Part shown: in pieces, positions 1 to 64,000 of the stretch | Layout of the letters: every line of letters starts with the position of its first letter | Position numbering within the stretch: the first letter of the stretch is position 1 | From: Candidatus Bathyarchaeota archaeon | GTDB taxonomy: Archaea > Thermoproteota > Bathyarchaeia > Bathyarchaeales > Bathycorpusculaceae | DNA: 64,000 bases | Assembly (NCBI GenBank): GCA_963806535.1 | Contig: CAWDYC010000005.1 | Location: forward strand, 256,001 to 320,000 | Direction: 5' to 3' | Made by a program: the position numbers and the translations under genes | Notes under the pieces: generated by a model | What the model was told of the DNA's origin: nothing | Database searches by the model: none | Seen by the model: the letters and a program-made list of their open reading frames with translations, nothing else

Positions 1-2
1 AG

Positions 3-1391
3 TCACAATTTTGTAGCTTCCAAGAATGACAAGCTACCCAGGGCAGTATCCGATGAGGGCTGGATATTTTCAGGCAAGTAATCCCTCAACGCATCAACAG
101 TTGGCAATTTAGACGCTTTTCTTGCTGAGAAAAATACTGATGTAAGCCCAAGAGCTGCACCGAAAATAACTGTGAAAATCATTGTGTACGGACTAATTAG
201 CTGTGGGTTAAAGAGTGTATTCAAGTTGAATCCGCCAGTGAATACTTGGTTTAAGATTAAACCGCCAATTACTCCAGCCGCTCCACCGATAATCCCAATG
301 GTTAACGCTTCCCCAAGAAACATTCGCTGTATTTGTCCGCTTGAAAGACCTTTAGTGGACAGCAACCCGATTTCTCGTCTTCTCATGTTAAATGAAACAT
401 CAGAGACTGTGTAGCCAAGATACCACGCGACAAAGAAAACTGGGATTGAAACCAAAATGAAACTCGTTAATGGGCTTTGAAAACTGTATTGAAATGATGT
501 TAATGCGTTGGCAAGGTTGTTTTGAAGCATTCCGTTAACTTGGAAGTTGGCTAGGACCTTGTTGTTTATGTCATTGGCTATTGCGTTTACACTGTTAGCC
601 GAGGCTTGAGTGTTCCATGGGCTCAGAAGTTTGCTGTGATCTAAATTAATTAGAAAAGTTGTTGAAACTGTTCTGTTGGGCATTGTGTCCCAGTATTTTT
701 GTATGGTGTTTTCCCAGCTGACAATCATAAAGTCTGACTGGTAACCATAAGCTGTCTTAGAACCTGCTGGGTTAAAAATGGGAATAGGAGCGTAAAAGCC
801 ACTAGAGCCAGTAACTAACTGGTAGCCTTTGTCAGTTAGTTGGACAAAACCTGTAACGGTTAAGTTAACCCAAACAGTGGTTATGTTATCATATTTGGGT
901 GTTGGAAACTGGAATCCTGTTGTGATGTTATCGCCAATAGTGATGTTTTCGGTTACAGGGGAATCTTTTGCCTTCATTATCCAAGTTTCATTTTCCCCGA
1001 TTCCGTCTGCTGGCTTATTCAACCATTCATTGTTGAGGCTTGAGGAGTTCGGGAAGCTGTATACTTGTAAATAAAATGGGTTCGTATAGTTATCGCTTGA
1101 AGTGTACTGTGACGCCGTGCTTAGTCTTGAAAGGGTATCTACACTTTTAACTCCGTTAATACTGGTGATGTTATGTAGAGCTTGAGCCATGTCTGTTTCG
1201 TTCAGGTTTACGCTGAATTGCATGTCCGAATTTAGGCCTTTGAGTTGTTGCTCAAGAGACTGGTTAGCCGCAAGGTTAACCTTCATGTTTATTGCGGCGA
1301 AAAAGGTTGCTGCAAGTGCTATAGCGATGAGAAGTGCTGCGAAGAGTTTCCAGTTGCGGAAGACATGTTTTAGCGGGTACATTAGAGCCAT
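3..1391 (-). CDS. ABC transporter permease, FtsX/MacB-like (runs off window or frameshifted at 3' end)
   Basis: N-terminal TM, large extracytoplasmic loop, then FtsX-type motif RRREIGLLSTKGLSSGQIQRMFLGE and further TMs ending ARKASKLPTVDALR. Confidence 0.8.
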   Translation of the reverse strand: MALMYPLKHVFRNWKLFAALLIAIALAATFFAAINMKVNLAANQSLEQQLKGLNSDMQFSVNLNETDMAQALHNITSINGVKSVDTLSRLSTASQYTSSDNYTNPFYLQVYSFPNSSSLNNEWLNKPADGIGENETWIMKAKDSPVTENITIGDNITTGFQFPTPKYDNITTVWVNLTVTGFVQLTDKGYQLVTGSSGFYAPIPIFNPAGSKTAYGYQSDFMIVSWENTIQKYWDTMPNRTVSTTFLINLDHSKLLSPWNTQASANSVNAIANDINNKVLANFQVNGMLQNNLANALTSFQYSFQSPLTSFILVSIPVFFVAWYLGYTVSDVSFNMRRREIGLLSTKGLSSGQIQRMFLGEALTIGIIGGAAGVIGGLILNQVFTGGFNLNTLFNPQLISPYTMIFTVIFGAALGLTSVFFSARKASKLPTVDALRDYLPENIQPSSDTALGSLSFLEATKL

Positions 1392-1532
1392 TTGTCATCG
1401 TCTCTTCATTTGGGCACGGTTTGCTTTTAAATCTACTTGTTAGAACACCAAACAAGCCCATGATTAATGGAGATTTGATTCACCGCTAATGGTTAGAAAG
1501 CATTAAATTCCCAGTGCTTTTACTATTAGCCC

Positions 1533-2937
1533 ATGAAAAGTTTTCTCGGCTACTTTAAAGAAGGAAACATGAGTTTATTCACTGATTTTTACGAGTTAAC
1601 CATGTGTGCTAGCTATTTTGATAACAAGAACTTTGAGCCTGCTACATTTGACTTGTTTATTAGGCGGCTGCCCGAAAACCGTTCCTACTTCCTTTTCGCA
1701 GGGCTCGAAGAAACCCTTCAATATCTGGAAACAGTAAAATTCACTGAGGAGCAGCTCGGTTATCTTAAAAAACTGGGTTTTAAATGGGATTTTCTTGATT
1801 ATTTACGCTGCTTTAGATTTACAGGTGAGGTTTGGGCTGTTCCAGAAGGCACGGTCGCTTTTCCAAATGAACCACTAATTCGTGTGACTGCGTCGATAAT
1901 TGAAGCCCAACTGGTTGAAACTTTCCTGCTTAATACGGTTAATCTTCAAACTATGATTGCCACCAAAGCTTCCCGGGTAGTTCACGCCGCAAAAGGCAAA
2001 TCAGTAATAGAATTTGGCTTAAGAAGAGAACCTGGCATAGATGCAGGAATGAAGGTTGCTAGAAGCAGCTACATAGCAGGATGCCAAGGTACTAGCAACG
2101 TACTTGCAGGACAAACTTATAACATTCCAGTTTTCGGGACCATGGCGCATTCATTTGTTATGTCTTACACAAAAGAAATTGATGCGTTTCGAGCTTTCTC
2201 CAAAACCTTCCCTAACAAATCCACCCTTCTAATTGATACATATAATGACATTTCAGGCGCAGAAAAAGCAGCAGTTATAGCTAAGGAGCTTGAAGCTAAA
2301 GGTTTTAGGCTTGGCGGCGTTCGCTTGGACAGCGGCGATTTGGCGGAGGATAGCAAAAAAGTTCGGAAAATTCTTGACGATCAAAATTTGGATTATGTGA
2401 AGATTTTTGCCAGTGGCGATTTGGATGAATTCAAAGTAAAGGAACTTCTTGCCAATGGCGCAAAAATTGATTCTTTTGGTGTTGGAACAAAAATGGGTAC
2501 TTCCGCAGATAGACCATATTTGGATGTTATTTACAAACTCTGCGAAACCATTGCTGAGAATGGAGGTTCTTTGCCAATTATGAAGTTAAGCAAAGACAAA
2601 ATCACTTTGCCAGGCAGAAAACAAGTTTATCGCTTAAAAAATAAAATCGGCGAATATGAAAAGGACATTATATGCTCTGGCCGATGAAAAAGTGCACGGT
2701 GAGCCTTTGCTTATCAAAGTCATGGAAAATGGCAAAATAATCTATAAACTTCCGTCACTTGAGGAAATTCGAGCAATCACTGAGAAAAACTTGGCTAAAC
2801 TTCCAGACGGCTACAAAGCGCTGACCGATGCACCAATTTATCCAGTGGAAATTAGCAAAAAACTACAGAATCTAATAAAAACATTGAAGCGTCAATTAAC
2901 AGAAAATGAAATTAATAGCACCAACGCAAAAACTTAA
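1533..2937 (+). CDS. pncB: Nicotinate phosphoribosyltransferase (frameshift near 2675)
   Basis: LFTDFYELTM, EFGLRR, GTMAHS, LIDTY, VRLDSGD, ASGDLDE motifs; C-terminus continues in ORF 2656-2937. Confidence 0.93.
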
Positions 2938-3055
2938 GCCATCAATCGAAAAATCAGCATCGCTTCATTACTCTCGATTTTTCATGGCAAATATGGCAAA
3001 CCCTTAATAGTCTTTTCAGAAAAGGTTAGATGCTATCCAAAAGGGAGAAGACAAC

Positions 3056-4261
3056 TTGCAAAATCGTCCAGCCATAGTTGCTGTTGGCAGAACCAAGTTT
3101 GGAGAACATTACGGCAAAGAACCAGAAAAGCTGATTGAGGAAGCATGGCTTGGGGCTTCTAAAGAATGTAACATGGAGCGCAAAGACCTAGAAGCTTGTT
3201 ACATGTCAGATTGCTTTCTTCCCATTACTAACAAACTGGGTTTAGAGGAAGGATTCCTCTCAGAACTTACTCAACTTCATGTGCCTATGGAGGTAACTCG
3301 TTCTTTTAGCGCTGCATTGTTAACCGCTTGTCATGCAATTCAGGCTGGAGTTTACAATACTGTCCTAGTGGGTGGTATAGAAAAAATGACAGATCGCTGG
3401 GACAAAATACGCGATGATCTAATGCTTCTGGATGATCCATGGAGCTATTTTGCCGGAGGAACTCCAGAATCAAATCATGAACTCATGCTTAGAGCCTACA
3501 TAAAAAAGCACCACATTAATGGCGAAAAACTTGACAAACTTAATATTGCCTTAGCACAGGTTTCGGTTAAAAATCACGCGAACGCAATCAAAAACAAGTA
3601 TGCCCAATATCATAGAAAGATTACTATTGACCAGGTGTTACATGCAAGGAAAATAGCGCATAAACCTTTAGGACTTTATGATTTTGCCCCAATTTCAGAT
3701 GGCGCTTCTGCTTTAATTCTTACAAGCGAAACTGTTGCTAAAAAACTAAATGATCATCCAGTTTACGTTCTAGGCTGTACTTCAGCAACTGACTACTTGA
3801 ATTATCCTGCAAGAGAAGACCTCTCTCACTTTGTTGCGGCAGAATTAGCTATGAAGAGTGCTTCCAAAATCGCTAAAACAGCCTTGTCTGAAATGCAGGT
3901 TATCGAGGTATATGACCAGTCCACAATGATGGAGCTTGTTTCTCTTGAAGACTTAGGATTCTGCGCACCAGGCACGGCTTGGAAAAGCATACACGAAGGC
4001 TGTCAAAATGATCGCAACTGCTATGAAGTAGATGGCAGACAACTTTTCGTTAATACTAATGGAGGGTTAAAAGCTGATGGAAACCCATTAGGCGCTACCG
4101 GAGGAGCACAAATCTTCGAAATTTACCGTCAGCTGAGAGGAGAAGCTGGCGAGCGCCAAGTGAAGATTACTGGTTCACAGAAAAACGGCTGTGTTTTAGA
4201 ATACGAAGGCTTTGGAACTAAAGCATACGTTACTGTTCTAGGAGATAAGAAGCTTGAGTAG
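3056..4261 (+). CDS. Archaeal thiolase-fold protein with substituted catalytic motifs
   Basis: GRTKFGE, VGGIEKMTD, PISDGASA, NGGLKA..GATG are recognisable, but ACASG is absent, HDCF reads YDQS and GHP reads GNP. Confidence 0.88.
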   Translation: MQNRPAIVAVGRTKFGEHYGKEPEKLIEEAWLGASKECNMERKDLEACYMSDCFLPITNKLGLEEGFLSELTQLHVPMEVTRSFSAALLTACHAIQAGVYNTVLVGGIEKMTDRWDKIRDDLMLLDDPWSYFAGGTPESNHELMLRAYIKKHHINGEKLDKLNIALAQVSVKNHANAIKNKYAQYHRKITIDQVLHARKIAHKPLGLYDFAPISDGASALILTSETVAKKLNDHPVYVLGCTSATDYLNYPAREDLSHFVAAELAMKSASKIAKTALSEMQVIEVYDQSTMMELVSLEDLGFCAPGTAWKSIHEGCQNDRNCYEVDGRQLFVNTNGGLKADGNPLGATGGAQIFEIYRQLRGEAGERQVKITGSQKNGCVLEYEGFGTKAYVTVLGDKKLE

Positions 4262-5761
4262 TGAACCTATAGAGAGACGAGTTTCTTATTTAGGCGACAG
4301 ATTAAAAGCAAGCCGCTGCCAAAGCTGCGGAAAAGAATACTTTGAAATAAGAGATTACTGCACCAACTGCGGCAGAAAAAGCTACGGAAAAATGGACAGC
4401 ATCGACCTATTTTATGACAAAGGCAAACTTGAATTATGTACCTACATTAACGAACCCACAAACAAATTCATGAAATTGTCAAGCTTCATTTATGGAATCG
4501 TTTCTTTTCATGATGGCAAAATCCGTGTTCCAGCAAGATTAACCGACCAATTGATATGCAATGGCGCCGATGTCGATTTTTCAAGCCTTGAGGGCAGAGA
4601 CGTGGTTCCCCGCTTTAGAAGGCGCTATTCAGTCGGTAAAAGTGACGTAATTCCAACTATATCTTTGGCTTTCACTTTAGCCGATGAATACTACCCACAT
4701 CAAGATTACAACATAATTACACCAACCAAAGAATATGAGCTTCCTGGGGTCGTAGGTTATGGCGTCTACACTTCAAAATTCAGAATTAAAGAAAGTGGAT
4801 TGGAACGCGCGGTTCCCTTTATCGATGAAGACGCGGTAACAGCCGCTGTAGAAGCTGGAAAGTTAGCATTGATTCACTCAGGAGTTGACAGCACACTAAT
4901 TGGTAAGGTTTATGTTGGCTCCGAATCTAACCCATATGCTGTTAAACCAATCTCATCGAAAGTCGCCCAGGTTCTGAAGCTTGGAGAAGAAGACGGCGAC
5001 ATACAAGGTGTTGATGCAGTAGACACCCAGTTTGCATGCAAAGCTGCTGCAAGCATGTTCAAAGACGCCTCAGCTCTTGTTAATTATCCAAAGTCAGGAG
5101 TAAAATATGCTATGGTTATCGGCGCAGATAACTCTCAAGCTGCCCCAGAGGCTGTCCAGGCGGCGAATTGGATACATTTGTTGGGTATGGCGGCGCTGCA
5201 TATATTTTTGGTAAACAGGATGTTATTGCTGAAGTTGAAAGCTGGTACTCATGTACTTCTGATACAACAGATTTTTGGCGCAGAGACGGCGAGCTTTTCC
5301 CCATGCATGGTGGCCGATTCACTGGTGACCCAGCCTACTTCAAACACGTTCGCAAGTCAACTAGTAAAATTATGGAACGTTCTAACCTCAAGCCAACTGA
5401 CATAAACTATTTCGTAGCGCATCAGCCAAACCCAACATTTCCAGTTAAAATTGCAAAAGAGCTTGGTTTTAAAGATGAGCAATATCTGCCCTCAATGCAA
5501 ATTAACAAAATTGGCAACACTTATTCAGGTTGTTCACTTACGGGTTTAGCAGCAGTACTAGATATTGCAAAGCCTAACGATCGAATCTTGGTTGCAAGTT
5601 ACGGTTCGGGCGCTGGAAGCGATGCATATTTACTCAGAACTACGAGCCAACTTATTGACAAGCGAAAGCGACAGAAAGTCACGGTCAAATTCCAAACCGA
5701 AAACCCATTTACAGAATACGTGGATTATAATACCTATCGTCGGCTTAAACTTGGCATGTAA
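4254..5761 (+). CDS. DUF35 (Zn-ribbon/OB) - HMG-CoA synthase fusion (frameshift in C-run near 5145)
   Basis: N-terminal CQSC...CTNC plus OB-like segment in the same frame as DEDAVTAAVEA, GSES, FACK; second frame carries GGRFTGDPAYF, HQPN, IGNTYSG, SYGSGAGSD. Confidence 0.88.
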
Positions 5762-5811
5762 CCAATACTTATAAATCCCAGCGAATCCCAGATAGCCACG
5801 GAGTCGAGAGA

Positions 5812-7095
5812 TTGATTCTTGAGGACATTGCAAAAGTAATTTATTCACCTGTAACCGCATTCAAAAAGGTAATTGAAAATCCAAAGTATTTGGGTGCCCT
5901 AATTATTCTGCTTCTTTTCATAGGCTTACAAATGGGGTATGCCTATACACAGTTCTCAAAAACGTACACTGAAAGCACATCACCTGCGATCGGTCATCTG
6001 TCAGACTATATCAACGCAACAGCCGCATTGTCCACTGAGCCCAATTCAACGTTGTGGAGAGCAAGTACTGGCGTTGCCTTAATCAACAATTTTACTGATT
6101 ACATCAATTATAGCGTTTACGTCCCAGCTATTCTGGGAAACTATAGCCTATATGGAAACAGCAGTCTTGAAATTGATGCTAACAACACAAACACCATTTC
6201 AGCTGCTTTAAGCAACGCTTTCAACGTCAGCTGTGCAGCTGGTGGCTTTGAAAATTTATCAATGACGATAAAACAAGTTCAGCCTCTTAATACCATTGGC
6301 GCAAGTATAACTCTTTACTCAGTTAATGATTCAAACTATTACACTTATGATTTAACTAATCTTTTGTCGAAACCCCAAAATATTAACCAATGGAACAACC
6401 TAACAATTCCGGTTGGTCCTTCCGCGCAAGGCTGGAGTGTTGGCGGAGCTCCTTCTTGGGGTAACATTACAGCATTAAAGTTGGACTTCAATTCATCTAG
6501 CCCAAATGTCGTTATCCGCATTGGTACTTTGTTCTTCAATGGGGAATATCAAACTTTCATTCAAACCTATGGTCCCACAGCTCTGCTATCTTTCTTAGAG
6601 GCTTTCTCTCTACAATTTGTTTTTAGCTGGTTACTATTAACAGGGCTAATTTACCTCTTCTTCAAAGGGCTAAAAGGCACCGTCACTTGGAAACCACTTT
6701 TCGTTGCAATAGCTTTTGCTTTGTTTGTGATGGTTATTCGATCTGTAATTAACATCGTTGCAGCCTTTACACTGCCAGCAGTCTACTATCCATTTGATGT
6801 CTCACTTGGTGTCACATCTAACCCGTATGGCGCAATATACGTCCCCATACAAGCAGCAGCAACCTATACAGCACAGTCCCAAGCCGTTCTCAACAATATT
6901 GTGGCAATGACATCAGGTTTTAACTTTGTCGTTGAAGCAATGTTCTTGGTATCTTACGTTTGGTTAGGCGCTCTATGCACAATAATTGTCGGCACACTTC
7001 AACCAGAGTTTTCAATGATAAAACGAATTTTGATTTCAGCCGTTAGCATCGCAGTTATGTGGTTTGTCTTAGTGCTGTTCGTGGGTTTTGTTTAG
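5812..7095 (+). CDS. Yip1-like membrane protein with large inserted extracellular domain
   Basis: VIYSPVTAFKKV N-terminus plus TM, Asn/Thr-rich soluble region with many NxS/T sequons, C-terminal TMs. Confidence 0.6.
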   Translation: MILEDIAKVIYSPVTAFKKVIENPKYLGALIILLLFIGLQMGYAYTQFSKTYTESTSPAIGHLSDYINATAALSTEPNSTLWRASTGVALINNFTDYINYSVYVPAILGNYSLYGNSSLEIDANNTNTISAALSNAFNVSCAAGGFENLSMTIKQVQPLNTIGASITLYSVNDSNYYTYDLTNLLSKPQNINQWNNLTIPVGPSAQGWSVGGAPSWGNITALKLDFNSSSPNVVIRIGTLFFNGEYQTFIQTYGPTALLSFLEAFSLQFVFSWLLLTGLIYLFFKGLKGTVTWKPLFVAIAFALFVMVIRSVINIVAAFTLPAVYYPFDVSLGVTSNPYGAIYVPIQAAATYTAQSQAVLNNIVAMTSGFNFVVEAMFLVSYVWLGALCTIIVGTLQPEFSMIKRILISAVSIAVMWFVLVLFVGFV

Positions 7096-7213
7096 ACCCC
7101 ACTCGTCTTTTTTTATTTCTGTTTGAAGCTAGTTAGCAAGATTTATATGATTGAAGGTGTCACTTTTGCAAGTGAAAACCCAGAGAGGGAAAAATCAAAT
7201 TTAGGTGATAAGT

Positions 7214-7513
7214 GTGAGTGTAACACCAATTAAAGATTTGCAGAACGGAATGAAACGGGTTAGTGTTGAAGCGAAAGTTGTCGAAAAAGGCGACCCTCGC
7301 GAAGTCAAATCACGTTTTAAAGAAGAAACTTACCGAATTGTTGATGCTGTGGTTGCAGATGAATCAGGTAGCATAAAATTGACTTTGTGGAATGAACAAA
7401 TTGACCAAGTCAACGTCGGCGACAACGTTAAAATTGACAACGGATACATAACCAGCTTTAAAGGCGAACTTCAGCTTAATGTTGGCAAATTTGGAAAGTT
7501 AGCCGTTGGCTAA
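7214..7513 (+). CDS. ssb: Single-stranded DNA-binding protein, single OB fold (crenarchaeal SSB type)
   Basis: IKDL...VADESGSIKLTLWNE...IDNGYITSFKGELQLNVGKFG; AGGTGA RBS before GTG 7214. Confidence 0.88.
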   Translation: MSVTPIKDLQNGMKRVSVEAKVVEKGDPREVKSRFKEETYRIVDAVVADESGSIKLTLWNEQIDQVNVGDNVKIDNGYITSFKGELQLNVGKFGKLAVG

Positions 7514-7754
7514 AACGCGAGTTAGGAAATTCTTTTCTTCATTTGTGAGGCAAACCATTGTGACTTTGCCTATGGGAATTTTTGATCTTTATTATTAGTT
7601 TCTTCCTTTCTTCTCGGAATGCCTTTTCATCTTTTATGACACGTGTCATATTAGCTACCCAGTTAAGCGGACATGTGAACCATAGCTATAAGCAATTTTT
7701 TCTTTTTTTTTCGAAAACAGAAATGTTTTATTTGAGACCTCATTTGTTTAGTTC

Positions 7755-8399
7755 ATGGTTTTAAAAAGAGAACTAGCTTTCTTTGCTCTTGTTATCATAT
7801 TTGGATTAGCTATTTCTCTTTTTGTCTTCATCAGCGCCGGAAAAGATATTTCCCCTTTGACATTGACTATTCGGTTGCTAGCACTTAACGGCTATCTCGC
7901 TTTAAGCATCGCTGCAATAATGACCCCCTTTTTAAAGGAAGTTACACTTTTTTTCAAAAAATCCTTCACCAAAGTACACCATTACTTCGCAGCTGTCGGA
8001 CTATTACTCATTACTTTGCATCCAATTGTTGTTTTTGCTCAAACTTTGGACGCGACGGTTTTTCTGCCAAATTTTGAGTCATTTTACCTTTTCTTTTTTT
8101 TCGGCGGTATCGTAGCTCTTCTTCTTATTTATGTTGCATTTGGAACGGTGCTTCTTCGCAGGAAAATTCCTTCTCACTGGCGTCCTTTCCACATGCTTAT
8201 GTACTTAGCGTTGTTTATCGGAGTTGTCCATGCTAATCTGCGAGGCACCAATTTTCAAAGCGTTTCGATTCAAATAATTTATGATTCACTCTTTGCAGCT
8301 GCAATGGCCGCTTTCGTCTTGAAACGCTTTCAGTTTTACCGAATAAGAAAGAGGGTCAACTATCAAAAGTTAATGCTTAAAAGCAACAATAAAGCCTGA
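7755..8399 (+). CDS. Ferric reductase-like transmembrane (heme b) domain protein
   Basis: About 6 TMs with His pattern VHHY..LH, WRPFH..VH. Confidence 0.75.
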   Translation: MVLKRELAFFALVIIFGLAISLFVFISAGKDISPLTLTIRLLALNGYLALSIAAIMTPFLKEVTLFFKKSFTKVHHYFAAVGLLLITLHPIVVFAQTLDATVFLPNFESFYLFFFFGGIVALLLIYVAFGTVLLRRKIPSHWRPFHMLMYLALFIGVVHANLRGTNFQSVSIQIIYDSLFAAAMAAFVLKRFQFYRIRKRVNYQKLMLKSNNKA

Positions 8400-8476
8400 A
8401 ATTCTTGGCTTTTTAGAATAAACTTATTAATCCTACTAGTTGGAAGTCATTTCTTGCTGGTTTGTGAAAGAGAACA

Positions 8477-10456
8477 ATGCAGTTTGAACTTATCGCTCCA
8501 TATCAGGCCTCGCCAGGTCAGATTGTAGCAGTTGAAAAGTTAGTGAAAAACTTCGCTACAAAAGAAAAACAAACCCTTCTTGGAATCACTGGCAGCGGCA
8601 AAACCTTTGTTATGGCAAACTTAATTAACAAACTCCAAAAACCAACTCTTGTCCTTGCACATAACAAGATTTTGGCTGCTCAGCTTTACGGTGAATTAAA
8701 AGAGCTTTTTCCCCATAATAGAGTTGAATACTTTATTTCTTTTTATGATTATTATCAGCCTGAATCATATTTACCAGCTCAGGATATGTACATTGAAAAA
8801 GATTCTTCTGTGAATGAGCAAATAGAAAAAATGCGGATGCACGCAGTATCCAGCGTCGTGAGCCGAAACGACACCATAATAGTTGCCAGTATAAGCTGCA
8901 TTTACAGTCTTGGAAACCCAGATGACTTCAAAGCCATGGCAATTGAATTGAATATTGGAAAGCAAACTACAAGGCAACAACTCATCCATGCCCTCGTAGA
9001 TATGCAGTACGAACGCAACGACATGGTCCTTGAACCTGGCAGGTTCCGTGTTCGGGGCGATGTTTTGGATATTATTCCATCTTACGAGAATGATATTGTA
9101 AGAATTGAGCTTGCCGGAAACGAAATTAGCAAAATCAAAGAAGTAAATTCTATTTCAGGTGATGTTAAAGGATCCCTCGATAAAGTAACGCTTTATCCTG
9201 CACGACAGTACGTAGTTCCAGAAGAGAAACATGCGCTTGCCCTTGAAGCAATAAAGCAAGAACTTGAAGCCAGATTACCTGATCTTCCACCACTTGAAGC
9301 ACAACGACTCAAACAAAGAACGAATTATGATTTAGAAATGATTCGTGAAGTTGGTTTCTGTTCCGGAATGGAAAATTACAGCAGGCACTTTGACGGACGC
9401 CGACCCGGGGAACCACCCTTTACTTTGATTGATTATTTTCCCAAAGATTATCTTTTTATTATTGATGAGAGTCACCAAACAATTCCTCAATCAAGAGCGA
9501 TGTACAACGGTGACTATTCCAGAAAAAAGAACCTCGTAGACTTTGGTTTCAGACTTCCAAGTGCCTTAGACAACAGACCTTTGAAGTTTGAGGAATTTGA
9601 GCGGAAAATGGGCAAAGTACTCTTTGTTTCTGCAACTCCAGCCGAATATGAATTGGAAAAGAGCGGTCAACCTGTCGAATTGATCACTCGGCCTACTGGT
9701 CTTTTGGATCCTGAGGTTGAGGTTCAACCAATCTCTGGGCAAATGCAGCATTTAATGGCTGAAGCCAAAAAAACAATTGAGCATGGAGATCGTGTTCTAA
9801 TCACGACCTTAACAAAACGTATGGCTGAAGATTTGACAGATTACCTTGTAAAGGAAGGCTTTCGCGTCAGATATATGCATTCAGAAATTGAAAGCCTAGA
9901 CCGCATTGAACTAGTGCGGCAACTGCGAGTCGGCGAATTTGACATATTAGTCGGTATTAATCTGTTGCGTGAAGGCTTAGACATCCCTGAGGTTGCAACC
10001 ATCTTCATATTAGACGCTGACAAGGAAGGTTTTCTGCGCGACGAGCGAAGCCTTATCCAAACTATTGGCCGAGCCGCAAGAAACGTAAACGGCAGAGTAA
10101 TTCTTTACGCCGATGTGGAAACATCGTCCATTAAGCGAGCTATGGAAATTACTCGCTACAGACGTTCGTTCCAGAAACGTTTCAACGAAATTCATCATAT
10201 CACGCCAACCACGATAGTTAAAGGTGTGTCTTTGAAAGAAGGCACAATTAAGGGCATAAAACATCTTGCAAAAACAGACATTAAACGCCAGTTGATTGAG
10301 TTGGATGCACAGATGAGGGAAGCAGCAGAGCGATTAAACTTTGAGCGGGCAATTGAACTCAGAGATACAATAGCAGAGTTGAATAGGGCTTTAGCGAATA
10401 AGATAGAAAATGATGATTATACCCAGAAATTGAGAGTTTTGAAGCAAAAAGGTTGA
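8477..10456 (+). CDS. uvrB: Excinuclease ABC subunit B
   Basis: GITGSGKT, YDYYQPESY, DESH, GINLLREGLD, C-terminal UVR domain. Confidence 0.98.
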   Translation: MQFELIAPYQASPGQIVAVEKLVKNFATKEKQTLLGITGSGKTFVMANLINKLQKPTLVLAHNKILAAQLYGELKELFPHNRVEYFISFYDYYQPESYLPAQDMYIEKDSSVNEQIEKMRMHAVSSVVSRNDTIIVASISCIYSLGNPDDFKAMAIELNIGKQTTRQQLIHALVDMQYERNDMVLEPGRFRVRGDVLDIIPSYENDIVRIELAGNEISKIKEVNSISGDVKGSLDKVTLYPARQYVVPEEKHALALEAIKQELEARLPDLPPLEAQRLKQRTNYDLEMIREVGFCSGMENYSRHFDGRRPGEPPFTLIDYFPKDYLFIIDESHQTIPQSRAMYNGDYSRKKNLVDFGFRLPSALDNRPLKFEEFERKMGKVLFVSATPAEYELEKSGQPVELITRPTGLLDPEVEVQPISGQMQHLMAEAKKTIEHGDRVLITTLTKRMAEDLTDYLVKEGFRVRYMHSEIESLDRIELVRQLRVGEFDILVGINLLREGLDIPEVATIFILDADKEGFLRDERSLIQTIGRAARNVNGRVILYADVETSSIKRAMEITRYRRSFQKRFNEIHHITPTTIVKGVSLKEGTIKGIKHLAKTDIKRQLIELDAQMREAAERLNFERAIELRDTIAELNRALANKIENDDYTQKLRVLKQKG

Positions 10457-10513
10457 AAAGTCTCAAACTTAAAGAAGATAATTTACGAGCGGAGAAGGAA
10501 ACTGGTTTACATT

Positions 10514-13411
10514 ATGAGAGATAATATTTCAATTAAGGGAGCAAGGGAGCATAACCTCAAAAATATTGATGTTGAGTTGCCCAGAAACAAGTTTATAGTA
10601 ATTACTGGGCTTTCAGGCTCAGGAAAATCAACCCTTGCTTTTGACACCATTTATGCTGAAGGGCAACGGCGTTATGTTGAAAGTCTTTCTGCATATGCAC
10701 GACAGTTTCTCGGTTTAATGGACAAGCCCGATGTTGATTCAATTGACGGGTTATCACCAGCAATTAGTATTGAACAAAAAAGCACCAGCAAAAATCCCCG
10801 CTCAACCGTTGGAACAGTCACAGAAATATACGATTACCTCAGATTGCTCTTTGCACGTATAGGTACACATCACTGCCCCAAATGTGGCAGTTCCATTCAT
10901 CCTCAAAGTCCAGAAAACATTACCAGCTTAATAATGGTTGAAAAAGGAAAAACCCTCACTTTTCTCGCACCAATAATTCGTGGCATAAAAGGAACGCACG
11001 AACAGATTTTTGAAGACCTTAAAAAACAGGGCTACACCAAAATCAGGGTAGACCAGAAAATTTACGAGTCAGATTCTATCAAAGAAGAAGTTAAGCTTGT
11101 GCGTTATGAGAAACATTGGATTGAAGCGGTCATTGACACTGTATGCATTATTGATGATGAGCGTTCCCGCATTTCTGAAGCTGTCGAGCAAGCACTTAAA
11201 GTCGGCAAAGGAACCATGATAGTCATAGATGCTTCAAAAGCTTACACTGAAAAGAAGGAGCTTGAACGCTTCGAGGATGAAACCATGTTTAGTACTTTTG
11301 GAGCCTGTCCAAACCATCCCGAAATAGTTTTTGAAAGTCTCGAGCCGCGTATGTTTTCATTTAATTCGCCTTTTGGCGCTTGCCCAACCTGCCATGGCTT
11401 AGGCGAAATAACAGAAATCTCTGAAGACAAGGTTATTCCAGACAAAAACCTCTCCATTATGGATGGTGCATTAGCCGTTTACGGAAGTATGGACCTCAGC
11501 TGGCGGGCACAGCAGCTTGCAATGGTTGGCAAAAAACATGGTTTTGACATTTTTACTCCAATCAAAGATTTTACGGAACAACAAAAGCATGTGCTATTGT
11601 ATGGAGATCGGGAGCCTGTTAATGGTCAATGGTCCAACGGTGCAACTATGTGGATGCGTGACGGTTGGGAAGGCGTAATCCCACAAACAATGAGGCTTTA
11701 TCGGCAAACGGAGAGTCAATGGCGAAAAGAAGATATTGAAAACTATATGACGTCTAAGCCTTGCAATGTTTGCAACGGAAAAAAATTGCAGCCAGTTGTG
11801 CTTGCCGTAAAGATTTTGGATAAAAGCATTATTGATGCGACTGACTTGTCAATTGAGGAAGCAGTAAACTTCTTCTGTAATTTGCCTGCGCAACTTAACG
11901 AGAAAGAATTAGCAATTGCCAAACAAGTGCTTAAAGAAGTTAACGAGCGGCTTGGCTTTCTTAAAAATGTTGGTTTAGGTTATCTTTCGCTTTCTCGTGC
12001 GGCAAAAACGCTTTCCGGCGGTGAAGCTCAAAGAATCCGTTTAGCTACGCAAATTGGCAGCAACCTGATGGGTGTCCTTTACATTCTTGATGAACCAAGC
12101 ATCGGCTTACACCAAAGAGATAACACTAAACTGATAAGTACACTTCATCGCTTACGTGATCTGGGCAATACACTAATTGTTGTAGAGCATGATGAAGAAA
12201 CCATACGTAACGCCGACTATATCGTTGACATGGGACCAGGCGCAGGAGTTCACGGCGGACACATCGTTGCAGAAGGACCACCCGACGAAATAATGTTGAA
12301 CAAAAGAAGCCTCACAGGCAAATACCTTTCCGGCGAATTAAAAATTGAAGTCCCCGAAACAAGACGCAAACCAATTGGCTACATCACCGTAAAAGGGGCA
12401 CAGGAAAATAACCTGAAAAATCTTAACTTGCAACTACCACTCGGCGTCTTATGCGGAGTTACAGGTGTATCTGGCTCAGGCAAAAGCACATTGATGAACT
12501 TGACAGTTATTCCTGCATTGCACCAAAAGTTTGGCGAAGAAGCTGATAAAATCGGGAAACACGAATCAATCGACGTTCCCGAACTTGTTAGAAACGTTAT
12601 AGTTATCGATCAAGATCCCATTGGACGTACTCCCAGAAGCAACCCTGCAACCTACACTAAGCTTTTCGATGAGATAAGACGAATTTTTGCTTCAACCAAA
12701 GAAGCCAAAGCACGAGGCTACAAAGAAGGACGATTTAGCTTTAATGTGAAAGGCGGCAGATGCGAAACCTGCCAAGGCGACGGCGTTCTGCGAATTGAAA
12801 TGAACTTCCTTCCTGATGTGTATGTCCAATGTAGCGAATGCAAGGGCAAACGTTACAATAAAGAAACTCTCAGTATTCTTTTCAAAGGCAAAAACATTGC
12901 TGAAGTCCTCGACATGACGGTTGAAGAAGCGGCAAAGTTTTTCGAGAACACGCCTCGGATTTCACGCAAATTATCAACGCTATTGGACGTTGGGTTAGGC
13001 TACATTAAGCTGGGGCAGAGCTCCACTACCTTATCAGGTGGAGAAAGCCAACGTATCAAAATTACCCGTGAACTCAGCAAAAACAAGAAGGGCCACGTTG
13101 TTTACATGCTTGACGAACCAACCACTGGTCTACATTTTGATGACACTAAACGATTGATTAGAGTCCTGAATCGGCTGGTTGACAACGGCAACACCGTCTA
13201 CATAATCGAGCACAACTTAGACGTCATTAAAAGCTGTGACTATCTTGTTGATTTGGGTCCTGAAGGCGGTGCTGCAGGAGGCGAGTTGCTAGCTCAAGGA
13301 ACACCTGAAGAAGTTACACAAAATGACGCTTCTTACACTGGCACGTTTTTAAAGAAAATACTTAATCACTCTCCAGAAGAAACTATTTTGGCAGTGAAGC
13401 AGACTGCATGA
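10514..13411 (+). CDS. uvrA: Excinuclease ABC subunit A
   Basis: Two Walker A ([16 protein letters not shown]), two LSGGE signatures, Zn fingers. Confidence 0.98.
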
Positions 13412-15025
13412 TCAAAATAACGGGTCCTCAAGACTTTAAGAGTCAAGATATTCCGACCAATCCCGGCGTCTACTTGTACAAAGATGAAGCGGGCGAAATC
13501 CTTTACGTTGGCAAAGCTAAAAGCCTTCGTCCACGAGTCAAAAGCTATTTTGCGAATACTGATCAGCCAGCGAAAACAAGGCAGCTTGTGCTGCACATTA
13601 GAAATATAGATTGGATTGTTGTTAACAACGAAGTTGAAGCACTTCTTTTAGAAAACAAATTGGTCAAGCAGCATACGCCAAAATATAATATTGATCTTAA
13701 AGACGCTAAAACGTTCGCTTATATCTCTCTGACGAGAGAGCCCTATCCTCGAATTCTTACTAGTCGCAAAGTCTCGCGTAAGCTCGAATCGTTTGGGCCA
13801 TACACTGAAGGCTTCATACGACAGGATCTTCAACGTTTGGTAGTGCGAGTCTTCAAGCTGCGCACATGCAAAACCATGCATAAACGTGCCTGCCTTAACT
13901 TTCACATTCATACTTGCACAGCTCCATGCATCGGCAGCGTCACGCTTGAACAATATACTGAGCAGGTGAAGCGGGCACGTTCTCTTTTAAATGGCAACTA
14001 CCAACAAATTATCGAGGAACTTAATTCTCAAATGCATAATGCCTCTTCACAGGGGAAATATGAAGAAGCTCTTGATCTTCGCAACCAAATTGCATCTATC
14101 AGGCTTCTGAACCAACATCAAATCGTTGACAACTGAAAGACGTTTTGACCAAGATATCATGGCCTTTAAGCAGGTGGGCGAGAAAATGTTGGCTGTTCAG
14201 ATGGGTGTGCGAAAAGGTGTATTGCGTGGAAAAACCCAATTTGCCGTCGATTTACAGCCTCAAGTTGAACAAGAATTTCTCAAAGCTTATTATGCAACGA
14301 ATCAAATACCCCGTGAAATACTTCTAAACAAACCTTGCTGGCAGGAAGCTGAAGAGAAAAAAGCTCTTGAAGAGTTTCTCTCCACAAAGCGAAATGGGCC
14401 TGTTTCATTGACGATTCCTAGACGAGCTGATAAATTGGCGCTTGTGCAGTTGGCTGAGAAAAACTTGGAATCCACTTTAGAAGTTGACAGTGCCCTTGTG
14501 GATTTACAATCAGCGCTACAGCTTCCGGTGTTGCCTCGCGTGATAGAGTCTTTTGACATTTCCAATTTGGGTCAGGAACATGTGGTTTCTGGCATGGTCA
14601 CCTTCAGAGATGCGAAGCCTGACAAGAAAAACTATCGTAAATTTAAAATCAAAACTTTTGCGGGGCAAGATGACTTTGCCTCGATGAATGAGGTTGTTTC
14701 GCGAAGGTACAAGCGTTTAGTTGAAGAGAAAAGCCCACTGCCCGATTTAGTGATGATTGATGGTGGTCCAGGGCAGGTGAGCGCTGCAAAGTCAGCACTT
14801 AATAGTCTGGGATTGAAAATTCCGCTGATCGGTTTAGCTAAGGAGCATGAAGAAATTTATTTGCCCGATGATCCTGTACCAAAAAGCTTTGACAAGAACA
14901 GTCGAATGATGTTACTGCTGAGGAAAATCCGCGATGCGACCCATGACTTTTCGCTGAGTTACAACCGTAAGAGAAGGCAGATGAAAATCCGCGAAGAATT
15001 TGTCAAAACACAAAAACCTGATTAA
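13408..15025 (+). CDS. uvrC: Excinuclease ABC subunit C (frameshift near 14132)
   Basis: GIY-YIG PGVYLY..YVGKAK, Cys-rich region, UVR domain; second frame ESFDISN, DDFASM, IDGGPGQ, IRDATH. Confidence 0.95.
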
Positions 15026-15100
15026 ATAAATCATTGCAAACTTCTGATGAAATCATGGGGGAATTTAACCGAGCCCGAAATGTAGCCATTTTTTTCTTTG

Positions 15101-15190
15101 GTTTATTGACTTTTCTTGACGATTTTTGACGAATTATGACGCGTAGTGACGGGTAGTGACTTTTGGTGACGCGTAGTGACTTATAGTGAC
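15101..15190. repeat. Nine-unit degenerate tandem array, TGAC core at exact 10-bp period
   Basis: gtttatTGAC ttttctTGAC gattttTGAC gaattaTGAC gcgtagTGAC gggtagTGAC ttttggTGAC gcgtagTGAC ttatagTGAC. Confidence 0.9.
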
Positions 15191-15580
15191 GCAGCCCGCA
15201 TAGAAATCACAATCTGAACCAAAAAAGCAACTGGGTACAAACTGGAAAGATTTTGCGTGGAAAATACCATCTAACCTTATCTCTCGATGAAAATTATAAT
15301 TTATAAATGTCAAAAAATGTCTCAACCTGCAAACGCAGCAGCCCCAACCAAGAAAGCAATATAAAACACAAAGAACTTCCTTTTTCTTCCAGATTCTTCC
15401 AGATTTTTCCATTTTCCTACATTTAAAGACGCAACCTGCAAACAAAACAAAGCCTAAATCAAAAAAGCAATTTAAATCAGACTTATCACGATATGGGGGT
15501 ATTCCAGCAATCAAAACCAAAACTGTTTGTTCCTATATAGAAACTAAATTGTTCATTTAATAAGTTCAATATTCAATTTA

Positions 15581-16423
15581 GTGGCTGAGAAAACTTTGCT
15601 AGACATGTTATCACTGCTCTTAATTTCTATCGCTGTTGGATTATTAGGTTCCCTAACTGGTCTAGGCGGTGCAAGCATCCTAACTCCCATACTGGTTTTG
15701 CTCGGCATCCCAGTTAAAGAGGCAGTGGCATGCGGTATGGTTGCCATAATCGCTACATCGAGTGGTTCAGCATCATCCTTTGTCAAAGAAAAAATCGCAA
15801 ACATCAAACTGGCTATGTACCTTGAAATGTTCACAATAATCGGCGCCATTGCAGGGGCAACAATAACGGTGATAATTGCACCAATTTTCCTCTATTTCCT
15901 CTTCGCTGCTTTTCTACTAACTTCTTTTTTCAAAGTCAGAAGCTCATTTAAACCGTACACGCCTCCGGAAAAACAAGACAGAATTTCACGGTGGCTAGGC
16001 CTTGAAGGAAGCTATTATGATGAATCAACAAAACAAATAATCAAGTACAGATGCACAAACTCGCTATTGGGCGGCTTAGGCATGTTTGTGGCTGGACTTG
16101 CCGCGGGTATGTTGGGGATAGGCGCAGGAGCATTCAAAGTCATCGTACACGAGAAAGTTCTCAAAATGCCTGCCAAAGTGTCAAGCGCTACAAGCACCTT
16201 CATTATAGGCATGACTGCATTGGCAGGTGTAAGCGTTTATCTTTTTTCTGGCCTTCTAAATGTGACTTTGATGGCGCCAATGGCGGTAGGTGTAACAATC
16301 GGGGCAGTGGCTGGCGGAAGAGTGTTAAATAAAATACGTGACAGAAACCTCAGAATATTGTTCCTCATAGTTGTTACTTTGCTAATTATTCAGATGCTCT
16401 TCAAAGGAGTAAGCGCCCTATGA
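15581..16423 (+). CDS. TauE/SafE (TSUP) family transporter
   Basis: GSLTGLGGA and AGMLGIGAG glycine repeats, SSATSTF, about 8 TMs. Confidence 0.88.
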   Translation: MAEKTLLDMLSLLLISIAVGLLGSLTGLGGASILTPILVLLGIPVKEAVACGMVAIIATSSGSASSFVKEKIANIKLAMYLEMFTIIGAIAGATITVIIAPIFLYFLFAAFLLTSFFKVRSSFKPYTPPEKQDRISRWLGLEGSYYDESTKQIIKYRCTNSLLGGLGMFVAGLAAGMLGIGAGAFKVIVHEKVLKMPAKVSSATSTFIIGMTALAGVSVYLFSGLLNVTLMAPMAVGVTIGAVAGGRVLNKIRDRNLRILFLIVVTLLIIQMLFKGVSAL

Positions 16424-16812
16424 CTGCACCGGTTTTAGGTAGCGGCGAATCAAAATTGGAAACAATCATAAGCTACGTACTAATAATCGGCGTTGTAGTC
16501 AGCGTAGCATTCGAAGTCGTTGGCATAGCGCTCTTCTACGGAACATATGGCAATCTGCAGATTTCACAAGACAAAAGCGTGTTTATTAGTGGACAAAACT
16601 TTTTTGCCTTCATAATTGACCAGATTCGACACTTGTTCGGTTCCCAAAACGCTCTGTCGTTCATAATAATAGGGTTGATTATCCTGATTTTAACGCCTTA
16701 CATTCGGGCAATAACTTCCGCCCTTTATTTCGCCTGGGAAAAACACTACAAATACGTTTTGATAACGCTTTTTGTACTCATCGTGTTGACTGCAAGTTTG
16801 GCTCTGCATTAA
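16420..16812 (+). CDS. DUF1634-like membrane protein
   Basis: LETIISYVLIIGV...LILTPYIR motif, overlaps TSUP stop (ATGA), usual TSUP partner. Confidence 0.75.
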   Translation: MTAPVLGSGESKLETIISYVLIIGVVVSVAFEVVGIALFYGTYGNLQISQDKSVFISGQNFFAFIIDQIRHLFGSQNALSFIIIGLIILILTPYIRAITSALYFAWEKHYKYVLITLFVLIVLTASLALH

Positions 16813-16829
16813 CCGAGGAGGCATTTCGT

Positions 16830-17410
16830 TTATTCTTTTACTAATTTGTAACCTATTTTCGTTCCTAATCCATATTCAAAAGCTAAGTTAATTATCAACA
16901 TTCCCATGGCTTCCAGATATCGTGCTGCCTTCAACGGTCCACAATCAACTGGGATCAAAACCAATGTCTCGAGTTAATTGAGCTACAATCTGTTTAGCTT
17001 TCAAATCATCGCCCGCAATGAATGCAGAAATTTGTTCCTTGCCAACTTTGCCGGTGCTCTGATTTCTTGCAAAGACGGTGTTAAACGCTTTAACCACGTG
17101 GGCTTTAGGCAGTTTTTTCTGTGTCTCTTCAGCCGAAGAGGTGGTGCAACTTATTGCCTAAATTCCCATTTGCCCCAACTGCGTTAATAACATCAATTAC
17201 TATTTTTCCGTCTGCGTACGGTCTTATTTCTTCGATTGCATCGTTTGCATTTTCGTGTGGTACAGCAAGAATTATTACTTCACCCCATTTTGCTGCATCA
17301 GCAACTGGTTCTGCAGGGTCTCGGTGACCAAACTTTGTTTCATGTTTGCCGGTTAAGCCGTTGAATAATGCTGTGCCGACGTTGCCTTTTCCTATGATTG
17401 CAATTTTCAT
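16830..17410 (-). CDS. NADP oxidoreductase, F420-dependent family (several frameshifts)
   Basis: MKIAIIGKGNVG Rossmann start, VILAVP, IDVIN; downstream frames give VVKAFN and VDCGPLKAARYLE...GYKLVKE stop at 16830. Confidence 0.82.
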
Positions 17411-17623
17411 AATTTAGCCTCAATTAATCAGCGTTATCTGGGTTCATTAGAAGTTGTGACTGCATAATGCCTACAACAAACCTTTCTATTAGAAACACGG
17501 GGGTGCAATCAGCTTTGCTGCTAAACGCATTGCATACGTCGCAATAAAGAAGTTCAAACTTCACAGCTTGAAAGGAATTATGTTTATTATAAATAAATTA
17601 TGAAATTAGGCATAATACATTGA

Positions 17624-18064
17624 TTAGGTTGCGTGAAGCCAACCACGTCGGCTTTTCTTTGATTGAATAGGTGCCAACTTATTCGGAGCTTCTCGCAAAG
17701 GTCGATTGCTTCTTTGCGGCTTCTGAGTGTTGATGTGGGTTTTTACGAACTGATTCCAGCCTCCCACATTGACATTTGGTTGAATAAAACGGTCTGGTTG
17801 CTCAATCAAGTGCTTTTCCAAAATTTCCTTAAAGTTTAATACTTTAAAATCTCTTGTCGCAGTAATGACTGTGCCTCTTTCAACATTCAAGATTTCGTAA
17901 TCTTTTTCTGAAACTCCTTCAGCTCTCACTTTATCGTTAAAGCGTTCGTTCCATAAAAGCTTCCATTGAACCTTAAGCGTTTCAACTAATTCTTTCTGTG
18001 CTTTAATTTTGTTTTCAGGTGAGCTGTTGCCAAGGATTTTGCGTGGTTCGTTAGTAACTTGCAA
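17624..18064 (-). CDS. Hypothetical protein
   Basis: 146-aa ORF with protein-like composition and basic C-terminus; family not recognised. Confidence 0.6.
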   Translation of the reverse strand: MQVTNEPRKILGNSSPENKIKAQKELVETLKVQWKLLWNERFNDKVRAEGVSEKDYEILNVERGTVITATRDFKVLNFKEILEKHLIEQPDRFIQPNVNVGGWNQFVKTHINTQKPQRSNRPLREAPNKLAPIQSKKSRRGWLHAT

Positions 18065-18731
18065 CTCTTTTCACGTCTCTTGACTCACCATGTTTGTTTC
18101 TGGTATTTAACAATTATTCTATAAAACACATATGTTTTTCCATAACTATATGAAAATAAGTTTCGTTATCTTAAAAGTTCAAAAATATATTCAATTTTTC
18201 TAAAAATGTGAGAAAAAGATAATTTAGTTGAGTTTTACTAATCTCATAAAGAGATCAATTGTACGGGTAAACCTGTCATAAGCTTCTTTTTGTTGAAGTA
18301 AAATCTACCCACTTTTCCGATTTGAGTTCTAGTTTTTGTCTACTAAGGAAATAATGGAAGCACTTTGGGATGGCTTAGTTAGCATGAAATCTGAAAGGTG
18401 TCTAATCTTGTGTCACAGACTTAGCACCTAAAAAAGATGTTATTTCAGTTACACAATCTTGGTAACTCGAAAGTTAAACCTATAGTTGCAAAATTTATTA
18501 GTTGTGGACTCAATAGCGGAAAAAGACTTCACAAGCTTCCAGCATTATTAACCCCGCCTTCCGCTTCATCGTACCTCGATTTTCTCATCGTCCAAGCCAA
18601 TAGAAAAATCAGCGAAACTTATTTGCATTTAGCTTCTAGATTTGAAAACACAACATCAAATTCAAAGCTTGATTAAACCGTTATTTTTAAAAAATGAGGT
18701 TTCAATAAAGAAAAGATTGGAGAGCTCTATC

Positions 18732-18956
18732 TTAGTAGGGCTCTTTTTTACCGGTCATGTATGCCCAAGCGCCGACTATTGCAATTGTTATGACTGCACC
18801 GGCAAAGCCTGAGATCAAGAAGCTTGTCATTCCACCGAGCAACGGCAGAACGGAGACCATCCACGGGATAAAGTAGACTGCTGTGAGTTGTGCTATGATG
18901 CCTGCTACGAAGCCTAAAAGAGCTATTAAACCAAATACTTTCAACCTGCTATTCAT
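18732..18956 (-). CDS. Small two-TM membrane protein divergent from cdv operon
   Basis: 74 aa, two hydrophobic helices, AGGTGA RBS upstream. Confidence 0.75.
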   Translation of the reverse strand: MNSRLKVFGLIALLGFVAGIIAQLTAVYFIPWMVSVLPLLGGMTSFLISGFAGAVITIAIVGAWAYMTGKKEPY

Positions 18957-19182
18957 TCACTTCACCTTTTTGGTTTTAGATTGCTCCGCGTTTCTTTTTA
19001 GTCTTAGATACAAATTTCTGTCTAAACAGATTAGCGCTCGCATCATGTTTAACTATAAAAGTTAAAGCACAATGGACATTTTTTGATGCGTGTATAGCCC
19101 TACGTATATACGTGCATATTTTGATCATATTAACAATGTATAAGATTGTTTTTTGCATCTTGACATTCAAGAGGTAATCAAA

Positions 19183-19842
19183 TTGTCAGAAAGATTTGCA
19201 AAAAAGTGGGAAAGTAAACGGGAAGATGAGCCATTCCAAAACCGCATTAAAGACGCAGTAAAACCACCAGGACCACTAAAACCACGACTTGACTTTGCTG
19301 TTAGACGCATTGAGCTTCAAGTACAGAAGCTTGACCAAGCAACAGACAGATTCGGCCAAAGAGACAAAGCAATCTTCGCACGCATAGTCGATGCATATGC
19401 AAAACATGACAGCGCACGCGCAAATGTTTTCGCCAACGAACTTGCTGAAGTAAGAAAAATGTCAAAGTTAATAATGAATGCCAAACTTGCATTAGAACAA
19501 ATTACTTTAAGATTACGAACAGTTTCAGAACTAGGCGACGTAGTTTCAACCTTAGGTCCAGCCGTCGGTGTTCTACGTTCAGTCAGATCAGGCTTAGTTA
19601 GCGTGTTTCCAGAAGCAGAAAGTGAACTAGGCGAAATCGGCAACATGCTCAGCGGAATAATGATTGAAGCAGGCCAAGGCAGCGGAATGACATTGAACTT
19701 TGACTCAGTAAACGAGGATGCATCAAAGATTCTTGCAGAAGCAGCAACAGTTGCAGAGCAAAAGATCAAAGACAAATTCCCAGATCTGCCCCCAGGAATG
19801 CCGGCAGCCCCACAATCAGAAAAATCAACACAAAGTTTCTAA
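19183..19842 (+). CDS. ESCRT-III/Snf7 protein, CdvB1/B2-like (no winged helix)
   Basis: RANVFANELAEVRK...LEQITLRLRT helical core; C-terminal FPDLPP MIM2-like; GAGGT RBS before TTG 19183. Confidence 0.88.
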   Translation: MSERFAKKWESKREDEPFQNRIKDAVKPPGPLKPRLDFAVRRIELQVQKLDQATDRFGQRDKAIFARIVDAYAKHDSARANVFANELAEVRKMSKLIMNAKLALEQITLRLRTVSELGDVVSTLGPAVGVLRSVRSGLVSVFPEAESELGEIGNMLSGIMIEAGQGSGMTLNFDSVNEDASKILAEAATVAEQKIKDKFPDLPPGMPAAPQSEKSTQSF

Positions 19843-19863
19843 AATAGGAGGATAAAACACAAA

Positions 19864-20592
19864 ATGTCTAACTCCAATCTTTTTCTTTATATTGGTAAAC
19901 CAATAAAGAACGAATATGGACGAATAATTGGTAAAGTTGCTTCTTTCGCATTAACTCCCGATGGGAAATTTGACGCTGTATATATGGAATTTGGTGATGG
20001 CCAATTCACAAAACAGCCCATGGAAAACTTACGATTTAATGGTTCTGAAGTCACATTTGTAACAAAAATTAAATCTCAAGCAGGCACGCTTTGTGACCAT
20101 ATCCCATTAATTTGGCGCAAAGACGAAGCCCTCAAAGACTTGCTTGACAAGAAAAAAATTGCTCCAGAAGTTTTCCAGGATCTTCACCAAAGCTTCGGAA
20201 CTGTCTTAGTACAGCTCAAAAAGGACGCTCAAGTAATCATAGATGAATCCGCAGTAGAAATTGAACGCTGCCGAGAAGAAATAACCTCGCTGAGCTATGC
20301 CATTGCTAACTTGGAAATTGAACATGAAATTGGAAAAGTCGATGAAGAAACCTACAAATCTGCTTTCGCATTGCTTCAAGAAACTCTCAAACGTGCATCT
20401 TCAGAAAAAACAGATTATGAATTGACCAAAAGCAAACTCGCAAGTGTACTGCTCGGCGATCAATCACAGAATACATTGAAATCCACAAAAACCTATGCAG
20501 AACACGTCAATAACAACAATGATGCAGCATCTAAACTTCCAGAACCCCCCGTTGTTGTCTACGTGAAAGAAATTGGGAAAGCAGGCATCTAA
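19864..20592 (+). CDS. cdvA: Cell division protein CdvA
   Basis: N-terminal PRC barrel IGKPIKNEYGRIIGKV, coiled coil, LEIEHEIG, C-terminal PVVVYVK ESCRT-III-binding-like strand. Confidence 0.88.
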   Translation: MSNSNLFLYIGKPIKNEYGRIIGKVASFALTPDGKFDAVYMEFGDGQFTKQPMENLRFNGSEVTFVTKIKSQAGTLCDHIPLIWRKDEALKDLLDKKKIAPEVFQDLHQSFGTVLVQLKKDAQVIIDESAVEIERCREEITSLSYAIANLEIEHEIGKVDEETYKSAFALLQETLKRASSEKTDYELTKSKLASVLLGDQSQNTLKSTKTYAEHVNNNNDAASKLPEPPVVVYVKEIGKAGI

Positions 20593-20634
20593 TCGGACCG
20601 AAGAGCGGAATCATACACTGTGGAGGGATAAGGT

Positions 20635-21528
20635 ATCAAAGTATTAAGTAACCCCACCCCCCCACCTATCCGTGAAGTTGCCAACAAATCTATTATGACT
20701 CTTAAAATTCAACAAAACAAATTAGAACAGGCAAGTTATCGTTTAAAAGAAAGAGACCGCATACTTTTTGAAACTTGCATGGGCGCATTAAAAAAGAATA
20801 ACCGTGAAAAAGCGGCGATGTGCGCCACTGAACTTGCAGAAGTTCGAAAACTTGTAAAATTTCTCTACAACGTCCAATTAGCAATTGAACGCGTAGTTCT
20901 TCGTTTAGAAACAATAAAGGAACTTGGTGACATAGTCGCTGACTTGAAGCCCGCGTTGAAGTTGCTTCAGGGCGTTTCACAAGAGCTATTTCAGGTGTTG
21001 CCTGATGTTAGCTCAGAACTAAATAATGTTAACGCAACAATCCAAGAGACTCTTCACGCAACAAAGATTACAGCCGATGAAGAAATAATTCCAGTCGGCA
21101 AGAAAACTGAAGGCGGCGAAGAAATCCTCAAAGAAGTCACATGTTTCATGCAGCAAAAACTGACTGAAACTCTTCCAGAGCCACCTCTGGGGACGCCTGT
21201 GAAGGAGAAAACACCTATCAAAGAGCTTGTTGCTTTAACTGCTACTTCTTCACAAATGATTGGGCATAAAACCACAGAGGAAACTGGGTTTGATCCATCA
21301 AACGCTGTTTTCTCATACAAGAAGTCTGAGATTAAGGAGTTCTCACTAAAGGTTCAGAAGCCATGTTTAGAAGATGTGCTTTTGGAATATGTCCGTAAAA
21401 CTAACGGTGAAATCGATTTAAGTCGTTGTTCAACTGAACTTCAAACTTCTAATGAAGAAATTGAGCGTGCCCTGGAGAGCTTGGGAACTAAGGGTAGAAT
21501 AAAAATTGAGTTAAAGTCACCTGAATAA
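20635..21528 (+). CDS. cdvB: ESCRT-III CdvB with C-terminal winged helix (first ATG 20695; frame open from 20632)
   Basis: Snf7 core CATELAEVRK...IERVVLRLETI, LPEPP MIM2-like, C-terminal wH LLEYVRKTNGEIDL...GRIKI. Confidence 0.85.
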   Translation: MKVLSNPTPPPIREVANKSIMTLKIQQNKLEQASYRLKERDRILFETCMGALKKNNREKAAMCATELAEVRKLVKFLYNVQLAIERVVLRLETIKELGDIVADLKPALKLLQGVSQELFQVLPDVSSELNNVNATIQETLHATKITADEEIIPVGKKTEGGEEILKEVTCFMQQKLTETLPEPPLGTPVKEKTPIKELVALTATSSQMIGHKTTEETGFDPSNAVFSYKKSEIKEFSLKVQKPCLEDVLLEYVRKTNGEIDLSRCSTELQTSNEEIERALESLGTKGRIKIELKSPE

Positions 21529-21555
21529 GAGAAAGGAGAAGTAGGAGAGAAAAAA

Positions 21556-22741
21556 ATGAGCGCGTCAAATGAACTAGAAAAAGCAGCGACAGCTTATGCC
21601 CTAGATGCTGTACGCTTAGATAAACAAGGGCAAAAAGGCAGAGCCATAACCCTCTATCAAAAAGCAATTGAAAGCTTACTGCAACTTGTGCAGCTTTACC
21701 CTGAATACGGCTTGAACAAAGTTTACGTTCAAAGAGCCATCGCTTACCAAGAAAGAATCAAAGCTTTGCAAGGAGCAGTTTCTTCTACATGAAATGAATG
21801 AAGCTGCCAATAACGATAATGAAGGTGGTGGAGGAGCAACTATGGATGGTAACGGCGGAAACGGAAATGGAAAAAACGAAGAACTCGTAGTTACGGAAAA
21901 ACCTAATATTAGCTGGGGTGAAGTTGTCGGTTTAGATACCGCTAAAAAAGCAGTGAAAGAAGCCATTGTTTACCCAGTGCAAAGACCAGACTTGTTCCCA
22001 CTGGGTTGGCCACGAGGCATACTGCTGTTTGGTCCACCTGGTTGCGGCAAAACTTTGTTGGCGGCGGCGGTTGCAACAGAAATCGACGCTAACTTCTACT
22101 CTATCGATGCAGCATCAATCATGTCTAAGTGGCTAGGTGAAGCTGAGCAGAATGTTTCAAAATTATTTGGCACAGCTCGCAAATCAGCAATCGAAGGCAA
22201 ACCAGCCATCGTATTCGTTGACGAATTAGACTCGTTGATGGGAGCACACAATAACGAAGTCGGCGGAGAAATACGTGTCCGAAACCAATTCCTAAAAGAA
22301 ATGGATGGCATAGTTGACAAAGGCAAAAACCTTCACGTTTACGTTATCGGTGCAACAAACAAACCCTGGGACCTTGACTGGGCATTCATTAGACGTTTCC
22401 AAAAAAGAATTCTTGTTCCATTGGCAGATCACGCCACCAGACTAAGCATGCTTAAACTCTACTCAAGCACTCTAGCCATAGATACAGATGTAGATCTGCA
22501 TGAGTTAGCTCGGCTTGCTGAAGGCTTCTCAGGAAGCGACATACGGGACGTTTGCCAATCAGCACAGCTTAAACTTATCGGAGAATTCTTTGAATCAGGC
22601 AAAGCAATGGACAAAGAAGCAAAACCACGACTTTTGACTATGGCTGACTTCAGACAAATCCTTGAAGAACGTAAACCAAGCGTCTCCTTAGATATGCTGT
22701 CAGCATACAGTAGGTGGTTCGAGGCTTTCAAAGCCTTATAA
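21556..22741 (+). CDS. cdvC: Vps4-like AAA ATPase CdvC with N-terminal MIT domain (frameshift near 21790)
   Basis: MIT AVRLDKQG..YQKAIE..YQERI; GPPGCGKT, FVDELD, MSKWLGE, RRFQKR. Confidence 0.93.
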
Positions 22742-22771
22742 TCATGGAGGGCAAAAAACAAAACCAGAAAC

Positions 22772-22888
22772 GATGGGTTGGGTGGAAAGGTTTGGAGAAC
22801 AATTAATTTTTAGCACGCTCTCCCTTCTCCCCCTCAAACTATCTCCAAACCCCACAACCCAAAACCAACCCATCTTTTCCCTTTTTTA
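22772..22888 (+). terminator. Long nested stem-loop followed by U-rich tract after cdvC
   Basis: gatgggttgg 22772-81 pairs with ccaacccatc 22865-74; ggtttggaga 22789-98 pairs with tctccaaacc 22842-51; then ttttcccttttt. Confidence 0.6.
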
Positions 22889-23527
22889 GTGGAACAAAAC
22901 GCATAATACTCTGTTTATTTTTACTCAAAAAGTTTAATCATTTGATATGATCATTGAGCTTATATTATAGCCCAAAAGCCGCCAAAGGTAGAAAACAGCT
23001 TTTTTTATGAAAACAGATCTCGGTGAACGATTTTAAACGTTATTTTGCCTCATGTGAGAAATGTAACTTCTTTTTTCTAAATACCTTTTGATAAGGTGTC
23101 TTTAGAATATTAAAGGCTTCGAGAATATTCGGAAACATCGATAGAAGAAAATCCTATAAATTCCTTCATTTTCAATTATAAACTTGAAAATTTCATTGCT
23201 ACCTCTTCATCACTGTTCCCTAAAACGTAGAACTGTGATAGCGAGTTGGCTTCTACCTTCTAATAACCCTTGTTTTTTTATTTCCTAAATTTCCTTAAAC
23301 AGCGAAGTCTAAAAAAATAATCAAAAAACCCTTTATCACTGGATTCGGGTACAAGTTAAAAACGGGAAACAAACCCCTTAAAAGGAAAACGTTGGTTGGG
23401 TCAACATTTGGCAGGACACTGAGGCTACTTAGCCCAACAAAATAGATCTTGCGTGTCTGAACCAAAACGTGCTTTGATCCGCCAAATTTAATTCCCTTTT
23501 TTTGTTCTTGCTTTTTTTCCGAATCGT

Positions 23528-24007
23528 TTATGGAGTGCTTTTCATTTCTTCTCTGAAGGTTTCTTCAAGCATTTTCTTGTTTATTCCTATTTCTTCTGCC
23601 AAGCGTTTAACTTGTTTTACGTAGGTTCGGAATAGGCTTTGGAGGATTTCGGCTTTTTCTTGTTCCGATAGCTCTTTTTCTTCAGCCATCAAAAGTGCAA
23701 ACCATTTGCCTAGGTTTGTTAGCTGGTAGGTTTTTACCCAGATGATTCTTCCTTCTTTCTCATCTTTTTCCATGCTTTCGTTTAGTACGCCGAGTTTGGT
23801 TAGGGTTTTTAGGTTTTCGATGATTGTCTTGTTTGAGTAGTTTAGTTGTTTCACAAGTTCTTTTTGGTAGATGTTTTTTGATATGCCTTGTTTGAGTGAG
23901 AATCTTAAGAGGTCTACGCCTGCTTTTGAACCGAAGATGGCGCTGAGAATCTTATCTTTTTTCTCGGTAGGAAGAAATACTACATAAGGATGTAACTTTT
24001 CAATCAT
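23528..24007 (-). CDS. Winged-helix transcriptional regulator
   Basis: YQKELVKQLNYSNKTIIENLKTLTKLGVL HTH plus wing YQLTNLGK. Confidence 0.8.
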   Translation of the reverse strand: MIEKLHPYVVFLPTEKKDKILSAIFGSKAGVDLLRFSLKQGISKNIYQKELVKQLNYSNKTIIENLKTLTKLGVLNESMEKDEKEGRIIWVKTYQLTNLGKWFALLMAEEKELSEQEKAEILQSLFRTYVKQVKRLAEEIGINKKMLEETFREEMKSTP

Positions 24008-24259
24008 GATATTCCTTTTCTTAGAAGATAAGAATAACTTTTTACATTTAAGAATTATTCTTTTCTTCAACTGTGAATTGTTGAGAAAAACGATTTTGCT
24101 AGTTAAGATGGATGCTTATTTAGCGGTTGCTCCAATACCATAGCTTTTTTCTATTAAAATGGTTGGAATTTGGATTTTCAATTGAGGCTTGATTTTGAAA
24201 AACTGTTTTATACTACGAAGATGCTTTGTAAGAAATTATACGGATGAGGGCGAGGATTC

Positions 24260-25223
24260 ATGAGAAAAAGAGTATTATATCTTTTAATTGCAGTAATTGT
24301 TGTTTCTTTAACATTTTCTTCAGTTCCACGCAATACTTTGGCCAGCCTGAAGACATCAAAGTAACAAATTATTCTTATTATGTTGGCCCTTCCGGTATTC
24401 TTGAGGTTACAGGTGAGATTCAAAACGTCGGTGTAAACACTATTGACTCCGTAATCTTGCGGGGTTCCATAATTGATGAAAATGGAGCTTGACATAAGTG
24501 ATTCTGGCACTCAGGCTTGGGTTGCCTATATTGTTCCACAACAGAAAGCACCCTTTATCATGGAGTTTGCTCCGCCACAAGATGATAACGTTTGGGAACC
24601 GGGAGACGTTGCAAATATTCAATTAAGTGTGACTCAAGCGAATGCAACAAGCAAGTATCAATATCCAGATCTAAAAATCACAAGTAGCACACCATCAATC
24701 GGAACCAGTGGCGATTATAACGGCGCTTACGGCGTTAGTGGCGAAATTAAAAATACAGGGAGCCAAACAGCGACAAACCTCACGGTAGTTGCAGAATTTT
24801 TCAACTCTACAGGTTCAGTGGTTGGGGTAGGATACACAACTTACCTAACTCCTACTGACCTAGCTCCATCTGGAACAACTTCTTTCCAAGTTTATGCACT
24901 TGATTTAAACCAGTCGAAGTACCTTCATACCTGAAAATCGCAAGCTATTCACTTCTTGTTCAGACCCAACTGCCAATTCTTCAAGGATCAGCACCTATGG
25001 TTACTCCTTATCAAGGTAATGGCTCACCAGTTGCAAGCAATGACTCGACAACAGGTAATTCATCGTCTCCCAAATCTTTGAATCTGATGCTTATCGTGGC
25101 AGTAACAGTGTGTTGTTGTTTTGGCATTCGTTGTAGCTATTGTAGTTCTTAAAGAGACGTAAGCCTCAGGAATCAAAAATAGTTGTTGTTCCGAGAAAAA
25201 CAGGTTCAAGACGCGAAAGGTAA
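24260..25223 (+). CDS. Secreted/membrane-anchored protein with two FxLYD-like Ig domains (several frameshifts)
   Basis: Signal peptide MRKRVLYLLIAVIVV; VTGEIQNVG and VSGEIKNTG..VVAEFFN..LAPSGTTSF repeats; C-terminal TM then KRRK. Confidence 0.7.
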
Positions 25224-25303
25224 ACGTTTCACCGCTCCACTCACAAGCTGTAGTCAAATGATATGTGCATTGTTTAAATATTTCTTTAGAGCACTGGTTG
25301 TTT

Positions 25304-26161
25304 ATGAGCTTTAGACCTCAAACTGGTTCACGAAGAAGTGCCGCTAGGCAATTCTCAAAGTCAGCACATGACAAGAAAGCGAAGGAAAAAAAGCAGCGTT
25401 CTGGCGGTAAATACGTTGAAGAGCAGGCTGAGATTTCAGCAAAAGAAGTTGTAGAAAAAACCCTCGGTACCCTAAGTAGGCTTGGTAATCAAATTTTTGC
25501 GCTTTCACCATTTAGTCAATACTTTGATGATTGGCTTGTTTCTCTAAAACAGGTTATTTCAGAATTCGAATCCAATCCAGCTATACAAGTTGATGAGCAA
25601 TTTATGAAGGAGCGTTCACAGATTTTTCTAGATGTCGAAGGCGCTCTTGCAGAAAAAAGACTCCAAGAAAACAACCTCTCAGATGAAGCAAAAGAGTTAG
25701 CTGATACTAACCACCTCATAGTGGAAACCGATAAGGAATATGCTGAAAAAACAAGAGAACGTAGCTTCAAACGAAACGCTGACGTTCAACGTTTAAGCAC
25801 TAAAATCCGCGAATTAGAAGAAAACTTTGCCACTCAGCAAGAAATTAAAATCAGCTTTTACAAGCTAAACGCACGTCGAAAAGCTGCACAACAACTTGCC
25901 CAAACACAACAAGAGCTAAAATCTACAAAAAACGAATTGCAGGTAACGCTTGAGAACTTCACTGCTGAACAGGAAAAAATGCATGATAACTACGAAAAAA
26001 GAAAACAAGAGCTAACCGAAAAATCCGATAGCTTACATAAAGAACTTGAAAAACTTGAAACCGACACATCTACAGAGCCAAGACAAGAAGCAACAAATGC
26101 TTTGGCAAACGCCATAAATGCTCTTATCCAAAGAACTCCTACGTCGCCTAAGCAAGCCTAA
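25304..26161 (+). CDS. Coiled-coil hypothetical protein
   Basis: Basic N-terminus, LGNQIFALSPFSQYFDDW block, long E/K/Q heptad region. Confidence 0.7.
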   Translation: MSFRPQTGSRRSAARQFSKSAHDKKAKEKKQRSGGKYVEEQAEISAKEVVEKTLGTLSRLGNQIFALSPFSQYFDDWLVSLKQVISEFESNPAIQVDEQFMKERSQIFLDVEGALAEKRLQENNLSDEAKELADTNHLIVETDKEYAEKTRERSFKRNADVQRLSTKIRELEENFATQQEIKISFYKLNARRKAAQQLAQTQQELKSTKNELQVTLENFTAEQEKMHDNYEKRKQELTEKSDSLHKELEKLETDTSTEPRQEATNALANAINALIQRTPTSPKQA

Positions 26162-26192
26162 CAAAGACATTTGTAGCAGTAGCTAATGGTCG

Positions 26193-26405
26193 CTAACTAA
26201 TTTTAAGTTGGTTTGCGTTTGGCTGTTCTGACCCCATTAAAACTTTAAGAGATTTAACTTCTTCTCGTAGGGCAATAATCTCATTTTCTAATGCAGTAGC
26301 CTTTGCATCAGCCATTTTTTTAAGTCCTTCAATTTCAAGAATAAGATTTTTCTTTTCTGCTTCTAAATTTTTTATTTTTTCGATTGTCTTTTGAAGGCTA
26401 CTCAT
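26193..26405 (-). CDS. Small coiled-coil protein
   Basis: 70 aa continuous heptad repeat. Confidence 0.7.
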   Translation of the reverse strand: MSSLQKTIEKIKNLEAEKKNLILEIEGLKKMADAKATALENEIIALREEVKSLKVLMGSEQPNANQLKIS

Positions 26406-26617
26406 TTTCTCTATGCCCCTTTGCAGGTATTATTCTTCTTTTTACACTTAAGACTTTTGCAACACATTTGTCAAAATTTTACTTTTTGATTGCTGCTTAC
26501 TCGTTAGTTGTTCAAGACAGCGCTGATGTGTACATCGGCTATTTACGATGCAGTTTTATATTGGAATCTGCAACTTAACCTTGTTATATAGCGTCCATAT
26601 TGTTGGATTGTGTCTCG

Positions 26618-27968
26618 ATGAGAAAGACTATATTTAAGAAGTTAGAAGCTCAGGGGCTAATTGCAAATTACAATCGTTTAAGAAAGAATTTGCCGCCTAA
26701 ACTTCCTGACCACGTATTTATTTGGGATGAAACTTTCAGGGAAGGCATCAAGGCGCCGACAGTTTACTTAACTTACGTTGAGCAGGTTAGGCTGGCAAAG
26801 TTCATGGATGAAGCTGGCGTCGCCATAATTAACGTTGGTTTTCCAGCTATTTCTGAAGACGAAAAACGCAACGTCAAACGTATCATTAATGAAAGTTTCA
26901 GTCAATGCAAAACTCACAGCATCAGCTGAAGCAACCAAAAACAGCGTAAACGCCTGTTTAGAATGCGGCGTCAAAGAAATAACAATTGAATCACCCATAA
27001 ACGGTTTAAATCTTCAATACAAACTAAAAATAACAAAAGAACAAGCGTTACAAAAAATAGTTGAAAACATCGACTACGCAAAAAAACATGGAGCAACTGT
27101 CAATTTCGTTCTTATGGACGGCACAAGAACTCCGCTGGAAGACATACTTGAAGTTTTTGAAGCCGCAGCCAAAGCTGGAGCGATCCGACTGGCAATAGCT
27201 GACTCCGTTGGGTTCATGAGACCACTATCAATGCGTTACTTAATGTCACATATTCGTGATGGCTTACCAGATGCTATAAGAAAGAAAGTGCCGCTTTCAA
27301 TCCATTGTCATAATGATTTCGGCTTGGGATCAGCAAACACATTAGCCGCCATGGAAGAAGGTGTTCAATACCTGCATACATGCATTGCTGGCTTTGGTGA
27401 ACGCGCAGGAATAGCTCCCTTCGAAGAGGTTGTAACAGCAGCAGAATTGCTCTATAATATCGATACTGGAATAGATTTGGGAAAAATCTACCGTCTTGCT
27501 CAATCAGCTGAAAAAGCTTTTGCTCTGCCAATTCAATTCCATAAACCTATCATCGGCGAAAACATTTTCACTCATGAAGTTGAAGAAGACGTTGAGGAAA
27601 TGATGGCTCAACCCTTGGTTTTTGAGCCCTTCCCACCTGAAATCGTAGGCAGGGAAACAATGATTTTCATAGGCAGAAACACAGGTCAGACGCTTATTCA
27701 GAAGCTTCTGGAGAAAGCTGGAATCAGGGCTTCACCAAGACAAATGGATGAACTTTTCAGGCGCATTAAAGGTCCACAAGAAAGCTTAGACAAAGGCGAG
27801 GCTCAAATGACCTACTACCAAGTTAAAAAACTCATGAAAGACCTGCTGAAAGGTTACACTATGGAGGAGTTCTGGCGCTTAGTTGAGCAAGTAACAAGAC
27901 AAAAACCTAAACTGCCCACACCCAGCAAAAAACAGCCTCTTCAAACAGCTGATAAATTGATAATTTAA
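26618..27968 (+). CDS. Isopropylmalate/homocitrate synthase-family (DRE-TIM) protein (frameshift near 26900)
   Basis: WDETFREG, ADSVG, HCHNDFG, GFGERAG motifs. Confidence 0.82.
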
Positions 27969-28993
27969 CAGCAGTTAAATTGCTGTTTTATTTTCTCTAA
28001 TTCTTCTTTGTTTGGTTTTTTTGGGTAATTGTAGATGGGTCCACTTGGTTTTTCATTGTAAAAGGGGCGGTTGCAGTCTTTGCAGCCAGAAGTGAGAAAA
28101 GGCTCTGCAGATTCAATTATCGGTTTTAACTCTTGATTTGTTAATCCAAACCCAGTTATTTTGCCCTCATTCATCAAATTGCATAGCCATCAAATGTTGC
28201 CAAACCTTTAACAATTAAGTACCTCGCAAGCTGCACTCGCCGATACGATTCCAAGCTCGGCGGAGAACTGTTTTCCAAAGCTGTGCCGCGGATTGGAGTA
28301 AAAGCAAAAAGAGCTGGCAAAACGCTCATGTCAACACATTTTTGAATAATCTGCACTGCTTCTTTCTCTGTTTCACCTAACCCCACAATAATATGCGTGC
28401 TTACGTTTCCTTTTCCAAAAACTCTAAGGCTTCACTTAACATGCTGAACTGGTTTTCCCAACTGTAGGAGCCGCCTGCATCTTTGCCCTTAACTTTTTTG
28501 AATAAGGCTTCGGTTGCTGCATCCAACGCTATTCCTAACCTATCAACGCCTGCTTTTGCCAAAAGCTGAATGTTTTCTTTTGTTAAATGGCTGGCAAGAA
28601 ACCGAAACTGGAACGGTAGCTTGCTTTTTTATTTCCTTTACGAGCGCTTCAAGATGAGACAAAAACTTGTGGGTAATTTAGGGCTTGGATGCAGACCCGC
28701 TTAATTTTCCAATTCTCTGCACATGTCGCCAATTGCTTTTACCACATTGATGGTTGGAAAAGTTGGCCATGAAACTCTCGACAGCAATTCCGTGCTGCTT
28801 TTGCTTTCTCTGGCTTGAGGGCAGAAACCGCAGTTAGCCGTGCACTTGCCCTCTTTGTAAGTCATAAGGTATGCTGTTGTAGGCTCAGCATCTAACTTGC
28901 CGTTTAGTCAGTCCAAGAACTATAGCGGTACCTAATGAAACTCGAATCTGCTCTGGTAAATCCGTTTTATTTTAAGACTTTGTTTTCTGGCAA
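27965..28993 (-). CDS. Radical SAM protein, biotin synthase-related (multiple frameshifts)
   Basis: EQIRVSLGTA start, CTANCGFC motif near 28820-28845, HIIVGLGETE, FAFTPIRGT, SGCKDCNRPFYNE. Confidence 0.8.
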
Positions 28994-29040
28994 GCTCAGC
29001 ACCGAAATTAATGGAATAATAAGAAAATTGACTGAGTATA

Positions 29041-29604
29041 TTAGTTTAATTTGGAATCCCGTTTTCTTGCCAAGCTTATGATGCGACTTCCAAGCGAGAC
29101 TAAGAAAAATCCTACAAAAGCATATTGTACAAAACTGTAGGTTGCTTGAATGGGAAAAACAAGCGTTAAAACTATGCCTATGTACAACGCGCTTCCAATG
29201 TACTTGCCTATAGGATCATAGATTTTTTTGGCAAATGAGCTTGTCACCATAAATTGAACAAATGAAGCGGCTATGAGAAGCGGAAGCCAAATCGGGTAAA
29301 ATCCGTATGCTGTAAAAAGTGCAAATATGCCGATTACAAGGATAAAGTCTGTTGTTGCATCATAGTATGCGCCAAACCTCGATGTTGCCCCCAATTTCCT
29401 AGCTGAGTAGCCGTCAAAAAAGTCTGTGCAAGCTGAAAAAGCAAGCAGGATTAAGCATGGGACTATATTTGTTGGGTTGTAGAGGTAAACGAAAAGCGGT
29501 AGAACTGCGATTCTTAATGAACTTATGATAGTGGGAATCAGAATTATTTTCTTGCAAATGTTTGCACTGAAATTTTGTTTGTTGTGATTATTGCAGATTT
29601 GAGA
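29041..29604 (-). CDS. CDP-alcohol phosphatidyltransferase family protein (start codon not identified)
   Basis: Frame open upstream of the tracked ORF: IPTIISSLRI...DFFDGYSARKLGATSRFGAYYDATTD matches DxxDGxxAR...GxxxDxxxD. Confidence 0.85.
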   Translation of the reverse strand, partial: SQICNNHNKQNFSANICKKIILIPTIISSLRIAVLPLFVYLYNPTNIVPCLILLAFSACTDFFDGYSARKLGATSRFGAYYDATTDFILVIGIFALFTAYGFYPIWLPLLIAASFVQFMVTSSFAKKIYDPIGKYIGSALYIGIVLTLVFPIQATYSFVQYAFVGFFLVSLGSRIISLARKRDSKLN

Positions 29605-29648
29605 TTAAATGGCTACCTATTAATTCCGAACTTTTCAGAAGTAAAGTT

Positions 29649-31027
29649 TTAGCGCATTGCTTCAAATGTAAAGTCAGTTAACCGCTCAAAAGGTTTGCCC
29701 AACAACCCATAACCCATTTTCCCAAGATATCGTCTGCCATAAAACTGCGCATGCGCTTTACCAATTGCAAACTTCAACTTTCCTTCACTAAACCCTGAAG
29801 CATAAAGCAACTTATGCCTAATCAAACGGTAGTTCTTCGGTTCCTCCCAATCCTCTAAAGCAACTCCTTTGTCCTTAACCCGTTCATAAAGAGGCGTTCC
29901 AGGAATCGGGTAAGGCAAAGTAAACGATAAATAATCAAGGGGCAAACCCGAAGCAAAACGCACAGTATCCAAAACTGTTTTGTCACTTTCACCTGGGTAA
30001 CCGACAATAAAGAAAGCTCCTGTTTTTAATCCAGCCGCTTTAGCTGCGTAAACTGCGCTTTTAGCCTGTGTCGTGGTGATATGTTTGTTCATCAGGTGTA
30101 AAACTGAGTCGTTGCCTGATTCAATTCCGAAGAAAACTCTCAAGACAACCCGCACGTTTCATTCCTTCTGCAACTTCTTTATCCATCGTATCCACGCGTG
30201 AAAGGCATTCCCAGCTAATATCGACTTTGCGGCGGACAAGTTCGTTGCATACATTCAGTACGTGTTTGCGGTTTAATGTGAAAGCAATCATCGGCAAACC
30301 AAACTCGATCATAACCCAAATCCGCAATCTGTTCCACTTCGTCGACGATGTTGTTGACGGAGCGGCTTCTAATTTCAGTGCCGAAAATTGGTCTGCTGCA
30401 AAAATCGCATGAAAATGGACAGCCCCTCGAAGTAATCATGGAGGAAGTGGAATAGCCAAACCGATCATGATAATATTTTTTGTATGCTTCATTATCAAAT
30501 AATTCTCGTGACGGAAAAGCTAAGCTATCCAAATCCTCGATAAACCCTCTTGGGTCAGTGTGAACTATGCGTTCTCCATCTCTGAAGACAATACCTTTTA
30601 CACTTGCAAACCCAACGCCCTGTGAAACGCAGTCAGCAATTTCAACCATGGTTTCTTCGCCCTCGCCTACAGCAACCACATCAAAAACGCCTAGAAAGCT
30701 TTCAGGCGACCAAGACGGCAAAGGACCACCAACCACAAACAAACCAGAATTCACCCCGCACTCTTTCTTAATGGCGGCTGCAAGCTCTAACGTTGTTTTC
30801 TTCATCGAAAACATTGAGTAAAAACCAACAATTTGCGGTTTAGCTCGTTTTACCCGTTCAACAGCTTCGCAAAAGCTTGTAAAAGTGCAATCAACTAAAT
30901 CTACTTCGGCTCCATGTTTTTTGAGAGCAGCGGCAATGTAGCCTAAGCCTAAGGGTGGAAAACGAAAAATTGAATTATCATTAGCAGGATGAAAATATGG
31001 GTAAACCAAGGCTACTTTAATTGCCAT
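29649..31027 (-). CDS. Cobalamin-binding radical SAM protein (two frameshifts)
   Basis: PPLGLGYIAA B12-binding domain, GEGE, SRGCPFSCDFC, FADD, GIESG, GYPGE. Confidence 0.88.
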
Positions 31028-31248
31028 TTCAGTTTTAAACCACCAAAATGAATATACAAAATTTTAAGTCAACAGGTCTTATGAAAATAGTCGTTTTATC
31101 CTTTAAAAACATTACAGTTAGAAAGCGCGAAATCGATTTTGCAATCTAAAGTGCAGGTGTTTGCGTTGGCAAAACTTATTATTGCACTTGAATTTTTACA
31201 TTCGGTTGAAAGCAAAATGCTTATGTCCTAAGTTCCCAGGCTGGTTGG

Positions 31249-31899
31249 ATGGCGAAATTAATAGATTTAGGATTCTTAAAGGGAGCAATTGCAGAAACCG
31301 TAGTTTCCACTTACGACGCTCATGGAAAACCGAATGCTGCTCCAATGGGTGTAGTCATGGAGGATGAACAACACATCTCCCTTAACCTTTTCAATTCATC
31401 AACAACCTTCAAAAACATTAAAGAAAACAGGTGTGCGGTTCTAAGTTTAACTAGCAACATTGAGGTTTTCTATAGAACTGCTTTCAAAGAAGCAAATCCC
31501 GATGGTGAATTGCCAAAAGAATGGTTTAAAAAGGCAAGCGTCGTAAACGCGCCAAGACTATGTTTGGCTGATGCATCCATTGAGGTTTCGATCAAGGAAC
31601 TTTTTCCCACTGATACAGGAAAAACCATAGCAGTCTTCAGAGTAAACTTGATCCAGGCGAAGCGAAAACTCCCTCAAGTTTATAACCGAGCTATGTCTCA
31701 GACGCTTGAAGCCATCATACATGCAACTCGTGTAAAGGCATTGATAAACGACGTAAATGAACAGAAGTGTGTTAACAAACTTTTAGAGATGATTTCCGAC
31801 TGCAGTGATGTAGTAAAGAGGGTAGCTCCAAACTCTTCTTACTCACTTATTATGGCTGATATGCTGAAAAGAATGGACTTGTGGCAGGAGAAAAAATGA
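31249..31899 (+). CDS. DUF447 family protein (methanopterin-associated)
   Basis: ETVVST..NAAPMGV..STTFKN..YNRA..LEAIIHATR. Confidence 0.82.
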   Translation: MAKLIDLGFLKGAIAETVVSTYDAHGKPNAAPMGVVMEDEQHISLNLFNSSTTFKNIKENRCAVLSLTSNIEVFYRTAFKEANPDGELPKEWFKKASVVNAPRLCLADASIEVSIKELFPTDTGKTIAVFRVNLIQAKRKLPQVYNRAMSQTLEAIIHATRVKALINDVNEQKCVNKLLEMISDCSDVVKRVAPNSSYSLIMADMLKRMDLWQEKK

Positions 31900-33458
31900 G
31901 AGTACTGCTAATAACAGGTCTGATGGCAAAAAAGGACGTAGAACGTTACGCTAAAGAAAGCAATGTAGAAACCGAAGTCTTGGCTTTGAAAACGCCCGTC
32001 GCAGCCTTTTTGACGCCTCAAATAATCAGTAACGACTTGAAAAAAATAGAAACTAAAGATTTTGATTTAATCCTTGTTCCTGGACTGATTCGAGGTGACA
32101 CTTCAATCATTTTCAAAGTCACCGGTATTTCAACATTTAAGGGTCCAAAATACGCCGCTGACTTGCCGACTATTCTTGATTCGCTAGGCGAAGTAACTCT
32201 TTCAACGGATACTCCCGCAGATGAATTGCTCAAAGAAAAACTTGAAAAAAAGGCTCTTGAGGAAATAGCAAAAGTTGAAAAAAACAAAAATGCCCTTCTT
32301 AAATGCCCAGGCAATATTTTGATTAAGAATTTGGCTATCGGCAAAGATTTTCCTATGCGGGTTTTGGGCGAAATAGTTGATGCCGCCCAAATGAGCGATT
32401 TGGAGATTCAGCGTTTGGCTAAGCACTATGTCCAAGCTGGCGCAGACGTTATTGATGTTGGCATGGTTGTTGGCGAGACCAGACCAAAAGATGCGAAGCG
32501 AATTGTTGCCGCAGTCAAAGCAGCCGTAAACGCTCCTGTGAGCATTGATTCGCTCGATTCCGAAGAAATCAAAGCTGCAGTTTCTGCTGGCGCTGATTTG
32601 GTGCTGAGTGCTGATGCAGGAAATATCACTTCAATAGCATCTTTCATAAGAAATGTTGCCGTTGTAGTTATTCCGACAAACCAAAAAGAAGGGTACTTCC
32701 CCAAGAAGGCCCTGGATCGCGTACATCTACTCGAAGAAATAATTGATGAAGCTAACCGATTAGGCGTAACAAGAGTTTTAGCCGATCTAATTTTGGATCC
32801 GACAGAAATTCTAGAATCATTTGATGCATTCCGTCAATTTGAAAAGAAAAATCCAGAAATCCCCCTCTTTATAGGCATTTCAAACGTTACCGAGTTGATA
32901 GATGCAGATTCAATAGGGGTAAATGCTCTGCTTACCAAATTATCCTCGGAGATAAGTGCAAGTATGCTGTTAGCAACAGAAAAAAGCGACAAAACAAAAG
33001 GAACAATTAAAGAAGAAGCCATCGCTGCCAAAATGATGTTCTTAGCTAAAAAAAGAGGCTCAGTGCCCAAGGATCTCGGAATAGACCTTCTAGTATTCAA
33101 AAATAAGCGAAATCGAGAGTCGCCATACGACAAAAGGGTTGAACAAAAAAGCCGCGTTTTGCTTGCAACCCAAAAAGAGCAACCAGTTAAGCTTGATAAA
33201 GAGGGATCGTTCAGGATTTTTGTGGATCGAGATGGACAAAACATCGTTGCACAGCATTTCATATTGACTGATGAGTTAGCGCCGAGCCTGATAATTAAGG
33301 GGAAAACGGCTGAGCAGGTTTACGGTCTGATTATTGAATCTGGTTTGGTTACAAGGCTTGAACACGCGGCTTACTTGGGAGGTGAGTTGCAGAAAGCAGA
33401 AATCGGGTTAAGGACGGGTAAAGAATACCTTCAAGATAAAAGGATGTTTAAAGAATAA
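31896..33458 (+). CDS. Archaeal dihydropteroate synthase-like protein (MJ0107 type) with C-terminal DUF4346-like domain
   Basis: LITGLMA, VAAF, KGPKYAADL, GADVIDVG, SIDS, DLILDP, NVTELIDADSIG, PKDLGIDLL, HAAYLGGEL. Confidence 0.88.
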   Translation: MRVLLITGLMAKKDVERYAKESNVETEVLALKTPVAAFLTPQIISNDLKKIETKDFDLILVPGLIRGDTSIIFKVTGISTFKGPKYAADLPTILDSLGEVTLSTDTPADELLKEKLEKKALEEIAKVEKNKNALLKCPGNILIKNLAIGKDFPMRVLGEIVDAAQMSDLEIQRLAKHYVQAGADVIDVGMVVGETRPKDAKRIVAAVKAAVNAPVSIDSLDSEEIKAAVSAGADLVLSADAGNITSIASFIRNVAVVVIPTNQKEGYFPKKALDRVHLLEEIIDEANRLGVTRVLADLILDPTEILESFDAFRQFEKKNPEIPLFIGISNVTELIDADSIGVNALLTKLSSEISASMLLATEKSDKTKGTIKEEAIAAKMMFLAKKRGSVPKDLGIDLLVFKNKRNRESPYDKRVEQKSRVLLATQKEQPVKLDKEGSFRIFVDRDGQNIVAQHFILTDELAPSLIIKGKTAEQVYGLIIESGLVTRLEHAAYLGGELQKAEIGLRTGKEYLQDKRMFKE

Positions 33459-34610
33459 TTAGAGTTTTTTGAATATTTTTAGTTTTTCACTCATGCCTTT
33501 GCCGAGGTAAATGTTACTGAATACGGACCCTTCGCTTTCTTGGAGTCTCATTGTGTCAATGAGTTGTTTATATTTTCCTCCAGCTAATCCATTAGCAAAT
33601 ACTGCTGCGCCTTCCGCTGCTTGTTTGGTTATCGCCGCTTTGCTCTGAAGCACCGATATGCCTATTTTCAAACCTGTTGTTGCAAAGAAATCTGAAAGTT
33701 TCCTCTTCAAATCAACTGTAAATTCTGGTATTCTCGTAAATCTTCCGCTAAGGACTATTTCCTTTGGCTTAACAGATGGGAGAAGCGATGCAACATCTTT
33801 CATAATAGATTCGAGCATTAGGCTATACCCGTCTTTTACTTGCGGGATTGTTTTTGCGTTTTTTACGAATTCTTCTAGCGGCTTCGAGGTGTCAATTCCT
33901 GAAAATGAAGATACTCCTCCAGCGAAAAGGAGTTGTTTTGAAAAGTCTTCTGTGACGTTGGCTACGGCGTAAGCTACTTCTGAATCAAGAAAACCCATTC
34001 CGAGAAATGATGGGAAGCCTGCTGTTCCTGCCATGGCATCAATTACTTGCCCGTTTTGGACTGCCACTGCTGATGTGTATCCAAATCCAACTTCGAGAAG
34101 AATAAATGATGTTTCGTTGTATGAGATTTTTAGCCTTTCAGCCTGATCTTTTTCCGCTAAAATGACACTTAGAAGTTTGTCTGATGTTCCCATGTCTATT
34201 TTGTTAACTTTTCTATATTTTGGCACAGTTTTTAGTTGAATGATTCCCTGAGTAAAGAACGTGTTTAAGTCGTTTGCGTCCCGCAGAAGCAACATAAGCT
34301 CTCGTAAACCAATTATTCTGAGTCGCTTTTTGACATCGGCTTCTGTCACAAAAGTCGCCTCTGCAATTTCCTCATCTGTTGCATCATGAGCTTTTTTTAG
34401 TTGGATCCCATAACCAGACGGCCCAACAATTGCATCGATTTTTCCTACTCGAATTTGTGCTTCTCTTAGTTTTTCGACAACCAGTTTGGCGCTTTTTGTT
34501 ATTTCATCTCTTGGAATTGCAACGTCAATTATAGTGCTCCCGTCTTTGTCATCGAACCCGAAAATATCCATTGTTTTTGTTCCAGAGTCAATTCCAATGG
34601 CTTTTACCAA
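33459..34610 (-). CDS. DUF1464 family protein (ASKHA kinase-like fold)
   Basis: GIDSGT, GPSGYG, IIGLR, NKIDMGTSDK, EVGFGYT, DSEVAY, LSGR, QAAEGAA. Confidence 0.8.
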   Translation of the reverse strand: MVKAIGIDSGTKTMDIFGFDDKDGSTIIDVAIPRDEITKSAKLVVEKLREAQIRVGKIDAIVGPSGYGIQLKKAHDATDEEIAEATFVTEADVKKRLRIIGLRELMLLLRDANDLNTFFTQGIIQLKTVPKYRKVNKIDMGTSDKLLSVILAEKDQAERLKISYNETSFILLEVGFGYTSAVAVQNGQVIDAMAGTAGFPSFLGMGFLDSEVAYAVANVTEDFSKQLLFAGGVSSFSGIDTSKPLEEFVKNAKTIPQVKDGYSLMLESIMKDVASLLPSVKPKEIVLSGRFTRIPEFTVDLKRKLSDFFATTGLKIGISVLQSKAAITKQAAEGAAVFANGLAGGKYKQLIDTMRLQESEGSVFSNIYLGKGMSEKLKIFKKL

Positions 34611-34616
34611 AGAATA

Positions 34617-35600
34617 TTACTCCTTAATAGATGCTCCACTGTTAGCTGCTTTAGTGTAGAAAACTTCTCCTCCGCCGTTTCTTGACAGGTAATCTTTAAG
34701 TTCTTTTGTCAAGAGTTCAGCTTGGCTTTGCCTGTCGACTATACCATAGATTGTTGGTCCCCATGAGGTTTGGCAAGCACATGTGCTCCTTTTCAAAATG
34801 ATTTTTATTGCTTCTTCGACTACAGGATGGCAATAAGTTCTGCCACATTGATATTCATTCCAGAACTTACCCAGCTCCGAATTAAAAGCAGTTAATCCTT
34901 CGCCAAAAGATTTAAGGTCAATCTCAACGATAGAAGGGATAATTTTAACTAACACAATTCTTGAGAGCTTATCTGAGGTTTCTTTGGGCATCAATTTGAG
35001 GTTCCTAAGGATGTGGTCTTCGTTTTCCCGCATTTTCACGATTTTCTCCTGCGGTTCATTTGCTATGGCGATAACGAAAAGCCAGTTGTTTGGCACTGCT
35101 TGGTGGAAAATTAGTGGCGGAATCATTTTTTCTCGCTGATCGACTCTAAAACCACCTTCAACAATGAAACCGCCGACTTTGAATGCGTGAACTCCCAAGC
35201 TTGTTATGGCGCCTCTCTGCATAGTCAATGCGATTTGCTCAGTGGTTAATTGCAGTCCATACAATTTTGCTAAAGCAGAACCTATCGACAACGCCAAAGT
35301 TGTATGGTACCCCATTCCCACAAACTTTGGAATACTCTTCTTAACCTTAACTTCAGCCCCAGCAATGTCAAATGCGTCAACAAAACGGCTGGCAAATAGG
35401 TAAGCCGCTTCATCTTCAGACTTAACGTCGACGGCTTTTGCGACTTCAACCTCAAGAAGACGGTCAACTGCGAAACCAACTGTTCCGTAGAGTCTTCCAA
35501 GGTCTCCAGTCATGTCGAAATTGCCAGTGTGCAAGTGAGCTGGAGCGGTTACTGTAACTTTGTTAGTTTTTTGCATTCTGTCCACTGCACGGTGATGCAC
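34617..35600 (-). CDS. Beta-RFA-P synthase-like paralog (GHMP fold), divergent
   Basis: PAHLHTG..DLGRLYG, GGFIVEGG, QTSWGPT; loop reads IPKFVGMGYHT. Confidence 0.8.
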   Translation of the reverse strand: MHHRAVDRMQKTNKVTVTAPAHLHTGNFDMTGDLGRLYGTVGFAVDRLLEVEVAKAVDVKSEDEAAYLFASRFVDAFDIAGAEVKVKKSIPKFVGMGYHTTLALSIGSALAKLYGLQLTTEQIALTMQRGAITSLGVHAFKVGGFIVEGGFRVDQREKMIPPLIFHQAVPNNWLFVIAIANEPQEKIVKMRENEDHILRNLKLMPKETSDKLSRIVLVKIIPSIVEIDLKSFGEGLTAFNSELGKFWNEYQCGRTYCHPVVEEAIKIILKRSTCACQTSWGPTIYGIVDRQSQAELLTKELKDYLSRNGGGEVFYTKAANSGASIKE

Positions 35601-35632
35601 CAGAGCAGAATTATAAGTTTTTCGTTCGCCTG

Positions 35633-36590
35633 CTATCTGATAACTTTGATAATTGCTCCTCGATTATTTCCTTTAGCCACAAAAACCTCTCCGCCCACAC
35701 TCTTTAAAAGGAAAGCCTTAACTTTTGCAAGAGTTTCCTGTGCCTCGCCGCTTCTAATTACGCCATAAACGGTTGGTCCCCAAGAACTCTGTCCTGCACC
35801 ATAAACACCGTTTTCAAGCATGAACTCTATGCATTTTGCCGATGGAGAGCTTGAGTATCTGCCGCCTTGAGCTTGCGCAAAACTGTCGCCGACAATGCAT
35901 TGGATCTGTGTCATGGCTTCTCCAAAGCTTTTGATGTCTTTTTCAGCGACCGCTGGAAGAAGCTTCATCATGGTTAGCCGACAGATTTTGCCGACATCTT
36001 CCGCTGTCATAGGTGGAAGCTTCTCAAAAGCTGAAGCCTCAGCCTCATTTGCAAAACCCTTTTTTACATTCGGGATTGCAACAACAAAGCGCCATTCCTT
36101 AGGTAAGGGTTGCCGGCAAATAAGTGGAATAGTTTGTCGAGAAGGGTCTTTCGTGTTTCTTCCAGCATCCACAACCAATCCTCCTTCCTCGAATATTGCT
36201 GTGCCCACACCTGACTGAGCTGTCCTACCCATCGCAACGGCAAATTCATGAATAGAACCTTCCACATCAAACAAACGCGAAATTGAGGCGGCAACTGCCA
36301 AAGCTAACTGCGTTCCCGAGCCAAGCCCAATGTGTTGAGGAATCACCTGCTTAACATCTACTGCAACCTTTTCATTTATTTCATAGGCGAATAAAAACTG
36401 CTTAGCCAGCTTTTGGGTTAATTTAGCCATTTCGCCGTTGACCTTCAACGCTTGGGCTTTTTCGAGCTTCTAGAACCACATTTGGTTGGTCGATTGCTAC
36501 ACCTAACCCTCCGAAAATTCTGCCCAAGTCGCCATTCAAATCTACGAGTCCCAAATGCAATCGTGCAGGGGTTTTAACGTAAATCTTCAT
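35633..36590 (-). CDS. mptG: Beta-ribofuranosylphenol 5'-phosphate (RFA-P) synthase (frameshift near 36465)
   Basis: MKIYVKTPARLHLGLVDLNGDLGRIFGG, PQHIGLGSGTQ, SGVG, GQSSWGPT. Confidence 0.85.
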
Positions 36591-37087
36591 TTCTTGCCGT
36601 CCGCCGAATCTTCACGTTTGATTTCTGACTTGTCATAATCCAATTGGGCAAGAAGTTCAGACACGGTTTTGCGGGTGATAGGGTGCACGAAGTCGGCTGC
36701 GATTTCGGCTAAGGGAACAAGCACAAACGCTCTTTCAATCATTTTTGGGTGCGGCACATGAAGGTCCCTTTCATCGATAATTTTTTTTCCATAAAAAAGG
36801 ATGTCCAAATCAATTATGCGTGGTCCATTCCTCTCGACTGATTTTCTACCCGATTTTTGCTCAATATCCTTTAGAAACAAAAGCAACTGCATAGGCGCCA
36901 ATTTCGTTTCGACTTTGGCAACGCCGTTAAGAAACCAATCCTGCTCTTCAATGTACATAGGCTTAGTTTCATATAGAGCAGACCGTTTGAGTATCTTCAT
37001 TTTTTGCTTAAGGGCTTCAAAAGCATTGTTGATGTTAGCTTCCCGGTCTCCAATGTTTGAGCCAAAAGCAATGTAAACTTCAACCAT
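36587..37087 (-). CDS. folK: 6-hydroxymethyl-7,8-dihydropterin pyrophosphokinase, bacterial type
   Basis: IAFGSNIGDR, YETKP, FLNGV, GPRIIDLDIL, VPHP, RAFVLVPL. Confidence 0.95.
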   Translation of the reverse strand: MVEVYIAFGSNIGDREANINNAFEALKQKMKILKRSALYETKPMYIEEQDWFLNGVAKVETKLAPMQLLLFLKDIEQKSGRKSVERNGPRIIDLDILFYGKKIIDERDLHVPHPKMIERAFVLVPLAEIAADFVHPITRKTVSELLAQLDYDKSEIKREDSADGKK

Positions 37088-37433
37088 GACGGTCCCTGGA
37101 AATTTCAATTCCCATCATAGGTTGTATTGCATACTTTTCCTTCTTAACTGCAATAACAACTCTTGACGCAAGAGAATTCTCCAAAATTAATGAAGCCACA
37201 CCTTCTGCAATGCGCTCCAAAAGTTTGAACTCACCGGTTGTGACAAAATCAGTTACTTTCTCTTGAATGCCAGAGTAGCTTATGCTTTTGCTTAGAATAT
37301 CTGTATTTCCTGCTGTACTGAGATCGCAAAAAACCTCAATGTCGACCACAACATTCTGCTTTTTTGCCCGCTCTTCTTTGGTCACTCCGACTTTGCAAGA
37401 TATAACTAAGTTCTTAACAAAAATCTTGTCCAT
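37080..37433 (-). CDS. folB: Dihydroneopterin aldolase, bacterial type
   Basis: DKIFVKNL..GVTKEER..Q, SISY, FKLLERIAE, VKK. Confidence 0.9.
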   Translation of the reverse strand: MDKIFVKNLVISCKVGVTKEERAKKQNVVVDIEVFCDLSTAGNTDILSKSISYSGIQEKVTDFVTTGEFKLLERIAEGVASLILENSLASRVVIAVKKEKYAIQPMMGIEISRDRHG

Positions 37434-37455
37434 CAATGATGCTTCCTAAGCGAAC

Positions 37456-37818
37456 TCAGCTTTCAAAATATTCGCACCAGCTCTTGGACGTTTCCCAAAT
37501 TCTTACCTTTTCCAAAGACACTCCAGTCCGCAAATTATCTTTTAAGCTTTGAAAAATGTAGCGGGAAATATTTTCTGTTGACGGATTACCTATTTCTTTC
37601 AAGTCATTAAGATAGCTATGATCAAACTTTTCGGTTATTTTGAGTAATTGCTCTTTTAGGGCTCTGAGGTCAACTGAAACGCCGATTGAATCTAGTTGTT
37701 TTGTTAGGAAAAAAGCTTCGACTTTGTAGGTGTGGCCATGTAGGTTGGAACATTTGCCCTTGTAACCATCCAGTTTATGCGCCGCGTCAAATTCAGACTT
37801 CACTCTTAATCTGAACAT
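37456..37818 (-). CDS. queD: 6-carboxy-tetrahydropterin synthase (PTPS-I/QueD)
   Basis: FDAAH, CSNLHGHTY, DHSYLN, PSTEN, WET. Confidence 0.9.
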   Translation of the reverse strand: MFRLRVKSEFDAAHKLDGYKGKCSNLHGHTYKVEAFFLTKQLDSIGVSVDLRALKEQLLKITEKFDHSYLNDLKEIGNPSTENISRYIFQSLKDNLRTGVSLEKVRIWETSKSWCEYFES

Positions 37819-37834
37819 TTAGCTTATATCCGTC

Positions 37835-38599
37835 CTAAAGTGTTCCTCGCCATTCTGAATAGGCATTGTGGTCATGGATAGATTCGTAACTGGAACATCT
37901 GACAACACAGGGCCTTTGGGGGTACTTTTCTCTTAGCGACTGGACACATTTCCTAACAACGTCTTCAACGAATCTTGCGTTTTCATGCATTTGCTCAACT
38001 AGCCTCTTTTCTTCAGGTCTCTTCAAAATCGAAAATGTGGGTGAACTGAAACTTTCGTTGCAAACATGGATAATGTCAGATAATTCGATTTTTCCTTTTG
38101 AAACGTCAATATCTATGCTTAAGTTTCCCCGTTGGTTATGGGTTAAACCGTTGCACATTTCTTTTGAACATGGACAAGCAAGTGCGCCGTTAACTGAAAC
38201 ACCCAAAGTCTTCCTCCTGGTTTGGGTCGAGTATCTTGCAGACATTTGGGCTATCCCATTTTCTATTTCACCATTTGGCCTTGTTCGTTCAAATGGAAAT
38301 TCACAAAAAACTTTTGTGCAGCAGTCAAAACGATGTTTTGCCAAGGAGGTTTCAGAGATTTTTTCAGCTAAGTCCTCGATTGAAGTTGTTTCTTCAGGGA
38401 TTTCGTCAATGGATTCAGCGAACCTGCTCATGTGTACTCCGCGGAGGTTTGAAGGCAATTTTATGTAGCTGTTGATTGTAACAATTGTGTGATAGTTTTT
38501 TGTTGGGCTTTTAACCACAACGTATTTTCTTAGCCCTTCAACTCCAACTTTGTTTAGTTCAATCTCATTTTCCGGCTTTTCATTCTGGACGTCTTTCAA
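37835..38599 (-). CDS. mptA: GTP cyclohydrolase, MptA/FolE2 family
   Basis: DVQ, GVHMSR, ACPCS, THNQR, LKRPEE, FVEDVVR, ESIHDH. Confidence 0.88.
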   Translation of the reverse strand: MKDVQNEKPENEIELNKVGVEGLRKYVVVKSPTKNYHTIVTINSYIKLPSNLRGVHMSRFAESIDEIPEETTSIEDLAEKISETSLAKHRFDCCTKVFCEFPFERTRPNGEIENGIAQMSARYSTQTRRKTLGVSVNGALACPCSKEMCNGLTHNQRGNLSIDIDVSKGKIELSDIIHVCNESFSSPTFSILKRPEEKRLVEQMHENARFVEDVVRKCVQSLREKYPQRPCVVRCSSYESIHDHNAYSEWRGTL

Positions 38600-39237
38600 T
38601 ACTTATGCCTCGATTGTCCGAAGGTTTTCGATGCCCTTTACAGACAGAAAATGTGTCTTTGACAAAACTTGTTATATGTTGCTCACCTTAACTCTGTTCT
38701 ATTGGGTTTTGTCAACTGCTCATTCAAATGCTTCATTAACTGTCTGAATATTTTTTCAAAGCTGTGTAATTTTTTACATCGCTCGGCTATAAAAGACTTT
38801 CCAGTGTCTGAAAAGCAAGCCATTGGTATTGACACATAAATGTTAAATTCTGACCAACTAAAAAGCATGGTAAAAAGCCAAAATTATTCGCCTATTTTCA
38901 GAGGTTATTTAGCTTATAGCGTCAGTTTTTGAGCTATTTTAGCGACTTGCGACAGAACATTTACTCTTTGGCAAATTTTAAATACAAATTGAAGGCAATT
39001 GTAGCTTTGAGGTTAATAGAGTGGCTAAAGCTCCAAAAAAGGTAGAGAAAAAGGTTAAAAAGAAAAAATAAGCATTCTCTAAGTCTATCTAAATCCTCAT
39101 TTTTCTTTTCTAATTCAATATCACTGAACAGCCTAAAAGTAAACATTAAAAGCAAGAAGCAAGCTAAAATTAAATGGCTTTTAGCCTCAGATTTTGGTCT
39201 AAAAGAAACTTTATCTCTTTAAACTAAATTAACTAGA

Positions 39238-40185
39238 TTGAACGGTGAGAACAAAATTTGGAAAGCAACTCTGTTAAGTACAAACATAGCTGGTCTGCAG
39301 CTGGAAAACCCAACCATTTTAGCTTCTGGAATTTTGGGTTACTCAGCAGAATCCTTAAACCGCGTTGCAAAAGGTGGCGCAGGAGCAGTGGTCACAAAAT
39401 CCATAGGAATAGAACCCCGAGTCGGCTACCCAAACCCAACAGTGGTCCAAGCAGAGGCTGGATTAATTAACGCTATGGGCTTACCGAACCCAGGCATCGA
39501 CACTTTACAGTCAAGAGATTAAATATTGTAAAACAATTCTGCGTGTACCACTTATTGTAAGTGTGTTTGGTTATTCAGCAGACGAATATGCTACGGTTGC
39601 CAAAAAAGCAGTTGATGCAGGCGCTGATGCGGTGGAACTGAACGTTTCCTGTCCACATGTACAGTTTACGGGCGCAGAAATTGGTCAAAACCCGAAGCTT
39701 CTTGCTGAAGTGGTTGAAAAAGTGAAGGCAGCAGTCGGCAAACCCATACTGGTGAAACTTTCGCCAAACGTTGCAAATATAGCTGTGATCAGCTAGAGCT
39801 GCTGTTGAGGCTGGAGCAGACGCCTTGACGGCTGTAAATACGCTTAAAGCAATGGCGATTGATTCCGAAACGATGCGTCCAATCTTAAGCAATCTTAAAG
39901 GCGGATTATCTGGTCCAGCAGTAAAGCCCGTGGCGCTTGCGATGTGTTTATGACATCCGCGAAGAACTGCCTGACGTGCCAATAATAGGTTGCGGCGGAA
40001 TAACAGATTGGCGAGATGCCGTTGAGTTTTTGTTGGCTGGTGCTTCAGCCGTTCAAGTTGGCACAGCCATCGCGTTGGAGAACACAGAGGTTTTCCAAGC
40101 AATAACTAAGGGCATGGAAGTTTATTTGAGAAAGAAACATTATGGGAGTGTAAAAGAAATTGTCAACCTCGCTCACCGCAGTTAA
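39238..40185 (+). CDS. pyrD: Dihydroorotate dehydrogenase family 1B catalytic subunit (frameshifts)
   Basis: [45 protein letters not shown] across frames. Confidence 0.92.
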
Positions 40186-40980
40186 TACACTTAGAACAAG
40201 CGAAATAGTGCAAATTAGAACTGAGAGTCCAACAGTTAAAACCTTCATCCTGACTGACAAATTATGTACAAAAGCTAAGCCAGGACAGTTCTTGATGCTT
40301 TGGATTCCAGGCATAGATGAAATCCCCTTGAGCATAATGGACACGAGCAATGGATTAGTTTCTGTTTCCGTGAAAGCAGTTGGCGACGCAACACGACATC
40401 TGCACAGCATGGAAGCAGGCCAAACTGTTGGCGTACGTGGACCTTTCGGAAACAGTTTCACTGAAAGCCGAGGCAGAGTTCTGCTGGTAAGCGGTGGAAC
40501 AGGAACGGCGCCTTTGCTGTTTCTTGGCTAAGCAGCTTTCAGCTAAAACTGAACGGTTGTCCTTTGTTGAAGGTGCCAAAACCAAAGATGAGCTTCTCTT
40601 TATTCGAGAACTTAACGGTGTCTGCAACGAGAAAAACTTAATCACAACAACTGAAGATGGCACTTATGGTTTGCAATGCATGGTAACTGAACCACTTGCC
40701 AAACTCTTGGACAGAGAAAAATTCGATATGATCTACACATGTGGTCCAGAAGTTATGGTAAAAAAAATCTTTGAACTAACAGAACAACGCAAACTACCCA
40801 TTGAAGCAAGCCTTGAGAGGCTGATGCGCTGCGGAATTGGCTTATGCGGAAGCTGTGTGATTGGCAAATACCGTGTTTGCAGAGATGGACCAGTTTTTAC
40901 ATGCTGCTCAGCTGCGTGAAGTCAAAGATGAGTTAGGAATTTCAAAGATTGGCTTTGACGGTTCAAGAATTCCTTTCTAA
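40160..40980 (+). CDS. pyrK: Dihydroorotate dehydrogenase electron transfer subunit (frameshifts)
   Basis: PGQFLM, RGPFG, GGTG, CGPE, CGIGLCGSC...C..GPVF. Confidence 0.92.
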
Positions 40981-40991
40981 AGGTTCTTAAG

Positions 40992-41285
40992 ATGTCGCTT
41001 TCTCAGTCAGAACTCGAAGAGCTTGTTCGCAAAGCATTGCACTTATACAACAGGGTTAGGAGCCCCGAAGTCACAGCCAAACTCATATTTGTTTCACCAG
41101 CCATCATCACTATTTCTTTTTCTGGAGGCTTCTGCTATGGCTGCGGCATATTTGACATTGTTGAAGGTTTCGCTAATCAATTCAAAACATTCAGCGGCAA
41201 AGCAGAACTTAAAGTAGGCAAGACAAGACAAATTAATCCAAGAACCTTCGAAGCAGACTACACCCTAAAAATAAAATCAAATTAA
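40992..41285 (+). CDS. Small hypothetical protein with CxxC (NifU-C-like)
   Basis: YNRVRSPE, FSGGFCYGCG. Confidence 0.65.
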   Translation: MSLSQSELEELVRKALHLYNRVRSPEVTAKLIFVSPAIITISFSGGFCYGCGIFDIVEGFANQFKTFSGKAELKVGKTRQINPRTFEADYTLKIKSN

Positions 41286-41297
41286 CTTTCAGGTTTT

Positions 41298-41815
41298 TTA
41301 GCGTTTTAACCTGCGGTAAACGTTGATTATTTTTGTTTTGGCGAAGCCTACAATTGTCGGGGTAAAGATTGAAAGTGAAGCCAGAAGGAAATTAAGCGGA
41401 TAAACCATAGGGTATTCAAAGATGTTGCCGCCCCATGGACCTGCTATGTTTTGCATATTGCCCCAAAACTGAAAAAGTGACCAAGCAGTCGTCCAGAGCA
41501 ATGCGCCTCCAAGCCGAGCCAAATATTTCTGTCTTCTACTAAAAGTTGGAACCATGCATATTTGAGTAAAGTGAGTTCTCCTGCAATAGCTCCTGCGGCT
41601 CCCGGAAAAAAAGCGTTAACCAAAATTTTCTCCACTAAGTTGCCCGGAATAAAATGGCCAATCCAAGGAACCTCAAACAAACCTAAGACCGGTAAGTAAA
41701 CGCTGCCAGTGGCAAGTCGTATTGCAGCAGGCATTGCATAAATTATAATGCCTCCTAATTGCCAAATCCAAAACCGCCTGCTCCGAATAGTCCTTGCAAT
41801 AGCACTCAAATACAT
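41298..41815 (-). CDS. Membrane protein (frameshift near 41555)
   Basis: Two overlapping hydrophobic ORFs join into one multi-TM protein. Confidence 0.6.
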
Positions 41816-41975
41816 AGCTTCTAAACTAACTGTTCAGGTTTAAAAAAGTCTTTCCAAAAAATGCCATCGGACTAAAAAAGTGGATGGTTCAGTAAGGCAT
41901 TCAATTTAGCGTCAGAATTGTCTTACAAAATTGAAGGAAGAGACGAGGGGTAGGCTATTTGCTTAGCCTTTTAAG

Positions 41976-43183
41976 TCAGCAAAAAGAGAAAAGAATTATT
42001 ATGTCTTCTTCTTGAGGTAATCCAATCTTGCGCAAGTAATCTTTTGCAAACTTTGGATTATATGATAGTAGCTCTTTGCTTCTTAGCAGTCTGCGCTCAA
42101 GTCTATCTAATGCAACTCTAAAAGTTGGTTCAACGCCCCAACCTTCACTCGCGCTAAAGAATGTTCCTCTTGCCGTTCGGAACTGCAAGCGACAATGAAC
42201 CAGCGGTGTACCTCTTAGGCTTGTGTTTCGGTGGCTTTTCATGTAAACAAAGAGCGTTCCCAACTGGAAAGCATCTTGGTATTTACGTGTGAAAGCGTCG
42301 AATTCTTCCATCATAAAGCCTTGCTGGTCAGGACTTATTTCTACGTCTTTAACACCGAACTGCACTGACAACTTCTTCTCAGCAACTTCTAATTGCGAAA
42401 TCAACTCAAGAAAGTCAAGCTTCGTTACAATGCCAACTAATCGTTCGTTTGAAACAATGGCTAAACAGGAAACATCACGATCATGCATTATCTTCTCTGC
42501 ATCTCGCAAACTCGTTTGAGATTCAACCGTAATAGCTGGCCTTGCCATTATGCCTTTAGCTGGGACACTTAAGGTTTCAATTTTTTCTCCAACAATATCG
42601 CCCCTTGTCTGGTGTCTTTGCGGCCAATAGATGTTCTTCAAAATATCTTCAATAGTAATCATTCCAACAAGTTTTCCGTTTTCCATAATTGGAACATGTG
42701 AGATACCATATTCTCTCATTAAACTTAGAACTGCTCCTACGGACCGGTTTGATTCAATGGTGTGTGGTGCTCTTGTCATTATTTTCTCAATAGCAGTTTT
42801 ACCCCACTCGTTAAGTACAGCTGCATGGATAATGTCTTCGTCAGTGACAAAACCAACTATCTTATTCTTTTCAAAAACGGGCAACTGCCTCATTTCACTT
42901 TCAATCATCAGCTTAGCCATTTTACTGACGGAAAAATCAAAAGCAACTGGAGGTGCAACCTTCATCAAAGTTCTGACTTTTGTCGTAGTGGGATCAAGTC
43001 TTGACCTTAAAATGGTGCGCCTTGATAATCATGCCTAGATATTTGCTTTTGTCATCTAAAACGGCTAAAACAGGAGGCTTACCTTTTTCGAACGCTTCTA
43101 AACATCGAGATAAGCGTATCGTTTTCTTGTACAGCGTTATAATCTTTTGAATAAACATCTTTTGCAAGAATTGCGGTTGACAT
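41976..43183 (-). CDS. Four-CBS-domain protein with C-terminal HPF/RaiA-like domain (frameshifts near 43030-43100)
   Basis: Starts MSTAILAKDV; CBS motifs LPVFE..GFVT, VPIME..GMIT, GIVT; C-terminus HCRLQFRT..FFSASEGW..ALDRLERRL. Confidence 0.78.
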
Positions 43184-43439
43184 AATAATCCTTCTTAATT
43201 TTAGGTTAAAGTAGAATTTAAACGTTGCAAAGCTTAGTTGAAAGTAATAGTAACTCTTATTAGAAAAATCCTTCGGGGATTGCATATTTTTTCTGTTGAA
43301 AAATGAGTGTTTCTTAATTGAATTCACCCGGGTGTATTACTTTTCTTCTGTGTTTGATTGCATTTGAGATTTAATGGCAATTTCCAAAGCCTATATGAAC
43401 CAGATAATTCTATATTGGAAAAAGAATTAGGTAGATTCA

Positions 43440-45125
43440 ATGGGTAAAGCGTTAGACATGGGCAAGACTTCCGCTACTGGAAGTTTCCACCTGCTAATCG
43501 GCGTAGCTGGGTCTACCATAATAATGTTCATTGGCACATTCATTCTGGCTACCCTATTACCTGTTGCTGACGTGGGCCTATATGGTATAGCCTTCATTCC
43601 ATCCTCCATCATAAGTTTCTTCAGAGATTGGGGCGTAAACTTCGCAATGACTCAGCAAATTGCCAATTTTAGGGCATGTGGAAAGGAATCAGAAATCCAC
43701 GATGTCATTGTTTCTGGAATAATTTTTGAAATTATCACTGGAGCCATATTATCCGTCATTTGTTTCTCGGCGGCTCAGCCTTTAGCCTTGATTCTTAGCT
43801 CAAAGAACTCAGCCAATCTTTCAGTCTATATTTCAATAATGTCGCTTTCGATTTTTGCAGGAGCCATTTTTTCTGCCGCCTCTGCCATCTTCACTGGGTT
43901 TGAAAGGATGAAGCTCAACAGTTTTACTCAAATTATGCAAGCAATTGTTAAGACAGCTCTTGGTCCATTACTAGTCATTGTTGGTTTTGGCGTTTTAGGA
44001 GCAGTTTATGCAAGTATTGCTTCTGTTGTAACAGGCGGTGTTATTGGAATTTTTATTGTTTATTTTGCTGTATTTAGACCCTTACACAAATCTATAATTG
44101 GCAAAATTAACATAAAGCAAACCTTGAAGCCGATGCTAATGTATGGCTTGCCTCTTACTGTTTCAAACATTGTAATTGGAGTGTTGCCACAGATTTTCGC
44201 TTTTGTAATGGCAGCCTCCGCTGGGGCTCCAATGATGGGTAACTATTATGCTGCATCTTACTTCGCTGTTCTTTTAACATTCATTTCTATTCCAGTTTCG
44301 ACAGCTTTGTTTCCAGCTTTCTCTAAACTCAATGTAAAGAAAGATCCTGAACTTGTGAGAACCGTTTTTGCTTCTTCAGTTAAGTACACATCGATAATTC
44401 TTGTTCCGGCAACAATGATTTTGATGACTCTTTCTGTGCCCCTTATTGGCTTTCTTTTTCCAAAGGATGGGATATTTCATTCTTTTTTTGTCGTAAATGC
44501 GGCACTAAAGTTTCCTGATGCACCGTTGTTTTTGACGGTAACATCTATGGCTAATTTGCTTGTTCTATTTGGAAACATCAGCGTTGGGACTTTCCAGACG
44601 GGAATTGGGAAAACAAACCAGATTATGAAACAAAGCATCGCATCTCTAATTGTTGGTTTGGCGCTTGCGACCTTGTTATTTTTTATCTTAAATCCAATCG
44701 TTGGACCCTTGTTAGCAGTAATTGGCGGTATTATTGGGATACTTATTGCAACTCTTCCTAATCTTGTGTGGGCACTTTATTGGAGTTGGAAAAATTATGG
44801 GGTTAAAACTGACTTTCGCAACTCAGTTAAGATTTTTGCTGCAGCAGTGCTTGCTTCAATTGTAACTTATTTGTTCATTAGCGTTTTGAGTTTACCCTAT
44901 TTTGTCATTCTGCTAAGTGGTTTTGTAGTTTTCACGGTCGTTTACTTGGCTGTTGCTCCGCTTATGGGTGCCGTTAACCAAACAGATATTGATAACTTCA
45001 AAAAAATGTTTTCAAGTATGGGTTTGCTAGCAAAGATTTTGAGTTTTCCTTTGTTTTTCATGCAAAGAATGATTGAAATCAAAAACTCTAAGAAACCTTC
45101 GCAAGAGCAATTGACATCATCATAG
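43440..45125 (+). CDS. Polysaccharide flippase (MOP/Wzx family)
   Basis: About 14 TMs; DWGVN, GFERMK, GNYYAA, LFPAFS. Confidence 0.85.
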   Translation: MGKALDMGKTSATGSFHLLIGVAGSTIIMFIGTFILATLLPVADVGLYGIAFIPSSIISFFRDWGVNFAMTQQIANFRACGKESEIHDVIVSGIIFEIITGAILSVICFSAAQPLALILSSKNSANLSVYISIMSLSIFAGAIFSAASAIFTGFERMKLNSFTQIMQAIVKTALGPLLVIVGFGVLGAVYASIASVVTGGVIGIFIVYFAVFRPLHKSIIGKINIKQTLKPMLMYGLPLTVSNIVIGVLPQIFAFVMAASAGAPMMGNYYAASYFAVLLTFISIPVSTALFPAFSKLNVKKDPELVRTVFASSVKYTSIILVPATMILMTLSVPLIGFLFPKDGIFHSFFVVNAALKFPDAPLFLTVTSMANLLVLFGNISVGTFQTGIGKTNQIMKQSIASLIVGLALATLLFFILNPIVGPLLAVIGGIIGILIATLPNLVWALYWSWKNYGVKTDFRNSVKIFAAAVLASIVTYLFISVLSLPYFVILLSGFVVFTVVYLAVAPLMGAVNQTDIDNFKKMFSSMGLLAKILSFPLFFMQRMIEIKNSKKPSQEQLTSS

Positions 45126-45240
45126 CCGTTCGGTCTCTGTCAAGCTGCACTTGAGTTCACCTAACTGTTGGTTGTGAACCTTGAACCCAATACACTTAAT
45201 AGCAAAATAAACTGAAATCTTCGGGTCTAAGGAGGAAACC

Positions 45241-46049
45241 GTTTCGTTCGCAGTCGGTCACATGTCAATCGCTTACCTTTTAGGTAAAGGTTCCTCAAAG
45301 CCGCTGCGTTACAAACCCAACATTCCATTGCTGTTGGTTCTTTCAATAATTCCTGACGTAGACATAATTTTTGATTTCTTAACAGGAAGCCAACTGCATA
45401 GAGGCCCAACACATTCAATCGTAGTGGCAATTATAGCTTTTATTCCATTCTTTATCATTTACCGCAAAAAAGCGATACCCTATTTTTTGGCGTTAATTTC
45501 TCACCCGCTTATAGGCGACTTCTTCATAGGAGGCAAACTTGAATTGTTGTGGCCTTTTTCAAACTCCCAGTTTGGTCTTCACGAGTTAGGCGGTCCATAC
45601 ATTAGCATTTACATGCCTATAGACGGGCTCATCGAAGTTGATCTTGTTTATTATTGCAATGGTTTTGTTAATTAAAAGTAACGACTGGAAAGTTTTCTTC
45701 ACAGCTCACAAATCAAACCTGCTTCTGATTATCCCATTGTTTACTGTTTTGTTGCCGACAACGATTGGCTTATCCTTTTACTGAATCATTATTTTTGTTT
45801 AGCCCCATTTTAGCGGTAGCACATGTGATTTTAGTAGTGCTTTTTAGCATAGCAGTTTTGAAAACTCTTCAATCAATGTACCAAAATAGAAAAGCTCGAA
45901 GAAAACCTGGCGAGCTTAGTTGTGAGTGGAAATCAGGAAGGTTTTGCCTCCAGAAGGATTGCTTTAGAGATAAGGCTATTCGTATGTTTTCTTTGATTTT
46001 ACTCATTTTTGCCGATTTTTCACGTTGGAACTACAGTTTTCTCAAGTAA
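45241..46049 (+). CDS. Membrane-bound metal-dependent hydrolase, YdjM-like (frameshifts)
   Basis: SFAVGH, IPDVD, HRGPTHS, SHPLIGD, LLWPF. Confidence 0.78.
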
Positions 46050-46147
46050 TATTTATATCAAAAGCACTGCATTCACCGTTTAACAACCTTCGGACTTTGA
46101 ACCATGATTTGTCTCGCCCAAGTAAAAACCTCTTGGTGAAAGAATAA

Positions 46148-47093
46148 ATGCCGTTAAAAACTATCAAAAAAGATACGGCAGACGCCCTAGACTTTAGAAT
46201 GGGTCTTGCAAGTTAAAAATTACAAGCTAACTATTGATAAAAAACGCTGTGTCGGGTGCCAAATATGCAGTTTAGCCTGCCCAAAAGAAGCCATAAAAAC
46301 ACAAAAGCAAGCTAAAATTCAAGGAGAAAAGGCTAAAAAAGCCAAAGTTGACGTTGACTTGGCAAAATGCAACTTCTGCGGAATATGCGACGTCACCTGC
46401 CCATATGGAGCAATAAAAGTAACCTTAAACGGTGCACACGACCTTTCTATCTTATCCAAAGAAAGTTATCCGCAACTGGTTCGCGACATAAAAGTCGATT
46501 CTCACCAATGCCCGAAAGAATGTGTAGAATGCGAAACGGCTTGCCCGCTAAACCTCATTAAAATTTCTAAAATCGGTTTTGACGGCAAACCAGTCGAAAA
46601 TGTAGAAGCCCTATCACCCACAGCTAAAAATCGTGTTCAAGTTAACCTTGACATCCAAAAAGATTATTGTCCAACTTGCAAAGTATGCGAGTTCAAATGT
46701 GGTCCGGGCGCAATAAAAGTCGCCAAGACATTTGAAGGAATAATCGGCATTAATCAAGAGAAATGTCCTGAAGGCTGCACGGACTGCCTTGATGTATGCC
46801 CTATCCCAGGCGCATTGGTGCTTGGTGAAGACAAAAAAGTTCATGTTAACGAGGTATTTTGCACTTATTGTGGCGCATGCAAAAACGTTTGCCCAGTAGA
46901 CGAAGCATTAGTTGTTAAACGTACAAAGATTCATCATACCCCTATTCATTCAGGAACGTGGAATAAAGCGTTAGAAAGATTAACTTCCCCAGTCGATGCA
47001 GTTAAAGAATTAAAAACTCAAGCTGACGAGAACAGACGCAAAGCAGTTAGTAAAAGATTTGTTGCATATGAAATTGGAAAGGAGGCAACTTAA
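46148..47093 (+). CDS. Polyferredoxin (FwdF/MvhB-like; frameshift near 46195)
   Basis: Six CxxCxxCxxxC-type motifs; ATG at 46148. Confidence 0.88.
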
Positions 47094-49547
47094 TGAGTTG
47101 TCCAACTTGTAACCAACCAGAAACTGCTAAACCTGAAGAATTACGCGTCGGCGTTTTCGTTTGTCACTGCGGATTAAACATCGCAGGTACTGTAGACGTA
47201 AAGGCAGTTGCTGAATACGCAAGAACAATTCCAGACGTAGTTTTCGTTAAAGAAAACCGTTACACCTGCGCTGACCCTGGACAAGAAGAAATACGAAAAG
47301 CCATCCGTGAACAAAAACTAAACCGTGTAGTCATCGCTGCTTGCTCACCAAGAATGCATGAACCCACTTTCAGACGCACCGTTTCAGAAGCTGGCTTAAA
47401 CCCGTTCCTTTTCGAAATGGCTAACATCCGTGAGTTCGCTTCATGGTGCCACCAAAACGATCCCGCAGCTGCAACGGAGCGAGCCAAAGATTCAGTTCGC
47501 ATGGCTGTAGCAAAAGTACGTTTAATGCAGCAACTTCAAACCATTGAAGTGCCAGTTACCAACAAAGCCCTAATCATCGGCGGCGGAATCGCAGGAATGA
47601 ACGCAGCCTTAGACCTGGCTGAAATGGGCTACAAAGTCTACATGCTTGAGAACTCACAGAGCATCGGCGGACACATGGCGGCGCTTGACAAAACCTTCCC
47701 TACGTTGGACTGCAGTATCTGCATTGAAGGACCAAAAATGGTCGATTGCGGACGCCACCCAAACATAACAATTTTCGCTAACTCAGAACTTGTTAAAGTG
47801 GACGGTTACATCGGCAACTTTAAAGTGAAAATTCGCAAAAACCCCCGCTATGTCATACCTGAGAAATGTACAGGATGCGGTGAATGCAAAGATGCTTGCC
47901 CAATCGAGTACCCCAATGAATGGGACATGAACTTGGGGACACGCAAAGCAATTTCAGTGCCCTTTGACCAGACTGTACCGCTGATTTACTCTATCAACAA
48001 AGATTATTGTATTGAATGTTTCAAATGCACTGATGTTTGCGGTGAACGGCAAGCCATAGATTTTAATCAGAAACCTGAAGAAGTCGAATTTGACGTTGGC
48101 GCAATCATTGTTTCAACAGGTTTCGACGTTTACTTACCATACGACATGCCATTGCTTGGCTACGGGAAATACCCCAACGTTATTACAAGCATGGAGTTTG
48201 AACGACTCATTTTGGCTGCTGGTCCAACAGGCGGCAAAGTGATTCGGCAATCAGACGGGCAAAAACCTCATAGAATCGCTTTCATCCAATGCGTCGGCAG
48301 CCGAGACAAAAACAAGTACCCATACTGCAGCAACTTCTGCTGCATGTACACGCTAAAACATGTGGTTCAACTCAAAGAGAAGTACAAGGAAGACATTGAA
48401 GTCTACGTTTTCTACATGGATATTCGCAGCCCAGGCAAAGGCTACGAAGAATTCTATGACCGCGCACGGGAACGAGGCGTAAACTTCATTCGTGGACGCG
48501 TAAGCCGCATCGACGAAGACCCTAAAACTCACAATTTAACCGTTCACTCCGAAGATTCACTTCTTGGAGTCCCAATCGAAGTTGAAGCAGACATGGTAGT
48601 GCTTGCAACCGCAGCCATACCCAAAAAAGGCTCAGAGGACATTGCACGAATACTTAACCTGTCACGCGGTGCAGACGGCTTCTTCATGGAGTCTCATCCC
48701 GAAACTTAAACCGATGGATGCTCCAACAGACGGTGTCTTCTATGCAGGCGCTTGCCAAGGCTTAAAAGACATTCCCTACAGCGTTTCGCAGGGAAGCGGT
48801 GCAGCGTCAAGGGCAGCCACAGTCATCAGCAAGCAAAAGTGGAAGATTGAACCAATCATCTCAATAGTTGACGAAACCAAATGCCGAAACAAAACTGCCA
48901 AATGCGGTGTCTGCGTTGACAAATGCCCATACGGCGCTATCAAAGCTGAACCAGGCAAAGCAGCACACATCACTACAGCCAACTGCCACGGATGCGGAAC
49001 ATGTGTTGCCGAATGCCCACAACACGCAATTACCCAGATGCACTTTACTGATGCCCAAATTATAGCTCAAATCCGAGCCGCACTTGAAGATAAACCTGAA
49101 GACAAAATCCTAGCCATCCTCTGCAACTGGTGCAGCTATGCAGGCGCAGACCTAGCAGGCATCAGCCGATTCGACTACCCCGCCAGCGTTAGAGCTATCC
49201 GTGTTATGTGCAGCGGCAGAGTAGCCAGAGAATTCGTTCTTGAGGCACTTCGGCTTGGCGCAGGAATGGTTTTGGTTGGCGCATGCCACTTACCCTACGA
49301 CTGCCACTACATCAACGGCAACTACAAAATGAAAGCACGAACCGACGCTCTCAAAGGAATGCTGACAAAACTGGGCATGAGTCCAGAACGGTTCCGAGTA
49401 GAATACGTTTCAGCGGCAGAAGGCATACACTACGCAGAAGTCATCAAAGAAATAGATGAACAAAGAAAAGCACTTGGCAAAGAAAAGATTCAAGCCGAAA
49501 ACGCAAAACTTAAACCTATTCTAGAAAACATGCTAAAACGAAAATAA
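47093..49547 (+). CDS. hdrA: HdrA-MvhD fusion flavoprotein (frameshift near 48700)
   Basis: VFVCHCG, ACSP, GGGIAG, KTFPTLDCSICI, QCVGSR, CSNFCC; then ferredoxin and MvhD CNWCSY, VMCSGR, GACH..DCHY. Confidence 0.93.
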
Positions 49548-49734
49548 TAGCTATTTTCAAGTTTTCTCCGTTTTTAGCTTATCTCCAAAACTTAACTGCT
49601 CAACTCCAATCTTTTGCCAGCAAGTTAGTTCAAGCATTTTGAATTGCAGCTGAGCGCGCTTACGCTTGGTTATGCTAAGAGAATTTACTATATGTGCCTA
49701 GAAAAAAACTAGCCAGCTAAAAGCATCACTAAAT

Positions 49735-49911
49735 CTATCTAGCAGTTGTTTTTTTGAACCAGGCAATTCCTATTACTGCTACGGTTATTGCTGCTATGAC
49801 GGCTATTGGGTTTATGGCTTGAAGTGTCATGTACGTTTCCCCGAGCAGGGTTATGAAAGTTATTATTGAAACTATGATAACTGCGCTGATGGCGATGTTT
49901 TTGCTGCTCAC
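49735..49911 (-). CDS. 58-aa two-TM membrane protein (not in ORF track)
   Basis: AGGAGGTGA RBS then GTG; MSSKNIAISAVIIVSIITFITLLGETYMTLQAINPIAVIAAITVAVIGIAWFKKTTAR. Confidence 0.72.
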   Translation of the reverse strand: MSSKNIAISAVIIVSIITFITLLGETYMTLQAINPIAVIAAITVAVIGIAWFKKTTAR

Positions 49912-50047
49912 CTGTCTTCACCTCCTGCTTAGGCTAGAGTTAGCGGTTTTTTGATTTAATGCTAAGCGTTGGAACAGGCTGTTCAGAGATTAGACAGCAA
50001 ATTAACATTGCAAAAAATAAAATTAACTAAAATTTAGGGAAAAAGAA

Positions 50048-50335
50048 TTAATCTTCTTCTTCGTCGAGTTTTCGCTCTTTAACTTTTAGAGCTTCTGCAT
50101 CACCGATAACTTTGAAGGTTTCTGTCAGCTCGTGCTTGTGCAAGAATTTTTTGATGATTATGCGCACGTATTTCTTTGAGAGTGCTTCGCCTTCACCCTT
50201 CACTGTTACGATTTTTCCGTCGTTGGTTACGTCTCCGCCTGTTTTCTCTTTTAGGAAATCTGCTAGTTTCTCGACTAGTTTGCTTTCGTCGCCTTTAAGT
50301 TCTGAAGCATCGACTTTCATTTCAACCATTTTCAT
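50048..50335 (-). CDS. rpl22e: Ribosomal protein eL22-like
   Basis: LADFLKEK, LSKKYVRIIIKKFLHKHEL..FKVI and acidic tail resemble eL22 FSKRYLKYLTKKYLKK..LRV and acidic C-terminus. Confidence 0.75.
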   Translation of the reverse strand: MKMVEMKVDASELKGDESKLVEKLADFLKEKTGGDVTNDGKIVTVKGEGEALSKKYVRIIIKKFLHKHELTETFKVIGDAEALKVKERKLDEEED

Positions 50336-50414
50336 ATTCACCTCGATTCACATTACGCCTATTTGTTTGCATTTAGCTTAGTTTTTCATGGCTACTATAC
50401 TGATAAGTTTTCCG

Positions 50415-50487
50415 ATTGGAAGTGTCAGTTCGCCCGTCGAGTCCTTCTCACTGCTTAAGCTCAGACTCTAGTGCTCATCATCCAAAA
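50415..50487 (-). ncRNA. Box C/D sRNA, predicted guide for 16S rRNA Cm1402
   Basis: C box ATGATGA 50481-75, D' CTGA 50464-61, C' GTGAGAA 50451-45, D CTGA 50428-25; D guide CGACGGGCG complementary to 16S CGCCCGUCG; terminal TTGGA/TCCAA stem. Confidence 0.85.
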
Positions 50488-50589
50488 CAGTATTCAGCAA
50501 CAAAACTTAAGACTCTTATGGAAAAAGATCACTTATGCCAAAGAAATTCTTTTAAACTATCAAGCGATTGTTTACTTGGAGAAATAACA

Positions 50590-51111
50590 ATGGAACTTTT
50601 CGATGTTATTACAAAGCGAAGAAGCATCAGAACCTTCAAAAAACAAGAGCTACCTCAAGCCACAATTGAAAAGCTGCTTGAAGCTGCAAGATGGGCGCCT
50701 TCAGCTGGAAACGTTCAACCATGGGCTTTTGTAGTTGCAAGTTCACAAAAAACTAAGCAGGACCTTTCTATGGCAGCTTACGGGCAAAAAGACCTTGAGG
50801 AAGCTTCTATTGTTATTGTGGTTTGCGCTGATGAGAAACGAGCGGCAGAAAGTTATGGTGTTCGTGGTAAAACGTTGTATTGCATTCAGGATACTGCCGC
50901 TGCAATTCAAAACATCCTGTTAACTGCTTATTCACTTGGGTTAGGTTCATGCTGGATTGGAGCATTCAAAGAAGATGAGATAAGACTAGTTATTGGGGCT
51001 CCTAAAGAAATGCGTCCAATAGCTTTGATTCCAATAGGCTATCCAAACGAGTCACCGTCAGCTAGAAACCGAAGACCAATAAGCGAAATAATGCATAAAG
51101 AAACTTTTTGA
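50590..51111 (+). CDS. Nitroreductase family protein
   Basis: RRSIR, APSAGNVQPW, LGLGSCWIG, IGYP. Confidence 0.93.
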   Translation: MELFDVITKRRSIRTFKKQELPQATIEKLLEAARWAPSAGNVQPWAFVVASSQKTKQDLSMAAYGQKDLEEASIVIVVCADEKRAAESYGVRGKTLYCIQDTAAAIQNILLTAYSLGLGSCWIGAFKEDEIRLVIGAPKEMRPIALIPIGYPNESPSARNRRPISEIMHKETF

Positions 51112-51315
51112 TTTCGCAAAACTGTCTCGTTTTGGAATTTTTGAGCGTAATGATGGGTATCTTGATAAATACGATACGTTTAAAAGCAACCGATTCATTT
51201 CTATTCAGCTTTATCTGATGCATAAAGCACATGTGCGAATCGGTAGTATGCCAGTTCAGCAAACATGCGCTGTTGCCAGATTAAAAAATCATAATAATAA
51301 ACAGGAGGAAAAGAA

Positions 51316-51441
51316 ATGTTATCAAGAGATTGTGACGGATGCTCCCAAATGAAGCCGTGCAATAGACGTTACCTTGTCGTTGGAAAAGGTAATTGTGTCT
51401 ACTGCCCAGACGGAACAGCCCATCTAGTAGATGGACTATAA
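51316..51441 (+). CDS. 41-aa Cys-rich small protein (not in ORF track)
   Basis: AGGAGG RBS; MLSRDCDGCSQMKPCNRRYLVVGKGNCVYCPDGTAHLVDGL; T-rich terminator follows. Confidence 0.72.
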   Translation: MLSRDCDGCSQMKPCNRRYLVVGKGNCVYCPDGTAHLVDGL

Positions 51442-51569
51442 AAAATAGAAATCTAAAAAATTAAGAAATTTTTAGACAGATTTTGTTTTTAACCCTTTTT
51501 TATTTTTGTTTTATTTTTTGAGCGGAAGCTATATTGGCAATGTACTTGCGGGTGCTTTTCGTGGTACAT

Positions 51570-52392
51570 CTATTTTTTGAAGAACTCCAAAAGGTCAGCG
51601 TTGACTTGATCCTTAAGTGTCGTGCACATGCCATGGGGTGCTCCTTTGTAGACTTTAAACGTCGCGCCCTTAACAATCTTGGATGAAAGCAGAGCCGAAG
51701 CGGCGATTGGCACGATCTGATCGTCGTCGCCGTGCAGAATTAATGTTGGCACATCGATTTTTTTGAGATCCTCCGTAAAGTCAGTTTCAGAAAATGCTTT
51801 AATGCAAAAGTATGCACCTGGAAATCCACACATCATTCCCTGATGCCAGAACGATTCGCGAACGCCGTTCGAAATCTTTGCGTCTGGACGATTGTAACCG
51901 TAGAATGGCAGGCTTAGGTCTTTGAAAAACTGCGAGCGGTCAGCAACAACGTTGGCGCGAAGCTGGTCAAATACCTCGATTGGTAAGCCGGCTGGATTTG
52001 AAGGGGTTTTAACCATCAATGGTGGAACAGCGCTGATTAGCACGGCTTTAGCTACGCGTTTTGTTCCGTGACGACCAATATAGCGTGCAACTTCTCCGCC
52101 ACCCGTGGAGTGACCTACAAGAAATGCGTTTTTGAGGTCAAGTTTTTCGATTAGTTCTGCAAGGTCGTCGGCGTAGGTGTCCATTTCGTTTCCATTCCAG
52201 GGTTGGCTTGAACGCCCATGTCCACGTCGGTCAGGCCCTATGCAGCGGTAGCCGCGAGACACCAAATAAAACATTTGATCTTCAAAAGCATCCGAGCTAA
52301 GCGGCCAGTCCGTGGCTGAAAACCACCGGTTTTCCACTTCCCCAATCCTTATAGTAAATTTGTGTACCATCTTTGGTTGTAATCATATTCAT
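51570..52392 (-). CDS. Non-heme chloroperoxidase-type alpha/beta hydrolase (frameshift near 52310)
   Basis: [44 protein letters not shown]. Confidence 0.9.
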
Positions 52393-53315
52393 GTTTTCAC
52401 CTCCTTAGCTGAAGCAGCTGCCTGTTTTTCAAGCCAACTCTTCACTGTATCCGAAACTTGTTTCTTCTGCTCTAAGGTGTATTTTGAACTCATTTTTGGA
52501 ATAATGCTTTGATAGAACCAGTGATCTGCAACTTGAAACATCTGCAGAGTTTTGTCGTTTGAGGCAAGCTTTTCCATGATTTTATTTGCACTTTCCGGAA
52601 GTGCAACGATGTCTGCATCGCCGTGGATCAAAAGTACAGGTTTTTCGATTTTTGAGGCATAGTGAAGCATTTTGTTTGCCAATTTGGTTGAAAGCTCGAA
52701 CAAGAAAGCCCAAGCCAAAAACTTTCGTGCAAAGTTCATCCTCTGAAATCAATTTGTACTCTTCACTTTCTCTGAAGGCTTGTGGCCATCTGATCAATCA
52801 AGTCGTACATTGAATGATGGTGAACAACAGGCGAATAAAACCAGCTTGAACTGTGTCTTGAGTCGGCACTTTGAATCCAGATTCAAAGGGGAGTTCGAAG
52901 CAAGAATTAAACCATCAATTTGCTGGGGGTAATGGGCTGCGTACCAAAGTGCATAAGCGCATCCGCTGCTGTGACCGAAAAGGTATAATGTTTTTCCAGG
53001 ATGATTCTTATGAACTTTTTCCACTACCTCGTTTAGGTCTTCTAGGTGACGTTCAAAATCGTGAGTGTCTCCTCGGGGCAGATTTGGTTCTTTAGAATTT
53101 CCAAAGCCTCTTCGGTCAAAAGCGTAAACTTCACAGTTAGCATTTGCCAGCTCAGGTCCCATAAACCTGAATGCTCCAGAATGTACTTCGATGCCATGAA
53201 GGAAAATTACAGCCCTTTCAGGCTCCGTTGCAGAAGACCAATACCTGCAAAACAGGTTAAAGCCATCGCTCATCTTGAGGTACTGTTCAGTTCCTCCAAA
53301 AGTTTGAGTTTGCAT
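52389..53315 (-). CDS. Lysophospholipase-like alpha/beta hydrolase (frameshifts)
   Basis: LHG..H, DRRGFG, GHSSG, HGDAD, ADH. Confidence 0.85.
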
Positions 53316-53547
53316 ACTAAAACACTATCTATCAAAAGGTCACAGAGCTGATTATTTATGGATTTGTGGTTTCATACGGTTACAACGGCTAGGTAATAAT
53401 CATGAAAAGAGCAATGACTCAAGATTTTAAAATAAATTAGTCTGAACCAAAAAAAGATTAACAAAAATGAAAAATAGGCTTTAGCTGGAACTGGTTTAGC
53501 TCAATCTCTTCAGAGTTCCTACTTCAAAGCCATCTCATCGATTTTCG

Positions 53548-54502
53548 CTACATTTGTTTGCTGTTTTTCTGTTGTTGCGCTGGCTGTGCTACTGGAATAA
53601 TGGTTGCTTTTGAAAGATTTTCCTGCTCATTAAGGATTAGTGAAATTGCTTTGCCTTCAGGAACAATAATCTTTGTGTTGTTCTGCAAAGATGTTGCAAT
53701 TGTGTCCAGTTGCTTGAAGACAATGGCGCTATCCTTGAAGTAAGTTGTCAAAGCCTCATTTCTCAGTCTGGTTGCTTGAGCGTCTCCTTCAGCTATGGCG
53801 ATGGTTGCAGTTTTCTGACCTTCAGCTTGAAGGATGGCAGCTTGCTTTTGTCCTTCTGCAACGTTGAATTGCGGCGTTTTTCTCTCCGCTTGCCAAAGTG
53901 GCTTCGGCGATGGCTGTTTTCTCAGCGGCTTGACGTTCATTGTCAGCTTTCAGAACGGACTCCATGGATATGATAAGTTCTCGGGGAGGCTCTAAATCTT
54001 TGATTTCTGCCCTCACAATTTCAATGCCCCACTTCTCCGTCTGCTCGTCTAAGGCTGTTTTGAGGCTGACGTTGATTACGGGTCTGGAAGTGTTGGCTAT
54101 AGCCATGTCCATGCCGCCTATAATATCCCTGAGTACTGTTCTTGCTAATGTGTCAATTTGAGTGGTGAAACTTGCCACCGCATATTGTGACGCTTTAACT
54201 GATTGTTCGTCAGGTTTGATTCTGTAGAATACTACAGCATCGACGCCCATGAAGACTTTGTCTTTTGTAATTACGTCTTGTCGCTGAACGGGTGTCATGC
54301 GCTCGGTGACGTTAACTCTGATGATTTTATCTGCGAAGGGAACAAGAAAAGTTATGCCTCCTTCAACAAACCTATGGTATTTGCCAAATCGTTCCACTAA
54401 GCCTTTTTCTGTTGGTCTAACAATTCGAAGAGACGAAAGAAGTGCCCATACGATTACAATTAATGGTATTACTATTGCAAAGATTTCAATTATGTCTACC
54501 AT
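53548..54502 (-). CDS. SPFH/Band 7 membrane protein (frameshift near 53860)
   Basis: N-terminal TM, VERFGKY, VITKD, LRDIIG, AEG repeats. Confidence 0.88.
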
Positions 54503-54583
54503 ACTGCCCTTTCCCTCATGCTTCTTAGGGGTAGGTAGACAGATTTAAGATTTGCTCAAAGACTTAAAATCCGTCAATGATTC

Positions 54584-55198
54584 TTAATCGAAGTATCTTC
54601 CAGCAAAAACAATATAGAAAGCAGTTACAAAAGCGAATAATCCTAAGCTGATTTCGGTTGCTATAAACGAAAAAATTACCGCTAAAGTGTAGACTAAAGG
54701 TCCAACAAGGACTATTTTGCTTCTTTTTGCTATTATTTCTGGATTAGGTTCCTCATGAGTCAAATGTTGTGTTCTAGGGTAAAACCAGAGAATGTTAAAT
54801 AGGATTGAAATTGCCAGGGTGTTAATACCGTAGGCAAGAACTGATATGGATTGAAGAGGGTATCTTCCAAGCAAAGCAGTCGAGAAAGGTGCAAGTCCCA
54901 CGCTGAGAAGTAAGATAAGGTTAACCCAAACAGTTTTAAGATCAATATTTTCAATGTGGCTAAACATGTTTTGATGACTTATCCAAAGAACGCCTAAAAA
55001 AATAAAAGTGATAATGTAGGCGAATAAATCTGGAATAAGCCCGGAGAGATCGGCTTGTAGTGTTGTTGAAGCATTTGGTCCGGTAATAGTTGGCACCACC
55101 AAACTAAGCACTAAAATAGTCATTACTGTTGCAAATATGCCGTCGGTTAACCCTTCTGTTCTGTCCTTTCTAAACCATGATGGAACTTTGTTGCTCAT
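54584..55198 (-). CDS. TMEM175 family potassium channel
   Basis: RTEGLTDGIFATVMTILVL, WISHQ, PFST. Confidence 0.88.
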   Translation of the reverse strand: MSNKVPSWFRKDRTEGLTDGIFATVMTILVLSLVVPTITGPNASTTLQADLSGLIPDLFAYIITFIFLGVLWISHQNMFSHIENIDLKTVWVNLILLLSVGLAPFSTALLGRYPLQSISVLAYGINTLAISILFNILWFYPRTQHLTHEEPNPEIIAKRSKIVLVGPLVYTLAVIFSFIATEISLGLFAFVTAFYIVFAGRYFD

Positions 55199-55368
55199 GT
55201 TGGAAAATGCCTCGAAATCTTGGAATTTCCACAAAATTTTTCCTGCGTTCTTTTGATAGCTAACTTGTCAGCAAAATGCAAGGAGTATTTTCGTCTATTT
55301 AATGGGTTGTGACTACCCCAGAACAACCACAGTTCAACCGATCTTAATTTAGATGGCGCTTTTCAGGT

Positions 55369-55947
55369 TCAAAGCGGCAAATCATATGGAGTACCGTGAG
55401 CTGGATAGATTCTGGTTACATTCATTGCATGTATTCTCTGCCAATTCTTGAAAGCTTCTGATCCTACTGGAGAGGCGTTCTCAAGTGGGAGGTCTCCTGT
55501 AAAAGCTTCACCTGTGTCAAGAACAAGGGTAACATGGTCTTGACTATGCCCAGTAGTGGGAATTGTTTCGCCGTCTATATCCAGGGCTTTGAGAAAAAGT
55601 CTGCTTTCACTAAAAGTCAGCAGTATATTACCCTCATTTTTTATTTCATGAAAAACCAATGGAGGCTTGATGAACTGCTTCTGCTCGTTTAGATGTTCCC
55701 TCTGGTTTTCCATAACGATGAGTTTTGCGCCTTTGTCCTTCATTTCTTGAGCAATGGCGCCGTGATCAATATGATAATGCGTGACTAGAATGTGAGTAAC
55801 ATTCTTTGTGGAGTACCCCTCGCTTGCTAGGTTCCATTTGAGTTCTGGCATTCGGCCTGGCCAACCAACGTCTATTAGCAGTTTTGCTTTCTCCGTGATT
55901 AATAGGTAACAGTTGACCGATCTATACCCTACATTAAGTATCTTCAA
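55369..55947 (-). CDS. Metallo-beta-lactamase fold hydrolase
   Basis: THYHIDH, GHS, TGD, PAHG. Confidence 0.9.
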   Translation of the reverse strand: MKILNVGYRSVNCYLLITEKAKLLIDVGWPGRMPELKWNLASEGYSTKNVTHILVTHYHIDHGAIAQEMKDKGAKLIVMENQREHLNEQKQFIKPPLVFHEIKNEGNILLTFSESRLFLKALDIDGETIPTTGHSQDHVTLVLDTGEAFTGDLPLENASPVGSEAFKNWQRIHAMNVTRIYPAHGTPYDLPL

Positions 55948-56145
55948 TGGATCACCGCAAAAGATCAGATGGTAGTGGAATAATAATCATTGTTTAAGAA
56001 TGGTAATCAATGCTGATTAAATTAAGTTAAGGAAAAATGAAAAAGATTGGATAAACAAAAAATCGTTTGGATCAGCAAACACTTAGACTTGACAACCTAT
56101 TACTCACATCGTTTAATTGGGGAGATCTCAATTCGACCACCTAAT

Positions 56146-58183
56146 TCAAGTGTTTCTCGAATAGATGTCCAATTTTTTTGAACTTTCGGATTTCTTCAGT
56201 TTTTTACGTCCGGTGATTTCTCTTGCTGCAGCGAAAACGCCTTGTATCTCACCTTCTGGGTCACGGTAAATTGATGCGTTATACAAAACATCTGTTACAT
56301 CTCCAGATTTGTGTCTAATTACTAACGGGTAATCTTTAATGAACCCTTCAGTGAAGACTTGTTGGTATCCTGCGATAGCTTTTTCTGGTTCAGTAAAATA
56401 ATCCGAAAAATCACTTCCAACCAATTCTGCGTGAGAGCAACCTGTGGCAATCTCTGTAGCCTTATTAACGTCGGTAATTTTGCCTTCTTTGCTGATTGTG
56501 ACCAAAGGGTCCAAACTCGCTTCAATTAGACTTCTGCAATACAAAGAAGCTGCAAGCAACTCTTCTTTCGCTTTCTTACGACTTGTTATAATTGTTAGGG
56601 TGAACAGCATTTGTGTAGCTTTGCCTTGCTCATCATGCTTTATGGTAGTCGCTCGGCTTTGAACCCATTCCCAGACTCCAGTTTTGCTTATCAATCGATA
56701 TTCAATTGGACTTTGTTCATCTGTGGTTCCACTTACCATTTGTTTCCAACATGATTTTACCAATTCGACGTCGTCTGGATGCACCAATGGCAATATTGAT
56801 TTTGAAGCTTCTAACTCTGCGCAAGAATATCCCAAAAACTCATTACGGTTAAGGAACTCCGCTTTACCCGAAGCAAGGTCCAACAAATGTTATAGAATCG
56901 GGAGACAATAACGTGAGTTGGTGAAAACGCTCCTCACTAAGACGCAAAGACTCCTCAGCTTTTTTGCGTTCAGTAATATCTATGACTAACCCTCTGAGAC
57001 CAGTTACTTTGTTTTCGGAAATAATAGGAGTTGTTCTAACGAAAGCGGGGTATGTTGTGTTGTCTTTCTTGAAAAGAGTGTATTCATTATTCTTGCCAGC
57101 TTTTCCAGATATTGATTTCTCAATGTTTTCTTTAGCTCGATCTCTCTCTTCTGGAATAACGAATGACAATATGTTCATGCCTTTTTCGAGTTCTTCAGGC
57201 GTAAAGCCAGTTATCTCGAAAGCTCTTTGACTAAAAAAAGTAATTTTCCCATTTACATCAGCCTCAAAGACTATCTCTGGTAAGAAATTTGCCAATTCTC
57301 GATACCTTGCCTCGCTTTTTCTAACACCTTCCTCAAACGCCTTCCTTTCGGTAATATCAAAAAATAAACCTTGAATAGCTTGCTGCCCCTCGTACTCAAC
57401 TCGATTTGTTAGGGCATCCAACCAAATTATCGAACCATCTTTTCGGACCGCACGAAACTCAAAGCATGATGTCTGTCGTTCACCTTGTAACTGCTTTTCT
57501 AATCGACTAAAATAAGTCGTCCTATCTTCATAATACACCAATTCGATAATTTCTTTGGGTGAAAATGACATTAACTCTCTAAGAGAGAAACCAAGAATTT
57601 TTTCTATAGCTGCATTTCCAAAAACTAGCCTAAGTGGAGCTACCTCCAAAATTAGCATTCCTTGAAGTGAATTCTCAACTAACGTGCGATACTTTGATTC
57701 TGAAGCCGCAAGTAGTTTCGATGATTTTTTTTGTTCCACAGTTTTCTCTATAACATGGGCCAATTCACAATAAATTGTCTCAGGCGAATCGTTTTTGTTG
57801 ATATAACTGTCAGCGCCTAAATTCAAAGCCCTTACTGCAACATCCTCTCGCCCTTTTCCAGTAAATAAGATAAAAGGAATTTGATCATCTCCTGCTCTGA
57901 TTTCTTTTAAGAAATCTAACCCGTTTTTCGGAGGCATTTCATAATCGGATACAACTGCATCATACATTTGCTGTTTCATTTTCTTGAATGCTTCGTCAAC
58001 GGATGTGACACTGTCGATATCAAAGTTGTTTTCCATCGAAAGAATCTGTTTTGAAATTTGCAAAAAACAAAGATCATCGTCAACATGCAAAATCCGAATG
58101 GGGGTCTTTCGATTAGAAGATGGCAAATCAAGTATTTTTACAGCCATTTCATTCTGATCGAAATGTTGCATTATTTGTGTCAC
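56146..58183 (-). CDS. Receiver plus four-PAS sensory protein without kinase domain (frameshift near 56885)
   Basis: HVDDD, VSDYEMP, FTGKG receiver; repeated DITERK PAC ends; ends AAREITGRKK. Confidence 0.82.
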
Positions 58184-58539
58184 AAGTCAAATACTCAATG
58201 GATTGATAATAAATCAATTATGAATTGAGTAACTTGAGTGCAGAGTGCTCGAATTTGGAATATACTCTTTTGCACTGATAAATTGAGAGAAATGGAACTC
58301 TTTGCATGATTGGTTAAAGTCAATTTTTGCATCCTAATGGCATGTGAAAAAATTAATGAAAAGTGAAATCTCCAAGAATTGATCAAAATTTTTTTATCAG
58401 AGTTGCGGAACAGAATCCAGCTTAGCCTGCTCTATTTCTAACTGAACGCTTTCAATTCGGTTTCATGGTTGCAGTTGGTTAATTATTGTCGAGATAATCA
58501 TTTTTTACTTTATTTGATAGTTTCATCATTCTTGCATTC

Positions 58540-60468
58540 TTAGATGATAGTGACTATTGCGAGAATCGCATCTTTTCCTTCGTATTTTATCAATTTTGAA
58601 TTAAGAATTGCTTGAATTACCTTACCTTCTTTTGTTACAAGTGAAAATTCAAAAGGAGAAACCTCTTGGTTAATCAAATGATTGTTGAAGCTTGAGGCAA
58701 ACCTTTCTTTGTATTCTGAAGCAATCAATTTATGGAAACTGAAATCAGCACTGTAAAACTCTCCTCTCGTGTAGCCCGTTTCTTGTTCACATTTATTGTT
58801 TGCATAAACAACTCTATCGTTCACATTTATGAAAATCATACTTGGAGATTCTTCGACTAAAGTCCTAAACTTTTCTTCAGATTCTTCAAGCATCTGCTCT
58901 GCTTTTTTTCGCTCAGTTATATCCACAAAAGTAGTTACTACTACCTGTGCACTTTTTGTCTTTATGTCGATAATGGGTTCCGAGTTAATTAAGATCCATC
59001 TGTATTTACTGGCAATCGGATTAAACACACCCATGACTACGTTCCGAACTGGCTTTGCGGTCTTCAATGTAATCATAGATGGATGCTGATCAACTAAGAA
59101 AGGCGAATTATCCTCATGAATTGCTTGCCATTTTGGATCTGCTGAGGTTCGACCTTTAATTTGATCAAGAGACAACCCAAGAATTTCGCAAGCCATTTCG
59201 TTTGCTTCAATGATTAAACCATTTTTGTCTTGAACGACGATTCCACTTGCAATTACTTCAAACAAACTTCGATATCGCTGATCACTTAAGCGAATTGCTT
59301 CTTCAGAACGCTTTCGTTCAGTTACATCTTCAAATATTGTTGCAAAGTATCCTTTTTCAGGGCTGAAAGCAAGTACGGAAATCCATTTTTCTAAAGTTTG
59401 AAAATAATGCAAAAAGGAGACAGAACTACCGGTTGCAACCGTTTCTCCGTATGTATTAAGCAACTCTGCTAGCGATTGCGATGTATTAGGCCAAAATTTA
59501 GTTGCGTTTTTGCCAAACTCGGTTCTTGTTATCCCAGTAAGCTCTTGGAACGCAGAATTTGCTTCTATTATAACAAAATCAATTAGCTTACCTTCATTAT
59601 CATAGATTAATTTGTTGTAAGCGAAACCGTTACTCATGTTTGCAAACAAATAGTCAAATTGGCGTCTATCTCTCTTGAACTCTCTTTCTTGAGGTTCGAT
59701 GGCTGAAAACCAAGCAGAATTAAAAAAGCTTTGAGCCAATTCAATTAGACCATGATTATTTGACAAAACTGCAAAATCTGTATCAACTGAAGATTTTGTA
59801 TTAAGTACAATTTCATTGTCATCTTTAATCCTTAACCAAACAGAAGGTGGCCCAACAATATACCTAATTTCAAAATTTGGATACTTTTCAAGTGCGGTAA
59901 TATCTTTTGACTTATTTGAATTGATTTGTTGTTCCGTAATTACTCTTATATTCACTTTCTTTTCCAAGGCTTTTCTAATGATTTTATGGTTGATTACAAT
60001 CCACTGAGAAATTATTTGCCAAGGAACCATAATACATAGACTGTTTTGAGAGGTTTCAACCAGCTTTCGCAACTTAAGCTCAATAGCATCTCCTTGGTGA
60101 ACTAAGACAAATTGCTCCTCTTCATTATGTATCTTGAAGTTCAACTTTTCAACATGCCTTACTAATTCATTTACCCTTTTGTTCAATTCTATGTTCGCTT
60201 TAGTTTTCTTTAAAACCAAAATGCCAACGGCATCCAAAATGGCTAAAGGCTTATACTTTGTAGGTACCGTTATTATTTTTTCGACTATTCCTTCATCTTG
60301 TAGGGTTATAATTGCTCTATAAGTATCGGGACGGGCTATTTTTGAAATATTAGCGATTTCTCTAATAGATGCAGTGCCTATTTGAAGAAGAGCGAGATAA
60401 GTTTTTGATTCTGCACTATTTAGACCAAGGTCAACCAGTGTTCTGATGGCTTCGTCATTGCTGCTGAT
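58540..60468 (-). CDS. TrmB-family regulator fused to three PAS domains (frameshift near 60240)
   Basis: LVDLGLNSAESKTYLALL..ARPDTYRAI..GIVEK TrmB HTH in upstream frame; KVNIRVIT PLD-like domain; PAS/PAC repeats. Confidence 0.8.
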   Translation of the reverse strand: MSSNDEAIRTLVDLGLNSAESKTYLALLQIGTASIREIANISKIARPDTYRAIITLQDEGIVEKIITVPTKYKPLAILDAVGILVLKKTKANIELNKRVNELVRHVEKLNFKIHNEEEQFVLVHQGDAIELKLRKLVETSQNSLCIMVPWQIISQWIVINHKIIRKALEKKVNIRVITEQQINSNKSKDITALEKYPNFEIRYIVGPPSVWLRIKDDNEIVLNTKSSVDTDFAVLSNNHGLIELAQSFFNSAWFSAIEPQEREFKRDRRQFDYLFANMSNGFAYNKLIYDNEGKLIDFVIIEANSAFQELTGITRTEFGKNATKFWPNTSQSLAELLNTYGETVATGSSVSFLHYFQTLEKWISVLAFSPEKGYFATIFEDVTERKRSEEAIRLSDQRYRSLFEVIASGIVVQDKNGLIIEANEMACEILGLSLDQIKGRTSADPKWQAIHEDNSPFLVDQHPSMITLKTAKPVRNVVMGVFNPIASKYRWILINSEPIIDIKTKSAQVVVTTFVDITERKKAEQMLEESEEKFRTLVEESPSMIFINVNDRVVYANNKCEQETGYTRGEFYSADFSFHKLIASEYKERFASSFNNHLINQEVSPFEFSLVTKEGKVIQAILNSKLIKYEGKDAILAIVTII

Positions 60469-60546
60469 TTAATGCCTTCCCCTTCTTCTCTTGATTATTG
60501 ACTTTACCGATTGTGGTACTTTTTTCACTATTTAAATTTTTGTTAC

Positions 60547-60606
60547 TTCCACCAAATGCGATAGGTATTTTTTAAAAAGTTGTCTGTTGGTGGAACATAC
60601 ACCAAC
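60547..60606. promoter_or_regulatory. Palindromic operator candidates in divergent TrmB/Lrp promoter
   Basis: gttggtg-N7-caccaac at 60586-60606; ttccaccaa 60547-55 inverted to ttggtggaa 60587-95. Confidence 0.45.
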
Positions 60607-60657
60607 TACATCTAATATACTAAATATGCTCATAAGTATATTGAAGGAGGATGTATT

Positions 60658-61179
60658 TTGGCTCTAGATGAGCTAGATAGAAAAATAGTCCAATGTCTGA
60701 GTCTTGGAACAAGCTCTTATGAAGAACTTGCTCAAACATGCAGCGTAACACGAAACACCATTTATCGAAGAATAGCCGCACTTGAAAATGAGGGTATAAT
60801 TGAGAATACTCTTCGCTGTATAATAAACTTTAAACAGATGGATATAACCCCAGTAATTATTGGCGCGAGGGTCCTCGAAAATAATCATGAAAAAGCGGTC
60901 TATCTGCTTACAAACAATAAGAATGTTAAATTTCTTTGGCAAACCTACGGAGACCACAACATATCTCTAGTGGCCTTTTGCACCAAAGGCAAGGAGGGTG
61001 CAATAATCCAAGATATACGATCAATCCTTGAAGGATTAGGCGCCGAACACATATGTTCATCTATAGGTTTCACATGGGAAAAAATGAGCTTTTCACCCTT
61101 TGAAGACCAATTGGAAAGTAAAAAGAAAATAGAGCAAATAATAGAAGTGAGAAATCTGTCAGCAATCGGTTGTCCTTAA
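60658..61179 (+). CDS. Lrp/AsnC family transcriptional regulator
   Basis: LDELDRKIV..SYEELA..TIYRRIAALENEGII; TYGDHN RAM domain. Confidence 0.88.
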   Translation: MALDELDRKIVQCLSLGTSSYEELAQTCSVTRNTIYRRIAALENEGIIENTLRCIINFKQMDITPVIIGARVLENNHEKAVYLLTNNKNVKFLWQTYGDHNISLVAFCTKGKEGAIIQDIRSILEGLGAEHICSSIGFTWEKMSFSPFEDQLESKKKIEQIIEVRNLSAIGCP

Positions 61180-61517
61180 ATACGGAGCGCTTCATCTAGG
61201 ATTCAAATAATAAAATCTCAAAGTTTTTTGGTTTGGTATGGATCTTATTGGTTTCTTCATTTTATTTACGCTCCTCTTTCATTTATTAAGATTTCAGGAA
61301 AAAGGAAGGCAAAATCAAGAGATATCAAAACTAAATACTTTTCTGAATTTCAGACAGGGCAATCTGACCAATTGATTCTTCTCAAGATATGAGACTATTT
61401 GCATTACATGGTACATTATCAAGAGAAATTTGCTAAAAATGGAGTTTTTGCGTAGTACGATAATGATATCACTGTTGTATGCGACTTACTTCTAAATTGA
61501 CATTTGAAGTGTTAAAA

Positions 61518-61925
61518 ATGAATATACTAGAACGTATCCCTTTAGCAAAGGTTTCGAGTTCAGCACACCTTGTTTGGCTCGATAATTCAATTGCTGATAT
61601 GATTGCTTTAGAGACTATTCAGCTAATTAATGAGAGTTATTATCGGAATTTTTTGTTCTTTAATGGCGTAAGCTCTAAACGAATTATTGCCGGCTTATTC
61701 TATCTCTTAGGATACAGATACAAAGTTATTAAAAGTCAGAACGAAATTGCAGATAAATTGAATACTTCAGATGCTACTATTCGCAAATCTTATCAAAAAT
61801 GGCTACATACCTTCCCTGAATCATTTTTAGACATAAAAAGCAATTTTGAAACAAATAAAGAATTGAAGAACTCTCAAACCTCATTAATTGAAACGATAAT
61901 GAAAATAAAAAAAAAGGGACTATAG
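61518..61925 (+). CDS. Single-cyclin-repeat TFB-like protein
   Basis: IIAGLFYLLG..SQNEIADKLNTSDATIRKSY resembles the TFB C-terminal cyclin/HTH repeat; no Zn ribbon. Confidence 0.62.
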   Translation: MNILERIPLAKVSSSAHLVWLDNSIADMIALETIQLINESYYRNFLFFNGVSSKRIIAGLFYLLGYRYKVIKSQNEIADKLNTSDATIRKSYQKWLHTFPESFLDIKSNFETNKELKNSQTSLIETIMKIKKKGL

Positions 61926-62315
61926 TTGATTCAGAACAGCAAGGCAAACTCTATGCCGAAAATACTTACGGTTTTTGAGAAAACAGATCCCGAATTCTCA
62001 AACAGTACATTGATCGAGGAGAAAATCATCAAAAACTTCACCGACTTGCTAATATTGAAATACCTTCAAAAGTACCCTCTCGAAAGTGGATATAAAATTC
62101 TTAATTACTTGCGCCAAAAATTCGATATCCCTTTTAGCCCTGGAACAATATACAATGTAATATACTCTTTGGAGAGGAACGGCTTAATTAAAGGAAAGGG
62201 CAATGAATTGGGACGGAAATACCAATTAACAGAAGAAGGCGGAAAAGCGATGCACCGTGTAGTTAGAGCCCGAAAAAGGTTCCAGAGATTGCTGATGGAT
62301 ATTGTAGAAGAATAA
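61926..62315 (+). CDS. PadR family transcriptional regulator
   Basis: SGYKIL, SPGTIY..LERNGLI, YQLTEEG. Confidence 0.88.
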   Translation: MIQNSKANSMPKILTVFEKTDPEFSNSTLIEEKIIKNFTDLLILKYLQKYPLESGYKILNYLRQKFDIPFSPGTIYNVIYSLERNGLIKGKGNELGRKYQLTEEGGKAMHRVVRARKRFQRLLMDIVEE

Positions 62316-62409
62316 ACATTCAGTGAGAGTTTATTGAAATTCTTGTTTCCGCAAAAATTTCAGAATGAATTAATGTTTAAGAATGATTTAAGATTCTCAG
62401 AGAAACTAT

Positions 62410-63156
62410 CTAAGCCTGATTTTCAGTTATCCTCTTTTTTAGTTTAATTTCAAGAATTCCATTGTGGTAACTCGATTCAACTATCTCTTTCTCCACTATA
62501 GTTGGAAGATCTATTTTCTTGCAGTATGCTTTTGTTAGGGTGCTAAGATTTATTTTCAGACTCTTGCCTTCTGCCCTTAATTCTATTTCGTTCTCTTTAA
62601 CACATGGCAATTCAGTCGTTACGCGCAGGTAGTCCCCTTCTTCGAAGATGTCAACTATGGGGTCTCTTTCCTTTATTGTTCCTACTGACTGAGGCAAAAT
62701 TATATTTGCTCTCGGAGATTGTTTAAGTGGTTTTCTGATTTTTATTCCATTATTCGAAGGTTGTGTAGTGGAGCTTGCCTTTATCGGACGAGAACTTAAT
62801 CGGAAATCCACTGCTCCACCTTTTCCAAAGCTAATTGTTTTCTGCATTGTGTATTTCCCTTTGGATTTTTCTGCCAACGTGCCTAAATCGTTCACCAAAC
62901 TAAGTAAACCATTTCCCTTTTTGTCATTCGTCATAATCGATCCATTTAATATCTCAAAACCAAAACTGAGAATTCCGTCTAAAGCCTTGTTTTGATCTTT
63001 GATCTTAACATTTTTCTCTTTTTCGGGAGTTTTGGTTGTCTCCGCTTCGGATTTTTTTGGAGGCTGAATTTCTTTTTCGCTGAACGCAATATCCTTCTCT
63101 AGCTTTTTATTTTTCTTTTTTTCGCTCTTATTATTGATTTTTGGTTTTTTCATCAA
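62410..63156 (-). CDS. Hsp20/alpha-crystallin protein (GvpH-like)
   Basis: DPIVDIFEE, ELPCV, SYHNGILEIKL; long charged N-terminus. Confidence 0.82.
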   Translation of the reverse strand: MMKKPKINNKSEKKKNKKLEKDIAFSEKEIQPPKKSEAETTKTPEKEKNVKIKDQNKALDGILSFGFEILNGSIMTNDKKGNGLLSLVNDLGTLAEKSKGKYTMQKTISFGKGGAVDFRLSSRPIKASSTTQPSNNGIKIRKPLKQSPRANIILPQSVGTIKERDPIVDIFEEGDYLRVTTELPCVKENEIELRAEGKSLKINLSTLTKAYCKKIDLPTIVEKEIVESSYHNGILEIKLKKRITENQA

Positions 63157-64000
63157 AATCCTCTTTCTTCATTTGTTCTGGATAACTTATTTCTAGTAAT
63201 TCAAGATATGAGTCTGGATTTGCAAAATACTTAGCTTCAAGAGGTAGATTTCTTTGCACTGCCAAATGTATTCCGTTAATACCATATTTTTCTAAGATTT
63301 TTCTTGCCAGCGGATACCCCAAGTAATATGAAGCACCTTTGATTATCTGGGCGTGCTTCAGAACTTCTTCTAATATTTTTTGTGAGTTTGATTCTTCAAG
63401 CCCGGTCTGGAATGTTTTTTCAGATACTATATTTTTTCGTCTGGTCTCGATGCTCGATAATAGCCCAATGCATTTCAGATAGCCTGTCTGAAGTTCCTTA
63501 TCGGAAAGAGCTGCTTCTTCAGCGTAATTCATGTTTTTTAGAGTTTGAAGGGCTATAGCTTCGCAACTTCCTTCTTTAAAGACAGTTTTGAAAATAGCTT
63601 CAAAATACAGATCTAATATTTGCTGCAAACGTATAGGTTCAAAGTTTCCTTTGGCTTCGAAATACAGTCTCACAGCATTCTCTGTTGAGGTCTTTTGTGT
63701 CGTTGATTTGAGAGACGCAAGAAGTTTTTCTGCCAGTTCATGAGCGCATACTAAGACAACTTTTTCGGGAAAATTAATTGTCATTTCCTCGTTCAAATAC
63801 AATGTTTCGTTTTGAGGATTATAGAAAGCAAAATGGTTAGATAATCCTGCGGTTTGATCGCAAGTAAGAGCCTTTGAAATTTGTATCCATTGAATATTGT
63901 TTTTTGTTATGCCACTACTTCTAAGGTCGCTTCTTATGCGTCGCGTTAGGTGTTTTTTAAATTCGGATTGTTGGAGTATTAGAACATCTCTAAAAAAAGG
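63131..64000 (-). CDS. Hypothetical protein with zincin-like motifs (5' partial)
   Basis: Frame appears open to the window edge; AFYNP..LYLNE, AHELAE, EGSCE, YYLGY. Confidence 0.55.
   Translation of the reverse strand, partial: PFFRDVLILQQSEFKKHLTRRIRSDLRSSGITKNNIQWIQISKALTCDQTAGLSNHFAFYNPQNETLYLNEEMTINFPEKVVLVCAHELAEKLLASLKSTTQKTSTENAVRLYFEAKGNFEPIRLQQILDLYFEAIFKTVFKEGSCEAIALQTLKNMNYAEEAALSDKELQTGYLKCIGLLSSIETRRKNIVSEKTFQTGLEESNSQKILEEVLKHAQIIKGASYYLGYPLARKILEKYGINGIHLAVQRNLPLEAKYFANPDSYLELLEISYPEQMKKEDFDEKTKNQ

Follow-up and report, generated by a model that had tools for sequence, protein, structure and literature searches.

The window, the whole 64,000-nt stretch of Bathyarchaeota DNA that was analyzed, has a gap of 254 nt that separates an eL22-like gene on the minus strand from a divergent nitroreductase gene. 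Within this gap, on the same strand as the eL22-like gene, lies a predicted small RNA (sRNA). The minus strand of positions 50425-50481 carries a C box (AUGAUGA), a D' box (CUGA), a degenerate C' box (GUGAGAA) and a D box (CUGA), and the order of the elements from 5' to 3' is GG AUGAUGA GCACUAGAGU CUGA GCUUAAGC A GUGAGAA GGACUCGACGGGCGAA CUGA C. The initial annotation had predicted a C/D box sRNA with four ordered boxes on the minus strand, and the box coordinates together with their conservation bear this out. The features of the locus are the following:

50590-51111, plus strand: nitroreductase gene with its usual MELFDVITKRRSIRTF start, the probable true start being ATG 50590 with GGAG upstream (from the Pfam domain and the sequence)
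50505-50518, minus strand: BRE/TATA-like promoter of the sRNA, UAAGAGUCUUAAGU, conserved in 128 homologues
50475-50481, minus strand: C box AUGAUGA, preceded by GG (50483-50482); its core is invariant in a 129-sequence alignment (A1)
50465-50474, minus strand: D' spacer GCACUAGAGU, 10 nt (from sequence and alignment)
50463-50468, minus strand: 5' strand of an internal helix, GAGUCU, overlapping the first two letters of the D' box
50461-50464, minus strand: D' box CUGA (from sequence)
50453-50460, minus strand: mini-hairpin GC-UUAA-GC closing the C'/D' kink-turn on the C-stem side (from the alignment)
50445-50451, minus strand: C' box GUGAGAA, degenerate with respect to the consensus UGAUGA; its UGA is invariant and relatives mostly have GUGAUA
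50439-50444, minus strand: 3' strand of the internal helix, GGACUC, a 5' extension of the D spacer
50431-50439, minus strand: D guide CGACGGGCG, complement of 16S CGCCCGUCG (E. coli 1400-1408)
50429-50444, minus strand: D spacer GGACUCGACGGGCGAA, 16 nt (from sequence)
50425-50428, minus strand: D box CUGA followed by an invariant C (50424), both invariant in the 129 aligned homologues
50402-50413, minus strand: second BRE/TATA-like motif, GGAAAACUUAUC, between the sRNA and eL22
50048-50335, minus strand: eL22-like gene, 95 aa, ATG at 50335 with a GAGGUGA Shine-Dalgarno sequence (PF01776 Ribosomal_L22e, 27.6 bits, cut-off 23.6)

The element measures about 57 nt from C to D and has the general layout of a box C/D RNA, with RUGAUGA on the 5' side, CUGA on the 3' side and a kink-turn with a closing stem. 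A G at position -3 from the C box is present in 128 of 128 homologues and could pair with the invariant C after the D box. An internal D'/C' kink-turn or K-loop is also present, both of its boxes being degenerate relative to the consensus. The spacers depart from the usual design. Those of archaeal C/D sRNAs are normally about 12 nt long; the window has lengths of 10 and 16 nt, and most relatives have 13 and 15 nt. Among the relatives the first 4-6 nt of the D' spacer vary while AGAGU(C) is kept; its length is 10-13 nt in 129 of 134 sequences, 13 nt being the commonest (50/134), and the D spacer measures 15-16 nt. The D' box itself is UAGA in 48 of the 134, CUGA in 35, CAGA in 31 and something else in 20, always with GA retained. 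The GC...GC of the hairpin is nearly invariant, and some relatives have longer stems (AGCC-GGAA-GGCU, AGCUU...AAGCU). The minimum free energy of the RNA is -14.1 kcal/mol (z = 0.63), so that the fold is no stabler than that of shuffled sequences, which is usual for C/D sRNAs.

The proteins that a C/D sRNA works with are encoded in this genome (G000; 2.95 Mb, 12 contigs), in which the window occupies C5:256001-320000. Fibrillarin (PF01269, 321 bits) and Nop5 (PF01798, 238 bits) are specified by adjacent genes on contig C8, and two genes belong to the L7Ae family (PF01248, 101 and 64 bits). A strict scan of the 2.95-Mb genome gave three four-box candidates, only this one with an rRNA complement. 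A relaxed genome-wide search for C/D sRNAs by 9-mer complementarity gave 233 matches, which are essentially noise. These archaea are mesophiles and may have retained very few C/D guides, among them the sRNA described here. At Rfam gathering thresholds the whole window had no matches. In a permissive Rfam search of the region, seven of the nine matches, including the six best, were C/D sRNA or snoRNA families, and the best of the sub-threshold matches was sR2 (22.1 bits against a gathering threshold of 42, E 0.009).

The sRNA appears to have a promoter of its own. The block before the C box, aligned in 128 homologues, has the consensus GCGUAA(C/G)AGUCUUAAGU between -41 and -26; position -37 is an A in 110 of the 128, and a T-rich CUUAAG occupies -33 to -28, counted from the T of UGAUGA. 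From its position we infer that transcription starts a few nucleotides before GGAUGAUGA. At 63 of the 129 loci a second BRE/TATA-like motif lies at most 60 nt after the D box, usually between +12 and +14 and whatever gene comes next; it is likely the promoter of the downstream gene, here eL22. The eL22-like gene starts 89 nt after the D box in the window. In some relatives eL22 is found about 400 nt off, on the other strand, kilobases away or on another contig, and the loci without adjoining eL22 have an ABC-permease-like or an unrelated ORF next to the sRNA. Proximity to eL22 characterizes the window's genus and its close relatives. Given the sRNA's own promoter, the second promoter-like motif and the changing downstream gene, the sRNA is best treated as its own transcription unit. 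The initial annotation had pictured co-transcription with eL22, echoing snoRNAs hosted by ribosomal protein genes, and had suggested synteny within Bathyarchaeia as a check. Synteny gave a divided answer: eL22 adjoins the sRNA in 48 of 129 loci and fails to do so in the rest. With a linkage that is lineage-specific and a promoter-like motif in between, the analogy to snoRNA host genes is unsupported, as is the co-transcription picture. The promoter motifs should be usable in the annotation of Bathyarchaeia.

RNA data were available as assembled contigs of four metatranscriptomes, in which transcript ends, strand and size cannot be read and DNA may be included. In one of the four runs, from peat, short contigs with 0-1 differences cover 50428-50485, and a 140-nt contig (50316-50457) bridges the 3' part of the sRNA and the start of eL22. 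These contigs are a weak hint, compatible with expression of the sRNA and with some read-through into eL22. The stretch 50546-50900 had no contig cover in the four runs, which for contigs is uninformative.

Homologues are numerous within the class. Of 41 relatives searched at the DNA level, 29 have the region, and so do 23 of the 24 genomes of the genus; the segment GACUCGACGGGCG is identical in 23 of 24 loci, and in several genomes the 64-nt C-to-D segment was matched by itself, apart from eL22. When one public genome per species was scanned for an exact 19-mer, at least 120 places were found. Among the matches listed, 117 of 120 were full homologues, the other three being high-GC coding DNA, and nearly all of the homologues among them were labelled Bathyarchaeia or Bathyarchaeota; the 19-mer is of course invariant by construction in the loci recovered with it. 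In total 134 distinct homologous C-to-D sequences were found in which the boxes and the D guide are conserved. The box layout is kept throughout this set, so a failure of the boxes to be conserved, which the initial annotation had named as grounds for rejecting its prediction, was not observed. In alignment A1 (129 distinct sequences) GGAUGAUGA, AGAGUC, GA-GC...GC-N-RUGA and the guide through CUGAC are invariant or nearly so, and free variation is seen in the first 4-6 nt after the C box and in the hairpin loop.

Of 201 genomes from the order, 50 matched a strict pattern, against one control match. Its distribution among families is uneven: 32 of 53 genomes in the window's family, three of 54 in family f7 and two of 47 in family f11. 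Since many genomes of the order have no exact match, the family is either patchy or more divergent than the patterns allow. In a 401-genome sample of the phylum 22 genomes had the element, all of them inside the class and two from other orders. The D' half of these two members differs, and they have CGACGGGCG-NN-CUGA in the same register. The search of the 333 sampled genomes outside the class found no element, an absence of the exact pattern that does not amount to absence of a divergent guide.

The D guide was compared with the genome's own 16S rRNA (G000:C4:221732-223226), which contains ACACCGCCCGUCGUUCC. The nine nucleotides CGACGGGCG (50439-50431) are a 9/9 complement of nt 1364-1372 (CGCCCGUCG), which, by alignment to the E. 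coli numbering, we take to be E. coli positions 1400-1408. Guide positions 1-2 (AA) are unpaired with A1398/C1399, and with two unpaired A's between the duplex and the D box the D+5 rule places the fifth guide nucleotide opposite C1402; this nucleotide, G50433, pairs with C1402 (16S nt 1366). The complement thus exceeds 8 nt and spans the fifth position before the box, as is expected of a guide to rRNA or tRNA, and the 1400-1408 site is the longest perfect rRNA or tRNA complement of either spacer. That the D guide would be complementary to SSU 1400-1408 with D+5 at C1402 had been proposed before any look at the host's rRNA, and the 16S of the same genome agrees with it; the exact 9-nt complement, whose absence from the host 16S would have counted against the proposal, is there. 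A search of the whole genome with the invariant 15-mer, allowing up to two mismatches, found no other complement except one coding-looking site with two mismatches.

The 9-nt complement by itself is weak support for the target. Shuffled guides reached a 9-nt complement in 7.1% of cases against rRNA and in 14.0% against rRNA plus tRNA, and genome-wide 22 'UGAUGA...CUGA' stretches had a 9-nt complement compared with 13 in a parallel-strand control. Conservation of both partners adds to it. GACGGGCG is retained wherever the search pattern left that stretch free, and the target stretch is identical in the 16S of all 19 relatives aligned. The assignment of C1402 is based on the invariance of guide and register, on the identity of the target stretch and on the known Cm at the same nucleotide. 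From these we predict that the methylation directed by the sRNA is most likely Cm1402 of 16S rRNA, a universally conserved mark.

The D' half of the RNA is of a different nature. In the window GAGUCU (50468-50463) can pair with GGACUC (50444-50439), and RNAalifold picks a GAGUC/GACUC core that joins the D' spacer to the extra nucleotides between C' and the guide. The 134 distinct sequences contain 24 versions of this helix. The commonest are GAGUCA/UGACUC (70), GAGUC/GACUC (17), GAGUCU/AGACUC (9) and GAGUCU/GGACUC (6); rarer ones are GAGCUAG/UUAGCUC, GAGC/GCUC, (C)GAGAGU/ACUCUC(G), CAAGAGUU/GACUCUUG and UGAGAGU/ACUUUCG, with GUCAUCA/UGAUGAC in one genome. The sixth pair alternates between A-U, U-A and G.U. 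A helix score of at least 5 was obtained for 131 of the 134 sequences, compared with 8.8% when the 3' strand was shuffled. Cross-pairing of variant strands with canonical partners gave a clearly lower score in some lineages (L187, 6.5 for its own pairing versus 3.9 and 3.0 crossed; L197, 7 versus 5.5 and 4) and no clear effect in others. Most of the helix is invariant, and clear two-sided compensation is therefore confined to a few lineages.

The internal helix is a continuation of the C'/D' kink-turn's non-canonical stem, opposite the small GC hairpin. This accounts for both oddities of the spacers: of the 15-16 nt of the D spacer, 5-6 belong to the helix and about 10 to the guide, and a free D' guide is missing because the 3' half of the D' spacer is taken up by the helix. 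Standard C/D finders with 12-nt spacers would miss RNAs with such an extended stem. No consistent rRNA or tRNA target was found for the D' spacer, in keeping with the initial annotation, which had called it a guide with no identifiable target; the compensatory changes, on the other hand, point to an intramolecular helix in place of an orphan guide. As far as sequence comparison can tell, the RNA is effectively a single-guide sRNA, its D' spacer being mostly a strand of the intramolecular helix.

Three other pairings with 16S rRNA were considered and dropped. Nt 816-825 (GUUCUAGUGC) could form eight Watson-Crick and two G.U pairs with the D' spacer of the window, and was set aside as a chance match, with the 5' half of the guide varying and the register shifting against both boxes across lineages. 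GACUCU in helix 44 (nt 1385) could be a D' target within the genus alone, since GUGGGGUU stands at this place in other families of the order. GAGUCA in helix 31 (nt 933) was considered as a partner of the D-spacer extension, and this 6-mer occurs at chance frequency.

Cm1402 touches the P-site codon; the same nucleotide is human Cm1703, guided by SNORD43, and yeast Cm1639, to which snR70 is assigned. Table 4 of PMC7005279 gives the equivalent residues as Cm1376 (Pyrococcus abyssi), Cm1639 (yeast), Cm1703 (human) and m4Cm1402 (E. coli). In a comparative table covering bacteria, an archaeon, yeast, an alga, plants and human, Cm1402 is the only SSU ribose methylation common to all (PMC11542601). 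The same source supports the earlier statement that it is made by RsmI in bacteria and guided by snoRNA in eukaryotes, attributing it to RsmI in E. coli and to snoRNPs in eukaryotes, with Arabidopsis Cm1645 guided by AtU43. For archaea, the available text of the P. abyssi study names no guide for Cm1376 (PMC7005279). In the available parts of Dennis et al. (2015; PMC4644070), helix-44 predictions in seven archaea are sparse, with A1408 and G1494 given and none at C1402. N. equitans sR13 pairs with 16S 1405-1415 and selects A1408 (PMC5389701), and a guide of S. acidocaldarius is aimed at A1408 as well (PMC4644070). No archaeal C1402 guide is named in the accessible portions of this literature; the supplementary tables of Dennis et al. 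(2015) and Lui et al. (2018) could contain one. No description of this RNA was found in searches of the literature on Bathyarchaeota sRNA and fibrillarin, on L22e in Bathyarchaeota and on extended-stem or intramolecular C/D designs. With a protein used in bacteria and a snoRNA in eukaryotes, the invariant guide of Bathyarchaeia is a concrete archaeal candidate for the universal mark.

With the archaeal C/D sRNAs of Pyrococcus and Sulfolobus (sR2, sR12, sR5) the Bathyarchaeia sRNA shares the box order C-D'-C'-D, a C-to-D length of about 57 nt, a guide directly before the D box and a genome with L7Ae, Nop5 and fibrillarin genes. It differs from them in its spacer lengths (10/16 nt here, mostly 13/15 in relatives, against about 12), in a D' spacer locked into an intramolecular helix and in the invariance of its guide throughout a sample of the class. 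Among as few as six species of Pyrobaculum, by contrast, not one guide was reported to be perfectly conserved (Lui et al. 2018, PMC6009581). AtU43, snR70 and SNORD43 have the predicted target nucleotide and the chemistry in common with it; no kinship in sequence or family was detected, and they are absent from the sub-threshold Rfam matches. Bacterial RsmI, which with RsmH gives m4Cm1402, places the same 2'-O-methyl on the same nucleotide, but is a stand-alone protein enzyme without a guide RNA. N. equitans sR13 and the S. acidocaldarius A1408 guide pair with the same 16S stretch and select A1408, whereas the Bathyarchaeia sRNA is predicted to select C1402.

From the observed anatomy, conservation, complementarity, promoter motif and protein genes, we consider it probable that the locus encodes an independently transcribed single-guide box C/D sRNA of about 60-70 nt, the founding member of a Bathyarchaeia family, that methylates 16S C1402. 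On the comparative evidence the sRNA is real, conserved and has its own promoter; it represents a new family within a known kind of RNA and is unusual in its single-guide architecture. Between the predicted transcript ends, L7Ae would bind two kink-turns, a terminal one formed by GGAUGAUGA...CUGAC and an internal one that consists of D' (NNGA) and C' (GUGA) and is closed by the small GC hairpin. Nop5 and fibrillarin would assemble on the RNA after L7Ae. The single-stranded D guide CGACGGGCG would then pair with nascent 16S 1400-1408, at the top of helix 44 in the P-site/decoding centre, and fibrillarin at the D box would methylate the 2'-OH of C1402, opposite the fifth guide position.

An alternative that we regard as unlikely is a guide with two targets, 16S C1402 and, through the D' spacer, 23S helix 69 (H69), the intramolecular strand being a competing mimic of H69. 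In intersubunit bridge B2a, helix 69 is the partner of helix 44. The conserved D' core (G/U)AGAGUCA, GAGAGUCA, is complementary to UGACUCUC in H69 (nt 2027-2034 of the LSU rRNA of this genome, G000; about E. coli 1917-1924 by our own alignment of H69), with 6-9 contiguous Watson-Crick pairs in 130 of 134 sequences. In the commonest type (13-nt spacer, UAGA box; 56/134) D'+5 falls on C1920, the H69 sequence is the same in two other orders of the class, and after a change of register the internal partner strand (ACUCUC, GACUCUU) can still be read within the H69 strand, the 5' strand being fixed in most lineages. Dense methylation of H69 has been predicted in hyperthermophiles (Dennis et al. 2015, PMC4644070). 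By our own estimate, however, about 0.6 chance 8-mer matches per guide are expected in 8 kb of stable RNA, and the D'+5 nucleotide shifts among the 134 sequences (C1920 in 56, U1921 in 41, U1923 in 23, C1922 in 6). The window copy itself has only 5-6 H69 pairs, which run into the D' box. In two genomes of its genus the strand has become GAGCU or GAGC with internal compensation, H69 being presumably unchanged, and in the members from other orders (G424, G529), whose H69 is identical, the D' spacer bears no relation to it. Of five genomes chosen across orders to look for covariation between D' and H69, two had a 23S sequence, and H69 was identical in both. There is a slim chance that the commonest form addresses both faces of B2a, 16S C1402 by the D guide and 23S C1920 by the D' guide, with the UGACUC/ACUCUC strand as a pseudo-substrate or gate. 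If so, it would parallel, by means of a guide RNA, the bacterial methyltransferase TlyA with its dual specificity for 16S C1409 and 23S C1920, and its own D' function would have decayed in the window's genus, leaving a structural helix.

The element might also be a C/D sRNA with a substrate other than C1402, or a folding chaperone on the 1400 region of pre-16S that transfers no methyl group. The 9-bp match is statistically uncompelling by itself, the spacing is non-canonical, the internal helix occupies half of the RNA, 7-bp alternatives exist in the tRNA-Asp anticodon arm and at 16S nt 225, and chaperone roles of archaeal sRNAs have been discussed (PMC7994747). We nevertheless hold this to be quite improbable: 16S 1400-1408 is the longest perfect complement in rRNA and tRNA, the invariant 15-mer has no better complement in the genome, and the register to the D box, of which a pure chaperone has no need, is fixed in all homologues including those of other orders. 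The predicted nucleotide is moreover the exact one known as Cm in an archaeon and in eukaryotes (PMC7005279). It is very improbable that the element is not a stand-alone RNA at all and acts as a cis kink-turn leader or a DNA-level element of the downstream gene, for instance in control of eL22 by L7Ae. Its position 89 nt before eL22 on the same strand and the one RNA-library contig spanning 50316-50457 would fit such a role, and binding of L7Ae to mRNA kink-turns has been proposed (PMC5539422). The upstream promoter argues against it, as do the promoter-like motif between the element and the downstream gene and the variation of that gene in most lineages, with eL22 at 48 of 129 loci and relatives in which the element is about 400 nt from eL22, on the other strand or on another contig. 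We therefore retain the single-guide sRNA acting on C1402 as the preferred reading.

The sRNA gene also bears on the annotation of its divergent neighbour. The nitroreductase ORF was annotated as 50416-51111 with a TTG start, and its Pfam domain begins at residue 65. The extension from 50416 to 50589 is antisense to the sRNA gene and its promoter. The suspicion that this long N-terminal extension is spurious was very probably right, in view of the domain beginning at residue 65 and of the ATG at 50590 with its GGAG, and the start annotation of the nitroreductase gene is corrected accordingly.

Pfam PF01776 identified an eL22-like protein gene above its cut-off in the window, and a small ORF follows it:

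Window 50048-50335, minus strand: eL22-like protein gene.
Window 49735-49911, minus strand: strongly hydrophobic 58-aa ORF, shortly downstream of eL22 and in the same orientation.

Within a 151-genome sample of the phylum, eL22 matches (E <= 0.001) were obtained in 10 genomes, including the window's own, 6 of the 7 others of its family and both genomes of one sister family. The one match outside Bathyarchaeia scored below the PF01776 cut-off. None of 14 control genomes, four of them archaea, matched at E <= 0.001. Since eL22 is usually discussed as a eukaryotic or Asgard protein, its occurrence in part of the Bathyarchaeia may merit attention of its own. A Pfam search with the 58-aa ORF gave no match.

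Two copies of a promoter-like pattern flank the candidate box C/D sRNA predicted to guide methylation of 16S C1402:

Window 50402-50413 and 50505-50518, minus strand: A-rich BRE, then CUUAAG or CUUAUC.

The same pattern was found again in more than 100 Bathyarchaeia loci (loci L002-L152), and may be usable in annotation as a lineage-specific promoter consensus. Other C/D-like candidates occur elsewhere in this genome:

Contig C5 226810-226865, minus strand, outside the window: second four-box candidate, AUGAUGA...CUGA...UGAAAA...CUGA.
Contig C1 22770-22820: further C/D-like candidate.

The spacers of the candidate on C5 are 12 and 11 nt, and no 9-nt complement to it was found in rRNA or tRNA.

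Two overlapping ORFs in different frames lie on the plus strand (window 47093-49547):

Window 47093-48709, plus strand: HdrA-like ORF, C-terminal end ...FFMESHPET*.
Window 48603-49547, plus strand: MvhD/FlpD-containing ORF, including ...IPKLKPMDAPTDGVFYAGACQG.

These look like a single gene broken by a 1-nt frameshift at about 48690-48700, the origin of which could be a homopolymer assembly error, a pseudogene or recoding.

In G529, a genome from another order of the class, the 23S rRNA match (L204/L205, contig C7) is broken by ~780 nt (~19247-20029). The 3' strand of helix 69 immediately precedes this break, which resembles an intron or insertion in the rRNA at that point.
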